Below are positions 1 through 64,000 of a DNA stretch of 64,000 nucleotides, piece after piece. Below the pieces are notes generated by a model. It was not told the origin of the DNA. It saw nothing but the letters and a program-made list of their open reading frames with translations, and did no database searches. The DNA comes from Klebsormidium nitens. Lineage: Eukaryota; Plantae; Klebsormidiophyceae. The stretch lies in contig DF236969.1 in the NCBI GenBank assembly GCA_000708835.1, forward strand, positions 1 to 64,000. Direction: 5' to 3'. Made by a program: the position numbers and the translations under genes. Position 1 is the first letter of the stretch. Every line of letters begins with the position of its first letter.

Positions 1-1681
1 AAGCAATTGGGGTTTCGAACAGAAAGTAGTGGTCGGTTAGCCCCACATAATACCCCGGGGAGAAGAACCCGGTCAATTCAGCTAGTGTGGTTGACTCTGT
101 AACGCATATTTGCAAGTCGAGTCGTGAACTGTACGGTCAATCCCAGAATCTCGATTCTACTTCCGCCTTGCGCCTCGGTTTGATATGTGCGGCGACCTAT
201 TGCGTGGGTTTTCAATAAAGAGATCGCCCTACGCAGACGTTCCGAGTAGTCATCTTCGACGCCCTCTTCAAATGGCTGCAGATTCAGTTCGATACAACTG
301 ACGTGAGGTACGAAGTTCGAACCGTCACAAGATTCTGTCCCTAAATGCAAAATCGCCTGAGCGCGCGGCATCGAATCCGGCGGTTTCGACGATAAACGCG
401 AATTTATGTAGAAACAGGGCAATATTCTAGTAACATCGATAGCTGAGAAGTTCAGTAAATAGCCTATTACCGTAGAGGAGACTTGGCCGGAGTCAAAACC
501 CGGCCGGAATTCGACCACTGACCCAAGCTAGCCTAGTCTACTAGGCTAGTGACCAGTGGTTCAGCGGCCCATAGTCACCGGATTGTATGTGGCCGGGCCA
601 TGGATGGTACAATCTTATACAATCAGCGCTGCTCTTATAAATGATACATTGGCCGACCAGTTATGTATGTCTTGCAAACTGGCGATCGTATTCAAGGCTG
701 TCAATCGAGATTGTTAAAAACTCGATTGAAGCCGGATAATGAATGTCGGACACTAGCACTTTCATACCATTCTAGAATGTGTTCAGTGACACTGATTTGG
801 CGAGATTGACGAGGCAGTTGAATCGACATGGGCAACGGAAGCAAGCATTGAGCATGGCCAACAACCCACTAGATACATTTTGTGTGAGAGTTCTGAGTCT
901 CTGCAGAGTGGGCTACAAGTTCAAGCATTCACATTACGTATGGTTCTCATGCTTCAAGAACCGTCGACTTTAATCTTTTTGAGTCCTAAATGCACGCAAA
1001 TGATCGTATTTGGGGACTGCCAGATACCGTTAAAAAATTCGCATTGATACTTTTTGACACAGCTCGGTGGCTGGGGGATGATTACACTCATATTTTCAGA
1101 ACCCTGCGTGATGTGGACTTACTCCAAGCTTGCAGCATCATGTTTTCAATGGTGCGCAACTTCTGGTGTGCGCAACTTCCACCAGAAGTTGCACATTCAA
1201 AAAAAAAAACGCATCTGTTGTAAGCAGATTGCATTCCTCGGCAGAGCCTAGAAGTCCGAGACCCAATCTCCAGGCGTGCGCAGCAATGGCCAGTAACGCT
1301 TGCAAAGGGTCACGGTATAGCTAGGTGCGGTGCATTAGCAATCAACTGGACTTTCGATGCTCCGTACTTCTTTGACAAATCATGTTCGATTTAAAACTAG
1401 ACTTGACACAATGATAACATGCGCTGAATACCAATTTGATGAGGAATACGAACCATGAAGCAACTGTGGAAGCTAAGACTCTTTCTCTCTAAGCCGCCTC
1501 CCATATTAAAAGGGCGACCGTATCGGAGAGCGACTTGGGGGGACTCCTTAAAAATAGTGCATCCGCCAATCTCGAGCGCACGACCCAATGTGGCTTCTCA
1601 AGAAGAGTCGGCCACTCGACGGGACTTTCAATACCAGATGTGCTGCATCATGAGCGGAATGACAATTCATCATAGCGAATG

Positions 1682-4600
1682 TTACCTAAGGCTTCGGTCT
1701 TTCTTCTGCGGCTCCAAGTCTTTAGATCGCGTGACAAGGTACACTCGTCCGTACGCCCACTGCTTGCCATCCTTCTTTGACGTCTGCAACCAGAATGGAA
1801 CCTATCAGAACAGCTGCTGCTGCTAGCGAAAACTGCAGTGAACGAGCAAAAAGCAGTGCTTTTACCTTCCTTCAAGAAAAGAAACATATCTCAGACTCAA
1901 GACCCACGCCATCAATTCTGTCCTACATCAGAGCGGGTTGAGCAATCAGATACAGCTGAAGAAGAGCAAAGAACAGCGAAGACGGCCCTCGCACTGACAA
2001 CTTGAAGAGAGTGGCGGTCGGGCCCGAAAACCTTTGAAGAGCTCAATCACTTCTTTAAGAAGGCGCATGCAATTCCGACACGACGCACGGGTTTGTTCAA
2101 CAAAGAAACCCTGGAAGACGTAACTGCGACAATCTGAAAATTCTGACCGGTAATTGAATCGAAATAATCAAACGAAGTCGAACCTACCTCAACAGTTGCG
2201 TGGAAAACGAGCGGGTGCTCGCATACGTGGCATTCGCTTTTGTGCCGCGGCTTGTGTTCCTTGGCGTCTAGGAACGCATACACCTCTTCCCCGCAGTTTG
2301 GGCAGCAACCTTTAAGGGCGACCACCTCCCCACGCAGTAGCGACTTGACTTGTTGCACTGCAAATACGCGGAGCCAAGTGTAAGGCGGCGTGAAAAGGAA
2401 GTTTACTGCATCGAGACTCTGAAAGCCCAATTTATTGCACTTTCGAAGCATTGCGAGCTCTCGGAAATCCCCACTGGAGGCTTGCAATCCCGCGCTGCTG
2501 CTCCTGAGATCCGTCGCCCTTTTGGATCTCAAGAGCAGGTGAACCAGCGGCAAGTCTTCTTCGGTAACACCGAAGTGAAAGAACGGAACGGGAAACTTAG
2601 AAGTATGCAGCGGAGGTTGGGCAACCAGCAAGAGGACAGAGAAGCCAGTTTGCAAATATGAGCAGAGGTTGTGCAAGAAATCGAGATCGATACGCACCCG
2701 CTGCGGACGCCAGAGGGACCCCCCCTAGCAAGCCCAGGGCGAGCAGGAAGTTTGCGAGGGGGCTACTCTGAGCGGCCCACCACGGCTCCAGGGCCTCGTT
2801 CACCAGCCGGTCGCACACACTCGTGGCAGTGCAAAGAGGGGGGACGACTGCGGCAAACGCTCCAGCAAGGCCCAGGGCGCCCCAGACGGCCATAAGCGTT
2901 GACATCTGGGAAGTGTCTTCCTGCAAGGGCGTTCGTATAAAACCCGTTGGCGAAAGTTAGCAAAGGTCGTAGACCCTTCGTCAGCAAAGCCAGAGGTAAT
3001 CTTTTTTGCAGGTGTTTTAAAATTCCGTAGAACCAGGGATCAATCATACGATTTTGCGAGGAGTTGAACGTGATGCTTGGATACATATTACAGATGACGT
3101 TCTATGGAGAGGCAACTGCGACCTGAGCTAGAAAGGAAACACCAAAGCTCGACTCTCGCAAGTTCGGGTCCATCTCCCAACCGTTTGACATACCAAGGCA
3201 CCGATCCGTACAATCAGGTATGCTGTCAACCATGATCCTTCCTGCCTAATCAGCCTGCCAGCTTAGCGACGCAGTGAGCCGGATGTGCAATCCAAAGACT
3301 CGAAATAAAGAGATTAACAAAACGACCCATATTAGTGGATTCAGCGAAAGACTCCTTGATCTTGGGTGCTTGACAATTACAGAGGGGTGGCAGGAAGGGA
3401 CTGCGTGACAGAACTTCACCAGTAGGCGCTGAGGCTGAAGACCCAGACTGATATCTGGTGACCAGAAAGAGTTCTAGAGCCTGACATTCGTGTCACGCTT
3501 TATGCACCGTACTGCAACTTCCATCAGACCTGATTCCTTGCTTATATTCATTCGTTCACTCAACGTAAGGCACGCCTCAACAGACGTGCACATAAGAACA
3601 ACCAATGTAAAAACAGAATTGAGTACCTCTGCATCGGAGTACGCGGCAAACTTTTTGAGGCTGCAGCGGGGATACTTGAGCACCATCTTGGAGCGCAAGT
3701 TGCGCAACCGAGTCTCCACCTTGTCAAACATTTCGTCCAGTATCAGGGGCCGCCCGCTGTAGTATGAGTCACGTGCCTGCAAAAGGTTTCAGAAGAAAGC
3801 TCAAAACCCTCACTTGTTTTTCGGCTCATTCTTCTGCAGTTGGGCTTGGCTTCTCCTTGGAATGTGTCCTGTTTAGGATCGACGCTTTGAGAACCAAATC
3901 AGACGTACTACACGAATCTCGTTTGGATGCATCCACCATGAACGTCGGAACAAACCAAGGGCTGCTATTATACGTAGCCTAGGATTTCCATAATATGTCA
4001 GGCCATGATGAGCAGTGAGCACGGAGTCTGCTGAAGCATCAACGGCAAGGGCCTTATCAGCAGATGCCTTTGGAATGAGTAACAAGAAAAGCCTTTGGAA
4101 TGAGTAACAAGAAAAGTGCGGTCAGGTGCCTATGAAAGTCGTTCCCACACAAATTGCTTAAAGTTGGTGAATCATTGGCCTGTGGGGTGTTGCCTGGTAT
4201 CTCCACCAAGAAGGAAGTGACTAGCAAAAATGCAAATCCTCCTCTCTGAGTCGTCCCACCCGCATCCAGTGAACCATTTCCGTAGCAAGGCAGCAAAATT
4301 GAATGCACAAACGATGAACATTCTTTTCCTGAAACAGTCTTGCCTGTGCTACACATATAAGTTGCCAAAAACGGCAGCCGCTGACCCTGGAGCTCAGAAG
4401 TCCTAGGCACCTCTTTATTCCTTCTCCATGTTACCCGGCAACTTTCACACTTCCAGCCCTCACAAAACAACACCTTGTGCAACGTAGTTGACCACAAGAG
4501 CTTCATTTAAGAAGTCGCGACAGGGTGTTTAACGATGACTCGCAACACGCTGAGTGTCTGAGCATCCAAATTGCGACTCAGTGTTCACCTAGTGAACAGT

Positions 4601-6272
4601 AACAACTCTTCCCTTGGAAAGAAGGTCCTGCCTCGCAAATCTGCGGTCGACTTCAGAAACTTTGACATTTTGCTTGACCCTCATGCGATGGCGCTTGTAA
4701 CAACATGGTGATGTCAAAGTGCGTCGAATCAGTGTCAAAGCAAACAACAACTATCAGCATTGAACGGAGGCTGGATAACGCTACTAGCTTCAAATAGAAC
4801 AGCCAAGCAAGGCTTAATTCAGCAACAATGTCCTGACAAGGACTTGAAACAAAACCACATTACTAGGGGCAACCCTTACTGTAGACGGTGAGGCCAAACG
4901 TCGCAAGAGACATACGTCTGAGGAAGTCAACCAGAAAGTGCAGGTCAAAAAGTCAGCAATTTTCTGTGGTTGTCAAAGTGGAGGAGGATCGATTTCGCCA
5001 CAAAGCTCACGAACCCGGTCAGAGCTTCCCAGCACGACTTACCTGCATATACAGCGCCTCAAGATGCACTCTGTCTGCCTCCTCAATGGGCCCAATGAAC
5101 AGGCACGACAGCGGCTCGCTGACATCACCTTCGCCACCTTCATTCAAGTTGCCTCGTTCAACGGCTTGCCAGCTGACACCCCCGGCGTCGAGACTCATGG
5201 CTGCTAATAGAACTCTACGCATTCTGTGGTTTTGTCTCCTGCTAATATTCCTGCTTCTAGTTGTAGAAACAAGACTGCTTCCACCTTGCAACATCCTGAT
5301 CCTTTCAGATGGGAGGTGGTCCTTTAAGATACGGCTTCTATGCAAGAATAGCTCTGATTCTGGAGGTCGTACTTCAGAGGAGTGATGGCCCGAGGTGCTG
5401 GGACCAAAACTTGACTCTATGCGACTCGTTCTTGCATGGTCTTGCCATGCTGACGTACTGCTTCTCCGAGCTCGATCAACAACATCAAAGTCTGGAGCAC
5501 CGGAAGGTACTTTCAGGAAGGAGCCACGGACCTCTAAGCCTTGCTTTTCACTTCCTAACCCCCTTGAAGTTGTCAAAGCGACAGCACTTTGTCTTGAGGA
5601 CTTGGCCGCCACCTCGTGCAATGCCATGAGATCAGAAATTGGAACCAAATGTGGCCTCTCTATATTCCCCTTTGAAGGTCACGTGCAGAAGCGAAATGGT
5701 GATCTTTCTTCGAGAATGGACAAGAATCCTCTAAGCTTAGATAAGCAAGCTAAACTGCCATATAAATGTTGAAAACCTTGTCAAACCGCCTCAGACACAC
5801 AGCGACAGGCCTAAGAAAAGCAGCTGACGAAGTGAACTTATTCAGCACCTAGAGATTACAACTGCCTTGAAGACGAAGAGAAAGGGACTTCGGGAGGCAC
5901 AAGAGGCAATCAGAGAAGCACCATCCCTCTGCCTGATCTGGTCAGCAAGTGAAGGGGCGCCATAGGAAATCTGAACGAAGATCTGGAGATTCTGCAGCGA
6001 AGCAGCGACTTAACCCAGGCGGTCAAATAGAGACCGCATAAGTTAACCTTAACCCAAATCTGGGCGGAGGCTCACCGTCCGATCCTACTTCGAGGTTTAC
6101 GAGCATGGCACGTCGACAGACGTCTAGAAGGTTGCCACGTCAGCCGCGGCTCCGGTCTTGCTAGCCAGTCATCGGTTAGAGTATCTCCAGGTTCTTCGGG
6201 AGGAGATCTTGGTGCGCTCGCAAGCAGGCCACGTAGAAGCAGAGCAAGCCAACGGTTCTTGGTCGCGGCCAT
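1682..6272 (-). CDS. PGRL2: PGRL1-family thylakoid protein, PGRL2 (At5g59400)-type; multi-exon, 5' end uncertain (ATG at 6272 or 5627)
   Basis: Exons (minus): 6272-6076 (uncertain), ~5627-5043, 3776-3627, 2920-2698, 2357-2188, 1783-1682, with GT-AG boundaries in frame. Spliced peptide contains SCLFIGPIEEADRVHLEALYMQ|ARDSYYSGRPLILDEMFDKVE...KYPRCSL, a TM region, ALKGCCPNCGEEVYAF...HKSECHVCEHPLVF and KQWAYGRVYLVTR. These match the At5g59400-type signature as I recall it rather than PGRL1A/B. Confidence 0.8.
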
Positions 6273-6623
6273 GATGGCTTCCTTGCTTTCTCTGAGTGCT
6301 TCACGACCACCCACCTTGCAAGGTCGAACAATACTGTTGAATACATAGAGAGAAAGCCAGTTGCGCTTTTGTGAAGAGAGATCAGTTCAGAAGCTACGTG
6401 ACCACAACACACTTTCGACTCTCAGGTTCTGACTCACTTTTACCGACTCTGAAATCCGACAACAGAAAGACAAGCCTAGTATCTTATTGCGCTGCTAGAT
6501 CCCAGAAACCTGCAAGCACACTGCGCCTGACACTGGGAAGCGACCCGCGCCTTGTCTTCTTGCTCTGCCCTTCTGTCTTCATTTAGCCTGAAGAGATCTA
6601 TCGGTCTTGGTTTAGATCTGTAA

Positions 6624-7678
6624 ATGGCTTCGAGCGCTGCTTCTACGTCTGGCCGGTGCCTCTTTGGGGTGCAGGCATCCATGGGAAACTCAGGCCGGAT
6701 GGACTCAAACACGCAGGCCTCGTGCAGTCCTCGCCCTGCACTTCTACGGCAGACGCAGGCGGTTTCAGGAGCATGGGAGAGCTCCTTCAGGGGGAATGGT
6801 GTCAGCAGCATGAGCCCTGTGGTGCAAAGCCGCAGTGGTAACAAGAGAGAGATCACAATGGGAAACAAGAACGAAGGGAAGGGTATTTTTGCTCCCATCG
6901 TAAAGGTGACCAGGAATGTTGTGGGTGTGAAGGAATTCAACCAGTTGAGGGGGAAGGGCATTGCGCTGCACTCACAGGTGAGGCTCACAGTAAAGTTGTC
7001 AAGACTGGTTGTGACTGCGGAAGTGAGACCTTAGTTTGAGATCTGGGCACGGGTTAGATCCAGACCCAGTGGCATCTGCTGTTCCACCAAATGACTTGAC
7101 GGTATTTGCTTTTTGGATACAAAGCTGCTTCACATTGGTTCGAAACAGCATCAGAAGTGGTAAGAGTGAAGTAACACCCAGGCAGGGAAGCATAGGACAG
7201 GCTTCCCTGACGACATATGAACATCAAAATCAAGCTTTGCTTTTCAGCTCTTGGGCATCGCTCTTGCAATGCATTGCAAAGGACAGGCAGTCTCATTGCC
7301 AATTTGAAGTAGAGTTGCACAGCCCAGAGCTTAGAGCATACCACTCAATTGAAGTGGGTGCAAGGAACAGAGTTTCAGCTCCGAGTAGGTTAGTGACTGT
7401 ATGGTTCAACACAAACTTAGCTTGTGATATCTACGGATGAACCTTGCGGATAAACCTCATTATCAGAAACTTCAGCTTTCACTGTGTCGGTTTGTTCTCA
7501 AATACACCGTGTGTTTCATCGGGTTGTATCCAGCTTGCAGCAAACTGAAGATGTTTTGTTTCGCCCTGTGCAGGTCATCACTGAGTTCTGCAAAACCATT
7601 GGTGCGGATGCGAAGCAACGGCAAGGGCTTATCAGATTAGCCAAGAAGAATGGGGAGAAGCTCGGATTCTTGGCATAA
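6624..7678 (+). CDS. PGR5: Proton gradient regulation 5, chloroplast precursor; 2 exons (6624-6977, 7574-7678)
   Basis: Transit-peptide-like N-terminus, then MGNKNEGKGIFAPIVKVTRNVVGVKEFNQLRGKGIALHSQ|VITEFCKTIGADAKQRQGLIRLAKKNGEKLGFLA*; intron CAG|GTGAGG...TGCAG|GTC. Confidence 0.97.
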
Positions 7679-8336
7679 CCTTTTAGCATCTGCCCTGGCA
7701 GTGCGCTGCCATCACTGAAAAATACTGTAACTTCTTGAAAGTTTGCTCCAGGAGCATGACAGGTTGCATCCATCCTGTTATTAATCATATGTGATATTGA
7801 TCAAGGCACATTGCCCAAAACATTGAAACATGCAGCATAACTTAGCCAGCAGGTAGTGTGTAAGCATGTCTGGACTCAAAGGTGTAAACACGCATTTTGT
7901 AAGCCTTGGTAGAAAGGTCCTGTTCATGGAGTGTAGACAGAAGCACTCTGCGTCAGACTCTTGACAGAAGCACTTCAGGTGAATCTCTTGTTTCCGCAAG
8001 GCTGTGTCACATTTCTATCTGATTCATGAAGCAACATCACAGTTTATGTGTGTGTGCCATGAGAAGCTTTTTGGCCATCACAACATGAAAATATTGGGCG
8101 TTGAGCCACAAAGCTGCTTGTTTTTGACTGGCCACTGTTTTAACGTTATTAGCTTTGCCTCTGTCTGGCCCTCTCTATTCTAACATGTCCATAGTCACCA
8201 CTCTGTAAGTCACCATTCCAATTCTGTGCTTCTTAACGCGCCTCCAGCTGTACTGTAGTGATGAGATGCCTTTCTGTTCACAAGGTGACCATGCAAACCG
8301 TCCAAGCAAGCTCTAATTTGCACCAACTCGTGCAAT

Positions 8337-8393
8337 GTTTCATTCAAACAGTTAACTGTTTGAATGAAACAGGAATCTGAATTCAGATTCCTG
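8337..8393. repeat. Two abutting perfect palindromes (34 bp and 24 bp)
   Basis: 8337-8370 GTTTCATTCAAACAGTT|AACTGTTTGAATGAAAC and 8370-8393 CAGGAATCTGAA|TTCAGATTCCTG; they share one base. Confidence 0.95.
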
Positions 8394-9298
8394 ACTTCCA
8401 GGCGTGAATACTTTTTTGAGAATTAGTTGCGATCATGACCATCATCATGCATACCATGGCATATAAGTTTTAGATGCAGAACTCGAGTCACATGCAAACA
8501 GGTGTATCGACATCTAGCTCCGTGCAGAGCGCGTGCGTCCATATACAGTCCAACCGCATGAGCCGCCATGTGGTGACGCCGGGTCCAAATTCGAGCGCCG
8601 TGTGCTACATGCCTCATCATGATCCTTGCAATATGCAGGGGCATGCAGTAGAATTGGAGCTGTGATGCGACAACATTGTATACGTACAACTTGGTTTTCA
8701 TGATGGCGTACCTACTAGCATGCCAGTAGCTCATAGTGCAAAAAGCGCAGCACACTTGCTCCCTTTACATTTACACATAATGCAGATCGGAAGTAAATAG
8801 GTAATTGAAAAATGCTTAACTGCAGCTATCCGCATGTTGCAGCATACCTTGAAGTGTGCACTTGCCATGCCAGCTTATCAGACTTGGGCGTTTGTTTTGC
8901 GGGATAAAGGTTAAGAATGAAGCACCGTGGCAGGAAGCTTCGGGTTCGAAGTCAGCGAAGACGCAATTTTCAATCTGCACTGGAAAGTTGGGACACCGTG
9001 GCCTCATCCACAGAATGCCTCCGGTACAATGAGCTACGAAAACTAGCGTTCGATCATCCTCGGGATCGTGTTTCGACCCCCAACTCAGAGGGGTTTGGGC
9101 ATAAATCCTACCCCTCCATAGATCATTTTATAGATTAGTGTGTCTGCTTTTACACTGGTGTTACGAAGGACTGCAACGGACCCCTGTTACTTCAACAGTC
9201 TCCGCACATCTGTTCGTTGTCAACCTCTTTTTGATACAAGACACTTTACAAACGCTCTCATACACAAGCAATGCAGAAAACCCACTCCACACAAGACC

Positions 9299-12200
9299 CT
9301 ATGACACCCCCCCGACATCCTCCATCTCCTCCTCTTTTGGCTGGTCCGGCCTTGATCTCGATGCCCCCAGAACCCCCTGCAACACAAACGGGGGGGGCGC
9401 CCAGGGTATTACCGCCTTACTATTGGGGTCGTCGTCTGAGTCTTCCTCCATCTCAGTCGCGGTCGACTCCCCCCCCGAAAAGTTGAAGAAAAGCGACCGG
9501 GGGAGGGAGGAGCACGAGTTGTTGCGGACGAGCCGCCGGGGGATGTCAAGTGCTGCCGAAGCCTCAGCGCCGCCACGGCCTTTCAAGTCCAGAGCTGCAA
9601 AGGTGTGGCAGTGCGTTTAGCAATCATGACGTATTCAAAGAGTTCGCTCATTATTGCTGATTTAACGTGGTGCACTTGGTTTTGGGAGACTGTTTGCAAC
9701 CGCGAACGGATCTTAAGCGACACTGCCGCCACACAGCTGTCGAAGGAACTTGCAAATGATCCGGCTCCTGAGGAACGGCTCCTAGCTCACGGCGTCGACA
9801 TTCATTCAGGTCTGACAGAGGCCCCCGTTCACAGCCTATTCAATATGCAAATGACCACCTGTCTCGCAGTAAATCAACGAAACGCGAGACGTTGGTGCCC
9901 GACCGGAGTACTGGAACGTGGTGACAACTCGGGGTTGGAATAGTGGATCAGCTCGAGCGTTGGAAGATCTAACTGCTCCCTTTTTTCGATATATGGAGAG
10001 CTACGGTATGTGGACAGCGATGATGATAGAAAGGCGCAGTGCACAAGCGGTTGTACTTGAAACAACTTCGCGGAAGATGAAGACTGCGCAGATCCCGAGG
10101 TTGACGATCAGAAGCGTATTGTTGTGGAAAAACAAGACGGAAGCAAGGCGAAATAAGGCGGAGCCAAGACGGAAGCAAGACGAAATAAGGCGGAGCCAGG
10201 ACGGAAGCAAGGCGGCCACAGAAAATCGCATCCCCTTTCCGAGCAGCACCGACGGACTCCGACACACGCGCTAGCCCAAACGAGGAACCTTGGTGGAACA
10301 GTAATCAAGTGATCGGGGGCAAACGACATTATTCCCAGGCTCCTCACCCCCCCGTTTGCAACCTCTAATACCAGGTTCAATGTCGTTCCTCGTTCTCCAT
10401 CTGTTCGTGAACTTCGAAGGCGTATGTACATGGCTAAACTATGATATTGCAATCTATATGGGTGGATTGCTCTGCTTTCTGCAGGTGTGCATCTCAACCA
10501 GAATCGCAGTGCAAGTAAATGAGTAGCCAATTTGCCACAATTGTAACATAGCACTCCAGTTCCCTCACATAGAATTGACGATATCAATGGCAATCAAAAT
10601 CAACATTCTCAAACCAACAACGTCACAACCGATCTTCAGCGTGTCAAAAGACCGGCGCACGGGATTCGACGCATAAGGCTCACCTTGCATCAGATCAGAA
10701 TTGCCCCCAAAAGGAGCAGCAGGAGGTTGGAAGACCGTCGAACCTGGAAAGATGTTTCCAGTTGGATACGGTATGATGGCATTTTGTGTCCCCCGCGGGG
10801 GGCTGCCGTCAGGGGAGCTGGAGGATGGGAGTTGCACCATGAACGGGCGTTGCTGCAGAAAAAGAAAATTGGTGTTAATCCAGGGGTAGTGGTGCTAATA
10901 CTTCACAGGATTCGCTTGTTACGGTCTGAAAGCGGGGAGCCACACAGAAGCGCCAGAGACCGAGCCAAAAGTCTGAGGAGGAGCTAACTGAAGAGGGGCA
11001 TGTCGGCCTTTGCTGCATATAATACAGAGTCCATGGAAGCAGTCTATCAGTATGCCCAAATTCAGGCAGACTCTTGAAAACGCTTCCAACCAGCCTTTCG
11101 CAGATGAATCATTTACTTATTGACACCGAACAGGACCAACAGCGACAGAAAGTTTAGGGTGGTACTCGGAATATGCGGAATGTTATCCAACACAGGCCGT
11201 CAGGAGAAACGACAGATTTGCAGATAGCGAATCCCGTGACCAAAAAGATCAACTAGATGTCGTTTGCAACTCTTGCGAGACCAGCAGAGTGAAGTGATGT
11301 AGCCAGACAGGAAGCTCTTTAGCCAGGTTCAAAAATGTTTCGAGCAATTCTGAGACGATCTGAACCATCCAAAGTTATCTTTAAAAAACGTATACGAAAG
11401 GACATGCTCTACTCCTGGAAGTACGGGGCAGCCTGTACCTGCACGTCGTCTCCTGACTGTCCTGGATCTACTTCGATCTCCAGCGCCGCCCCATCGAATC
11501 CCTGTTGGGGCAGGCTGGAACCTATCAACGTGGGGGCAGTCGACACATCTACAGCCTGCAAGGTAGAAACAGGGCAAGCAGGTAAGGGCGGTGTCAAAGA
11601 AAGGGGGATTTCATTACACATCAACGTCGGCATTGATAACTCATCAACGCTGCAGGTTGGACACAGCGCTGTGCGGCATGTGGAGAGCCCTGTTTTGATT
11701 GCCACTAGACATGGCATATTCATTGGAAACACAACGAGAAAGTCTACGAAGTGGGTTGCTGATCTGACAGTCTGGGGAAATCCAAATGGGGGTTCCAGTG
11801 GCATCCTGCGATGGACAGGCCAACAGACCAGCAATGAAACATCTTCAGGCTTTAAGTTCACTGTGTTCATCATGGTTCTTGCCTGCTTGTAGCCTGACAA
11901 CTGAGAAGCTCTGGATGAACTCCTGTGAATGCCCTCTAACCAGACGAGGGGGCTAGGGCAAGCCGTTCCAATGTTCCTGTCAGATTGTTTGTCTGTTTCG
12001 GCATCTTTCAAAGACTCGAATCATTGCAAGAAATGTCAGAAATAGGTCATGATTAGAGTTATGACAACGAGCGAAGCCGTGCTTCTGAATGTGGTAATAG
12101 ATCACGCGGACGCTCCCACGTATTCCCTGACAAGAACCTGAGCTTGGCTCCCCAACCCTTAAACCTGCTGTAGCCAAAGAGACTCATCGTCGCAAAACCA

Positions 12201-12811
12201 CAAACCAGCCACTTGTTGGGGGACTTGTAATGCCGTTTCCAGTCATCTCTCCCGTCTCCGAATCACTTCGCTGCCTTATCAATGCCCTACCTGCATTCCC
12301 CTCTCCAGACGATTTCTATGACCTGTGGGCGTTGCCCTATCTTTTATGAATGTCAGGATTCCAAGCTTTTCAACGAGACATTTTGAACCACATGTTTGAA
12401 AGTGCAGCCGGTCAATATATCTGCATCCATCCTTTCCAGCAATGCTGTAGACATCCACCATAAAACACTTGATCTCAACACGTTTACCCTCTAAAAAGAC
12501 GCTTCCAGGGAGAACCTGATAAGGGCATGCGCCAGAATCAAAGCAAAAACCCCTAAACTTGGCACATCTTTCAAATGTAGATCCCAAAGCGACATCTGAC
12601 AGTCAGCAACAGTCAGCCTTACCTCCCCTGTCCGGCGCTTCTTCAATGAGTTGGGCGACAGTACGAAGCCATTCAGCCGCTCCACAACCTCATTTGCATC
12701 CGGCTCTAGTTTCCGCTTTGCATCCGGTCTCGTTTGCGGCTCCCCAGGGGGCCAGGCAAATAACGCAGGCCCAGTCTGGGGCAGCTGGATGTGTTGCTGA
12801 TAGGTGTCCAT
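9299..12811 (-). CDS. Plant protein of unknown function, AT5G35320-like family (often mislabelled DBH-like monooxygenase)
   Basis: Exons 12811-12623, 11882-11439, 10852-10684, 9594-9299 splice in frame with GT-AG ends; a possible extra cassette exon lies at 12515-12291. Motifs AKRKLEPDANEVVERLNGFVLSPNSLKKRR, QNAIIPYP, NSKAVIPWAP and the acidic EEEMED tail resemble the family motifs KRK..DDFSDFSLSSPARKIRR, ERAIVLFKP and CxAVVPWxP (from memory). Confidence 0.6.
10134..10214. repeat. 32-bp tandem repeat, 2.5 copies, intronic
   Basis: AAGACGGAAGCAAGGCGAAATAAGGCGGAGCC at 10134 and 10166 (1 mismatch), partial copy at 10198. Confidence 0.9.
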
Positions 12812-13594
12812 TCTAGTTATGGAGTTTTTTTTTGTCTGACCAACTCTGGTTTCAGGGGTCACTCTGGATAAAGAGCCTGGTCGAGCTTAGAATCTTCTCC
12901 GCTACGGCAGATAACCAACAAAAGGTCATGCCCCCCCCTTTGCGGATGCAGTTTTAAACCTATCCTTAGAACCACCTTGTGACAAGCCCTTGAGAGATGT
13001 CGTATTGCGATGTGACGTCAAAGGGAATGAGCTGAAATGCTGCTATTCAAAAAGACAGGAAACTTGCTGCTGCTGGTACAGATTCGCGAATGTAACTAGA
13101 TTCACGAGGCCGATATTTTTCAATGTGCGATTCCTAAAGGAGACGCTGTCAGATTTTCTTGCAAGATGACGGCAACTAAAAGCAAACCCGCTCAAAAAGA
13201 TTTTTCCAACAGGAGAGCCAGCTCTCTTGAGTTACATTCTACAGCTGCATGCCTGGATATCCTGGGAGGTTTGGCAGAGTTCCTCCGACATCAAAAAGCA
13301 AGCACTCTTCTTTGACAATGCTACGACCTGCAGAACCAAGTTCCTTTCGATAAGGAAGGTGGGTCTTGCCGCCCTTCCCTCCAGACGTGGTCCCCTTTCT
13401 GTTGAAGCTCCACAGAGCTTTCCTGTACATCGTCTGTAGGAATTCCTAGGGTGCAAGACTCAAGCAATGATTTGGGGCAAACAAACTGTGCACATGAAAC
13501 ATGCTTTGATAAAGGCTCCTCCTCTCCTCTGAAGCCCCTGACCTGCCCTGACCCTACCATCGGGTTCCAGATGCTCCGATTGCATGGCTCCTAA

Positions 13595-14057
13595 TAGCCT
13601 ATTCAGACCAAAATCGGGGTCTCGGTGTCCAGAACGGGGTTTTGGTGACGTTTGTCAAATCCGAAAACTGCAGGGTTTCAATAACCCCGCACCCCTATCC
13701 AGACCGCATCGGGTCCCGGGTTCCGGATGTGGGATGTTGTACGTCAGCTTTCCTCACTCATATGTACTGATTTGCGTACACCGCGTGTACAAATTGTGAA
13801 AAGACCGCTCGATCGGCAACTTGCCGCCTTCATCGTTCCCCCCGTGCGTCAGCGAAACCCCTTTTCGCAATCGACATTCTGCCAAAGGGCCAGGGTGCAG
13901 ATTTTTGCAAATTTTGGACATCCGGGATGTGCCCGACGTCAGCAGAGACTCGGTCGGTCTGAATAGCTCAAACCGGATGTCGGATGTCAATTTCGAGACC
14001 CCGGGTGCGCGATTTGCCTGAGAAACCCCACATCCCGATTTTGGTCTGAATAGGCCC
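13595..14057. mobile_element. PIF/Harbinger (Tourist-like) MITE, ~463 bp
   Basis: 22-bp perfect inverted repeat GCCTATTCAGACCAAAATCGGG (13597-13618 / 14034-14055); right end reads GGGCC-type; TAA on both flanks (13592-94, 14058-60); no long ORF. Confidence 0.8.
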
Positions 14058-14066
14058 TAAGTTATA

Positions 14067-14587
14067 GGAGGACTTGTCCCTATTATCGGCCCGGCCCTAT
14101 TACCGGCCCCCCTATGTTGTAAGGTCAGAACTTATACGAAACTTAACCAAATTGAACTGGGTTTTTTGCCAGAGTTTGGCCTTGATGCCTCCTGGCTACA
14201 TACCAACTTTGGTCGCCATCCGCTACTGTTTTAGCCTAGCGCGAGATAGGCTCAAGGGGGGCCGGAACTGGGCCGGAACAGCGACCGAAACCTCCAGCCG
14301 AGTTCCAGTCCGACCGAGTTTCGATCGATCGAGTCTCAATTTAACATCTACTTCGAGGGGGCCGGTAATAGGAACACCGGAATTTTCGACTTCGCCCGCG
14401 CGGAACAACGTAAGACCTTATATCTAGCTTAAAATTGAGAATTTTTGTATCTGAGACCTTTATATGGTTGGAAAGCTCTTTCGACCAGCTTTCTTTTAGT
14501 ACATAACATGCCACACTGAAAACCACACGAACATCAAGTTATGCGTGCCAAAGTACGAAGGGGGCCGATAATAGGGACAAGTCCTCC
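14067..14587. mobile_element. TA-flanked MITE (Tc1/mariner-like target site), ~521 bp
   Basis: 26-bp perfect TIR GGAGGACTTGTCCCTATTATCGGCCC at both ends, flanked by TA (14065-66, 14588-89); non-coding. Confidence 0.8.
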
Positions 14588-14744
14588 TAGCCGTCCGATT
14601 GTCAAAATTGAAAACATCGGACGAATTAAGGGTGTCGGAAATTGGAACGCTCAGGATGTTATATAAGCGCCAAAAAATCTACCATATCCTTATAGGCTAC
14701 CTCGACGCCTGGCGTTTCTAGCGAGTTAGTATTGTTTATGCTGG

Positions 14745-14925
14745 TCAGGCTGATGATAGGCTGGTTAGCATAGCTGGTTAGATTGGTCAGGCTGGCTTGG
14801 TTGGTCGGGCGGGTATAGAATAGTAGGCTGGCTAGGTTGGGTTGGCTTGGATGGTTAAGCTGGCTTGGCTGGTTAAGCGGGCTTGGTTGGGTTTGGATAG
14901 GGTTAGGGTGGTTTGGCTGGGTTGT
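14745..14925 (+). repeat. Degenerate GGYTG/GGTTA pentamer low-complexity tract
   Basis: Repeated ggctg, ggttg, ggtta, gcttg units on one strand; includes gggttagggt. Confidence 0.7.
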
Positions 14926-15686
14926 GCTCCGTAAGTAATATTCGGATATATATGCATATATTCAATTCATTACTGTCAGCGTATTGTGCCAACGTCACTT
15001 TGACGTCATACGGCAGCTTACGGTACCGCCAAGTAGAAACCGTCAGTGAGATCTGACGTCCGACGACTCTCCACCACCCAAAGTACTCTCGATCACTTTC
15101 GCGGCAACACAGTTTTTAGTCGCGACTTCGGCGACGATTCTCGGAGCACAAAAATGGGCAGATACAATTTCAAAGGTCTTGCTCGGAGAAATTGGAACCT
15201 GATGGCAGGTTTGAAGGAAAGCAGCTGTACGGAGCTGCGGAGGTACCAGGTATTCCAGGTATTCCAGGAGGTATTCCAGGTAACGGCTGGCCGCTGCACC
15301 AAAATTCCCAAGCAACTTCGGAGCAGATCCAGTTTCCTTGAAACCGGTTTCTTTGGATGACACGTGTAATGTTTCATTTTGTTGGCCAATCATCGACTCA
15401 AGGGGCTAGAGACACCTTCCTAGCAGCTGCAGCATTCTTCTCAGCATTGCACGCAAGCTCAGCTGACGTCCTCACAGATCCTCGGGCAGGGCGAAGCATC
15501 CTCTAACAGGCTGTAAGACGTCAACGCTAGTATCTATTACACACGCCCCTTCTTTGACCAGGCGTCATGCTTTCTCAGCCCTGAAGCAGCGCACTTGGTA
15601 GGAATTGAGCTGGCAATTGACCAACTCTGCGGCAGCTTTTAGGGCGGTAGACAAAAGGCGTGTGGTGCATCCCTGCCACATTCGAC

Positions 15687-18600
15687 ATGATTAGTCAAGC
15701 TAAGTCGTTGGGAGCTTTTCAATGGTCTGTACCACCTTTAGATCAGAACCTGGGGAAAGCTTCTTCATCCTGTGCACAGCAGAAGGTCCTGCAGGCAGCT
15801 ACACAGCATTCAAGACGTTTGACCAGATATCTATATTACATTGAGAAGCAAACTTTTGTGAGAGCTTCGTCCTCTGAAGGGTCAGCATCACGCCAGCCTG
15901 CTTCCATCGAGTCGACTAAGAAGCAAGGGTGGCGATTGCCGATAAGCATAGATTTCCTGAAAGGTGGACTCATGGAAGAGAAGAAGGGGGACAAGAATCT
16001 TCCGCCAATTGTACAAGCGGGCGACCCCGTACTGCACGAGCCAGCTCAAGGCAAGTCCACAGCTTCTAAGCAGACTCAAAAGACTGAGGCGATCACGTTT
16101 GTTTCATCCTCCACCTGAGGCTAGCATGTGGGTGTTGTAAAACAAAAAAGCATTCTCCTCAGGGATCCATGCAGTTGAATAGAGAACACTAGACTGACCA
16201 GTTTGTCAGATTCCAGCTAATTGGTCCCCCTAACAAAGGCTCTACCCAGTTCCTGTAGTGTAGCTGCTTCCCTACTCTGCCCGTTCGTAGCTACAATCTG
16301 CCCATTTGCAGATACAACCTTAGGAAACCTCCTAGCAGCGCAAGCAACCCAACAACAACATCACACCTGTTTCAGGGAGTGCTTCAGAGTGTCTTTCTTG
16401 ACATCCAACTCATAAGCCTTCTCGTAACATACAGACTTTCACACTAACCAATTTGCCGGGATTGAAGAGGCGCCTGTTTATCCAATCTGAAACCTATGTC
16501 TCTCTGCTGCAGCTGTTGAAAGCTCTGAGATAGGGACGCCAGAACTAGAGCGGATCATTGATCAGATGGTTGACGTCATGAGGGCTGCCCCTGGCGTTGG
16601 CTTGGCAGCGCCTCAAATTGGCATCAACAAGCAGGTCAGCCTGTACTTCACAAGCGCAACTTCCAGAATAGGGAACTCGAGTCCATCTTTCTATGGCAGT
16701 CGTGTACTTATGTTCCTTTCTGAGCCCCCAAGATATTTGGGCGTTGAATTACTTTGAAAATAGTATCAGTGCATCCAGTCTTCTGCGACTCCAGATTGCA
16801 GATTCGAATTCCCTTTGCCCATGTTGCCATAGTACCGACCACACGTATGGGCCTTTAAGAGAAAAGCAGAAGCTGCATGTGGTGATGCGCTTTGCCATTC
16901 TGTTCAACGGTTCACTTGATATCTGAGGGTTTTGTTCCTTCAAGAGACTGACGCAGCGTCATGCCGAGTGACAATCTCTTCACTAGGAAGTATGTAGTAT
17001 CAACAGCCAAGCAGCTCCTTTGGATGCGCGCATCTCGACACAACATTAAGGACTGGCCCAGCTTGGAAGATGCAGCCCTTGTTATGCTCCTCTTCCGCTC
17101 TTCAACCGCAAAGTTCTCTCCTCAACCGTAGGCTATAACGCTTGTGAAATTCTGCATCTCTGGACGTCTGAATTAGCGGGTTCTCTTACTTTTGCAGATT
17201 ATCGTTCTTGATGACGGGCCCTAGTATGCGTCTCTGAATACGAACCTCAGTGAATCCTCTTCGTATTGCAGATCATCGTCCTTGAAGACAAGCCTGAGTA
17301 TATGACAAGAGTGGATCGGGATGAACTGCAAGACCAGGAGCGAGAACCGTTTGATCTACTTGTGAGTTCGCCAGAAAGCTCAATTGGGAGAGTGTGAAAC
17401 AGGAAAATCAATTTTGAGTTTGGTCGCTTCATCCTGAAATAAGGTGCCCGACTGCGGTCAGTGAAAGCCACAGGCTCCTTAAACGGGTCTACCAAGAGAG
17501 GGGCAAAAATCTTGTAGCAGCGATGGATTATACTCGGCCCGTTTGAGACGGAGATGAAACCCTTAACCTGATTTACTCCAGAGAATTCTCATCTCCATGA
17601 AGGGTTGCCAGTGCTCAGCTCTTTTCGAAATTTGCACAATTGCGTCATCGTCGTCAAGACAATTTGGAGCAAAGAGATGAAAAAGCCTATAAAGCACTAC
17701 GGCTTCCCGGATAAAGAAATTGTGCTTACCAGGTCAAAGACTACCTTTTTACGTCGCCGTTTGTCTACGAGCAGGTTGTGATAAACCCCAAACTGAGCAA
17801 GAAGGGCCGCCGCACGGCCATATTCCTCGAGGGTTGCCTCAGGTGTGTCTCCCGAACCGCCGAACTTTTGACTCGTCTGCGCTGCAATTCTGGGGAGATC
17901 TCTTTGCAAAGACGTCTTGCCAAGGGGAGGTATCTAGCCGAACAAAGTACGCTGGCCAAAGTTCAGCTGGCAGAAAAATCAACGGTGAAGAGAGTGATAT
18001 GCGGTTGGAGATGAGAAAAGCTGAACAATCTGTGGCGTTGGGTTGTCATTCAACCATTTCGAACTGTCGGAATCTTCGATTCAGCGAGCCTGTTCGAGGC
18101 AAAGGGCTGGCACAGTCAGTCTCGTTCCTTGCTTGGCACGAATCCGCTCGTTTGGAAGGGCTGTCATAACATACCACTTTGGGACGATCAAAACCGCGAT
18201 AATATATCAGGCTTGTGCATTGAAAGAGAGCTCGGGGTTTGTCAGCAAGAGCACGCCAAGCCCTGTAGCATAAGCCGCGAGTGTTGACGCATGGTGAATT
18301 CTGTACTCGATCTTCATTTTGGTGCCCAGTTGGAAGTTGTGCGGTGGAAGTATATCGCAAGTTCTTGAAGAGCAATTCGATTCCCGCAAGATGCAGAGCG
18401 GTAGCAGCGACTCCCTACTTTTTGACTTGATTGTCGTCAACCCCGTGTTCACTTGGAAGTACTCGAAACCAATTGTCCAGTGACACTGACGTCTATGCGT
18501 TGACGTTACCTTCTCTTCAAAGCGAACGCCAGTTCTGAAGCCGACGACTGACGTACTCTTTCCTCCTGACAACCTGTCTGTTTCTTAAGGAGGTTAAACG

Positions 18601-18873
18601 TCTTCACTTTTGTCCGCCTGCAGTGTTGACGGGTACCGGGCCCTCGTGGAGCGGCACTTAGAGGTCGAAGTCACCGGGCTCGACCGAAACGGAGATGAGC
18701 TCACCGTTCAAGCCCGGGGCTGGCACGCGCGTATTTTCCAGCACGAGTGCGATCATCTGGCGGGTACTCTGTACGTCGATAAGATTGTGCCGCGGACGTT
18801 TCGTACAGTAGCTAACCTACGGCTTCCCTTCGCGTCCGGCGTCCCTCGACCAGGCCCGGTAAAGGACGACTAG
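15687..18873 (+). CDS. PDF1A: Peptide deformylase 1A (organellar); 5 exons
   Basis: Exons 15687-16050, 16513-16634, 17272-17361, 17775-17842, 18624-18873. Motifs [26 protein letters not shown] and QHECDHL; PDF1A-type tail [14 protein letters not shown]. Intron 1 is GC-AG. Confidence 0.95.
17185..17271 (+). repeat. Degenerate echo of the PDF1A exon 3 acceptor junction
   Basis: cagattatcgttcttgatgacgggccctagtat (17195) vs live cagatcatcgtccttgaagacaagcctgagtat (17269): 26/33 identical, 74 bp apart. Confidence 0.8.
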
Positions 18874-19985
18874 ATGATTCTGCGTGGTGTAGAATCGGAT
18901 GGTGATCTGGTGGGGCTTGGCCCCTGATGTATTCTTCAAGGGGCGGCTCGAATGCGGCCAACTATACGATCCCCGGGCAAAGGTTGAGACTATACTTCGC
19001 CGCTGTCACTGCAAGTACACCCGTATGAGTGTTTACGTGAGAATTAGTGCGAGTCCATGCGCAGCACCTGAAATGTCCCTTCACAGCATGCGCCAGACAT
19101 GCGCTATCATTCAGACGCGTAAGTTCGAACCATGCCGCCCAGCGCAACCCGCGAGTCGGATTCCTCCGGGCTCGTCCAGTACCAACTTACCGCTTATGGG
19201 CCACAGAGATGGCTAGCTCAGTTCCACCATCATTTTTGCATCTGGGCGGCCGGGCCTAGCTGTCACACACATGCGCTCAGTCTATACGGCCGATGAATGT
19301 TACCGATCCAAATGAGTTTGCCATGCCGCCGCAGGGACTTAAGCATTCGTCCATTCTTTGAGATCACATGACATGTGCTAAGACATGTGAGACTCATATG
19401 TTCGTTTGCCACTGCCAGCACATGAGGAAGCCACGGACTCGATCAAGAATTCAAACTGCATGCGCATAAATTGAGATGCCGCGTGTTGCAACACTGGAAC
19501 TCATAGCTTTTACAAACCGAAGTGCTATTGAAAGAAAAAAAGTCTTCGGTAGCCTGCAAATCATTAGATACAACTGACATTTAACCCATTGGATTGTATA
19601 ACTCAATTGATTAGTGTTCCTATATCAAATCTCTTCCTAGGAACCGTCCGCGGCCAGCACAATAGCTCTATGCAGCTCGCCTATACTCCCTGACAAGATG
19701 AGTTTGCCATTATAACACACCCCTACTTACTTAAGGCCCTCGACCGTACGGTGGTTCTTATATCAGGTAGACTTGACGGCATGACGGTTATCACAACGGC
19801 TAAATTTTTTGTCTATACAAGGGCCAACCCAGTGCTTGCCTCCTCAGAAACAGTCAATTTATGCTCAGTTATCTAGTCAACCGAAGCGTATTAACTTCTA
19901 TCAATGCAGAACGGACTTGGAAACCCGACTTGCTTTCCGCTGGCAGCCTGCGAGCAGTTCCGAAAACACAAAACGATCGCCCCCT

Positions 19986-22900
19986 TTATGACGCAAGGCC
20001 GAAATCCTTCCTCGCCTTGTCTAAGAAAAGGGTCTTGCTCTTGAGTGACGCCGGCACCCAGCCCGAAAACGTCAGCAACGGCGTCTGCATGATGCCGTCC
20101 TTCCTGCCGAGCGACACGAGCGCGACCGCGGTCGTCGTCTGCGCCTTGTAGGATTTCAGCCGCGTCGCGGCCGCGTTCTTGGCCAGGGTTTGGAGGTTCG
20201 CGGCGACGGTCGCGATGTGCGCGGTCAGGTAGTAGCCCTGCTTGGCCTCCGGGAGGGCGGTGACGTCACCGATGGCGAAAACTAGAGTGAGCGGAGAAAG
20301 AGAACTGTCAGCGATTGGGTTACAGCGAGAGAACGGAGATTCTTTACTTCTGAGTAGGAAGAGCCTTTCAAGCACGCGGGCAATTCATGTAGCTTGAAAA
20401 CTACGTTTCCATTGTTGAAAAATGATTGAAAGCAGCAAAGTCCGTGAGGCTGTACTCTGAAAGAGCGGCATCAGCAATCCGTGCTAGGACCTCGGATTGA
20501 TTCGAGAATTGAGCGGAGTTGGCTTTGGAGTTTGCTTGGAAAGGATACTGGACGCTTGTTGAAAACCTGATCACTGAGCTGAAGTTCTGATTCTTCCGAC
20601 GTGGGTTTCTATGTCGGACACGGCAGGCCCGTTCTGGATTCCGCTGTTTAGGTCGATTTGGAGTGGACGGGACGCAAGTTTCTACAAGATCAAAGGTCTG
20701 AAAGTCGCTGACATCTTTGAACCGGGATGTGTATCAAAAACACACCTGGCTTGAACTGCCGCGTGTTTTTATTAAGGTCACGGGCCGTTACGAATCTCAC
20801 ATTGAGAATGTCTGCGTGCGTGCGCGCTCAAGCGCTGGGACGTAGAGACAAAACGTTCAGCAGGATGCAACGGTCGGGTGCTTTTCTTCTGTGCAAGTGA
20901 AGGGTGAAGCGCGCGGACCAGATATGCCTTCGGACTTACACGCTCTCCTCTTTTCTCACTTCGGTTACTCTGGCTACTCCGTTTCATTTCAACAATTCTA
21001 GGCCGTCGGATTTCAAAGGGTTGCAGCGTGCACCCAAGAGAAGCGAGTATCGTATACACAGTTTCCTGTAAGAAATGACACTGCGAAAGGGTACACGGCT
21101 CCACACTTTCGAAGGGAAAGAGGAAGAATCAGACACAATCAAACTCACTGTTCCGTGTCCCCTCCACCAGTAGGCTGGGCTCCACTTTGACCCGCCCCTC
21201 CGCGTTCAGCGCGGTCGCGAAGTGCGCGCGCATGAAGGCGCTGTCGAAGCGCGCGCGCGTGGCGGCGAGGGTGTAGTCCGCCGTGATGGCGTATCCGGAA
21301 GTCGTGCGGAACTCGCGCGTGCTCGTGTTGCTCAAGTTAACCTGAGGTTGGAGACATATCGTCAAGCCGTGTCCGTATGAAGTTTTCGATCGCAAAGGTA
21401 TCAGGTGATGATGACAATCCGTTGGTATTTCTATGCTTGAATGGCACCCCAAGTTGGCTTTTGGTTTGTTTCTGAGGCTTGCGAGCCGCGTATTCTTCTC
21501 ACCAATTGTCCAGGCAAGCGACGCGGGAAAGGGCATGACTGAGACTTACATGCACAGGGACTCATCAAGCAGATTTTCGGCGCGTGCAAATGGTAGACAT
21601 GTCCATAGGAAAACCAATCAACACGAAAGAAGCTCCAGAGGTGCAAAAATAAGCGCAAGTGCAACTGTAAGCGAAGCGACAGCGAGACACGCACCCAACT
21701 CTTCCCTGGCAAACGGTGGCCCGTTGTCAACTAGAGGGCCCATTTGAGAAGCGAATGTTGGACGGCAAGCTGTAAGAAACGCTCTCGAACGGGTAAACAG
21801 CAAAACAAGGCGACCCCCTCACCTTGTCGTTGAGCAGAACGGTCGCCCCCCGCTTCACCAGAAAATCTTTTGCCTTGGCGGACGCCTTCTCGTTCATGAA
21901 AGGCACCAACCGCTCCCCCGCGTGGACCAACGTCAGCTTCTTGTCGGGATATGACGTTATGATCTCGGCGGCAATTTCGACACCGGTCGGGCCACCTGAC
22001 AGAAAAGACGATCGCTCGTGTTACTCAAGCTTTGGAGGTCTGAACATTAAGTCCATCAATTCTGCAATTCCACCCCTTTTCCAATAGTTTTATTTAGGAC
22101 TAGAGGAACGCCTGAAGGAAACCCAGAATCTACGACAACTCGGCCTTCATTGTGGAACTCCAAACGAGGGGCTATAGCCTCGCCCAGATCAGCAGGGTCT
22201 GAGCTACAGTCAAAAGTCTCGAGGAATGTTTCCATGCAAGAAAGACCCAAAGTTGTCGTTGGGCGAGCCAACTGAAAAGTATTGCCCGGACCAACGCATG
22301 GAAGCGGAAGCTTAACCCTCTAACGCCAATTATCGCAAGATAAGACGGTCCCAACGTAAAATTCTGCCTAAACCACAGTCCTCACCACCCGCAATGAGCA
22401 CGCTGTCAGCCGCCTTGATCCCCTCGTATTGCTCCCGATACCACTGCCGCTTTTCCTCGAGCGTCTTGGGCGTTCCGGCGAACGACGACCCAGAGGAAAC
22501 GATCAGGAAGTCGAACGGAATCCGTTCGCCGGAATCCGTCTCCACGTGGGTGGGGGCGACCGTCTCAGCGCGCCCGACGACGAGTTTGGTGCGCTTGAGG
22601 TACTCGGAGTGGAGGAACGTGCCCTGGGTGATGGCGTTCTCGTCGACGAAGAACCGCACGCTCCCGATGAGATATTCGAAGAACTCTTTCTCGTCGATCA
22701 GGGTGACGTCATAGGTGGACTCCTGGGGCAGAGAGTTGCAAATATGTGAGCTGATTTCAAAAACATAGGGAGTGAGATGATGGACAGAAAGGGAGCCAGA
22801 CAATTCCGATGAAAAATGAGATCGTTCATTCTTTTCTCTAGGACTTTGACGTCGTTATAGGCGGACTCCTTCAAGGAGAGAGGAGGTGAGTATGAGCGAA

Positions 22901-24032
22901 AGTGCCGGTGGAAAGAGATCAGGGACGGACACTGGAGTCTAGGTTCTCAGTTTTTGAAGCTGAAACCACGTTAGCTCTGAATGGCATGCGAAACAAACAT
23001 CAACCATACAGATCTTGGAGTCGACTTCTAACTTGATGCAATAACTTAAACCTGCTCTAAGCTCGACAAATGATCACTGATGGATCCAGACTATCAGCTT
23101 GGACAAAGCAAGCCATCCTCTCGTCAGCAGGGCACTCAAGCCTCCTTTATGTGCACAGTGGGATATTCATGACTACAAGATAAGGTCTCTGGAAGATGTC
23201 TGAATGGTTAACATTCTAATGCTAAGGCTAGAGTCACTTGCCCAGTTTCAAGAGAATCTTTGTGGGCTTTAAGAAAGTGCAGTGTGTAAGAGAACTGGTC
23301 ATCAATCACAGAACGAGTTGGATTGAACGAAGGTCAAGAGCAGAACTCGTGTCAAATGGTCTGGCCCCAAGTCAAGGAACCTATTTGAACGGTCAGCTAA
23401 AGGGCAGAACACTGGTAGAAGTCTTAAGCTTGGTACCAATCCCCTTTACCAACGGAAAACCAAAAGATGTTTTTAATGTGGGGTGCATTTCAACACAATA
23501 TCTTGAAAGAAGCAAGTGCTTATGGCCTGTGGCTTTACAACAGACCGGCCTTAGGATCAGGCTGGGTTTGGGACTTCTGAGAAGTGCAGATTTGTAAGCT
23601 GGCTCTACTACAAAGGTATCAGAACATCACCCAAGGCAACCGTTGAATTGCCCAGAAGAACACCCTTCAGTCCTTGCAAAACATGGATACAATACGCTTC
23701 TGCAATTGAAACTGTCTATCACCCTGCACAGAATGCAAGCAATCATTCGAACTTTCTGCTTTCGTTCTTCCAATCTGATGCAAGGGGATTGCTAAACTCG
23801 AGCTTTGCAGGGGTGCCCAGAGCTGCTGTCCAGAGTCCAGAGACAAGGAAAAGCTTGGCACACACTGTTTAAGAAGATTGTATTTGAAAGGTACCAAAAG
23901 TCACCTGATTCAAAATACAACGAGGCTGCAAATGAAGTGAGTGAAGAAATCAAGCATCTGACATACCAGCTTCTTGGCAGCTGCCGCCCCGCCGAGGCCC
24001 CCTCCAATGATGACCACTCTTGGGGCCGTCAT
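19986..24032 (-). CDS. AIFM2/FSP1-like FAD-dependent pyridine nucleotide oxidoreductase; 5 exons
   Basis: Exons 24032-23967, 22722-22386, 21995-21823, 21341-21149, 20281-19986. Motifs RVVIIGGGLGG, VTLIDEKEFFE, FDFLIVSSGS, VLIAGGGPTGVEIAAEI, LTLVHAGERL and IFAIGDV. Confidence 0.9.
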
Positions 24033-26667
24033 CTCCTCACGCGCTGAGGTTTGGAAGGACTTATGAAATGATAATGTGTTGGTTGAAATGTGGGCAGGAA
24101 AACGACAAATGTGGGCAGGAAAAGGACAGAACGGCGCCTCGATTGTGCGATTTTGGGCAGTGAAAACTTGTTGAAAACGAGCTGGGGCTAGCAGATTGGG
24201 GATAGTCAGGAGCCTCAAGCGGAGGGCTTCTTTTATGTTTCTTTGCAGCTTGAGGAACGGCACCACTTGGCTACTTATAGTGCTGGTCACGAACAGCTTT
24301 ACGGGCTAGTTGGGTAAGCAGCTGAGGGATATGAATGTTCTGAGAAGTGGTGAGTGAAGTTATACTGATTGTCAGAACCAGCGCTGTTCCATGGAATATT
24401 TGAACTCTCATGGGTGGGCATGCACTACTACTAGCAGGTACTTTGGGTTCCAGTCGAGTATCACACTCTGGTGGGGCGGCGTCACTTCGCAGCTTGTGCA
24501 TTAAGCTTAGTGGCCTGCTTTCGCGCTGCTTTCACAGGGGAGCTTCGAGAGCTTTCCAGTGTCGGTCTACAGGTAGTTCAGAGGCGCTGATGAGAGCTTT
24601 CTGGTAGTACCTTAGTACTACTAGAAGCCGGTAGGTTTTAGGTACGTTATTTTGAGTACTAATGTCTGAGCTTGTGTACAGCTGGTAAGAAGTGTACCTA
24701 CATCATAGTATGTAGCAAGCACTCGACTTGCAGTGTCCACATAGGAAATGTACGGCAGAACCTTCCAAACGAAGAGCTTCCAAGGCCGCCAGCCCGGTGC
24801 CAGGTATGCAGCTTCTTCGACCCATTCTGCGAGCGGGTCGGGGACTGCTTTGCACAGTGGAACAACCCCCTGGCCGCCGGGCCGCAAGAATCCGCATGTG
24901 CATATGCCGCCTATGTATGGCAGGCTGCCGCTGCAAAAGTAGGTACATGCTCCTAAATCCTGATAGGTAGCTTGTCGATCTATCAGGGCTGCCTACCGTA
25001 GCTAGAAACGGTTACAGGTAGTAGGTACAAAAATCAGAAATTTCCCGATATGTCTGCCGGCCGACCAGACGGTTCTTGACGGTCGTTGGAACTTCGAAGT
25101 TTCACGTATAACTTACTACGGTAGGTTTAAAACCTTTTGTTCGCGCGGCGACCGTACCAGAGAAGCGTCGACCAATCCGAAACTTGCAGCTGGAAGCTTG
25201 CGGTGACATCAGCATCGGGTCAGCAGTTCGGACTTAGTAATTGACGGCGGAGATTTGATGCGCTTCGGCGATCGACGGTCGAGACCGTCCACTTCATTTC
25301 GCCTACGATCATACTGGCAACTGCCTACCTACTTCTGTGAGATCTGTGATGATGATGCTCATGACGCTATGATCCTATGACGGGCAGTCTGAGTCGTTCA
25401 TTGTCTAGAGCTCTAGAGAGATTGCGCAATGGCTTTGGCTTGACCAAGTTGCTCTCAACACTGTAATTGCGTCACAATCCAGCCTTCTTTTCTGATGGGC
25501 TTTCAACTTCTATCCAACGCAATCTTGAAATCGAACTTGAAATCGATGCTGGTAATTAATGATATGGACCGACGGCAACAGGCAAATGATCAACGGCAGA
25601 TGACATTACGTTGCCATCAACAAAGAATTTGAACGGCCGATCGAGGTTAATCTGCACTCCGTTGGTTCGAGGTCGGTCACTCCAAAGTTTCTGAGAGCCA
25701 GAAGAAAGGAGAAGCCCGTTGCACAACGTAGTAGCCAATCAAGTCGAACTGGGAGAGCCATGAAATTGTGCACATTATTACTGATTGAAGTTCGTATGGG
25801 GACATTTGACAGAAGACACTAACTCTGGTACAGCTGCAGTACAGCAGGGCGAAGGCAATGAAGATATAGACAGCGACACGGTCCTATCACGGTCCTATAC
25901 CGTCCTCTGAATGAAATCAGAAAAACCCCATGCGGCCCGTTCGATCATATCACTATCATAAATGTTGTGCATGGCATATATTCGAGATACCGTACCTGAG
26001 TGTAGGTCTTGCCTTGAGGGCCCTCGAATATATTCAAGTTTGCTTATGTGCTGGAATTGTAGCATAGTCAGAGCTGTTGAATGCGACGAGATGAGAAGTC
26101 CCTTGCATTGCATCCAAACGGACAGGCCGATACAAAAGAATTTGGAGACGACGCTCCTTGCTTCCACTTTAGACTGATCGTGCTAGTATGCCAGACGTGT
26201 AGTAAGCTTGCAAATCGAGCGTATTTGCCCAGGCTCCTTAATGCACTCTTGCGTTCATATACTACTTGCAAGATGAGTCAACATAAACTCGATCATTGAC
26301 AGAAGCCGCTCTAAGTCGACCGTCGGCGGCCTATTTTGCTCGCAATGTGATAACGAGCTCGCAAGCCATTTTGAATAGGATCTGTCACATCAAGAGGTAT
26401 CTAACTCAGAACAGACCTAAGACGTTAGAAAAGGTATGCCAACTCCGCAAACATGTTACTTCATGTCCGAGTCCTCAAGCCAACACCCTCCAACTCTTAC
26501 GTACCAGACTCATGCCCTAAGAAGAAGTACTTGCGGTCATATCTTTCCCTTGAGTACGACTTGTCTCTACAGCTTCAAGATCCAACAAATGTCTGAATGC
26601 GAACATTTGTACAATCGGCAGTGAACTCGACAACCAACTGAGTCACCAATCGCTGCTACCAAGATGA

Positions 26668-28306
26668 TCAAACTCCCTGCATGGTAACCACTATTTTACG
26701 CGAACTACCCCGATCTCGATGTTCACACAGCCAGATGCCCTGCCATGTGCCTAAGTTCAATTTTCCGTCCGTGATGGGAATGTTTAGCGATGCCCCGAAC
26801 ATGGACGCCTTTATGTGTGCAGGCATGTCATCTGATCCTTCAATCGTGTGCCGCCAGGGCGCCTTCTTGCCTTCGGGAACGACCGTGTTCAGGAAGGTTT
26901 CGGTGTCGTGTCTAACGTCTTCGTCATAGTTCTCGTTGACAGTCAGCGACGCGCTTGTATGCTGGAAAACACAAGAGATTGCTTGGCTCCATCATCTTGT
27001 GAAGGTTTCCGGAACGCGATGGCCCAAAGAGCTACTCATAATCTTCGCAAAGATAAAGAGAAGACCGCTTCAAGCACTCTCACTGCAGGGCGATCGAGGA
27101 AGGAAGCGGTGTCAGATACCTCACACTAGAATCAATGCAATTGTTGTGGCTCCTGATGGAGATGGTGAGGTTGCAAAATACCCAAAAACAAAGGGTTTTT
27201 TGCGCACTTGATCAGGCATGGGGAACCCAGCATCTTCAGTGCGTGCCAATAATAGGACACACGGCTTTAGACTTGGTGGCAGACACTGCTCGTATTGCTG
27301 CAATCAGTGGAGCTTGTGAGTTCGCCTTTACAGTAGACTGTTCAAATGCTATGGCCTTACCTGTAGGAAAAAGTTTGCGAGCCCTGTCTGGAACTGCTTC
27401 AGATCCCCGCTCAGATCTTTCAACACCTGCAGATTCTCACAGCTATGTCAGGACAAACGATTGTATGGTTGTAACAGTCTGTCAAGCGCAACAACTGGAT
27501 TTTGACCGACGTTGATATTCGTGCGTCAGAATGAAAAATCCGGCAGTAGAGGGTTGGAGGGGCAGCGAGCGTCTAATGAAGACAGGGTTCTTTTGTGAAA
27601 GCTACGTTCCGGCTCAATACATGACAACTACCAGTCAACTTTCAGGACATCTTGCAGCTTCAATACTGCGGAGAAGGAACCCGTTGACGAGCTCAGGAAA
27701 GTTGCTGCGACGAAACTCCCACAAGCAGCCCTGAGCTGCATGCATGATGTCACACTACGTTCTGTCAAGAAGTTTAGTATTGGTGCATACTCAAAAGTGG
27801 CCCTGGTAGGCTTGCGCAGCTGACTACATCACTATCCCAAAAGCAGCCAACCACAAAAGCGCACGTTGGTCAGCGTAAGCTGCGACAAACCTACAAACAA
27901 CCATGCTGTGCATGCGCTACAATCTGCAGAGATGAACCTCTTCAGACAACAGCTGAGCAGCTCAAATAGACAAGAGATGGAATCATGTGTATCAGCATTC
28001 TCTTACCTGATCAGTGACAAGGTGGCAGCCCCTGCTCTTCGCTGGCAGCACCACTGTTTTCTGCACCCACTTCGCAGCCATGAAAGCCTCAGTCTTTGTA
28101 TCTACAATGGGGATTCGATCTCGGATAGCTTTTTGCAGAGAGAAGGGCCTTTCTTCCACCACCTCCGGTCTGGCTACCTGAGTGCCCCGCCGCCGAGGGA
28201 CGGGCTTGACCCCAGTTTCTCCAAACAGATGATTTGATATGGAATACAAGCAGACTGCAAGAGCAAGGGTGATGAAGAAGGATTTTGGTGAAAGATAGCC
28301 CGACAT
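26668..28306 (-). CDS. YjbQ/UPF0047 family protein (secondary thiamine-phosphate synthase-like) with hydrophobic N-terminal extension; 3 exons
   Basis: Exons 28306-28007, 27426-27361, 26961-26668. Motifs KWVQKTVVLPAKSRGCHLVT, LQHTSASLTVNENYDEDVRHD, EGSDDMPAHIKAS and LNLGTWQGIWLCEHR. Confidence 0.92.
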
Positions 28307-28839
28307 GAAGGCGCCCCCAATTGCTAGCTAGATCCACCTGCTGATCTTTCAGAGCTACAACTCAGAAATTGGAATCCACTTGGCTTTACCCAACGCTTTT
28401 TGGGTTAGGTATTATAAGTTAGGTTTGAAGCGTCAACGGCTGTCTAGAGAGGTTCAGGTTGACAGGAGACGGCAGACGTCTGATACCGTTACCAGCCATC
28501 CCAGCCATGATCCCCCGCAAGACCGACACGAAGCTCGAAGCGCCGTCGGCGTCGGCGTCGGCATCAGACGTCCTGTTCGTGGTGACGTTGTCTATTAATA
28601 AACCCACTAGTTTGGGCAAACCAAGGCTGCCTTGAACTTTCAGCTACGTACCGGTAGATCTCCTACACAGGAGGTTCTCAAGATCAGCATGCTGCATAAG
28701 GCTAAGCCAGCACTGCAGCAGCATTCGTGATCACTGATGATGGTGGCGCAAAGCAGTTTCCTCCCGATGCTTGAAAGCCTAGGCCTGAGACGAAAGTGAC
28801 GGGTCTCCGGCCAGTCGGGCTTCCAGAGCACCGTCAGGA

Positions 28840-31800
28840 ATGATGGGGCGCGTGGGGGCCCGGGGTCTCTTTGGGATCCTGGGCCGCGTGCAGAATCTGC
28901 GGTGTACTTCTCACCACTCAAATGCTGGCACAGGGCAGATAGCTTCAGGGTTGGAGAGAACTGTTGCAAACGCTAGTGGTGATTTGTCGGGGTTGTTTTG
29001 CAGAGAGGTAAGAACAAGGAAACCTTTCGTTCGGAAAAGGCAACTGCGAGTGTCTTTGAATCAGCGTTATTTTTTTTTTGCAGCGTTCTCAGCACTATCA
29101 AAGAAGTGGTGTTTCTAGGATTGTATGCTGAGTCTGTGGTAACTTCAGGCAATTGGCTTTCAGGTATCGTGCATCAACCTGATTATATTAGCACTTCCAG
29201 CTGCTAACTAGTCCGCATCTAACATCGTGCAGTTGAGTAGCGGGTCAGTTTCTGGTCGGAGCATCAGGGTCAGAGGGTTTGCAAGTTTGGCTGCACTGAA
29301 AGACGAGAAGGTGAGGCGCCTGTACTCCTGAAAATGGTCAAAGACATCAAGAGCAGCTGAAGCCCTAAAAGTCGCAATCGCACAGCTCTGTAGCCTTTTC
29401 TCATCGCGCAGCTATCCATAACCGTGCATCGTTATTCCGTGACGAACTCCTTTGTAGGGTCAATCAGTCAAGCGCCGGCACTGGATGTTTCCAGAACAGA
29501 TAGGGAAAACCTCAAAGACTTTGAGGTGTCTGAGGCATGCAACAGGGAATGTACCATGTTAATGCCGTACAACAATTCCATCATGGAAATTTTTTGAGAT
29601 GGCTTTTTGGAAAGGGAAAGGACTAGTCCAGTGCGCCGGCGATGCATCCTTGGCATGCCTTGACCAACAGTGGCATCGTAAGTGCAAGCGTTGTACATCT
29701 CTGTGTCTTGCAACTTTTTAAATTTTGAGGCCTCTTCTAGTGATCTCTTGTATGATGTACAATACTTGCGACTTGAGGCCCGGCGGAACCTGCTTGATAG
29801 GGCCCCCTTTGTATCGGTTCCCTTGTCAATCTCCAAGGCATTGCTTTTCCAGAGTCATTGAAGTGAGCGAAACAGAGGCCAGGTGTAAGCTCTCTGTTCA
29901 GTGACCAAGTAATCTACCCTGGCAACTTCCGTTCGTTGCGTCCAAATACCGCGTCAAAAGAGACCTATCATTACGCTAGATATGGTACTTTCTGGTCTGG
30001 AAACGAGGTTTTAAAATTGCAATTGTGAGGAATGTTTCCTTTCCCACTTCAGGAAGCATGGCGATCAGAGATGGAGAAGATTCGCAACATTGGCATTAGC
30101 GCCCACATCGACTCTGGCAAGACCACGTTGACTGAGCGGATTCTATTCTATACGGGGCGGATCCATGAGATTCATGAGGTAAGGCTGTGGTTGCCTTTAC
30201 TCTTTTCAAGAATACCTCTTCATCATTTCCTGTGGTCCATTTGCTGCTATGATTTATGTGCTACAAAAGTCGCATGTTTTGATTCAGAAGGTGCGTTACA
30301 AGTGGAAGGGAGAATTTGATTGCACTGGTATATTCTTTCCTGGTAGACTCGCTGAACACGCGTCAAGTTGAGTCCAACAGAAGTGGTGGTCAGAAAAGAG
30401 GACGAATCGAGGTATACGGCGATCAATCAGGACGAGGAAACCTTCGTGACAGTCTGCACTAAGTTCGCAAATCATGTGGCCAACTTTGATAGCTTGTAGC
30501 AGACATGAGCAAGGAAACGAGCACAGGCTCCGTACAGGCAATGACGGCTCGACTAAGCACGGATTGTTTCAGAAGTATTGTATTTAAGTGGCCAGTAAGT
30601 ATTGTAATTTCTAATAGCTGTTATGACTGTTGTGGCTCAGTCTGTCAGTGCTCGGGATGCACAGACGCCAGACGACTTTATCCAAATATTTCAAAACATG
30701 ATTTCGCAGATAAGCTCGCTGGAAGCCCAGTTCTAATTTTCATCATTTTCAGGTGAGGGGAAAGGACGGGGTGGGGGCCAAGATGGACAGCATGGAACTA
30801 GAGCGGGAAAAGGGGATCACGATCCAGTCTGCCGCAACGCACTGCACGTGGGGCGACAACCAGATCAACATCATCGACACACCAGGTGAGTGCGGAGAAT
30901 GTCGGGCAGAAAATGAGCGTTCATATCATCATTCTTCCTGATTCTTTGTGGTATAACAAATGTGTAACTCGTGTTTCTTTCATGCGTCATGCTCGTCTTC
31001 TTCCCGTGGAGGAGGGATGAAGGCGTTTTCTTTTCGTGTGGCGTCGTCAGGAGCCATCAACGTCAGGAGCCCTTTCTTCCCTCAGTTGAAGCGACCTAGT
31101 TTTCTTCGGGAGGTTCTCTCAAGTTTCTGATTGCAGGTGACCAACCTGTGTCGCAGTCCTTTCGACGCTATTTTGGTTCAGGTTCAAAGCGGGCTTGCGT
31201 GTCCAGGATTAAGTCATCACTAATTCCGCCTCAACCCCTTGTGTAGGCTAAACGAATCTGAAAAAGGAATGGAATGACTCCGGACGTGCTAAATGAAGAT
31301 TCTCGGATGCCGATAGTCCGAGATTTTCCAGGACGGTTTTTCCCAAGTTGTCTTTCCTGAATCTTGAAGTTGAGGGAAAGCGGGGCCTTTGTGTGCATGA
31401 CCGAACCCCCTCACAAGCTAGTACTTCGTACACTCATCTGACGGTCCCCAGACACTCTTCCTTTACTACCTTCTCCGACCATGTTCAAGGATCTGACAAT
31501 CCGGATGAAACGTGTGCTGCGTGTGCTGCGTCGATCTTACCGGCCACTCCTTCAATGAATCCAAATGCTTTTCTGAGGGTATTTTCGTTCTCATCCGCTC
31601 TCCCTTCCTCCCAGGTCACGTGGACTTTACGATCGAGGTGGAGCGCGCTCTGCGCGTGCTGGACGGCGCGGTGCTGGTACTTTGCAGCGTGGGGGGTGTC
31701 CAGTCGCAGTCCATCACCGTGGACCGTCAGATGAAACGCTACAGCGTGCCACGTGTCGCCTTCATCAACAAACTAGACCGAGCGGGGGCGGACCCCTGGA

Positions 31801-34800
31801 GGGTCATCAACCAGCTCAGGTAAGGAGGAGAGGTGTGGGGTCTTGGTTTAACTGCGAGTCCGCTGTATGATCTCGAAGCTGGCACGATAGTCAGCGATAC
31901 TCGATCGTCTTTACGCCTCCCTAAGGTGATTCGTCAGCGTGCAACGGCATCCTTACAGGACACTGTTTTCGTCCGCAACTGAGGAACTCTCGGTGGGGCC
32001 GTTTGGTCATAACACGTTCCAGGCCGCAGCTCCGAAAACTTCTGTGTGGCGAATATTCCTAAAAGCGATCTTTTCGGCAACCAAGCTGACCTGCATCCAA
32101 CTCTTTCCGAAAGTCGAAGACATCTCGGGCATGCTGTTTGGTCCTTAAGGCAAAGCCAGGGTCCTGTCCTTTTCCTCTAGTTCGAGCCCCCATCTTTGGC
32201 GACGAGCACATTCCTTATGATGCATCCGTCCTGTTCTGTTTCAAGACGAAGCTCCGGCGCAACTGCACGGCAGTACAGGTGCCCGTTGGCCCGAGAAGAA
32301 GTTGGAGGGCCTGGTCGATCGTATCAGCATGAAGGCCTGCTCGCATTTCTGACACTCCCGTTTCGTTCGGGCAGAACGAAGCTCCGGCACAAGTGCGCAG
32401 CGGTCCAGGTGCCTAGCGGCTACGAGAACGAACTGAAAGGCTGTGTGGATTTCATTGCCATGTAGGCCTAATCGTTCTTCTGACGCGTTTGTTCCGTTGC
32501 GTTCCGTTCTTTCCTTTCAGAACGAAGCTCCGACACAACTGCGCGGCGGTCTAGGTGCCCATCGGCCTGAAAGGCATTTCTAGGGCCCTGTCATTTCCTT
32601 CCAAACTCGATTCCCGTTGGTCGTTCTTCTGACGTATTTCATTCCGTTCCGTTGTTCCGTACAGAACGAAGCTCCGGCACAACTGCGCGGCGGTCCAAGT
32701 GCCCATTGGCCTCGAAAACGAGCTGGAAGGTCTTGTCGACCTCATCGACATGAAGGCCTACTCGTTCGACGGCGCGAGCGGGGAGACGATCCGGGAGCGG
32801 CCCATTCCGGCCGGAATGCAGGCGCTGTGCGAGGAGAAGCGGACGGAATTGATTGAGAAGCTGGCGGAGGTGGACGAGGACATGGCGGAAAAGTTCTTGG
32901 GGGAGGAGAAGGTTGACGCGCATATGCTGCAGGTAGGGCTTCTCTGCTTGTCTTCTCTGTTCCTCATCGCCCGAATACAGGTTTTGTCTGCTTGTCTTTT
33001 GTGTCTCTCTGTTTCTCGCGTTTGAATTGTGTTTCTGCTCATCTTCTCCGTATATCCTTGTCCAGACGAGGAGGGCAGCTTTTGGCAAAGGTTGATGGGG
33101 TTCAGCGTTGCATCCTTTGGGCGGGTTCGGTGTGTCAAGGGGACCGTGTCTCCTGACCCGCAATTTGTTAACGTCGCTGTGGTCTTTTCAGACCATTTGC
33201 CACGGCTGCGCTCCACCCCCCCCCAACATAATCTACCAGGCCGCCATTCAGCGGACGACCCTGATCCGGGAATCGGCGCCGCTTTTCATGGGAAACGCGT
33301 TCAAGAAGCAGTGGGTGCCGGTTTCCCTTTTGGTCGCTTGTGAACGGGAAGCTTGTAAACGTACCCATACAAATCCTTTCTTCGAGCAGGCCGCCATTCG
33401 GCGGGCAAGCCTCAGCCTACTTCTCACTCCCATGCTCATTGGCAACCCGTTGAAGAAGGACGGCGTCTAAATATCACAGGGGTAATAGAAGCAATACCCC
33501 TTCTATTACTTCCTTTCGTACCTTTCACTTATACAACCCTTTTTGATTCGTGTTAACAGGCTGCCATTCGGCGGGGGACTCTGAGCCTGAATTTCACGCA
33601 TATGTTTTGGGCAGTGCTCTCATGAACAAGGGCGTGCTGGTTTCTCCTTTTCTGTTGTTTCTTGAAGTGGAAAATTAAAGCTTACTTATACCAAACTTCT
33701 GACTCCCTTCGAACAGGCCGCGATTCGGCGGGCGATCCTGAGCCTGGATTGCATGCCCGTCTCAATGGATAGCGCGTTTGAAGAACAAGGCCGTTCTTGT
33801 TACGTCTGTTGAGACTTTTCAAGTAAAGAAGACTTTCGTAACACTTCCAACCAACCTGCTTAATCTTTCTTTCACCAGGCCGCCAAAGTCTGGAGTTCAC
33901 GCCCGTCTTCATGGGCAGCGCATTCATTAACAAGGGCGCGCTGGCTTACCTTTTCTTCCATCTTGTGAACTGAAACTTTATAATCTACGCATTCAAAACT
34001 TCTGACTTCCTTCAAACAGGCCGCAATTCGGCGGGCGACCCTGAGCCTGGAGTTCACGCCCGTCTTCATGGGCAGCGCGTTCAAGAACAAGGGCGTGCAG
34101 CTGTTACTGGACGGTGTCATCGACTTTCTGCCGGCGCCCACCGAGGTGGAGAACCACGCGCTGGACCAGAACAGGGAGGAAGCCAAGGTACGCTGACGTC
34201 AAATCTGGAAGCGGTGACGTAAGACTCGGAAACGAGCAGTCGGGCAGCCTGAGGTCGTTTGCATGGACGCCTCTGGCGGCGGACCGAAAAACTTCGTCAG
34301 TAGGGCTAGCGCCCCCCATTTCATTGCCAAGAGCGATTGTAGACAGCGAAGGGCCGTTTCTCGGCTGGCCGAAAGAGAAGAACGACAACTGTTACCAAAC
34401 CCGCTTGTGGGCACTTCATCCGTATGCGCATCTAGAGGACTCGCACGCCTCGAGCCTTCGTCCATGTGAAGTTCCAAAATTTTGTGAATTTAACATCCGA
34501 TAATATGAGGAGCCTGAGCTTGGACTCTTGGTGTTTTCCAGAATTGCAAACGATTGTCCAACAGCATTCTGGGAGTGAATAAAAAGTATCGCTATTGCTG
34601 ACGACTTAATGCAAACGTGCAAAGTCTCAAGCCAACATTTGGGCTAACCTGGCGGCATCGCCCAGGTGCCTCTGACGAGCTCTCCTAGCGGTGGGCCCGG
34701 CTTTCAAGCTGGAGGAGGGGCGCTTCGGTCAGCTGACGTACAGGCACAGTAAATGGATCCTGAAAAGGGGCGGACCTATTCTTCCTTTGGTACATGCTAA

Positions 34801-36696
34801 CCCGGATTATTTGCACAGGTTCCGCTAAGGAGTTCCCCGAGCGGCCCGCTGGTGGGCCTGGCCTTCAAGCTGGAGGAGGGGCGCTTCGGTCAGCTGACGT
34901 ACAGGCACGCTTTATTAAGCCCTTTTTCTGTAACATTCCTTCTGCTAACCCGGTTTATCTGCACAGGTTCCGCTGACGAGCTCCCCGAGCGGTCCACTTG
35001 TGGGCCTGGCGTTCAAGCTGGAGGAGGGGCGCTTCGGTCAGTTGACGTACATGCGCATCTACGAGGGCAGTCTGCGCAAGGGCGAGTTCATCACCAACTG
35101 TGTGACGGGGAAGAAGGTCAAGGTGCCGCGCCTGGTGAGCCGGCCGCTGACGCCACGGTCCAAGTCATTGCTGACGTCGTGCTACGAGTGGGGAGGGTCC
35201 TGACGTCACGGGCGTGAAAGCTCAGCGGAGGGCAGCCGCTTTGTGGTGTTTGTGCTGGAAAATTTTCTTTAAGCTATTCTCGACGACGCCACTGCAGAAA
35301 ACAAGGGAAGGAGAAAGGCTGCCTTTGATACCGACCCACCGTCAGCTTTATATCAACCAAGAAACTGTTCGTTTCTATGAGGCTGAATGCTGGTTAATTG
35401 GAAAGGGTAAGTCCTCTAATGGTTCCGCCTTTGGCCGGCCCAGTCGCTGACGTCATGCTCCGCTCTGGCCAGGTGCGCATGCATTCTGACGACATGGAGG
35501 ACGTCAGCGAGGCGCGGGGGGGGGACATCGTGGCCATGTTTGGGGTGGACTGCGCGAGCGGGGACACGTTTACCGACGGTTCTGTGAAATACACGATGAC
35601 GTCAATGAACGTCCCGGACCCGGTCATGTCGCTGGCAATCACGCCGACCAATCGGGAAGGATCTACGAATGTAAGAAAAATCAGAGGCTACCTACATGTT
35701 TGTTTGTGGTTGATTGTGTTGACGATTGTGACTTTGCCCAGAGGATTATGTATTATGATGGTTTCGGAGCAGTTATGTCTTTGGCGATAACGTTGACCAA
35801 CCAAACGGGAGCACGAATGTGAGGCGTATTTTTCTGCTGCTCTTTTCAAAGGACCTTTGATACCTTAGGTGTGAAAAGACATTAGAGTTCCAGAAGGCGT
35901 TCACTTGACGAGTCCGTCAAATGCCATGTCCTGGATTGACGTTCTCAAAAAGAAGCGCTCTCAAGAGAGATTTTGCGAAGTCACGGAATTCCAAGAGTCA
36001 GGTCCATCAAAGTCAAATTAGGCCTGTCTCGTAATCAGTGTCATCCTGCACTTCTTGCAGACTGAAAGATATCAGGAGGAGTTTCCGGCGGTTTAAGGGT
36101 GTGCCCGCTTGATCGACAAATCTGATGCGCACACTTAGTCGACGAGCTCAAACCAATAGGCTCCGCTTAATGTTGAAGAATCTTTGGTGTGTGGTCCTTT
36201 GAAAGACACGAACCCAGAAGAGACAGCTTTCAACTCATGTTTTCAAAGAGCCGGGTAATTTCGAAAAGCAAATTGAAATCTAATCACCACATATTTCCGT
36301 TCAAACTTTCAGCAACCCCGCTGACGTTACACTGCTCCCGCCCTGCGCAGTTTTCGCGCGCGCTGAATTGGTTCCAGAAGGAGGACCTGAGCAAGAGTGT
36401 TGGGCCTCATGACACACGTTTTACAAGCTCTCAGTAACCTGCTGACGTCGATCCCTGCAGTTTTCACGCGCGCTGAACCGGTTCCAGGAGGACACAACGT
36501 TCCGCGTGAGCCTGCTTCAAGAGAGCGTGACTGTCTCTCAAAAGTAGCCCCCAACTTAGTCTAGCTAGGAGGCTCAGTCACGGTGCTAAGATGCTGACGT
36601 CACACTGCTCCCGCCCTGCGCAGTTTTCGCGCGCGCTGAACCGGTTCCAGAAGGAGGACCCGACGTTCCGCGTGAGCCTGGACCCCGACAGCGGGC

Positions 36697-36733
<37 letters not shown>

Positions 36734-39700
36734 CATCTACGTCGAGCGGCTCAAGCGCGAGTACAAGGTGGAAGCGACGGTTGGCAAGCCGCAGGTAAGA
36801 GAGTTCGTTGGAAACTTCTGCGTCCAGGTTCCCTGAGCACGGCGACTCAGATTAGTTTCTGCCCAGATTTCATGGAACTGATCACGGCGGATTCTCACGA
36901 GTGACGCTCAAGCGCGAGTACAAGGTGGAAGCAACGGTCGGCAAGCCGCAGGTGAGATTTGTTCTCCGATTCTTGATTTGAGGGTTTGTGGATTTAACGT
37001 GTACCCATTTGCGTCGGATTGTGTCAGTGCTGCGATCGATGAGGCTTCTTTTTGAAGGGCGTACGGGACTGCTTCGGGAACTTCCCGTCGAAGTTGTCAA
37101 GCGCGAGTACACGGGGGAGGCCACCGTCGGCAAGCCGCAGGTTATTAGCTACCCCTGTTCTACGGGGACGCTTTTGTGAGGTTCTATATTGTAATCTTGA
37201 TTGTTCTGTGTTGATTTCGCTACGGCGGCGAGAATAGAGTCTATTTTGGAGATCTACGGGTCCGATCCGGATGCAATGCCCGGCGACGTCTTCAAAGGCG
37301 AGTAGACGGTGGAAGCCTCCGTCAACAAGCCGCAGGTGAGAATTTGTTGCGAAGTCTGCGGGGGGATTGACGAGTTTGATTGTCTGGAGTGTATGGGACT
37401 GTTCCGGCAACTTCCATGGCTAAGTTCTCAAGCGCCAGTGCAATGTCGAAAGGTCGTAGGCAAGCGCCAGGTGAGATTTGTTCTCGGCGGACTTTTCCGG
37501 AGGGTTGGGGCGAGGATCTCGTGTAGAGATTGCGGATACAGACGGATTTGAAGGTTCTAAAAACCAGTCTATCAAACTTCAGGTGATTCTGACGTAAGCA
37601 TGAAGGGTTGGATCGTCGAACATTCGAGTTGTCAATCCTCCGGAGTTTCGCGTACGAGTCGAAGTTGAAGAGACCTTGAAAATCCACTAGGAAGCGAGAG
37701 TGTCTGGTCCTTTCTAGATTTTGCGAGACGCCACCGCTGCGCCACCTTCGTTGTTTTTCCCAGAAAGGGCTGTCGATTTCACACACCTTCAGTCCGTGAA
37801 AACCGAACAAAGACCGTAGAATAGTTTCCGTACCCAGCATACTGATCAGAAAAGAGCCGGGCGCAGCGCGGACTTGCGTCCCGGCCACAGGAACCGTTTG
37901 AGCCACTTGAACCACTCAATTCCGTACTCTCGGCATTCTGCGTCCAGACTATTGCTTCTTCCCGATCCTCTTCCGGAGGACTGATTCTGCTGCGCCGAGT
38001 CACTTCTCTGCCGAAGAAGCATTTGTGCTAAAGCCCCAGCATTTCAACCATCAATCCTCAAACTCCCATGTTATCCTCTTCTTCAGGTGAATTTCCGGGA
38101 ATCAGTGACGCGACGAGCCGAGTTTGACTACTTACACAAAAAGCAGTCGGGCGGGCAGGGCCAGTTCGGGCGGGTTATTGGATATTTGGAGCCGCTTCCG
38201 CGAGACCACCCCAAGAAAGTCGAGTTTGTGAACGAAATCATCGGGCAGGTGCGAATATTCCACTGCTCAGGCCCACCCTTTGAACTCCCTTTGCATCTAC
38301 TCGAGTCACGAGCGCTGGAGGATCTCGCGCTGTTGCATGCAATGTGATGCTTGCGGATGGCCGTCTTTGCGACCTTCAAACAACATGAAAGGAGTGTAGC
38401 ATTGGAGTGGCTCGCAACAATCGGTGCCCGTTCGCAAGCTTGTTAAACGTCGCTGTCTCAATGAATATCAAATCCCTGGAGCTGCCTTCGATCAAATGCC
38501 TGCGGTCTTTGCAATAGTTGTTTGCACTGAACGTTTTTTGCAATAGCGGCCTCCTGATTCTCCGCATCACACTTGCTAGCAACGGCTGACTTCTTCTATC
38601 ATTCGGCTGACGCAGGTGCTGACGCCATCCTGGGTGGCGGCTTGCGAGAAAGGGTTCCTGGAGGCGGCCAACTCCGGCACGCTGATCGGGCATCCGGTGG
38701 AGTATGTGCGGATCTGCTTGACGGACGCGGCGTCACATGCGGTGGACTCCAGCGAGCTGGCGTTCAAGCTGGCGTCAGTGTGAGTGTTCCGGGCCCGGGG
38801 ACGCAGAGTTGGCCTAGTTTTTCTCCATTTCCTTCTTATTTGTCGATATCCTAACCGCTATTGCACCTTCTGGGGACGCGGCGTTACACGCAGTGGACTC
38901 CGGCGAGCTGGCATTCAAGCTGGCGTCAGTGTGAGTTTTCCAGATCCCGGAGAAGCAAACTGTTTTGGTCTGTTCTACCTTTTCGTTCCCACTTTTGATT
39001 TAAGCAATCGCGGTTGCACCTTGCTGGGGATGCGGCGTCAAGCGCGGCGGACTTCAACGAGCGAGCAGCGTTTAAGCTGGCGTCTTGTGAGTGCTCTGGC
39101 GCCGGGAAATCATTCTGTCCATGTTGATTGTCCTTGGTTTGCACGGGCCCCCGTTTCTGTGGTTTCTCGGTCACGGGGCATCTCCGACTTTCTTCCGGGT
39201 TTCTTTTCCTCCTCCTTTTCTGTGCAAGTGAGTGGCTTTTGGTCTCACTTTCTCCCGAAAGATTTGCGCAGCTTTGTCATCTTGTTAACCGTTTTTTCAG
39301 GGCCTGGCCGCCGCTACAAGGGAAACAAACCATGTGGGTGGTCCGTTGACTCCACTCGCGCTTAACCCGAACTTGTGACAGCAAAGTTGACAGCACCTGA
39401 AACAAGACACAACAGGACCGCGCGAAGTCATCTGTGCGTCGTTGATCAACCCGGGTCGGAGAGCAAACACGTCATCCAAAGCTTGCATTTGACGATATCC
39501 TCAGCTTTGTCAAAGTGTATCCCTTCGCGATAACACTGATTAAGAGACGCGCCCGGCGTTTGAAGGTATACCTATACACAGTCCAGCAGGTCGGATCGCC
39601 CATGGACTGTCTTCACCAGCTCATACCCGCTTTTCAAACTTCTGCTAACCAACTCGCTAACCCTCGCCCTACTCCGTGCAGGTACCCGTTGCGACAATGT

Positions 39701-40812
39701 TACTCCAAGGCTTCGCTCATCATTTCTGGAGCCGTTGACGAACGTGCATACAAGTGCGCCCTGTAACCTTGCCCTTTGCCCGTCTTCTAACCACTTCTCA
39801 ACCCCTTGCTAACCCGCTCACTCTTGCCCGAACCCGTGTAGGTACGCGTTCCGGCAATGTTACTCGAAAGCATCGCCCATCATTTTGGAGCCGTTGATGA
39901 ACGTGGAGATCAAGGCGCCCCAGGAGTTCCAGGGCGCCGTGGTCAGCGGTGTGAATAGGCGGAAGGGCCTCATCGTCGGCAGCGAAACGGAGGGCGACGA
40001 TGTCGTCATCAATGCGCACGTAAGTGCTTTTTTCCCCCTCTAGTATGTGGGCGATTCTGAGATCTGGAGACAGAAGAAGTGTGAACATTGTCATTGTCAG
40101 GATGACGACATTGTCATTAATGCGCAAGTGAATAGTTGAGGATTCGGTTTGCGAGTGATCTGAAAGTTGGGAGGCAGAGAGGTGGGAACAGGCGCAAGAG
40201 TCTTGTGTCAGTTGCAGTAAGACGAAAGTAACGAAAGCGGCACGGGACCACCTAGAGCTTTTCTTTCTTGTGTTTCTAAGATTCAGGATGGGACGATATT
40301 GGAGAGGGCTTAAGGGCGGAAATATACTCTTGGTCATTGGCGGGGTATTCCGCTTTGTGGCCGGGTTGTAAATTGAGTCCGTAGTGCAGGCGCTCCTCAG
40401 TAGCTTTCAGGACTTTAGCTACTCCTTTCGATTGTGTGGTGTTGCTCCTTAGCACACTTTCGTGCTCGAACATTCAAGCCGCAGACTACGATTTTGCCAG
40501 AAGAATGGTTGCATGTGGCGGCTCAAAAGGCTCCTGAAGGGGCCTTGTTGCAACCCGTTCCTACTTTTGCCTGTAGATTGACACATGTCTGCTTCGCTCC
40601 TTGGTCCTAGGTGAAGGTTAAAGTTCCGGCACACTGACTGGTATTCTGCATTCTTGCAGGTTCCGTTGAACAACATGTTTGGCTATTCGACCGACCTCCG
40701 GTCGACCACACAAGGCAAGGGCGAGTTTACGATGGAGTACATGGACCACCAACCGGTAACGAGGGACGTTCAAGAGCAGCTTGTGAAGGCGCACTCTCAA
40801 GCAAGCGAGTGA
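28840..40812 (+). CDS. MEFG1: Mitochondrial elongation factor G1; 14 exons, 779 aa
   Basis: Exons 28840-29007, 29233-29310, 30053-30178, 30753-30885, 31615-31819, 32665-32932, 34020-34187, 34967-35134, 35473-35670, 36624-36794, 38087-38248, 38616-38779, 39842-40019, 40660-40812 (sum 2340 nt). Motifs [70 protein letters not shown] and [13 protein letters not shown]; Arg/Ser-rich presequence. Confidence 0.97.
32241..32664 (+). repeat. Three echoes of the EF-G exon 6 acceptor junction (fainter remnants near 31872 and 32025)
   Basis: Copies of (A)ACGAAGCTCCGGCACAACTGC start at 32246, 32375 and 32521; live exon at 32665. ttCTGAC branch motifs precede the 32375, 32521 and live acceptors. Confidence 0.95.
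33215..34019 (+). repeat. Five echoes of the EF-G exon 7 acceptor junction
   Basis: CAG|GCYGC..ATTC copies start at 33240, 33390, 33560, 33717 and 33879; live exon at 34020; spacing 141-170 bp. Confidence 0.95.
34635..34966 (+). repeat. Two echoes of the EF-G exon 8 acceptor junction
   Basis: CAG|GT(G/T)CC.CT..TTCAAGCTGGAGGAGGG copies at 34666 and 34819; live exon at 34967; spacing 153 and 148 bp. Confidence 0.95.
36315..37480 (+). repeat. EF-G exon 10 flanked by two acceptor echoes upstream and four donor echoes downstream
   Basis: CAG|TTTTC copies at 36351 and 36461 (live 36624). AAGCCGCAG|GT-type copies end at 36951, 37140, 37335 and 37470 (live 36794). Confidence 0.95.
37575..38086 (+). 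repeat. Faint echoes of the EF-G exon 11 5' region
   Basis: cgcgtacgagtcgaagttga (~37651) vs cgcgacgagccgagtttga; aaaagagccgggcgcagcgcg...tttgagccactt (~37849-37908) vs aaaagcagtcgggcgggcagggcc...tttggagccgctt; ttccgga...gccgagtcact..aagaagca (~37971-38020). Confidence 0.55.
38780..39235 (+). repeat. Donor echoes downstream of EF-G exon 12 (two clear, one faint)
   Basis: AAGCTGGCGTCAGT|GTGAG-type ends at 38931 and 39086, faint GCAA|GTGAGT at ~39227; live end 38779; spacing 152, 155 and ~141 bp. Confidence 0.9.
39505..40135 (+). repeat. Acceptor echo(es) upstream and a donor echo downstream of EF-G exon 13
   Basis: cag|gtacccgttgcgacaatgttactccaaggc (39682) vs tag|gtacgcgttccggcaatgttactcgaaagc (39842); gatgacgacattgtcattaatgcgcaa|gtgaat (ends 40127) vs ggcgacgatgtcgtcatcaatgcgcac|gtaagt (ends 40019). 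Confidence 0.85.
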
Positions 40813-41427
40813 AGTTTCCAACAATCTTTCGCTAGTGTCGGTACAGTCTCATCTCGAGACAACTGTCAATTGGTCGTCTCTAATATGTGAACGAAGAAAG
40901 AGTCCTTCTGCTAGTCCTTGTGTCCAAGCGATTCACTTCTCGGATTCTGGTCAAAAGCTCTCTCCTCTGGCGAGAATGCTTAATCCCCTCCATGTGACGT
41001 TGCCGGCCATACCATTTTAAGGAAGAGGTCACTCAATACAAAAAAATAGACGAACAGTACGTGGGCTCATACCGTTTACTGCAGCTTAGCACCTGATATG
41101 CTCAGTGCTCATGTGCGTATCAGGGCAGCTGGCCAGACTGCCAGGGAGGAGTGAGAAACCTTCGTACTCGCTGCATTGCAACCGTCAATACCCCCATCTG
41201 TGCAGTACCGCGTATTAAAGCACGTACTGCGCTTCGATCCACATTTCCGCGCACATAGGTCAGCGAAGTTGACCAGGCTGGTTACAGCTCCTCCCGACCA
41301 ACCTGCCAATTTTTGGGTCATCTAAATTAGACTAATCTCACTCATCTACAGACTGACTAGGTTACTCGGATATTTTCATAAAACTAGCAGGTTGCTCGGA
41401 AGAAGCTGTAGTCTCAGTGGTTTATGT

Positions 41428-41517
41428 TAGGTAGTAGAGTGACAGAGACCGTTAATATAGTAAACGGTCGTATAGGTAGTAGAGTGACAGAGACCGTTAA
41501 TATAGTAAACGGTCGTA
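41428..41517. repeat. Perfect 45-bp tandem duplication, each unit containing a hairpin
   Basis: TAGGTAGTAGAGTGACAGAGACCGTTAATATAGTAAACGGTCGTA x2; GACCGTT/AACGGTC 7-bp stem. Confidence 0.97.
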
Positions 41518-42093
41518 CCTGCGACATCATTGTCCTACCTCGGAATGTCCTCATCGTCAATAAAGCGGGCGGCTGTGTATGACCTCGTCAGACGCCAAGT
41601 GGCACTTTCCCATGATTGCCCGGTCCTAGCTGGCGGAATCCGCGGGTATCTACTGGTAGTACAACCGTAGTACTAGCGCCGGCGGCCGAACGCCAGCACT
41701 CTGGCTTTCAAGTTTCCGAAAGCTGCCACCTTGTGACCTATAATATACGGTAAGAGAAGGTAGGAGGGACTTGAAGTTACCTAGAAGCCAGTTCCTACCG
41801 GTGACATTGTTTGCTGGTTTTGTAGGTAAGGTTTACATACCTATTCAGATCATCTGACATTTGTCCGGCCAGTCCAACGGATGTCGGATGCCAATAGAAC
41901 ATGTTTTGCTATTAGTCAGGTTGACAACTCTTCGAAGTAAGGACCTAAGTCTCCTCTCAATCTGGCAATTGTGCTCTTCTTGAGTTGCCCCCACGCAACA
42001 ATCCAATCTTCGTTCACCCAATCGAAGCCACACCCTTCCTGATAACCAACATCAACCCCTAGGCTTTTCTTTCCAAAGCTCCCGCACGCCAAC

Positions 42094-45000
42094 ATGGCGG
42101 CCACTTCGTTGCTGCTCGTGGTTGCGGTCTCTTTCAGCTTTCTCGTCGCCCTAGTTGCTGGGCAGGGCTGCACAAGCGCGGGCGTCTGCGGAGCTGCCAG
42201 CTGTGGTGCAGGTCTCAACCCCTGCTACAACGGAACGGGCAACCAGCTGACTTGTTGCACTTCACCGTGAGTGAGAGCTGCTTTTCATTTTGCGCCACAA
42301 CCTGGTGTCTTGTATGAGCTGGACACATGCCAGTTGAGGCGATTCGTTACAAGCTTGACACCTGCATTGCAAGAAGGTTTCTAGTGTAATCAGGACCTTG
42401 TCAATTGTAGCTTTAGCTTGAAGATGAGGGTTCTCTTTCACAATGTTGCCAGGAGACAGGGATGCATGACCAGAGCTCCTTTGTACACCTGCCAACTTCT
42501 TTGAGATTCTTGGAAGGCAAGTTGATAACTCCACAACCACCTGAGAAGCCGAGAAGGCTGCGGACTTTCGATCTGAAAGTGACCGGGCTTCTAGAATTCA
42601 TCACAATTCGCCCCTTTACCTTGAGCTTCCGATGTCAAAAGTGGAGCCAGGAAGTAGGAGCCAAGGGAGAAGCCAGAGTAGAATGGGAAAGAAAGAATTG
42701 CAGAACTCTTCCAAAAAGAGCTTTGGTTGAGGGTCTGCCGACGGGGTCACACTTGAGCGGTGCCTATCAGCTCGTTGCCTTGCATGCAGCTCGGATGTTG
42801 ACAGAAGCTACATTATAGGCCCCATCAGGTCCGACTTGGAACTCCTCAAAACGGCCTCCATTTACCGTTGCAGATCCTTTGACAATCGTACTCCACCTTC
42901 ATTCAAAGGCAACAATCCAAATTATCTGCTTTCCTAGAAATGCTCTGAATTTGCACCTTCTACGGAAGCAGAGACTTTCGATAATCACTGAGGCAAACCG
43001 AAATCTTTGCTTGGCAGGTGTGGCAGCTGTGACCTGACATCTGGGAACGCCACAAGGCCAGTGAGTGCATATCCTATCCCATATTCTTCTGTTTATGCTT
43101 TTCCATCTCTTGAGCTAGTCCAGATACACAAGCTTTGGCCCAAGTCACCATAGCTTGAAGCAGACAAAGACGAAGGGTGTTTATGGTCGTAATTTGTTAC
43201 ACCTCTCAAATAGGAACTCTTGCAGATTGAGTTCTGGATCACAAGAATGAAGCATGTTTTGCTTTCAAAAGGACAGAAGCGCCAAATTCAGAGTTGCGGG
43301 CTCACTATCTTCCCAAATGCAGATTGCAGCCGTTTTCAAGTGTAGCCCAAAAGACCCCCTTCTTTCTGAACCGCCTCCACTGATGTCAACAGAAGTTCAG
43401 GACACTACCTTTTGCCGTCAGCCTCCTCGATAACAGTCAAAATCCGCAACTACATCTAAACAGAGATTTTCCCCTCTCTGCACCAAGAATCAAAACCTGG
43501 ATCGTTCATAATCCAGGTAATTCATGTAGGAACGGAAACGCTTCACTTTCTTTCAAGTGCCATCACTGTTGACTACGAGGCCCTCTCTCAGGTTGGCAAT
43601 GAAGTCGACTCCTTGCCTGCTTGCAAACCGGAATGAATTCCATACAAGAATTTTCTGTGGTGCAGACCCTCACTGTGTACGCTGTTTTCAACGCGTCCGA
43701 CGCTGGCGCCAGCTGTGCAAACCAGACGTCCGCTCCCGGTGGTGGCACCCGGTTTGCCGACTCATGTGTCTACTAGTAAGCTGTCAGCTGCTTATGCTCG
43801 CACGGAACTTGGGACACAGCTAACTGTGGTCGGTTAAGGCCTGGTTAGGAAGTCGTCTTGTGTTCAACGACCAGTCAGTGGTGATCGGAGTGGTTTCAAC
43901 TGCCTGTTTCTTTGTTCAGAAAGCCGCTCCCGGCTGATTCTTAGCACACATTACCGGATTGAGCAAGAAAAGTCTATTCACCTGTTTGCGTCGTTCCACC
44001 CAACAGGCACGTCAGGTTTCTTCTATTTGTAACACAGGCTTTCGAGTCGATCAGTTCCGAACGCTGAGCTCGTGCCAAAAATCTAGAGCCCGTCGGGGCG
44101 GGGGTCGAAGCAGCTGTTCCGCGTAACTTCTCGTATTAGGCAACTGATCGCTGCTTCGATAGTATTTTCACGTGCGTTCGAGAAGGCTGGGCCAAAATTG
44201 CTTCAGAGACGCGAGCTTCTGTGTTCGGAGCGTGCTTTGCATCCAAAGCTTAGCACCCGGATGTCTGCTTCCTCGGCTTCCGGCCTTTTTCCTTGTGTAG
44301 TCCTGGTTGCGTGAATGTCACGTGAACATGCATGGTTTCGTTTCCTATCAAATGCAAAGCCAGTAGAAGGGCCAAACCCGTGACCTTAACAATGCTTCGG
44401 CCTCCACCTGTTCTGCCGCTCCAATGCTTCTACGTGTCCGGAACATGACGCACTCGTCTGCTGCCACGTGTCCAGCACGCCTTTGCTCGACGCGAACCGG
44501 ACCGTGATCGGCAACTTCGGCGCCAATGAACAGGTCATCATTGAGAACGGGGCGCGCGTGCTGACTCACCAAACCCTGTTCTTTGGCAACAACTCGGCGA
44601 CTGCCACGCCCGATACGATCAACTGTTTGGGCCAAGCTTGGAGCCAAGTAAGCCTCACTCCTTCGACCTGATCAGCACCACCATGAAGACTATAAGCCGT
44701 TTAATGACTGAACTAATCTGACGGAGGGGGAGAGTACAGAATTTTCATTGAGGTTTTGTTGAGAGGGATTGCTGGAAGGACCTGATTGACGTGGACTAAA
44801 CGTTCGTAGTTTTTTGTCGGAGGAGTCGTATGATGTCAAGCCTGCTTAGTTTTCTTTTCTCGAAATATGATCTCAGATTCACGAGGCCTTTGCCTGCAAC
44901 AGGCGGATGTTTGCTGTGAGCTTAGGATTGGTGTGGGCGGAATAGCTGAACTCACAGCAAAGCTTGTTGCGTCAGCGTCCCTTCCCGCTACTGAATTCAA

Positions 45001-45441
45001 AAACGTTTACCTGTCCGCAATATCGTTTCCGTCACAGCTCGTACTCCGCTGCCTTTCGATTTGCGCAAATTGGCGCCTCAAACCGCTGATGCGATGTCCG
45101 AAAACGAAGGAAGACACTTCCGAAAGGAGACTTCTGAACCTGGGTCATATGACACGGGACACTTCAAAACGGGACGGCATATTGCTCCAGCGTGCTTGGT
45201 CCTTCTGGCTGGATCCTTATCAAAGTCCATCACGCTTGCATGTGCACTCACCACTATCTGTATGCTGACGTGTGTGCTGACGTTTCTCCTTATTCCTTGC
45301 CAGCCCTTCCAAGTGGCCATCGTCGGCGGCACTGGGAAGTACGCAGGAGCGAGAGGCTATTACGTGTCGCCCGCCCCAACCAGCGAAACAGTCGGAAACA
45401 CTACTGTCACGTACTTCCAAAAGAATCTGTACCTCTTTTGA
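42094..45441 (+). CDS. Secreted protein A: signal peptide + Cys-rich module + AOC/dirigent-like barrel (middle exon junctions not fully resolved)
   Basis: Exons 42094-42266, 43018-43060, ~43517-43591, 44476-44647, 45304-45441. MAATSLLLVVAVSFSFLVALVAG leader; TPLLDANRTVIG; QTLFFG; VAIVGGTGKYAGARG matches the GGTG.F.GA.G motif of dirigent/AOC-like barrels; several N-x-S/T sequons. Confidence 0.7.
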
Positions 45442-46580
45442 GACGTCCAATGATTTAACACTGGCTCCAAACTTTTTTTTGCTACGCAAACGGGGTAGTA
45501 GATTTTGAACGTGCTGCCGCCCAGGTTGAGAAAGCTTCGATCTGGTTTAGGAGTCGTCAAATGGTAGAGGCTTCGAAAACGTACAGCTTGTTTCTTGTAG
45601 TGCTGGCTAGCGCAAGTTTTGTAAGTTCGAGCACACTAGTGCAGAGAATAGGGCACGCTCAATCTGTAGAGTCACGCGCGCTGCTGCCATCTAGGCCGCT
45701 TAGTAAACAGGCTTCAACGAGTCAAAGCGCAGCAATCTTTGATCGCTTCGCAAGTTCGTTCGACCAGACGTTTACTTTCTCCGCACACCGTGTCGCCGCA
45801 AGATCGGGCAGAGTTCCTTCTCTTTGCTCTCTGGCTTATCCGACAAGGGCGCTCCTCACTTGCGCCAGAGCCCAACTCCAACCATGCTGATCATGCAAGC
45901 GCGGTTTCAGTTTAACGTTCGAAGGTCGGGACCAAAAGCATCATAATCGGAGGTCCGTGTACATGCATATGCCGTGCGATCATGACGGCGGCGGGTTCGT
46001 GCAGGCATGCGTGCCTACGTACATATCTCATCAAGGAACAACTGTACAATTGCATGTGCACCTACCTTCCAGTCCTCATCCATATACAAAGATGCAACTC
46101 TTTATTAAGAGTTGAATCTTGAATGCACTTATGTTGAGTTCGTACGATGCACTGAGACCCATATACGGCGAAAGTGCTACAAGGTCGTGCAACTAGTGCA
46201 ACAGACCACATGCTAGTGCGCTTGTGTCCGGGAACTCTAAGTTGCCTAGGTGAGTGAAGTGACGCGTTAAGAGGTTATGGCGAACGCTTGGATCAATCCG
46301 GCCTGATTTATCATTGGCCAGTCTTAAATCGAGTGAAGCTGGAGGGCCCTCGAAGCAACGGCAGTCAATGTCTAGCTAGAAGATTTCAACCACTGGTGTG
46401 CCAATGAGAGCCCGGCGCTAGTACTGACCGCCGACGTATGTGGACAGATCACGGAGAGCGTGAGAGTCGAGACGAGTTCTAAATTTGACGCAAAAAGCGA
46501 TACGCTTTGATATGCCAATATCCATATGCCATGGATTCAGGCACAGCTGTCTTCTCTCGAACGCTTCCATATGAGAGCGT

Positions 46581-49503
46581 CTAAGCGGACGTGGCGTTAG
46601 TCGGCATTGAGACCAGGCCCTTGGGGTCGACGGAGACGTCGTAGGGCAGGTAGTAGTAAGCCTCGAAGACACCGCCGATCTCATCGTGGTGCATGACGCC
46701 TGCATGACGCGGGCAACTCGCAACGTCAGCTGTGAGTCGCCGGCTGAAGGGTCGTTTTCTTCAAACTCGACAGCTGCTGAGATTAACGAAGTTCTTTCGA
46801 ATTCTGGACAGAGAAGCTTTAGCTACAGTAATCTAATCAGAGCAGAGAATCCTCGTGACAGACATTCATAATCACCAGTGACCCTTTTACTTTGTAAACC
46901 AGCTTTCGATGTCAAGACATCTTCAAGAGCGCAGCCAAATGTGCTTGTAAAGGTAAAGTAAGCAGCAAGCCCATTCAGCCTGAAGTCGTGAAACTCGGTA
47001 AGTATTGTCGAGCCCTCGAAAAGAGCGATCCTGTCAGGCTCGCCCACTGGAGCACTTTCGAGCCTACTGGAGCACTTTCCGAGCGCCATAATTTGACATC
47101 AAAAAGGATGATCCATCACCTTACGTGTCCGCTTCGCAGGGGCAAGGATCCAACAACCGACGAAATCACCGGAATCCGGAAACGGAACAGCCCAAGCATT
47201 AAGTATGCAAGCAAGGTGTTGAAAATTGCAAAGGACAATCTTACCCTGCGCTCCAAAGTACTTGCCGCCCCCCCCCGTGATGACAAGGGTCTCCAGAGAA
47301 ATGGTGTCGCCCTCGCGGAAAGTGGAGATTTGCTGACAGGTGATGATGTCAGTCTCAATCGAGTTGGGTGTGGTTTCTTCGCCGATGAGGCCCGCGTCGA
47401 ACGCGAAGATGGAGTAGCAGATGTAGACGTACTGGAAAACACGACAGGGGAGGCGGTTAGCAGCTCTTCGAATCGGAAATGGAAAGGTTGCGTAGTGGGC
47501 TATTGGCATTTGGAGGAAGCCTGCGTGTGGCGGAAAGCTGAGCAAGGCTAGTGTTCAGTCTACCAGCAAATGCTTGTTTTGAGCTTCAGAATCGATGTTT
47601 GTACCCTGTGAAAATAAGTGGGAGGCGTTCAGAGTATCAAGTCCTTTGGAAATACAAGCCTTTTTCGAACGGTTCCTCTCCAAAGACACTCTTTCGAACA
47701 GCTTCTACGAAATAGAGCGAGATGCCCATGGCATGTCAGCTGGATCACGTAGGTGGTGCCCTAAGGCAGCGACCTCTCCGCGCGAATCCTTCTGTAAAGA
47801 AGTAGTACTTTTGTAATGGGAAGAGCTCCTAGTTTTTCCTCTGGAGGGACTTTTGGGGCCGAAAAAAGAGTTTTTGGATGTACAAGTGTAGAGGCCGTGC
47901 CGTAGCCAACATGCAGCCTCAAACCGAGCGCGCCGCTTGAACACCAGCGAAGTGCTTGAGAAGGAAGACTGACACTGGCAAAGAGGAGCCCGCACAGGCG
48001 GGGCGTATCACGCAGCCTTACTGGCAAGCGCATTCTGATACTGAAGTCGCTGCACTTCCAAGTCTCAGCACTCAAATGTGTGAGACTCACACAAGTTGCT
48101 TATGCTAAGAAAAAGCCAAGAGCGCAACTCACTCTGTCTGACCCGTCCCCAGCAGTTGACGTGAGGGTACACGTGCCGGCCTGGTAGCCGATCTTGTTGC
48201 CCTTGGTCATGTCGCTCATGTCAGCGTCATACAAGTCGTCATTGAACGTGTCGGTATCACCTGTTCAGGAAGGAGCCAGACAATGAACTTCTTTTGGCAT
48301 TCTGAAATGTGATGCACGCACAATACATGTGTGTTTTCGCCTTTTAGCTAGAGTCCTGCCCATTTTCGCCAACAAGGAGATGCGCCAGCTTTGCAGCTTT
48401 GATTTGGGATCGCCACAGCAGTCTTTACACTAACATTGCTGCCAGTCTTCAAGTGCAGAGCTCCGCTTATAAAGCTGGGCCCGCCGGTTACACCACAGAC
48501 AGTAGGCCACTCAGAAATACTTTTGGACGCAGAAAAGGGGACCTCAAAACAGCCCACAAGACTAAGAATCGAGATGTCGCATATGAAAGGTCCTATCTGA
48601 TCATAGCCTGGCTAATCTTGGATAGTGACAGTGTGGCTCACCGTTGCGGAGCTTGTCTGCGCTCCAGGTGGGGGTGTGGCGCGCCAGGCCATAGGTTTCG
48701 TTGTCCCTCCTCCAAAAAGTCAGCTTCTGGAGGGTTGGCTGAGCGTGAGCCTGCAAACGTTCAGCTTCACAATGCTTAACCGAGGTGGGACTTCATTGAA
48801 GCCCCATGATGTGGCCGATGTTGATGTCTCCGCCATTCAGCATTGCAAGAAATTTTCATCTGAAAGAAAAGCTGCATTATTATCTGGCACTGTGTAAAAG
48901 TACCAAGATGAGGCGATATCAAAGGTCTGATATTGGGGGGGTTTGCAGTGCTTAAAATGTCACGGGCTGGGAAAAGTGTAGAAGGCAAAGGAAGACAGCA
49001 GCATTTGCAGGTAGACCCTTGGAGGAGGTGCACATTTTGCTGGGGGCATCGAGCTGGTCCAATGTATAACATCCATGATGCGGATCAAGATTCCTCTTTA
49101 AGATTGTTGAAAGACAATCTACTCTACCAAACAACCATGGCACATCAGCAAACTCATCAATGCCTCTACCCCAGTATTAGTGCTTGGTCAACAAGAGCTG
49201 GAAAGCTCAGCATTGGGCTTCAGGCATTCAGAAAGAGCTCCACCAAGAATTTTTATTTTGGAGTCTGCCCTTGTAAGCTGACCGTACTGATGCGAGATTA
49301 TTGCCAGCTCAAATAAACGCAAGCAGGACTCCACATTTGCCCACCAAAGCTTCGCATTATAGGCTGATGCTCATTCAGAATTCAGAATGAGAGCAGAGGC
49401 AGCGCTGGCAGCGACACTCTGACGCCAAGAAGCTCACCCCAATCAAGCTGCACGCAAGGAGCAGGCCAGCCACCACCACGGAAACCTGCCTGGAGGCAGC
49501 CAT
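46581..49503 (-). CDS. Secreted AOC/dirigent-like barrel protein B, ~200 aa; 5 exons
   Basis: Exons 49503-49438, 48750-48642, 48260-48133, 47431-47245, 46699-46581 splice in frame. Signal peptide ending AHA-Q; NGDTDTFNDDLYD...NKIGYQAGTCTL; YICYSIFAF; LVITGGGGKYFGAQG. Motif order parallels AOC (GDLVPFTNKLY..GITAGLC..AITGG.G.FEGAYG). Confidence 0.8.
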
Positions 49504-50148
49504 GATCAAAGTCACGCGCCTGGTGAGCTGAGAAAGTTGGTAGCAGCTTGAGTTTTTGAGCAAGAGAGTTGAGCAGCGCGGAATTCTGTACGCAAATGCG
49601 AAACTAGAGGTCAGCTGGCTACAGGGCCCTTTTACCAGTTTTATATGCGAGCAACTTCACCTTTGGCTTGGATTCGTTCTTGGATGACCTCTAGCCAAAC
49701 AGGAGCCGGAGTCAAGCTGGTGTGATCAATATTGAATACAAGTTTCAAGCAGAGCTAGGTTCCAAGGGGGTGGTAAGCTTAAGTACTAGCATTTAATTTA
49801 GCTCTGGCGTGACTGGCACTCAACGGGGTCGACATGAACACCTTGACAAGTACGGCTGGCTAAAGGCCAACACAGTTTCGTCCGCGTTTCGTCATCTACC
49901 CCTGCTTTCTTTCTCATGCAGGTGCGCGGCGCGCCAAGTGCGGAAACGGGACTCGGACACCAGCGCAGCAAACTCCATAAAGTATCCTCACGCAAACTCG
50001 AAATTTGAGACTCGACGTACTGGTAAGTGGACACGGCAGTTCGGGCATATCCAGTCAGGATATCCCCGTGAAATGTTTGAAGTTCTCTCTACCTGCAGCC
50101 CGCCGCTTCCGCCCCGGCTTTCCATCCCGATCGATGTAGGTATTAGGT

Positions 50149-50307
50149 AGTGAACTGTGAACAGTAACAGCCAGTGAACAGTAACGGAGACGGGTAGGGT
50201 TGGTTAGGGGGTTAGGGTGGGTACGGGTGCGGAGCGGGTGTTTCCTTAGGTAAGGGTTTTTAGTAACCCCAAAATGCTTGCTGTTCACTGGGCTTGCTGT
50301 TCACTGG
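50149..50307. mobile_element. Small inverted-repeat element with G-rich telomere-like core, copy 1
   Basis: Arms of doubled CCAGTGAACAG(T/C)AA units in inverted orientation (50158-50185 / 50276-50307) around GGGTAGGGTTGGTTAGGGGGTTAGGGTGGGTACGGG. Confidence 0.7.
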
Positions 50308-50444
50308 ATCGAGAAATACCTTCTTTCCGGTCACAGAGCTCAGCCTCCACTATTTAATTACGTTAGTGCACTGGTAGTCTGGTAACCAGTGGTAAGGCGT
50401 CTTATAATTAAAACTGCATGCTACATGCAAGTGTGCAGATTTTC

Positions 50445-50790
50445 AAAGTACCGTACGGCTACAAGTTGTTACGGCTAGCTGCGCCCGAAATCATCGGAGT
50501 TCGTACAGGAGTCGTACTTAAAGCCGCGCGGTAACGGGTCTACTGGTCGGATCTGGGGGCGCTATCATACGCCGGCGGCAGGCCCTGCCGCTCCGACGTC
50601 AGTACTCAGTACCGCCGGTAGTACGAGGTACACGGTACAGCAATTATCGTATTTAATGCGCCCGGGCCCCAGGGTTGACAGCACTGCAGCAGCCGCCAGC
50701 TCCAGACCCGAGGGAGCACGTGTCCATGTACTTACGGTAGTCCTAGAGTACGTACTTACCACTACTAGTACGGAACGTACGGTAGTACGG
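50445..50790. promoter_or_regulatory. GTAC-dense patch ~1 kb upstream of gene B (candidate SBP/SPL site cluster or degenerate simple repeat)
   Basis: 15 GTAC counted in ~340 bp against ~1-2 expected by chance. Confidence 0.35.
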
Positions 50791-51809
50791 TCTCGTTTTG
50801 CCAATTTTGGCTGTCCTTCAGCTGTACCTTCACAACCGTCCAAAGCTTCCAAGTCTGGGGTCTGACCCTGACGTGCCAGCTTTCTGTCTTCACGTCATCC
50901 TACTCGTCACTGGATAAGTACGTAAATTACCAGTAATGTGCCGGATGCGCATGGCAGTAAATTGATAATTGAGCCATGCATGTGTTCGTGTTACTGAGCC
51001 TGAGATGACCCGGCCGAATTAATGCTAGAATTTGCTACATTGAATTTATTCATCATCATCATCCAGGCCGTGAACTCCTCTGTCCGCTGGTACTGGCAAA
51101 TATCAAGAGGGGATCCCACCGTCCACCCTTCGTGTAGCAGCAGACGTCACCGGACTCCGGATCTAGATCGATCATACCTTTTAGCAAAGAATTAAATCAG
51201 CGTTATCCGTCCGCATTGCGCAGGCGCCTGGCTGGCGGCGAAATGGCACGTCTGCAATCCCAACTGGAAGCCGTTTTTGAGTAGTCAGGATTAACAATGA
51301 ATGTTATTCAGGAATATGTCAAATCCAGCTATATATCTTAGGATTTTTTTTCGTCTCCCAATAGGATGCGGTGACCGTGGCTCACTGAGGGTGAGCTACA
51401 ACCGATTCTAGAGGTATTGTGACAGAAGAAGAACGGCCCAGGGCAGGGCTTCTCCCAAGCTACTCGCGGACGCATCGAGCTATCGTATTGTTTGGAGGCG
51501 CTCCCCTCGTTCTTCCTGGCTCCAGTCTTGGGCCTCCGTCAAACTCATTTTCCAAAAGAGTGTACACCGGGTACAATCAAAGCGCCCGGTGGAAAGTCCT
51601 CAACAACCGCGGCGCACGCCGAACATTAGCAGCGGGAAAGGCCCGTGGGCCGCGCACAACATATCGGCCTTTACTGGAATGACGGCTCGCCGGCGTGCGG
51701 CAGAGGGGAAGACGAGAGCGGCTTCATATAACTTGGCGACGTCACGCCTCCGGGGTTGCGCAGCTTCGCAACGGCCGCCTCGGCTTCGGCGACAGGACGT
51801 GCCGTGCCT

Positions 51810-52500
51810 CGTTCCGTTGTTGCGCACCGTGGCCGTTCCGCTACGTCGGTTTCGCTTCTGTTCCGCCGCGGGTGGTCGAGCTCCGGCTTTCTTTCAAGTC
51901 AGCGCTCCACGGGCCAAGTCGTTCCGCGGTTGGGTGCGCCGGCGCCACCGCTTCGTTCCGTTCCGCTGCTGAGCCCGGATGGGCTGCCGGGGGCCCCGTT
52001 CGGCCGTTCCGCTCGACGCCCAGCCGAGTCCTTCCGTTGGGCGCGCCTTGGGCGGCACCTTTCCCAATCTTTGAAAACGCCCGTCCATCAATTCAAACGC
52101 TCACTGATTAAGCAGCAAATCCAGTCACTTCGTGTACAGCGTCGATAGAGAAGAAGCCAGAGATTCGTTCCGCTCTCTCGCGCTCTGGTTCCGTTGCGCT
52201 CGTGTGCGCCTCGGCTTACTAGCTTCCAAGCATCTCACGAACTTCGAACTTCGAACTTCGATCATTTACAATGACCTGCGGTTCGCAACCAGATCAATCC
52301 GCTCGCTCGCAATTCGCGGTTCCGACAGCTTGTTGGTGGCGTACGTCAAGCCCCTGTTTCCGCAGCACCACCCCACGACTGTTCCGCTGCTGGGTGGCCC
52401 GCTTCCGCTGTGCAGCACGGGTGCAGACCCCCTTCTCTTGTGGTGTTTCGCGGCCAGGCCCGTTCAGCTCCGTTCCGCTGTGCCGGGCGCTCCCGTTCCG
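51810..52500 (+). repeat. Dispersed same-strand GTTCCG motif array
   Basis: 13 GTTCCG counted at 51811, 51835, 51860, 51921, 51955, 51960, 52006, 52167, 52188, 52319, 52381, 52472 and 52495. Confidence 0.8.
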
Positions 52501-53904
52501 TTCTACTGGTGCTCACCAGAGCCCATTGCAAAGTGACCCGGCTGAGCCGTTCATCCACGCGTTCATCAGAGTCTCGTTCGACTTTCTTATAGGGGGCGTC
52601 TGCACTCGCAAGGGCATTTAAAATCGGACGGCAAAAACGCGCGAGTTGATCTATCGGACGATGCGCACTTTGTTAGTGTGCCGTCGTCACGCTTCAGCGC
52701 TGCCGCCGGCGTGACGCCTACGCCCAGTTTAAGATCTTCACCTTCTGCTCGAGGTGTGCGCAGAAACAACTCTGAGAACGATGGAACGACCTTGCCGTCA
52801 CGGCCAGCAACGAGCAAGGCTGGGTTGGAAGTGAAAGCACTGAGCCTCGTGGTGACGTAGGCTTGTGACGCAAGCGCCAGATAGATCGTGAGGTAGGACC
52901 AATTGCTTGACGTCGCTTGCAGAAAGTAGACACAAGGACAGTAAGGAGCACAATAGTATGACGTATTGGACCTTCGATATGCAGCATTTGAAGTACCGAT
53001 TGCTTCTCGACGAAGCGCGCTTGAATGGAGCGATTGCCGTCCTTCAGATCCACTTTGCATTAGATTCAGAGCTGATGCAGATCTGGATCGGAACTGATTG
53101 AGACCAGATTACCACATCCAAATCTGGTCCGATAGTGTTTGATTCTGAAGAAGGATTCATTCGAGATGAGTCCAAACGGAGTCCGAATCCAGTGGGCTGA
53201 ATCAGGTCCGAAGCAACACCGCCACATGTCTGGCCCGGTCCGACACGTGTCCGAATCGACCCGAACTTGTACGGTTCAAACAGGATCTGAAGTGCACTTC
53301 GCTTTGGATCTGCTTCGGACCTTATTCGGACAACGACTTTCCCGCCGGCGCGCGCGCATTTAAGCGTACGCCTTTGATGACCGTTCTTGTCAAGTGTCAC
53401 GGCCGGCTGCCTGATGAGTACGTACTGTAAGGACCAAGGCTCATCAGGAATGCAGATTGCAGTCAGATGTAGAAGACCAGTCCCCCTCTGGCCGCCCATC
53501 TTCGAAGCGCTTCGTATTGGTACCGAGCCGCCGTGTCCGTCAGCTTCGAGAAAAACAATTTCGAGATGAAGCAGCTGGGGTCCTCCGAGTTGTCCGGCTC
53601 CCTCGCTTCGTGTGCGTCCGCCACCTGGCCTATAAAAATCCTATCATGGCGTTACTACACCTGGAATAAGCACGTCTCGCCTCTCAGCGATGGAAGCAGC
53701 CACACTTTGAATGACCGTTCAGTTGAGAATAATGCAGGAACGCCCCACGACTGTAAGCTTGAAAAGTAAACGGCAAAGAATGAAGGAGCCAGGTGTTTGA
53801 ATCTTGTTCAAGCAGATCGGATTCCAGGACCGTTGGAACCGGTAGGAAATTTAGCCTGCAGTAGGGAGGAAGCGCAGAGTTGAGGGCCTCCCGGTTGTCC
53901 ATTC

Positions 53905-54238
53905 ACCGGGCTCAGGTAAGCGGACGGCCTGGTTCAGAAACTTAGCTCGGGGGGGGGCGCGCGCAGAGCGGTGAGGGTTCTACCCGGTGACACGTTTACC
54001 AGGGATGGGTTTGCAAACGGCGGGGCGCAGAAAGTGCTTGGGGGGGGCGGGACGCGGAACGGTGACGGTCTGCCCGGTAGTCCGTTCACCGAGCAGGGCT
54101 TTGCGGACGGGGGGAGCAAGAATCAGCTCGGGAGGGGCGGTGCGGAACGGTGAGGGTGTGCCCGGTGGTCCGTTCACCGGGGAGGGGTTTGCAAACGGCG
54201 GAGAGCAGAAGTTAGCTCGGGAGAGGGGGGGCGTACCA
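53905..54238. repeat. ~90-bp GC-rich tandem repeat, ~3.5 copies
   Basis: Units starting GGTGA(G/C)GG at ~53970, 54061 and 54150 share CCCGGT..(C/A)CGTT(C/T)ACC..GG.TTTGC..ACGG.GG; partial unit before. Confidence 0.85.
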
Positions 54239-54329
54239 CCTCTAGAATACAAAGAAAAGACGCAGCCGTTTGTCAAGCCCCACGCAGACCATTCTCCCGG
54301 ACGCGCAGTTGTCGACTGATCGAAGTCCA

Positions 54330-55340
54330 ACTGGGCTCGTTCTATTGCTATCAAATCTGCATCTGGATTCCCGTTTCGTTTGTAATTTCCGTTACTGAGG
54401 CGCGCCAGAATAACATCCTCCTCGCGACGGTGCATTTTTAGCTTCCTTTACGGCTTTCCTCTATCCATTCCGTCCGCTGCTGTTCTGCTTCCGGTTTGCT
54501 TCTGCTCGGCGGCCTCGTTGCGCTTCTTAGCGTCTTTGTCATTTTCCAACTGTGCGTCCGACCCTTTCAACTCCACCTTTGATTCGTCTCCGAACCTTTC
54601 CTTTCTGGCTTCTCCGCGCGTGCTCAAATCGCGGGCTCGAATCGACCTCTCGTCTTCGATTAGACTGTTCTACTTTCTTATTGAACCAAAGTGGGGCTCC
54701 GCTTGGTCCACTTCAAGACAATGTCCGATCGGCAGTTGACCGCAACCAGTTCAAAGCAGGTCTTGGCTATTAAACGTCGTCCACGTGTGCACTTCTTCTG
54801 GCCCACTCACTGCTTTTCGTTCCGTTTCCGTGCTACTCCGGGGCTGTTACGCCTAACGGGTGAACCGCGTCCCCCGATTCTGCTCCCGTGGTTTGTTAGT
54901 GCGCTCCCTAATTTCATCCTTCCTCGATGTGCGACTTTATCCAATTTTCCAAACTTCATTTTTCGCCCTGGCGGCGCGGCACAGACATGCTCGGGTAAAG
55001 CTTTGAAAACATCGGACTAGGACTTCGTCAAAGGGCCTGGTTCTCCACTTTGGTGCACCTGATTCGGAGCTCAGATGCGGCTGCAGAAACGAGTCTCTTG
55101 TCACGAGCAAATCCCGAGCAAATCCGCCGGCCTGTATCTTCAGCTTCCAAGGGACTCGTCATTCGAAAACTTGTGAAGTCTGCTCCAGGTCATCGGTTCC
55201 GGGGTCCGAGCCGCCGTCCTGGGGCCGAAGCTGGGCGGGCACCGCGCGCGCGTCGATGCGGCACTCACGAAGACCGACTCGGACTGCCGAGACGTCCCCA
55301 TCCCGTCCAAGTACACCATATTTTAAGCAATGGCTCTGCT
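54330..55340 (-). pseudogene. Possible degraded transposon ORF (Harbinger Myb/NAM-associated-like)
   Basis: Broken frames give GAPKW (~55050), a charged stretch ENDKDAKKRNEAAEQKQ, QQRTEWIEESRK and KMHRREEDVILARLS; stops and frameshifts are present. Resemblance is weak and from memory. Confidence 0.25.
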
Positions 55341-56556
55341 CAGTGGGCGAGCTTCCAGTCCACTGGGGATGGTCATTGATGGGCCGCGCGCGCTCCTGAG
55401 TCGCAACTCTAGCGAAACGCCGCAAGATTGCACCACAGAAGTAGGCCGCTGTGGTTGATAAGAGGTCGATGGAAGCTGTTGGCGAGATAAATAGGCCGGC
55501 CGTCTCCTGGTAAAAAGCCAGTCTCTTATTCGACTCGTACTCCGGGGTAGCTAGTATTGGCAGAATTTCCTGTAGCATTCATTGCAGTCTAGTAGATCGT
55601 TCTGACCAAATTGACGGACATCGTAAACGAAAAAACAACCACGACCGACAAACAATACCAGCCGTGATAGCATCAAAGCTTGCCCCGAATCTATGAAGCG
55701 AGCATAAGGTTATTTCGACCTTTATTGCTTCCTTTCGAGATAATTTCAGCCTTAAATATTCAGTTTTCAGGTCTGAAACGGCCTTAAACCGAAAGATATA
55801 TATGTTTAAGACCAGACCGATTCGAATTGCATGCCTATCCCGGTCTGATTTAAAAGCAAAGCGGTTCCGCTGCCCACTCCGTTCAATGTTAAACCCGGGT
55901 CTGAATCATAGTCGATGCGGGCCGGGGCAGCCCGTTTCACCATCAACATCTTGTGTGCTAGCGCTTTCAGCTGTTCTTGCATACGATGAACCATCACGAC
56001 TTGCTTCATGTGCGGGCAATCATTCATATGAGCATGAGAGAACCGGTTGAATCATCATCGTCACTTACTTAGCATCAGCTACGAAGGCCTGCCTGTGATC
56101 TGCCTCAAAGCATAAGCCTCGACTCTTAAATTCGCACTCAACATTGATATTCGACGCGTCATATGAGCTTCTCGTAGGTTTCAAATTGCTTGTCTCGTAT
56201 CCGCTAATGGCCCGGCAATAATAAGGTCCTTTGCTATTTCAGGATCCGAAACAACACCTCAGTCCATGCTAGTTTTCTCGGCTTCCACCTGTTCTAAGTC
56301 CACTGAGATCGAAACATTCTCAGATCAGGTAGCTCCTCCTTGTGAGTTCAAGATCACGCTAAGTGCCGTTACCCGTTCGAGACCGGAGTGTGTTGAACCA
56401 GGGCTCTATACGATAACGGGCTTGAACCCTTCGCGTTGAAGTACTTGGCCTAAGATATGGTCTTAAACCCGGGTCTGCTTTATTATAATATGCTACAGAA
56501 ATGACCTAGAAATCAACGAGTACAGTAGTCTAAGATTGACGACCTACTTGCTCAAA

Positions 56557-57481
56557 TCAACAGAGGGACACCGAGAAGTAGACCTCGCCGTTGACGGAGA
56601 CGTTTGCATAAGGGCTCGTCACGTATGTGATCTGCCCGGTTGCGCCGGAGAAGTAGCCGCTGCCGCCGAGGATCGCATCTGGAGGCTGGGGCAGCGCGGT
56701 GAAGCCGTCGATTACTGCAAACAGGGTTTGTGAGGAGGTTTTGATGGGTTTTTCATGGGTTTAATATTGGGTTTGTGATTACGTACGACGACCCTAGTCC
56801 TGACGGGGTTGATGACGGGTTTGTGAGGAGTTTGCTGAGCTTCATTTGAAATCGCAAGGTTGCTACGGCTGTGAGTAGGTAGAGACGCTTGAAGAAAAAG
56901 TAGAGATTCTTCGACTCGATGTCGAGCTATTCTAAGTTGTTGCTAAACATAACCGGCTCAAGCTGGCCCCAAGTGCTCTTCTCTTACCGTCCCCGAAAAC
57001 CGATTTGCAGAGGAATGACCAAGAGAAGGAAGCCTCCAAGTTTTGGACTGCATGGCGCTGTTAGCAAGCTTCTGATTGTGGCCACCAAACACTCAAAAAG
57101 GTTGGTCGAAGCAAAGAGCATGCAGAGATTGTCTGCAAACCACGTTTCAGCGGAATCACAACAAGACGTCACTCACGCTGGAACGCGAGGGTGCTCTTCT
57201 CATACTGCCCGGCGAAGAACACGAACGTCTCGTGGCAGAAGAGCGCAAAGTTGGTCTCGTTTGCGGGGACGGGCGCCTGGACGACGGTGCAGTGCCCGGC
57301 GCCATAAGCGACGAGCGTCCGGTTTCCGTCAGGGCCCGGGTCTGTGATGTTGGTGATATCGAATATGTCGTTGTTATAAGCTATGTAGTCGCCCAGCTGG
57401 ACCAGGCTGCTGCTGGTGTTGAGGTGGTTCGGGTACGACGTGTGGCGGGGGGTGCGGCTCGCGGACAGCGTCTCGATCAGC
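56557..57481 (-). CDS. AOC/dirigent-like barrel protein C (last two exons; upstream exons not resolved)
   Basis: Exons 57481-57177 and 56714-56557 splice in frame: LIETLS...QLGDYIAYNNDIFD...LVAYGAGHCTVV...LFCHETFVFFAG...DAILGGSGYFSGATGQITY...SLC*; five N-x-S/T sequons. Confidence 0.75.
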
Positions 57482-59227
57482 CTGGGACGGGAAGCGAGGA
57501 AATGTCAAGCGAGGAAACAAATGTGGCAAGGGAATCCCAGCCATTTGGTTTTCTGAAAAGAATGCAAGCAATCTGAATTCTTCAACAGATATATTGACTG
57601 ACCTCAGTACTCTTTGGAAGCACTGCAGGCAGCTCCGTCTGCGACTACAGTCTTTCTTCCTGAGTAACAACGAGAAGCTTTTTGCTTCTCATTCTGAATC
57701 GTGGGGATACACCATGGAGAAATCTTTTGAGTAGAAAATATGGGCTTCGCATCTTCTTTCGAGAATAGACTCACGTCAGAACTGCCTGTGGCTTGCATGG
57801 CCCCAATGCCTGTGCGCACGCCAGGAAAGAAGCTAATATGACCAAAGTGGTCAGGCACACCAGATGGGCTTGAGAGCGCGCCATCCAGAGGACCAAAGAG
57901 ATCTGCAGATGAGGTTGAGTGGCAGGTCAGATATGACATTCCAGACTGCTCTTCCGCAGTGCGGCCTTGGAAAGAAGGACTTCAACCTAGCCTACACAGG
58001 TCTGGATCCTGTCGTTTTGCTGGGAGATCAGATGAAGAACAAGGAATAGTGCAGCACAGGCTTCTTTTCACTGTGCATGGCCAGTCTATATTGGTAAAAC
58101 TGGCACAGATCGCGGCACGGTTTGAATCTTTGAATGCTTTTTTGGGGGGCCATCTAGAATTTCTTCTGAAGAAGCCCAGATTATTATTTTACTGCATATG
58201 CACTAGGAACGATGACAAGATTTCTGATCATACCGCCTGGCATTTATTCAAAGGCCTTTGCAATAGGATGAGTTCAGGTCTGCATTGCAAGCCATCAATA
58301 TCCGACTCCCCAATGTAGAATATGCATGCACGCGAGATGCAGGTTATGACTATCAGCTTGCTTGCTCATCAGCTAGCTGACAAGCCTGCCCTTGGGAGGC
58401 TTGCACAGTTTGCTGCTGCTAATGCAAAGGTCAACAATTGAGGAACTTGATTACATTCTGGACACAAAAAGATCCTTAGTAGTGCAACTGTGACACTAGA
58501 GGGCAGTTAATAGGACATTTCCGGGCCAATAGATTCGTAAATAATCTTTCTTGTTCCACTGAGGAGCTACACTAGACGTTTTATAAAGCACCATTCAGAA
58601 TGATGCAGCTTTCTAGACAGAGCTTGACTGATGGTAGTTCTTTCTGACTTGATATCGGGAGACGCAACACGACGCAAAGAAAATGCCACAGAACGCCTTT
58701 CACATGTTAGTCGATCGCCCTTCCGGCGATCCCCTTAATAAACCTTTCGGCCAATCACCAAATCCCCGTCATCAGCTCACCCACTGTGTCGAAGGAGCAC
58801 GTATATAACCTAATCAAGAGGCTTGGGCAGAACACGTATCAAAAAGTCCCAAATAAAAAGGGTCTCAGTCCTTGCTCTCGTTCAAAAGGGATTCACCTGA
58901 TTCCCGCTTCTTGTGGCGCGATGGTGGTGGGGTTCCTTTGACCTTGTTGCTGTAGCTGAGCAGTGCGTTGTTTCTTCTCAGTCTTTCTTCCGAGTTTGTT
59001 TGAATCAAAGGAGAGGCCAGAATTCTGAAGGCTTCTTAGCAGTGGCAATGGCGTGACTACGGTAGGTATCCTAGAAGCGGCAGCTGTGTGCAGTATCACA
59101 CACAGTAATAGGCTTCGAAGAGCGACGGGAGAGCGACACTGCTTCCCCCATTTATCAAGTCGAGGAGGGTGGCGAGTGAGTTGTAGGACCAGCTTATACC
59201 GGTCATTATCGGCCGTGCAGGCTACTA

Positions 59228-59395
59228 CCGGTACGTACCCAACCTTATAGGTTATGAGACCAGGACTCTGCCGCCGTGCGGCGCGCCGGTACTAACTGCA
59301 TAACTGCCTAGGTAGTACTGAGCAGTGAGTACTAATGTAGGTAGTACGGTACCACTGAGTACTGCTGCAGATGGTACGGTTACCGGTAGGTACTA
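59228..59395. promoter_or_regulatory. GTAC-dense patch between divergent genes C and D
   Basis: 10 GTAC in ~165 bp; a further 12 in 60317-60803 and 6 in 61171-61313. Confidence 0.35.
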
Positions 59396-60041
59396 CGGTA
59401 TTGAGGCCGTAGTGGCGGGCCAGTGACGCAACTCAATCATCCGAAGTCAACATGTCAGGAGTCAGGAGTCAGGACTCAGGCAGCCCATGGTGGCGGCTCT
59501 TGGTCATGAACGGCCGGAAAATCGGCGATAAAATCCAGAAATTTACTGGGAACCTACTTGTGTCAGTATTATATGTCCAGGTGACAGGGGTGAGCTTTTG
59601 ACACAACTATGTAATCCAGGTTGCTCGTAAAGCACTGCCTAAAGGTGAGCGGCGGCCGTGAGCCTGTCCATTTGCCAGCGCGCTGGCGACTGGCGTTACA
59701 GCGTTTACGTCAAGTGATCAGTCGGCATATCGAAGGCGGACTCGACGATATGTGCCAAATCTGCGCGCCGCCGCACGGGGTTGGGCGACTTGCAGGTCCA
59801 ATCATTTTACCGTCTTTTGTGGTTGTAAATTCAAGACGTCATAGTGAAGTTGTGAACCGTGGCGCAACTCATCGCGTGGCCATGGCAGAGCGGCCGCACG
59901 TAGAACGGCGTCGCTCGAAGCGGATCGATAATTAATTGTCTCCCGTACCGCACGAGTCGACGACGCTGCATTACTCCGCGCGTCGATATGGGAACTTGGA
60001 AGTTGGAAGGTGATAACCAGGGACATTTAATATGGGTCCCC

Positions 60042-60281
60042 CAGGGAGTCGGGACCCATGTTAAATTGGGTTGCACAGAGGCAAATCGAACCCGATGCCC
60101 CTCGGGGCGGGCACTCTACGACCCGATTCGACTTTTGCTTTCTCCCGAGTCCGACTATCCGGCCGGAATCGGGACCTCCGGCCGCTGCATGCGGCGAAAG
60201 TTCGGCGTACGTTGTAACTCGAATGGGTTCATTTTGAGTTTGCCATGTGCCCGAGCCCGATCGGGTCGTCCCGACTCCCGG
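60042..60281. mobile_element. Possible decayed hAT-like miniature element
   Basis: 12-bp inverted repeat GGGAGTCGGGAC (60044-55 / 60268-79), CAGGG start and internal CCCGA/TCGGG motifs; no matching target-site duplication found. Confidence 0.35.
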
Positions 60282-61714
60282 GCACGGACAACTGGGCCTG
60301 GGCCGTCCCGACCTAGGTACTACCGTCTACGGTTACCAGTACCGTGAATTCGAATTTACTGGTCAAGTCCTTGGTCGGATATGACGATACTGGTCAAAAT
60401 CAAACTGGTGTGAGTCAGGCCGGAATCAATGAGGATCTGGTCTGCATACCGTATATGCTTCGGTAGTACGGTACTGAAATGTGCTGAGTGCATGATGCCA
60501 GTGCCACCGTACAGGCCGGTCCTGGCCAACATGAGACTTCTAGCTGGTCCTTTTATAACCAGGTAGATACTCAGACAGACTTTCAAAGGTGTCATGATGG
60601 CAGGTACCGTATTCTCTCGTAGATTGGGTTGTGGTACCCACTGTGATTGGCAAAGCCTGATCGAGAAACTAGGTAGTATAGGTACCGTCGGTACTTCAAC
60701 CTACCTACAGCTGGGTACCTCCCACAATTGATACCGTATAGGTACGTATCTCCTGATGTCAACATGCTTGACGTTTCTCATAAGGCTCTGCCGAGCGCAG
60801 TACCTGTGCAGTGTGCATGTATCACACATGCATCACTGGCTCGAGCTATGTGACTGACGGGAGTCACATGCTGCGTCCTCTGCGCAGTGCGCTGCCTTAA
60901 GTGTGCCACAAAGCTTTGTGGCACACAATTCGTCAGAGCATCAGAACTCAGCATCTGCATCATCTTTTTTACTGGTCACACGGATCACTAACTTGCACAC
61001 GAGCCGGCGAGGCTGCGGCGGCCCGCGGGTCATACCTACTGCCGTCACCGTGCCTGGATTAATGCAGCGCGACCTGAATCCTCCTGAGTCCTGGCCCCGG
61101 CAGATGTTGAAATAGTTTAATAATGCAGCCCGCCAGCCTACCATACACCTACTGCACATGATGGAAAGGAGTACGTTAGACTGTTGTAGTTCAGTCTACA
61201 GTACCTGAACCCTGTTGTACCTACGTTCCAACTTCCATGTCATGCCAGTACACTTCGCAATCCTCAATTGAAGACTGCTAAGCTTGCATACAAGCCAGGG
61301 CCAGGTACAGTACTTCCGAACACCCTGTGAAGTCACTTCTTAACATCCTGTTTCGGTCCTGTTTGCATTCTGCCACTGGCAGAAATTCTGGTATTAACGG
61401 TAGCCTGAGTAGGCCTTTGGGACTCGGGATACCAATCAGACTCAGGTATTGACATGCTGGTCGAGTCACGGTCAGGTGGACGCTCTGAAAGCAATATAGC
61501 GTATGCAGATAATAGCAGCTAGAGCTTCAAATTTGAAGAAGCGCCTTAGTGCGAGCTGTGCGGTCCGCTCAGTGTGCTTAGCAGAAAGTAATTAGGACCA
61601 GCAACTCCGCTCGAAGGGCACGCTCATAATACATATTTAAGCATTGGAGAAGAAGTAGGCCGGCGTCTAACCGTTTGCCTCATTCAAGGCCAAGAGCTCT
61701 CATCACCTCTCCCA

Positions 61715-63227
61715 ATGGCTCCCCTCCGTATGCTGCTGACGTGCGCGCTGCTTGCGGGCGTGCTGATCTCACTCGCAGAGCCGGCCGCTGCGGTAGACAG
61801 CTGCGCCTCGGGCTACAACTACTGCTATGATGCCAGTGGCACCAAACTGACGTGCTGCGTCTCCACGTAAGCCCTTCCGTTTTAGGCCTCCTTTCATGCC
61901 CCTCTTTTGCGCTGACACATTGTTTCCTTATGGAATGTCTGTTTGGAAGCTTTCTTGATGTCGTGATGAAGGTATCTCTCAGCCTGTGCTAGCGAGCTGG
62001 AACTGCCTCCAGACTGAATTTGCAAGTCCTCTTTTCCAAGGACCATGATGTCGTTTCGGCCACACGAGGTAGCTACTAAAACGACAATGACTGCAATGCG
62101 TGCAAGGGAGGTAACTCAGTTCCCTTTAAGAGCCTTCTCAGCTTTGCCAACTTTCTGTCTTACTATCCTGCAGCTGCGATAACTGCGATCTGGCTACGGG
62201 CCTTCCGCCAACAAGCCTGGCGTCAGGGGAATTCCAGATGATCGTAAAATTTATCTGCTCACCCAATCATCATCCTTCTAGCCAAAGCTTCCAAAGGGGC
62301 AGATGCGGGACATAATTGCTGAAAACGGACCTCCTTTCTCTAAGAAACCATTCTGGCAGGACTTTACTATAGAATGTGGGCGGTCTTGTCTGGTTGGGTT
62401 GAAGGACAGTAAAACATACTGCTGCGAAGGGATCTTGAATGAAACCGCGGGGCTTTGTTTGTGGTGGCTGCCTCCAAGGAGTTCCAGCTAGTTGCCTTGT
62501 CTGACAAGAAGCATTCCCTTCCTGCAATTCACCTCATGCAGGCATTGGTCTTTGGGCTGAAGGATTCACATTGTGCATCAAATAAGTTACGCTCGAGAGC
62601 CCAACAGTTTGAGTCTCAAGCAACATATCACCTGGTCCGTTTCGATTCAGCAGCCTTCTACGAGACGATTTAGTTTTGCTCCGGGTCAGGCACCCTTCAA
62701 ACCCACCCTTCTTACACGCAAAACCCAATGGCTCTTGTCATCTTCGTCGGTTGGGCTGTGGAAGAAGCTGATGTCCACACATTTATTAACTTCCTCAGCA
62801 GAGGACACGGAACCGGATAAAACCAAGACGAATGATAGTAAGCCCAGATAATAGTAAGGTAACCGCACTGTGACGGGTAGGGTTAGTATGGTGGTTAGGG
62901 TGGGTACGGGTGTGCGAAGCGGGTCTTTTAATTAAGGTTGGGGTTTTTAGTGTTAGTCGGAGCTTACTTCTATCTTGGCTTACTATCATCTTTCTTGAGA
63001 GTTATTAATACCGGCGTACAAATGAAGGGCGCAGTAAAATTATTGACTGTGCTCCTTTTCTGCAGCTTTATACTCGGTGCGCGTACCGACACCGTCGGAC
63101 CGCCACGAAGATTTTGCGGAGTATGGGGGCAGTGACGCCAAGATCGAGGACGGCTTCAATTTCAGCCTGGACTTTTTCACAGCGCTGCCTTCCAATCTGG
63201 ACAACTACACAAAGGCCGAGACTGCAG
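61715..63227 (+). CDS. Secreted protein D, paralog of A (signal peptide + six-Cys module + probable barrel); incomplete, probably continues past the window
   Basis: Exon 61715-61866 MAPLRMLLTCALLAGVLISLAEPAAAVDSCASGYNYCYDASGTKLTCCVS(T); exon from 62174 CDNCDLATG; same phase-2 intron position as gene A. Probable exon 63066-63227 LYSVRVP...EDGFNFSLDFF...YTKAETAG. Confidence 0.6.
62826..62995. mobile_element. Small inverted-repeat element with G-rich telomere-like core, copy 2 (intron of gene D)
   Basis: Arms 62826-62859 / 62962-62995 are inverted (27/34 match). Core GACGGGTAGGGTTAGTATGGTGGTTAGGGTGGGTACGGGTG..GCGGGT..AAGGTTGGGTTTTTAGT aligns with 50189-50263. Confidence 0.7.
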
Positions 63228-64000
63228 GTGGGCGCCTCACAACTGTCTGAGTTCGAAATTGCAATATCTACAGCTCTTTTCAAGCATCCTGCCGGTTTTG
63301 AGGTTAGACGACTAAGTTAGTCAAGTCGAAAATCATACAGCGTCAACTAACATCGACAAACTTTTAAGCTTCCCTCTCTATCTGAAACTGGCAGATTGCT
63401 TGCAGAGAGCTGTATCTGTAAGCGAAGCTGAAGATTGGTCTGTCTGGAAAGGCCCGTTCTTGAAATGACGAAAGCATATGAACTCGAACCAGGGATTGAA
63501 AGCACTAGAACACCAACAGAATCCAAAAACAACTGAAGGCTCGGTCTTCGCGAACAAAAATTCCGCTTGTGTGTAGATGTGGTAACCTGACCGCTGATGA
63601 TGCATAAAGCCTCTGGGCGCATCTGTTTTTGATTGAGCGCTTCTCTTTAAGTTCTGAGTCTTCTATTCGTGACGTGCACGTCTGGCGTAACGTAGGCGGC
63701 TTATGCACTCTTTGCTTTGCCGGCTACTGACCCGTTGGCCGCGAAAGAAGCTGTCTCGGTTTGTCTTCGAGCGGCTGCTCTTCCAATCCTGGTGTGCATT
63801 CGTCCGATGGCTTGTCCGAGTGGCCCAAACTTCACGATGGACCACTCTGCGAGCTCTGGGTTTGAACGGTGTCCACGTGTCACGGCCGCTGTCCTGTCTG
63901 CCATTCACAAGCAGTAGGATCCGCCCCCCCGTACTATCCTACGAGCGACTCTTGAGATCTGGGGTGTCTGTGTCTAAATTTGTCTCAGAGCAGCTGCGTC

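Follow-up and report, generated by a model that had tools for sequence, protein, structure and literature searches.

At the beginning of scaffold DF236969.1 of Klebsormidium nitens, the gene for PGR5 forms a divergent, head-to-head pair with a gene for PGRL2. PGR5 is a small thylakoid protein on which photosynthetic control and antimycin-A-sensitive cyclic electron flow depend. The pair spans positions 1682–7678 exactly, with PGRL2 on the minus strand and PGR5 on the plus strand. Positions are those of the window, the 64,000-nucleotide stretch of DNA that was analyzed, to which NCBI GCA_000708835.1 DF236969.1 1–17678 (L001) is identical. The head-to-head placement of PGR5 and a PGRL2-type gene, proposed from a sequence-only reading of this DNA, is confirmed by the mapping of both exon sets within this interval (Table 1), and no annotated genes, tRNAs, or Rfam hits lie between the two. 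The arrangement is conserved across species, being found in K. nitens, in the Klebsormidium-like metagenome contigs L002 and L003, and in the GC-rich sequences L033 and L036. With slightly better than even confidence, the two genes are regarded as orthologues of PGR5 and PGRL2 in a conserved divergent pair whose linkage is old and has been kept by a shared regulatory region. No paper reporting PGR5–PGRL2 linkage was found in the literature, nor one connecting Klebsormidium with PGRL2.

Table 1. Coordinates of the PGR5–PGRL2 pair and of the spacer elements in the window
Feature	Position	Strand	Remarks
PGRL2 exon 5	1682-1783	-	stop codon 1682-1684; encodes TSKKDGKQWAYGRVYLVTR...; tblastn with P0025 and AG acceptor
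PGRL2 exon 4	2188-2357	-	zinc-ribbon part CPNC...CHVC; phase 1 at its start
PGRL2 exon 3	2698-2920	-	holds both predicted membrane helices; tblastn with P0025
PGRL2 exon 2	3627-3776	-	encodes ARDSYYSGRPLILDEMFDKVE...KYPRCSL...; tblastn of P0025 against the window
PGRL2 exon 1	5043-5627	-	annotated start 5294; likelier start, the conserved upstream in-frame ATG 5627
Shared spacer between both start codons	5628-6623		996 bp
Small conserved non-coding block	5841-5872		at least 63–70% three-way identity in 30-bp windows
Main conserved non-coding block	6128-6258		three-genome alignments and sliding identity
ACGT-core element GCCACGTCA	6134-6142		within the main conserved block
ACGT-core element CCACGTAGA	6229-6237		within the main conserved block
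PGR5 exon 1	6624-6977	+	conserved start 6624; NCBI model start 6681
PGR5 exon 2, stop codon included	7574-7678	+	encodes VITEFCKTIGADAKQRQGLIRLAKKNGEKLGFLA; 97% identity to L002 and L003

Gene structures and the assignment to PGRL2

PGR5 (kfl00020_0020) comprises two exons separated by a GT-AG intron, and its product matches, at 100%, the K. nitens entry that NCBI names proton gradient regulation 5. Identity to Physcomitrium PGR5 is 88% in the exon 1 core and 83% in exon 2, and the conserved core of the family, GKGIFAP..V.R......FNQLRGK.IALHSQVI.EFCK.IGAD.KQ.QGLIRLAKKNGE.LGFLA., is present. The intron follows ...LHSQ, a position common to the window, L004, L006, L033, and, in a read-through alignment, L019. 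Pfam holds no dedicated model for PGR5 or PGRL. The N terminus of PGR5 (MASS...TSGRCL) is kept in L002 and L003, as is the ATG at 6624; neither contig has an ATG codon aligned to the annotated start at 6681.

The minus-strand gene, KFL_000200010 (kfl00020_0010; protein P0025), is annotated as “hypothetical” and has five exons between 1682 and 5627, with all introns of the GT-AG type. In K. nitens as well as in L002 and L003, its reading frame is open from ATG 5627 to the exon 1 donor, with conservation at the protein level and in-frame indels, and the annotated methionine (5294) is not conserved, lying in an Arg/Gly context in L002 and L003. ATG 5627 is probably the true start, adding 111 residues for a predicted length of 409 rather than 298 residues, and the NCBI models of both PGR5 and PGRL2 are probably truncated at the N terminus. 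The exons and the N-terminal extension (5043–5627, minus strand) were compared as continuous stretches, and whole-protein comparisons were based on the models P0025 and P0001 from the database. The N terminus of PGRL2 is rich in Ser, Arg, and Ala, a composition consistent with a transit peptide.

P0025 contains two hydrophobic segments, residues 140–170 and 186–212 (Kyte-Doolittle), and the PGRL2 proteins of Beta and rice are laid out alike. Its zinc ribbon matches PF14255 (Cys_rich_CPXG) at 30 bits (cut-off 25.2), the sole Pfam model above threshold and a generic one. Cysteines C122, C227, C230, C251, and C254 are invariant in both the PGRL1 and PGRL2 families, and C64 (EPLSC) lines up with a cysteine, termed A′, in an (E)GPSC context that only PGRL2-type rows show. 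The protein has cysteines A′ and B through F. The KYPRCSL motif of exon 2 is invariant among the PGRL2 proteins compared.

In a phylogeny of 46 PGRL proteins (IQ-TREE, LG+G4; repeated later with L033 and L036 placed), P0025 falls in the PGRL2-type clade with support of 100/100, and the named PGRL1 proteins lie on the other side of a long branch. The clade also holds P0330, which is EEC78386, listed as OsPGRL2 in PMC8225790 Supplementary Table 1, and its branching order is roughly that of the species tree. This phylogeny, which the sequence-only reading had called for, upholds its assignment of the gene to the PGRL2 type. That the gene might instead encode the PGRL1 of the alga, pairing PGR5 with its canonical stabilizer, is highly improbable. 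Many members of the clade of P0025 carry the label “PGR5-like protein 1A/1B” in NCBI and UniProt, and the CxxC...CxxC ribbon and two helices are common to both families, but the 100/100 split places P0025 beside OsPGRL2 and “PGR5-like A protein” entries, the protein has the PGRL2-only motifs CGEEVYAF and W.YGRVYL and is without the EEFDxLKEEL repeat found at the N terminus of PGRL1, and a separate K. nitens PGRL1, kfl00342_0140, has been reported (PMC9121098). PGRL1 identity for KFL_000200010 is rejected by the phylogeny. Judged by tree position and motifs, the minus-strand gene is a true PGRL2 orthologue, and KFL_000200010 can be named accordingly.

The spacer between the two start codons

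With the supported starts at 5627 and 6624, the start-to-start spacer is 996 bp; on the NCBI models the distance is 1386 bp. The gap of 351 bp first proposed for this pair proved wrong, as it requires an ATG at 6273 that is unconserved in L002 and L003 and lies outside the annotated model, and the alternative given with it, a start at 5627 and a gap of about 1 kb, holds up, with the ATG and frame kept in three genomes. ATG 6273 is also rejected as the PGRL2 start by a 13-nucleotide, frame-breaking indel between genomes in this region.

Two blocks within the spacer are conserved well above the spacer background in the three genomes, as seen by sliding identity. The main block, which the 13-nucleotide indel between genomes marks as non-coding, contains two ACGT-core elements and the footprints AGCCAGTC, TATCTCC, and AGCCAAC, and is a candidate promoter or enhancer common to both genes. 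Across the whole window, CCACGT shows no enrichment (25 sites versus 25.5 expected), and therefore only conservation counts. The small block is possibly the 5′UTR or promoter of PGRL2. A search of the 996-bp spacer against Rfam gave no match. PGR5 and PGRL2 may share a promoter; co-regulation of the two genes from a bidirectional promoter, which the sequence-only reading had proposed, is so far unsupported.

Recurrence and loss of the pair among green lineages

In both L002 and L003, all five PGRL2 exons lie on the minus strand, upstream of a plus-strand PGR5. The pair is also found in L033 (GC 0.70), where the ATG of PGR5 (8458, minus) and the ATG of PGRL2 (8663, plus) are 204 bp apart, and in L036 (GC 0.68), where the two ATGs (383, minus; 552, plus) are 168 bp apart. 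Given such proximity of the start codons, the transcription start sites in L033 and L036 would also have to be close. In the PGRL2 tree, the proteins of L033 and L036 join the chlorophyte branch (support 96/93). The carriers of the pair amount to only two independent lineages, one made up of the three Klebsormidium-type genomes and the other of L033 and L036.

The sequence-only reading had considered chance adjacency unlikely, and this view is supported by retention of the pair in two Klebsormidium-like genomes and, independently, in the GC-rich alga that falls on the chlorophyte side. The computed probability that two named genes are adjacent by chance in a genome of ~16,000 genes is ~1e-4, and that of a repeat adjacency in at least one of ~6 other lineages is ~7e-4; the same arrangement in a distantly related green alga thus makes it unlikely that the pairing is due to chance. 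Another explanation is that the two genes are chance neighbors kept by inertia, devoid of functional meaning and shared by close relatives for lack of time, with the 1-kb spacer holding two ordinary, independent promoters. L003 is indeed collinear with K. nitens through the next gene as well, the genes of K. nitens in this region alternate densely between strands, such that head-to-head neighbors are common, and PGR5 and PGRL2 appear to differ in their response to high light. This explanation is nevertheless disfavored and judged very unlikely, since the pair recurs with unchanged orientation in a phylogenetically distant second lineage, the collinearity of L002 with K. nitens breaks directly after PGR5 and the pair is still kept, and the spacer blocks stand out from their background.

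The pair is absent from other lineages. The sequence-only reading had raised the possibility of a linkage ancestral in streptophytes, to be checked by microsynteny; in bryophytes that check was negative, the pair being absent from Physcomitrium, Riccia sorocarpa, and other moss-like contigs within up to 10 kb of flank. No linked pair was found in any land plant checked; in Arabidopsis, the AGI codes place PGR5 (At2g05620) and PGRL2 (At5g59400) on chromosomes 2 and 5. The pair is likewise absent from Mamiellales-like contigs (up to 10 kb of flank), one of which, L019, carries PGR5 and PGRL2 6 kb apart in convergent orientation. L005, a Physcomitrium cDNA-like contig, has no PGRL match, and the contigs of P0225 and P0008 begin at the gene start, are uninformative on upstream neighbors, and were left out. 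The neighborhood comparison covered the Klebsormidium-type, GC-rich, Mamiellales-like, and bryophyte sequences, with Arabidopsis added from its gene codes; the PGRL2 proteins of Chlorokybus, Mesostigma, Mesotaenium, and Spirogloea are EukProt entries without contigs.

This distribution bears on whether the pair was inherited from the green-plant ancestor or arose separately in Klebsormidiophyceae and in the chlorophyte-side lineage of L033 and L036, with selection placing PGR5 beside its controller. Separate origins are rather unlikely. They would account for the lack of the pair in most lineages tested, for the five-fold difference in spacer length (996–1673 bp in Klebsormidium-type genomes versus 168 bp in L036 and 204 bp in L033), for the lack of a convincing common motif when the Klebsormidium spacer is aligned with those of L033 and L036, and for the nearby but convergent genes of L019. 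However, both lineages show equal orientation and immediate adjacency, two specific rearrangements would be needed to build the pair twice, and an ancient adjacency is commonly and easily lost by rearrangement.

Proposed regulation and comparison with known systems

In Arabidopsis, PGRL2 is a paralogue of PGRL1 that prompts the breakdown of PGR5 when PGRL1 does not hold it, and free PGR5 is harmful and is removed by PGRL2 (PMC8225790, Rühle et al. 2021). In K. nitens, PGR5 rises five-fold in high light, from 126 to 629 FPKM (PMC9121098, Serrano-Pérez et al. 2022), and kfl00020_0010 is missing from both lists, activated and repressed, in Table S1 of that study, lists that are thresholded (fold-change of at least 2, q < 0.05) and cover one condition only.

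Under the favored reading of an old linkage, the pair would most simply predate the chlorophyte/streptophyte split, would have been broken later in Mamiellales-like algae and land plants, and would be retained elsewhere because both genes draw on one shared regulatory region. That region would tie the basal dose of free PGR5, which is potentially harmful, to that of its removal factor, and extra elements on the PGR5 side could add light induction, allowing PGR5 to rise in high light without its antagonist. In its strongest form, which is put forward tentatively, the common ancestor of green plants (~a billion years ago) would have had a head-to-head PGR5–PGRL2 module in which one shared promoter coupled regulator dose to removal-factor dose, a module kept in Klebsormidium and at least one chlorophyte lineage and broken in land plants. 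Such a module would be among the oldest conserved bidirectional pairs in photosynthesis regulation.

A single study, in Arabidopsis, underlies the view of PGRL2 as the disposer of unprotected PGR5. That precisely these genes are neighbors, with one and the same orientation, in two green-algal lineages far apart offers independent evidence that the PGR5–PGRL2 relationship is old and general, and an ancestral module, if real, would make this independent genomic evidence that it is ancient and general. The PGR5:PGRL2 ratio determines the state of PGR5 (active, harmful, or degraded), and the short spacers (168 and 204 bp, and ~1 kb with a 130-bp block in Klebsormidium) are testable as promoters that would set this ratio.

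As in the Arabidopsis system (PMC8225790), K. nitens has the three protein families PGR5, PGRL1 (as reported in PMC9121098), and PGRL2, with At2g05620 and At5g59400 as the orthologues of the paired genes. PGRL2 proteins are described there with two transmembrane domains and with five cysteines out of the six conserved in PGRL1, plus the PGRL2-specific A′; K. nitens PGRL2 similarly shows two membrane helices and the cysteine set A′ and B–F. Unlike the Arabidopsis genes, which are on different chromosomes, those of K. nitens are immediate head-to-head neighbors, and the algal PGRL2, whose function is putative, probably carries a long N-terminal extension. The K. nitens high-light study (PMC9121098) covers PGR5 (kfl00020_0020) and makes no mention of kfl00020_0010 or PGRL2. 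Bidirectional pairs are defined by co-expression and by transcription start sites less than ~1 kb apart; PGR5/PGRL2 is described here by its gene arrangement, and the high-light responses of its members appear to differ. In its divergent orientation, short spacer, related products, and conservation across species, the pair nonetheless resembles the bidirectional gene pairs of eukaryotes, such as those surveyed in PMC1487180.

Gene models and the intergenic spacer

The window covers the initial 64 kb of Klebsormidium nitens scaffold DF236969.1 (GCA_000708835.1), and its positions 1–17678 are identical to the locus retrieved for the annotated PGR5 protein. In the NCBI annotation, the interval comprises a minus-strand gene for a "hypothetical protein KFL_000200010" of 298 residues (1682–5294) and a plus-strand gene for "protein proton gradient regulation 5" (6681–7678). 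Both genes of the divergent pair that a sequence-only reading had described in 1682–7678 are present, PGRL2 (minus) and PGR5 (plus). The core of K. nitens PGR5 shares 88% (exon 1) and 83% (exon 2) identity with Physcomitrium PGR5.

Exon coordinates of the PGR5–PGRL2 pair in the window
Feature	Position	Strand	Remark
PGR5 exon 1	6624/6681-6977	+	conserved ATG / annotated ATG
PGR5 exon 2	7574-7678	+	preceded by phase-0 GT-AG intron, after ...ALHSQ
PGRL2 exon 1	5043-5294/5627	-	annotated start / conserved start; GT-AG read in sequence
PGRL2 exon 2	3627-3776	-	GT-AG read in sequence
PGRL2 exon 3	2698-2920	-	GT-AG read in sequence
PGRL2 exon 4	2188-2357	-	GT-AG read in sequence
PGRL2 exon 5	1682-1783	-	GT-AG read in sequence

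Start codons were judged by aligning 5200–6700 with the matching region of L002 and L003, two pair-carrying, Klebsormidium-like contigs from JGI metagenome 3300060284. On the PGR5 side, the ATG at 6624 and the downstream MASS..TSGRCL are kept in both relatives, and the annotated ATG at 6681 is replaced by GGG/GTA. On the PGRL2 side, ATGGCATTGCA at 5627 is invariant, and in all three genomes the frame from this position runs open, through in-frame indels, to the exon-1 donor. The N-terminal extension, examined as a single continuous ORF with exons not joined, contains patches conserved among the three, such as SRIE.S.GPSTSG, and the two related genomes do not keep the annotated Met at 5294. The start at 5627, originally proposed as an alternative, is therefore supported. 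The 351-bp spacing proposed alongside it depends on an ATG at 6273 that is ruled out as a start by its non-conservation and by a 13-nt indel within its ORF. Both NCBI models look N-terminally truncated, over 5294–5627 (PGRL2) and 6624–6680 (PGR5), with the longer starts adding 111 and 19 residues, respectively. From 5627, PGRL2 is predicted to be probably 409 residues long, comparable to its counterparts in Sphagnum (408 residues) and Calypogeia (399). PGRL2 intron 1 contains two tandem copies of a ~25-bp unit, cctttggaatgagtaacaagaaaag (4070–4117).

Because the conserved starts lie at 5627 and 6624 and the ATG at 6273 is not conserved, the best-supported spacer spans 5628–6623 (996 bp), in which no Rfam RNA or annotated gene is found. 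Two blocks are conserved above background divergence among K. nitens, L002, and L003: 5841–5872 and, more strongly, 6128–6258. In the latter, two ACGT-core elements (GCCACGTCA and CCACGTAGA) are conserved, in addition to AGCCAGTC, TATCTCC, and AGCCAAC. The ACGT-core elements are candidate bZIP/G-box-type light elements. The frequency of CCACGT across the window is not above chance expectation, so conservation alone counts as evidence for them.

Identity of the minus-strand gene

Phylogeny and alignment identify KFL_000200010 as PGRL2. An exhaustive HMMER search with its annotated protein, P0025, returned 172 relatives. Strong full-length matches include proteins of Chlorokybus, Mesostigma, Sphagnum, ferns, and angiosperms, and proteins named PGRL1A at source (Nymphaea, Adiantum, and Galdieria) score only 1e-9 to 1e-6. 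A maximum-likelihood tree built from 46 proteins splits a PGRL2 group from a PGRL1 group at 100/100 support, and P0025 falls in the former, as the PGRL2-type label given to the gene had anticipated. Its position, between Chlorokybus and the Zygnematophyceae plus land plants, agrees with species-tree expectation. The PGRL2 group also includes "PGR5-like A protein" entries and the rice protein EEC78386, which is OsPGRL2 in Supplementary Table 1 of Rühle et al. (PMC8225790). K. nitens PGRL1 has been assigned to a different scaffold, as kfl00342_0140 (PMC9121098).

In the alignment, P0025 shows the PGRL2 hallmarks: absence of the N-terminal EEFDxLKEEL repeat and presence of KYPRCSL, CGEEVYAF, CHVCE, and W.YGRVYL. 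It has cysteines B–F and the PGRL2-only cysteine (EPLSC), and its hydropathy profile indicates two helices, as in the family description of PGRL2 (PMC8225790). Pfam contains no dedicated PGR5 or PGRL model, and the sole match above threshold is the generic PF14255, at the C-terminal CxxC...CxxC ribbon of the minus-strand gene. For the PGRL1A proteins of Nymphaea and Adiantum, the EEFDxLK repeat gives weak, sub-threshold matches to Nlig-Ia (PF22745), a domain found at the N-terminus of NAD-dependent DNA ligases; PGRL2 proteins give no such matches.

Distribution and origin of the linkage

L002 and L003 repeat the arrangement of K. nitens, with the same five PGRL2 exons (minus strand) and PGR5 in plus orientation; PGR5 is ~70% and the PGRL2 exons are 66–91% identical to those of K. 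nitens. The spacers measure 1092 and 1673 bp, respectively. That of L003 contains a ~600-bp insertion, absent from K. nitens and L002, with a tRNA-Gly(ACC)-like sequence (9311–9405, minus strand) that is either a tRNA gene or a tRNA-derived repeat. The next gene beyond PGR5 is collinear between L003 and K. nitens. In L002, similarity to both ends beyond 11372, just past the PGR5 3' end; this site is a rearrangement breakpoint that spares the pair.

When an alignment of streptophyte-algal PGRL2 proteins was used to scan JGI metagenomes, it yielded two GC-rich contigs, from Ga0049083 and Ga0136642, in which PGR5 and PGRL2 are immediate head-to-head neighbors. In L033 (11.9 kb, 70% GC), the PGR5 ATG is at 8458 (minus) and the PGRL2 ATG at 8663 (plus), leaving a spacer of 204 bp, and PGR5 has an intron after ...LHSQ. 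In L036 (3.3 kb, 68% GC), the ATGs are at 383 and 552, with a spacer of 168 bp. Their coding DNA differs by 20–30% and their spacers do not align; they represent different species of a single lineage. Their PGRL2 pieces, entered as one continuous C-terminal exon each with exons not joined, fall on a chlorophyte branch (96/93) with Mamiellales-like sequences, apart from streptophytes.

For ~16,000 genes, the probability that two named genes adjoin by chance is ~1.3e-4, that of a second adjacency among ~6 further lineages is ~7e-4, and that of at least two among seven lineages is ~3e-7. Even if the first case was chosen for its apparent interest, the second, L033/L036, was a test specified beforehand. 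Given these low probabilities and that prior specification, the PGR5–PGRL2 linkage is not random, in line with the earlier view that chance adjacency was unlikely.

Microsynteny, which had been suggested as a check, is conserved in part: the pair is present in L002, L003, L033, and L036 and is not found in the bryophytes Physcomitrium, Riccia, and Calypogeia. In Physcomitrium and Riccia sorocarpa, no PGRL2 match lies closer than 10 kb to PGR5. Each Riccia species has PGR5 and PGRL2 on one chromosome, ~800 locus tags apart and not as neighbors (R1sor_007153 and R1sor_006344 on CM100796.1 of R. sorocarpa; R1flu_005699 and R1flu_006514 on a 60-Mb chromosome of R. fluitans). They are on separate contigs in Calypogeia and are At2g05620 (PGR5) and At5g59400 (PGRL2) in Arabidopsis. 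No PGR5 was seen on moss-like metagenome contigs L012, L031, L034, and L038–L046, within 10 kb on each side of PGRL2 in the Mamiellales-like contigs L007–L011 (L011 being shorter), or in the 0.8 to 10 kb PGRL2 flanks of L021 and L025–L029, likewise Mamiellales-like. In the Mamiellales-like contig L019, PGR5 and PGRL2 are convergent and 6 kb apart, with three genes between them, one bHLH-like and two for flavodoxin. This marine contig carries PGRL2 (+), bHLH-like (−), two flavodoxin (+), and PGR5 (−) genes within 7.5 kb (210–7529), which could constitute a small cluster for electron flow around photosystem I; a second sample (L020) confirms the first 3.5 kb only. The many lineages that do not have the pair, and the unrelated spacers of the Klebsormidium-type and L033/L036 contigs, leave room for a convergent origin of the linkage, but identical orientation and strict adjacency in both lineages favor inheritance of the pair.

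Expression and proposed working of the pair

PGR5 and its known controller form a conserved divergent pair with a short spacer that contains conserved non-coding blocks. Co-regulation was assessed in the high-light RNA-seq tables of PMC9121098, which represent one condition. PGR5 (kfl00020_0020) rises five-fold, from 126 to 629 FPKM, and PGRL2 (kfl00020_0010) is absent from both the activated and the repressed sheets of the complete file; therefore, the pair does not appear to be symmetrically light-induced. Of the co-expression that had been suggested, the PGR5 response is observed and simple co-induction is without support. In the same tables, kfl00020_0040 (peptide deformylase, window 15687 onward) rises seven-fold, from 15 to 107 FPKM.

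The spacer may act as a shared regulatory region, as the proposed bidirectional promoter would, tying the basal output of PGR5 and PGRL2, with signal-specific elements tilting transcription toward PGR5 under high light. The linkage might persist because, once the genes were split, the dose of free and potentially harmful PGR5 would no longer be tied to its removal factor. No paper connecting PGRL2 with Klebsormidium, synteny, or bidirectional promoters in this sense was found in a literature search of incomplete journal coverage. The PGR5/PGRL families and their interplay are already known; new is the name PGRL2 for the formerly unnamed KFL_000200010. In Arabidopsis, PGRL2 is reported to antagonize PGR5, and excess PGRL2 to destabilize PGR5 (PMC8225790), an antagonism that the apparently asymmetric light response of the K. 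nitens pair fits.

What the first reader, a model, noticed from the sequence alone, without database searches (positions are those of the whole stretch)
31865..40135. Polarised arrays of degenerate splice-junction 'echoes' around seven EF-G exons: candidate undescribed intron-growth or splice-decoy system
Seen: introns 5-13 of the EF-G gene hold about 20 clear and 7 faint tandem copies of exon-intron junctions. Geometry is strict: branch-point/pyrimidine/AG + exon-start copies lie only upstream of their exon, and exon-end + GT copies lie only downstream. Units are mostly 130-195 bp, nearly all keep an intact AG or GT, and identity generally falls with distance from the live exon. Established: a tandem duplication spanning one splice junction gives this geometry and leaves one complete exon. 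Inference: the recurrence at seven exons of one single-copy housekeeping gene, with a narrow unit size close to nucleosome/Okazaki-fragment length, suggests a repeated mechanism, and the stacks preserve older states of the exon. They may act as decoy splice sites or poison exons. I know of no description of this pattern but could not search for one.
Basis: partly seen in the sequence, partly recalled or inferred. Interest (0 to 1): 0.92.

Follow-up and report, generated by a model that had tools for sequence, protein, structure and literature searches.

The report
Splice-junction copy arrays in EF-G introns
Seven exon borders of an algal EF-G gene are followed or preceded by stacks of decaying, roughly 150-base copies of themselves; these are unused relics of repeated local duplication that now make up about a third of the gene's intron DNA, not a splice-decoy system.

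Summary
An organellar-type EF-G gene (exons 3-14, 30029-40812, + strand) carries 19 clear and 2 marginal copies of its own exon borders. They lie at 7 clear junctions (exons 6, 7, 8, 10 on both sides, 12, 13). All 12 acceptor-type copies lie upstream of their exon and all 9 donor-type copies lie downstream. The period is 108-195 bp (median 151). The arrays fill about 3.1 kb, 36% of the intron DNA.

No other ~150-bp-period repeat exists in the 64 kb window, although pairs of neutral copies are detectable by the same method. RNA contigs from two studies splice only at the live sites; one echo-site joint reaches about 1%. The echoes mutate evenly over codon positions (38:50:51) and carry stops, so they are dead copies. 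Some keep older synonymous states of the exon.

Three related contigs carry their own arrays at other junctions of the same gene, so formation is recurrent and specific to each lineage. Junction-straddling arrays exceed the random-placement expectation (13 of 14; P 1.5e-5 to 6e-4). The unit length is constrained (158 +/- 18 bp), which argues for a junction-linked duplication process with a length ruler. The decoy or poison-exon reading is not supported.

Earlier notes of this scan report the same pattern on many other pieces of this genome, which they name as Klebsormidium nitens.

The parts
30029..40812 (+). Exons: 30029-30178, 30753-30885, 31615-31819, 32665-32932, 34020-34187, 34967-35134, 35473-35670, 36624-36794, 38087-38248, 38616-38779, 39842-40019, 40660-40812.
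   Evidence: tblastn with the 759-aa EF-G P0126. Joined exons give a 705-aa ORF with a single terminal stop. Junctions of exons 7-12 come from RNA contigs. Pfam GTP_EFTU, EFG_III, EFG_IV and EFG_C hits lie on the orthologous contigs.
32225..32664 (+). Exon 6 acceptor array: 3 echoes (exon-derived parts 32246-32343, 32375-32477, 32521-32572), periods 130, 146, 144. The most distal copy has AA in place of AG. All three carry stops in the exon frame.
   Evidence: Positional orthologues of the two proximal units exist in L002.
33232..34019 (+). Exon 7 acceptor array: 5 echoes (33240-33318, 33390-33466, 33560-33637, 33717-33803, 33887-33941), periods 146-170. A two-unit (303-320 bp) higher-order repeat is present. 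Identity to the live exon rises from 74-77% in the two outermost copies to 91% next to the exon.
33311..34019 (+). Minor spliced-out segment: a cryptic GT just after the distal exon 7 echo is joined to the live exon 7 acceptor.
   Evidence: joint 33310->34020, GT..AG, depth 4 against 364 for the main isoform, in one run only.
34643..34966 (+). Exon 8 acceptor array: 2 echoes (34666-34748, 34819-34906), periods 153 and 148. The cores are 89-90% identical to the live exon. Identity between the two echoes is mosaic (73%, then 97% over 58 nt), and the 25-45 nt spacers are unrelated.
35755..35823 (+). Marginal exon 9 donor echo (score 18, 69-70% identity), 148 bp after the live donor.
   Evidence: It scores only slightly above the control maximum of 14.
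36320..36623 (+). Exon 10 acceptor array: 2 echoes (36351-36390, 36461-36527), periods 110 and 163. The distal unit is 92-97% identical to the live junction, including 29 nt of intron.
36795..37485 (+). Exon 10 donor array: 4 echoes of the last 44-55 nt of the exon plus GT (36906-36951, 37086-37140, 37292-37335, 37427-37470), periods 157, 189, 195, 135. All four GT are intact.
38780..39106 (+). Exon 12 donor array: 2 echoes (38874-38930, 39028-39084), periods 151 and 157. Both GT are intact.
39624..39841 (+). Exon 13 acceptor echo: 1 copy (exon part 39682-39761 plus about 55 nt of intron with branch-point-like CTAAC motifs), period 160.
40099..40126 (+). Marginal exon 13 donor echo (score 16).
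   Evidence: It is barely above the control maximum and is treated as unconfirmed.

Best explanation
The echoes are relics of repeated local duplications of a piece about 150-160 bp long that straddles one splice junction of a pre-existing intron.

Geometry. Each event leaves one complete exon and pushes a truncated exon edge, with its splice signal, into the intron. That is why acceptor copies stack upstream and donor copies stack downstream.

After the duplication. Arrays are remodelled by further duplication of one or two units, by loss of units, and probably by short gene-conversion tracts.

Fate of the copies. They are not selected. They decay at the neutral rate, and the splicing machinery ignores them. 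I infer this is because a truncated exon edge lacks the partner site needed to define an exon, and because the donor nearest the exon wins.

Net effect. The introns grow: about 3.1 kb, 36% of this gene's intron DNA.

Two features point to a junction-linked initiating lesion with a physical length ruler, rather than random duplication plus selection: the events are concentrated on junctions, and the unit length is constrained while the junction's place inside the unit is not. What the lesion and the ruler are is unknown.

Status of the steps:
- Shown: the anatomy, neutrality, silence in RNA, recurrence specific to each lineage, the junction excess and the length constraint.
- Inferred: the reason the sites stay silent and the nature of the initiating lesion.
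For: - Anatomy and polarity: 21 of 21 copies are in the geometry expected of tandem duplicates. Units are homologous through both exon-derived and intron-derived parts in most arrays. Intron parts are about as diverged as the square of the exon-part identity predicts.
- Neutral decay: where the live exon equals the outgroup, echo changes split 38:50:51 over codon positions (chi-square P 0.32). Where the echo equals the outgroup, changes split 3:0:19. Stops or frameshifts are seen in 5 of the 12 acceptor echoes translated, including all three exon 6 copies.
- Silence: RNA contigs of two studies (depth 272 and 364) join only live sites. One echo-related joint has depth 4. Introns appear as unspliced background at 1-4%.
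- Recurrence: L002 has four exon 5 acceptor echoes (period 118-143; exon and intron parts both 82-89% identical between units) that the window, L001 and L003 lack. L001 and L003 carry arrays at the exon 5 donor, exon 6 acceptor and donor, exon 8 donor and exon 11 acceptor. L003 has a 171-bp exon 12 donor unit that its sister L001 lacks. The exon 6 array is shared by position with L002, with spacers 71-83% identical.
- Junction link: 13 junction-straddling arrays against 1 intron-internal array, where random placement in the same introns predicts 36-48% (P 1.5e-5 to 6e-4). With the live units masked, pairs of echoes are still detected in 4 of 6 arrays, yet nothing comparable exists in the other roughly 53 kb. 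Tandem repeats elsewhere have periods of 45 bp or less, or are a coding repeat.
- Ruler: across 14 arrays the period is 158 +/- 18 bp, while the part upstream of the junction ranges 31-92 nt and the part downstream 39-155 nt (r = -0.83, permutation P 1e-4).
- Remodelling: there is a two-unit periodicity in the exon 7 array and mosaic 73%/97% identity between the exon 8 echoes (Fisher P 0.0015).
Against: - Spacers of 25-45 nt in the exon 8 array show no similarity between units, although the flanking cores are 83-97% identical. The same holds for the roughly 70-nt stretch tested in the L003 exon 12 donor unit. A plain tandem duplication does not predict this. It needs gene conversion of the cores or filler DNA inserted at the event.
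- With the exon-derived parts masked, only 2-3 of the arrays remain detectable. Ascertainment therefore favours arrays that contain exon sequence, and the junction excess may be overstated.
- Contigs drop rare variants, and nonsense-mediated decay could hide transcripts that use echo sites.
- The excess over neighbouring genes is weak: 7 of 22 junctions against 0 of about 12 inferred junctions, P 0.03.
- The exon structure of the rest of the window was not established.
Confidence: 0.7

Rival explanations
1. Random small tandem duplications arise everywhere. Selection removes those inside exons, and the slowly evolving live exon keeps junction-spanning ones recognisable for longer. The junction association would then be a filter plus a detection effect, with no special mechanism.
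For: - The geometry is forced by tandem duplication.
- The intron part of acceptor units always includes a branch-point-like motif (31 nt or more), as a viability filter predicts.
- With exon-derived parts masked, most arrays are no longer detected.
Against: - Pairs of neutral echoes are detectable in 4 of 6 arrays, yet no ~150-bp-period repeat exists in the other roughly 53 kb.
- Within the same introns the expected junction share is 36-48% against 13 of 14 observed.
- Tandem duplications elsewhere in the window are 7-45 bp.
- A filter does not explain a period of 158 +/- 18 bp when the allowed range is roughly 60-400 bp.
Confidence: 0.12
2. The arrays are ancient. The exon-derived cores are kept similar to the live exon by gene conversion running from the selected exon into the copies. 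The young-looking copies and the identity gradient would then reflect conversion frequency, not recent duplication.
For: - Identity between the exon 8 echoes is mosaic, and the spacers beside 90-97% identical cores are unrelated.
- The L003 exon 12 donor core is 83-87% identical to the live exon while its intron part is unalignable.
- The first 25 exon-side positions are about 90% conserved in the echoes.
- The exon 6 and exon 7 acceptors carry arrays in every lineage where they could be examined.
Against: - In the L002 exon 5 array the intron-derived parts are as similar between units as the exon-derived parts (83-87% against 82-89%), and the array is absent in three other lineages.
- The exon 11 echo in L001 and L003 is no closer to its own live exon than to the other lineage's live exon (81.5-84%).
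- In most window arrays the intron-part identity matches simple decay.
- Echo changes show no sign of being overwritten.
Confidence: 0.12
3. The echoes are a functional system: decoy splice sites or poison exons that tune EF-G expression.
For: - AG or GT is intact in 18 of 19 copies, against about 13-14 expected from overall identity.
- Each acceptor echo keeps a branch-point-like motif.
- One minor joint uses a cryptic donor beside an echo.
Against: - AG/GT is no better kept than the adjacent exon-side bases.
- Use is at most about 1% in two RNA studies.
- The copies decay neutrally and carry stops.
- Which junctions carry arrays, and how many copies, differs between close relatives.
- No known RNA family lies in the gene.
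Confidence: 0.04
4. The copies are made through RNA: reverse transcripts of pre-mRNA or splicing intermediates are inserted next to the junction. This could explain the junction link and the spacers that have no homologue.
For: - Some acceptor cores start close to the branch-point motif (exon 6 and exon 8 arrays).
- Unique spacers separate some cores.
Against: - Other acceptor units extend 70-90 nt upstream of the AG, well past the branch point.
- Donor units contain about 100 nt of intron start.
- Most units are contiguous head-to-tail copies that include intron sequence.
- No copies are dispersed to other introns or elsewhere in the window.
Confidence: 0.02

Closest known systems
[quoted passage not shown] 2006, PMC1557585)
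   Same: A tandem repeat straddles an exon-intron boundary, so the authentic donor is followed by intact pseudo-donors. These stay silent, and the site next to the exon is the one used.
   Different: - It is one locus with a 37-bp unit, and only donors are involved.
- Here the units are about 150 bp.
- Both donors and acceptors are affected.
- 7 junctions of one gene carry arrays.
- Relatives have independent arrays.
- By the scan's other notes, many genes of this genome show the pattern.
Intron gain or intron sliding by tandem genomic duplication of a segment with an AG|GT proto-splice site (PMC3265369, PMC4974935, PMC2891723)
   Same: A local tandem duplication duplicates splice signals, and one copy of the exon sequence becomes intronic.
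   Different: - Those events create a new intron or move one.
- Here all array-bearing introns already exist at the same positions in L001, L002 and L003.
- The duplications only lengthen them, repeatedly.
[quoted passage not shown] 2016; Vaughn and Bennetzen 2014; both known to me and cited in PMC7464560)
   Same: It is a plausible way to make a head-to-tail duplicate whose length equals the distance between two nicks. Klebsormidium is a streptophyte.
   Different: - By my recollection those duplications are mostly much shorter and are not tied to splice junctions.
- Neither paper could be read here.
- Breakpoint microhomology could not be tested because the copies have decayed.
Tandem exon duplication giving mutually exclusive exons
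   Same: Local tandem duplication occurs inside a gene.
   Different: - Those copies are whole exons with both splice sites and intact frames, and they are used in mRNA.
- Here the copies are truncated at one side, carry stops, and are not used.

Membership tests
Junction-spanning tandem repeat with silent pseudo-splice sites (F7 IVS7 type) | The repeat element nearest the exon spans the exon-intron boundary, and the further elements lie head to tail inside the intron. | tested here: met
   Every upstream copy starts at exon position 1-2, apart from one truncated copy. Downstream copies end at or within 3 nt of the exon end. Units are contiguous.
Junction-spanning tandem repeat with silent pseudo-splice sites (F7 IVS7 type) | The pseudo-sites keep the splice consensus, but the mRNA uses the authentic site. 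| tested here: met
   AG or GT is intact in 18 of 19 copies. RNA contigs join only live sites, apart from one joint at about 1%. Contigs cannot exclude rare use.
Intron gain by tandem duplication (proto-splice-site model) | The intron is absent in relatives and consists of duplicated exon sequence. | tested here: not met
   All array-bearing introns are present at the same positions in L001, L003 and, where covered, L002. Intron 11 is absent in L001 and L003 but shows no similarity to its flanking exons.
Transposon-derived introns (introner-like elements) | Similar copies are dispersed in many introns or loci. | tested here: not met
   There is no similarity between arrays of different introns or with the rest of the window. 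Each array matches only its own exon.
Mutually exclusive or tandemly duplicated exons | Complete exon copies with both splice sites and an open frame, included in mRNA. | tested here: not met
   The copies cover only 37-103 nt from one exon edge. Stops or frameshifts occur in 5 of the 12 translated acceptor echoes. No copy appears in the main mRNA.
Poison exon or decoy splice-site regulation | Sequence and position are conserved between species, with inclusion in a measurable share of transcripts. | tested here: not met
   Arrays differ between four lineages. Decay is neutral. Use is at most about 1%. The effect of nonsense-mediated decay was not testable.
Recursive splice sites | An acceptor is directly followed by a regenerated donor (AG|GT) at the intronic site. 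| tested here: not met
   Only the exon 8 and exon 13 acceptor copies read AG|GT. The exon 6, 7 and 10 copies do not.
   Only the length agrees (median 151, mean 158 +/- 18 bp). No chromatin or replication data were available.

The most novel reading that the evidence does not exclude
Klebsormidium and its relatives have a duplication process targeted to splice junctions and coupled to transcription or splicing. Its product length is set by a physical ruler of about 155 bp, for example a nucleosome or an R-loop bounded by two nicks. It fires repeatedly at the same genes and is a major, so far undescribed, route of intron growth.
Probability: 0.35. Interest if true: 0.85.

Novelty: new variant of a known kind. 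Interest (0 to 1): 0.62.

Why it matters
How introns grow, and why splice-site look-alikes inside introns stay silent, are open questions. Here more than a third of a housekeeping gene's intron DNA can be traced to one process.

The process has a narrow length and a strong preference for exon borders, and it has acted independently in related lineages. If the junction link holds genome-wide, it points to a mutational mechanism tied to transcription, splicing or chromatin at exon borders. It also gives a natural experiment of many intact but ignored splice sites for studying splice-site choice in a streptophyte alga.

The stacks also serve as dated fossils of earlier exon sequence.

Tried and rejected
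- Tandem Repeats Finder misses the arrays, which are too diverged or too gapped for it.
- A codon-usage scan trained on EF-G, meant to map exons in the rest of the window, was too insensitive. There are too many long ORFs to screen. The junction count of the other genes therefore stays unknown, apart from about 12 junctions inferred from blocks conserved with L002.
- Run X13, chosen as DNA of a relative, turned out to hold spliced sequence. It gave no orthologous introns.
- Searching the unique spacers against the window and the three loci found no source.
- Intron 11, which is absent in L001 and L003, shows no duplicate signature.
- There is no tRNA or Rfam family in the gene.
- Other length differences between L001 and L003 are not recognisable tandem copies.
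- Seven full-text searches found no description of such arrays in Klebsormidium or elsewhere. The main text of the 2014 genome paper does not mention introns or repeats.
- PMC4020087 could not be read.
- One search was a mistyped pattern.
- Assembly artefact was considered and rejected.


Full report
WHAT IS THERE

The window has about 50% G+C. A self-comparison finds 31 local direct matches with offsets up to 1.5 kb. Of these, 28 lie between 32239 and 39920. The repeat finder gives the same families, spaced 110-195 bp apart. Tandem Repeats Finder reports none of them.

The region is an EF-G gene on the + strand. A 759-aa EF-G from the representative search (P0126) aligns from residue 40 to 751 in 12 blocks. 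With GT-AG borders the blocks join into a 705-aa ORF with one terminal stop. RNA contigs of two studies confirm the junctions of exons 7 to 12. Introns 3-13 total 8,666 nt.

CATALOGUE AND CONTROLS

Each exon was aligned to its two flanking introns. As a control, each exon was also aligned to all non-adjacent introns. The control maximum was 14 in 220 comparisons.
- In the flanking introns, 19 hits score 21-70 and two score 18 and 16.
- The 12 hits in upstream introns all start at exon position 1-2, apart from one truncated copy.
- The 9 hits in downstream introns end at, or within one base of, the last exon base, apart from one copy that stops 3 nt short.
- Below score 15, adjacent introns give no more hits than non-adjacent ones (4 in 22 comparisons against 21 in 110).

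Clear arrays lie at seven junctions:
- Exon 6 acceptor: 3 copies.
- Exon 7 acceptor: 5 copies.
- Exon 8 acceptor: 2 copies.
- Exon 10 acceptor: 2 copies.
- Exon 10 donor: 4 copies.
- Exon 12 donor: 2 copies.
- Exon 13 acceptor: 1 copy.

Periods are 108-195 bp, median 151. Together the arrays span about 3.1 kb, or 36% of the intron DNA. Identity to the live exon falls with rank from it (Spearman -0.87). The exon 10 acceptor array is the one exception.

The polarity follows from the geometry. Only the copy that is contiguous with the rest of the exon can be the live one.

NOT AN ARTEFACT

- Logan contigs of the source DNA tile 33200-39199 without a mismatch. Depth is even at 15-23, apart from a short high-copy stretch at 34290-34326.
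- Low-depth RNA contigs from 2022 and 2024 studies reproduce the exon 7 array exactly.
- Contigs from other samples carry analogous arrays (see the section on relatives).

ARE THE COPIES USED?

The dominant mRNA contigs (depth 272 and 364) join only the live sites. Intron sequence appears as read-through contigs at 1-2% of that depth, and at about 4% for intron 12.

The only joint at an echo runs from a cryptic GT at 33311, just after the distal exon 7 echo, to the live acceptor. It has depth 4 in one run. Contigs drop rare forms and nonsense-mediated decay could hide some, so the claim is that steady-state use is about 1% or less.

ARE THE COPIES CONSTRAINED?

The echoes differ from the live exons at 202 of 1,284 aligned positions. 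I polarised these differences with the orthologous exons of three relatives.
- In 139 cases the live exon agrees with the outgroups, so the echo changed. These split 38:50:51 over codon positions, which shows no coding constraint.
- In 22 cases the echo agrees with the outgroups, so the live exon changed. These split 3:0:19, as synonymous changes in the live exon would.

All three exon 6 echoes and two others carry stops or frameshifts in the exon frame.

AG or GT is intact in 18 of the 19 copies aligned across the junction, against about 13-14 expected from overall identity. The neighbouring 25 exon-side positions are just as well kept, at about 90%. The dinucleotides are therefore not specially preserved.

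RELATIVES

Three ORF fragments from the representative search led to three contigs.
- L001 and L003 come from one JGI metagenome. They are sister lineages with exons about 85% identical to the window.
- L002 comes from a Logan assembly, with exons 90-96% identical to the window.

All introns that carry arrays exist at the same positions in these contigs. The duplications therefore lengthen introns and do not create them.

The arrays differ between lineages.
- L002 has four exon 5 acceptor echoes (period 118-143). Their exon-derived and intron-derived parts are equally similar between units (82-89%). They are absent in the window, L001 and L003. That is a clean formation specific to one lineage.
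- The two proximal units of the exon 6 acceptor array are shared by position with L002. Spacers are 71-83% identical and orthologous cores 68-82%. That array therefore predates the split.
- L001 and L003 carry arrays at the exon 5 donor, exon 6 acceptor, exon 6 donor, exon 8 donor and exon 11 acceptor.
- L003 has a 171-bp exon 12 donor unit that L001 lacks.
- Window copies above about 86% identity are probably younger than the split from L002, whose neutral identity to the window is about 72%. These lie at exons 7, 8, 10 (both sides) and 12.

IS IT MORE THAN RANDOM DUPLICATION PLUS SELECTION?

Three tests bear on this.

1. Detection. With all exon-derived sequence masked, only 2-3 arrays remain visible, so ascertainment bias is real. 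With only the live units masked, pairs of echoes are still found in 4 of the 6 arrays that have two or more echoes. These pairs are neutral on both sides. The remaining roughly 53 kb still shows nothing of that period. Other tandem repeats in the window have periods of 7-45 bp, or are a 90-bp proline-rich coding repeat on the minus strand.

2. Placement. I took the intron lengths with the arrays removed and a 157-bp unit. Random placement then predicts that 36% of surviving events straddle a junction, or 48% if intron-internal ones are detected only 60% of the time. Observed over four lineages: 13 junction arrays and one intron-internal repeat, which itself abuts the exon 7 acceptor in L001 (P 1.5e-5 to 6e-4).

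3. Length. Over 14 arrays, the part upstream of the junction ranges 31-92 nt and the part downstream 39-155 nt. Their sum is 158 +/- 18 bp (r = -0.83, permutation P 1e-4). Viability limits explain the lower bound on the intron part: acceptor units always include a branch-point-like CTAAC or CTGAC motif. They do not explain a narrow total.

The comparison with neighbouring genes is weak. It sets 7 of 22 EF-G junctions against 0 of about 12 junctions inferred from blocks conserved with L002 (P 0.03). I could not map exons in the rest of the window.

REMODELLING AND LOOSE ENDS

- The exon 7 array has a two-unit periodicity of 303-320 bp.
- The two exon 8 echoes are 73% identical over 33 nt, then 97% over 58 nt (Fisher P 0.0015). 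Spacers of 25-45 nt between cores that are 90-97% identical show no similarity.
- In the L003 exon 12 donor unit the core is 83-87% identical to the exon, but its intron part cannot be aligned.
- These features suggest short gene-conversion tracts or filler DNA at the joints. No source for the spacers was found.
- In most arrays the intron parts are as diverged as simple decay predicts.

MECHANISM

I commit to serial junction-straddling duplications that are selectively neutral and silent, with later unequal exchange and occasional conversion (confidence 0.7).

The silence is best explained by rules known elsewhere. In the human F7 gene, a 37-bp minisatellite whose first unit spans the exon 7 donor leaves functional pseudo-donors unused, because the site next to the exon is selected first (PMC1557585). 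A truncated exon edge also lacks the partner site needed for exon definition. That second point is my inference.

What initiates the events and sets about 155 bp is unknown. Two nicks a nucleosome length apart, repaired as in the plant nick-repair model (Schiml et al. 2016, cited in PMC7464560), would fit the length. This is untested.

COMPARISON AND NOVELTY

The kind is known as single cases: a tandem repeat across a splice junction that gives silent pseudo-sites, and tandem duplication as a source of intron change (PMC1557585, PMC3265369, PMC4974935, PMC2891723).

New here:
- The unit size.
- Both junction types are affected.
- The density within one gene.
- The independent recurrence in relatives.
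- The statistical link to junctions.

Seven full-text searches and the 2014 genome paper gave no description of this pattern.

Earlier notes of this scan report the same pattern on many other pieces of this genome and name it Klebsormidium nitens. I did not verify the species name.

The decoy or poison-exon reading is not supported.

Noticed in passing
window 38249-38615; L001:15665-15990; L003:15774-16099: Intron 11 of the window (367 nt, with 8 ambiguous bases shared by both ends) is absent in L001 and L003, where exons 11 and 12 form one exon. This is an intron presence/absence difference between relatives. The intron shows no similarity to its flanking exons.
   Followed up: partly
window 34290-34326: A 37-nt stretch in intron 7 has DNA word depth of about 2570, against about 17 around it, and contigs branch off on both sides. 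It is probably a piece of a high-copy repeat or of organelle-like DNA. Only one copy is in the window.
   Followed up: partly
window 41428-41517: A perfect two-copy tandem duplication of 45 bp lies just downstream of the EF-G coding end.
   Followed up: no
window 53846-54233 (minus strand): A 90-bp (30-aa) proline-rich repeat, about 3-4 copies, is open in one minus-strand frame. It is a coding repeat, not a junction echo.
   Followed up: partly
L003:1431-2517: A 567-bp tandem duplication at 99.8% identity lies in a neighbouring gene region and is absent in the sister contig L001.
   Followed up: no
L001:12014-12270: An intron-internal tandem repeat (offsets 63, 101, 138) ends 3 nt into exon 7. 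L003 has a single copy.
   Followed up: partly
window 34020-38790 (run X13): A run labelled as DNA of another organism holds spliced EF-G sequence in two variants, one identical to the window and one about 90% alike with third-position differences. It may be a mixed culture, a hybrid or a second gene copy.
   Followed up: no
window 38135-38168: A 34-nt stretch of exon 11 (the conserved GGQGQFG region) is identical to part of another expressed gene. This gives a false joint 34101->38135 in both the DNA run and an RNA run.
   Followed up: no
window 38780-39841: Intron 12 is retained in RNA contigs at about 4% of the mRNA depth, more than the 1-2% seen for the other introns.
   Followed up: no
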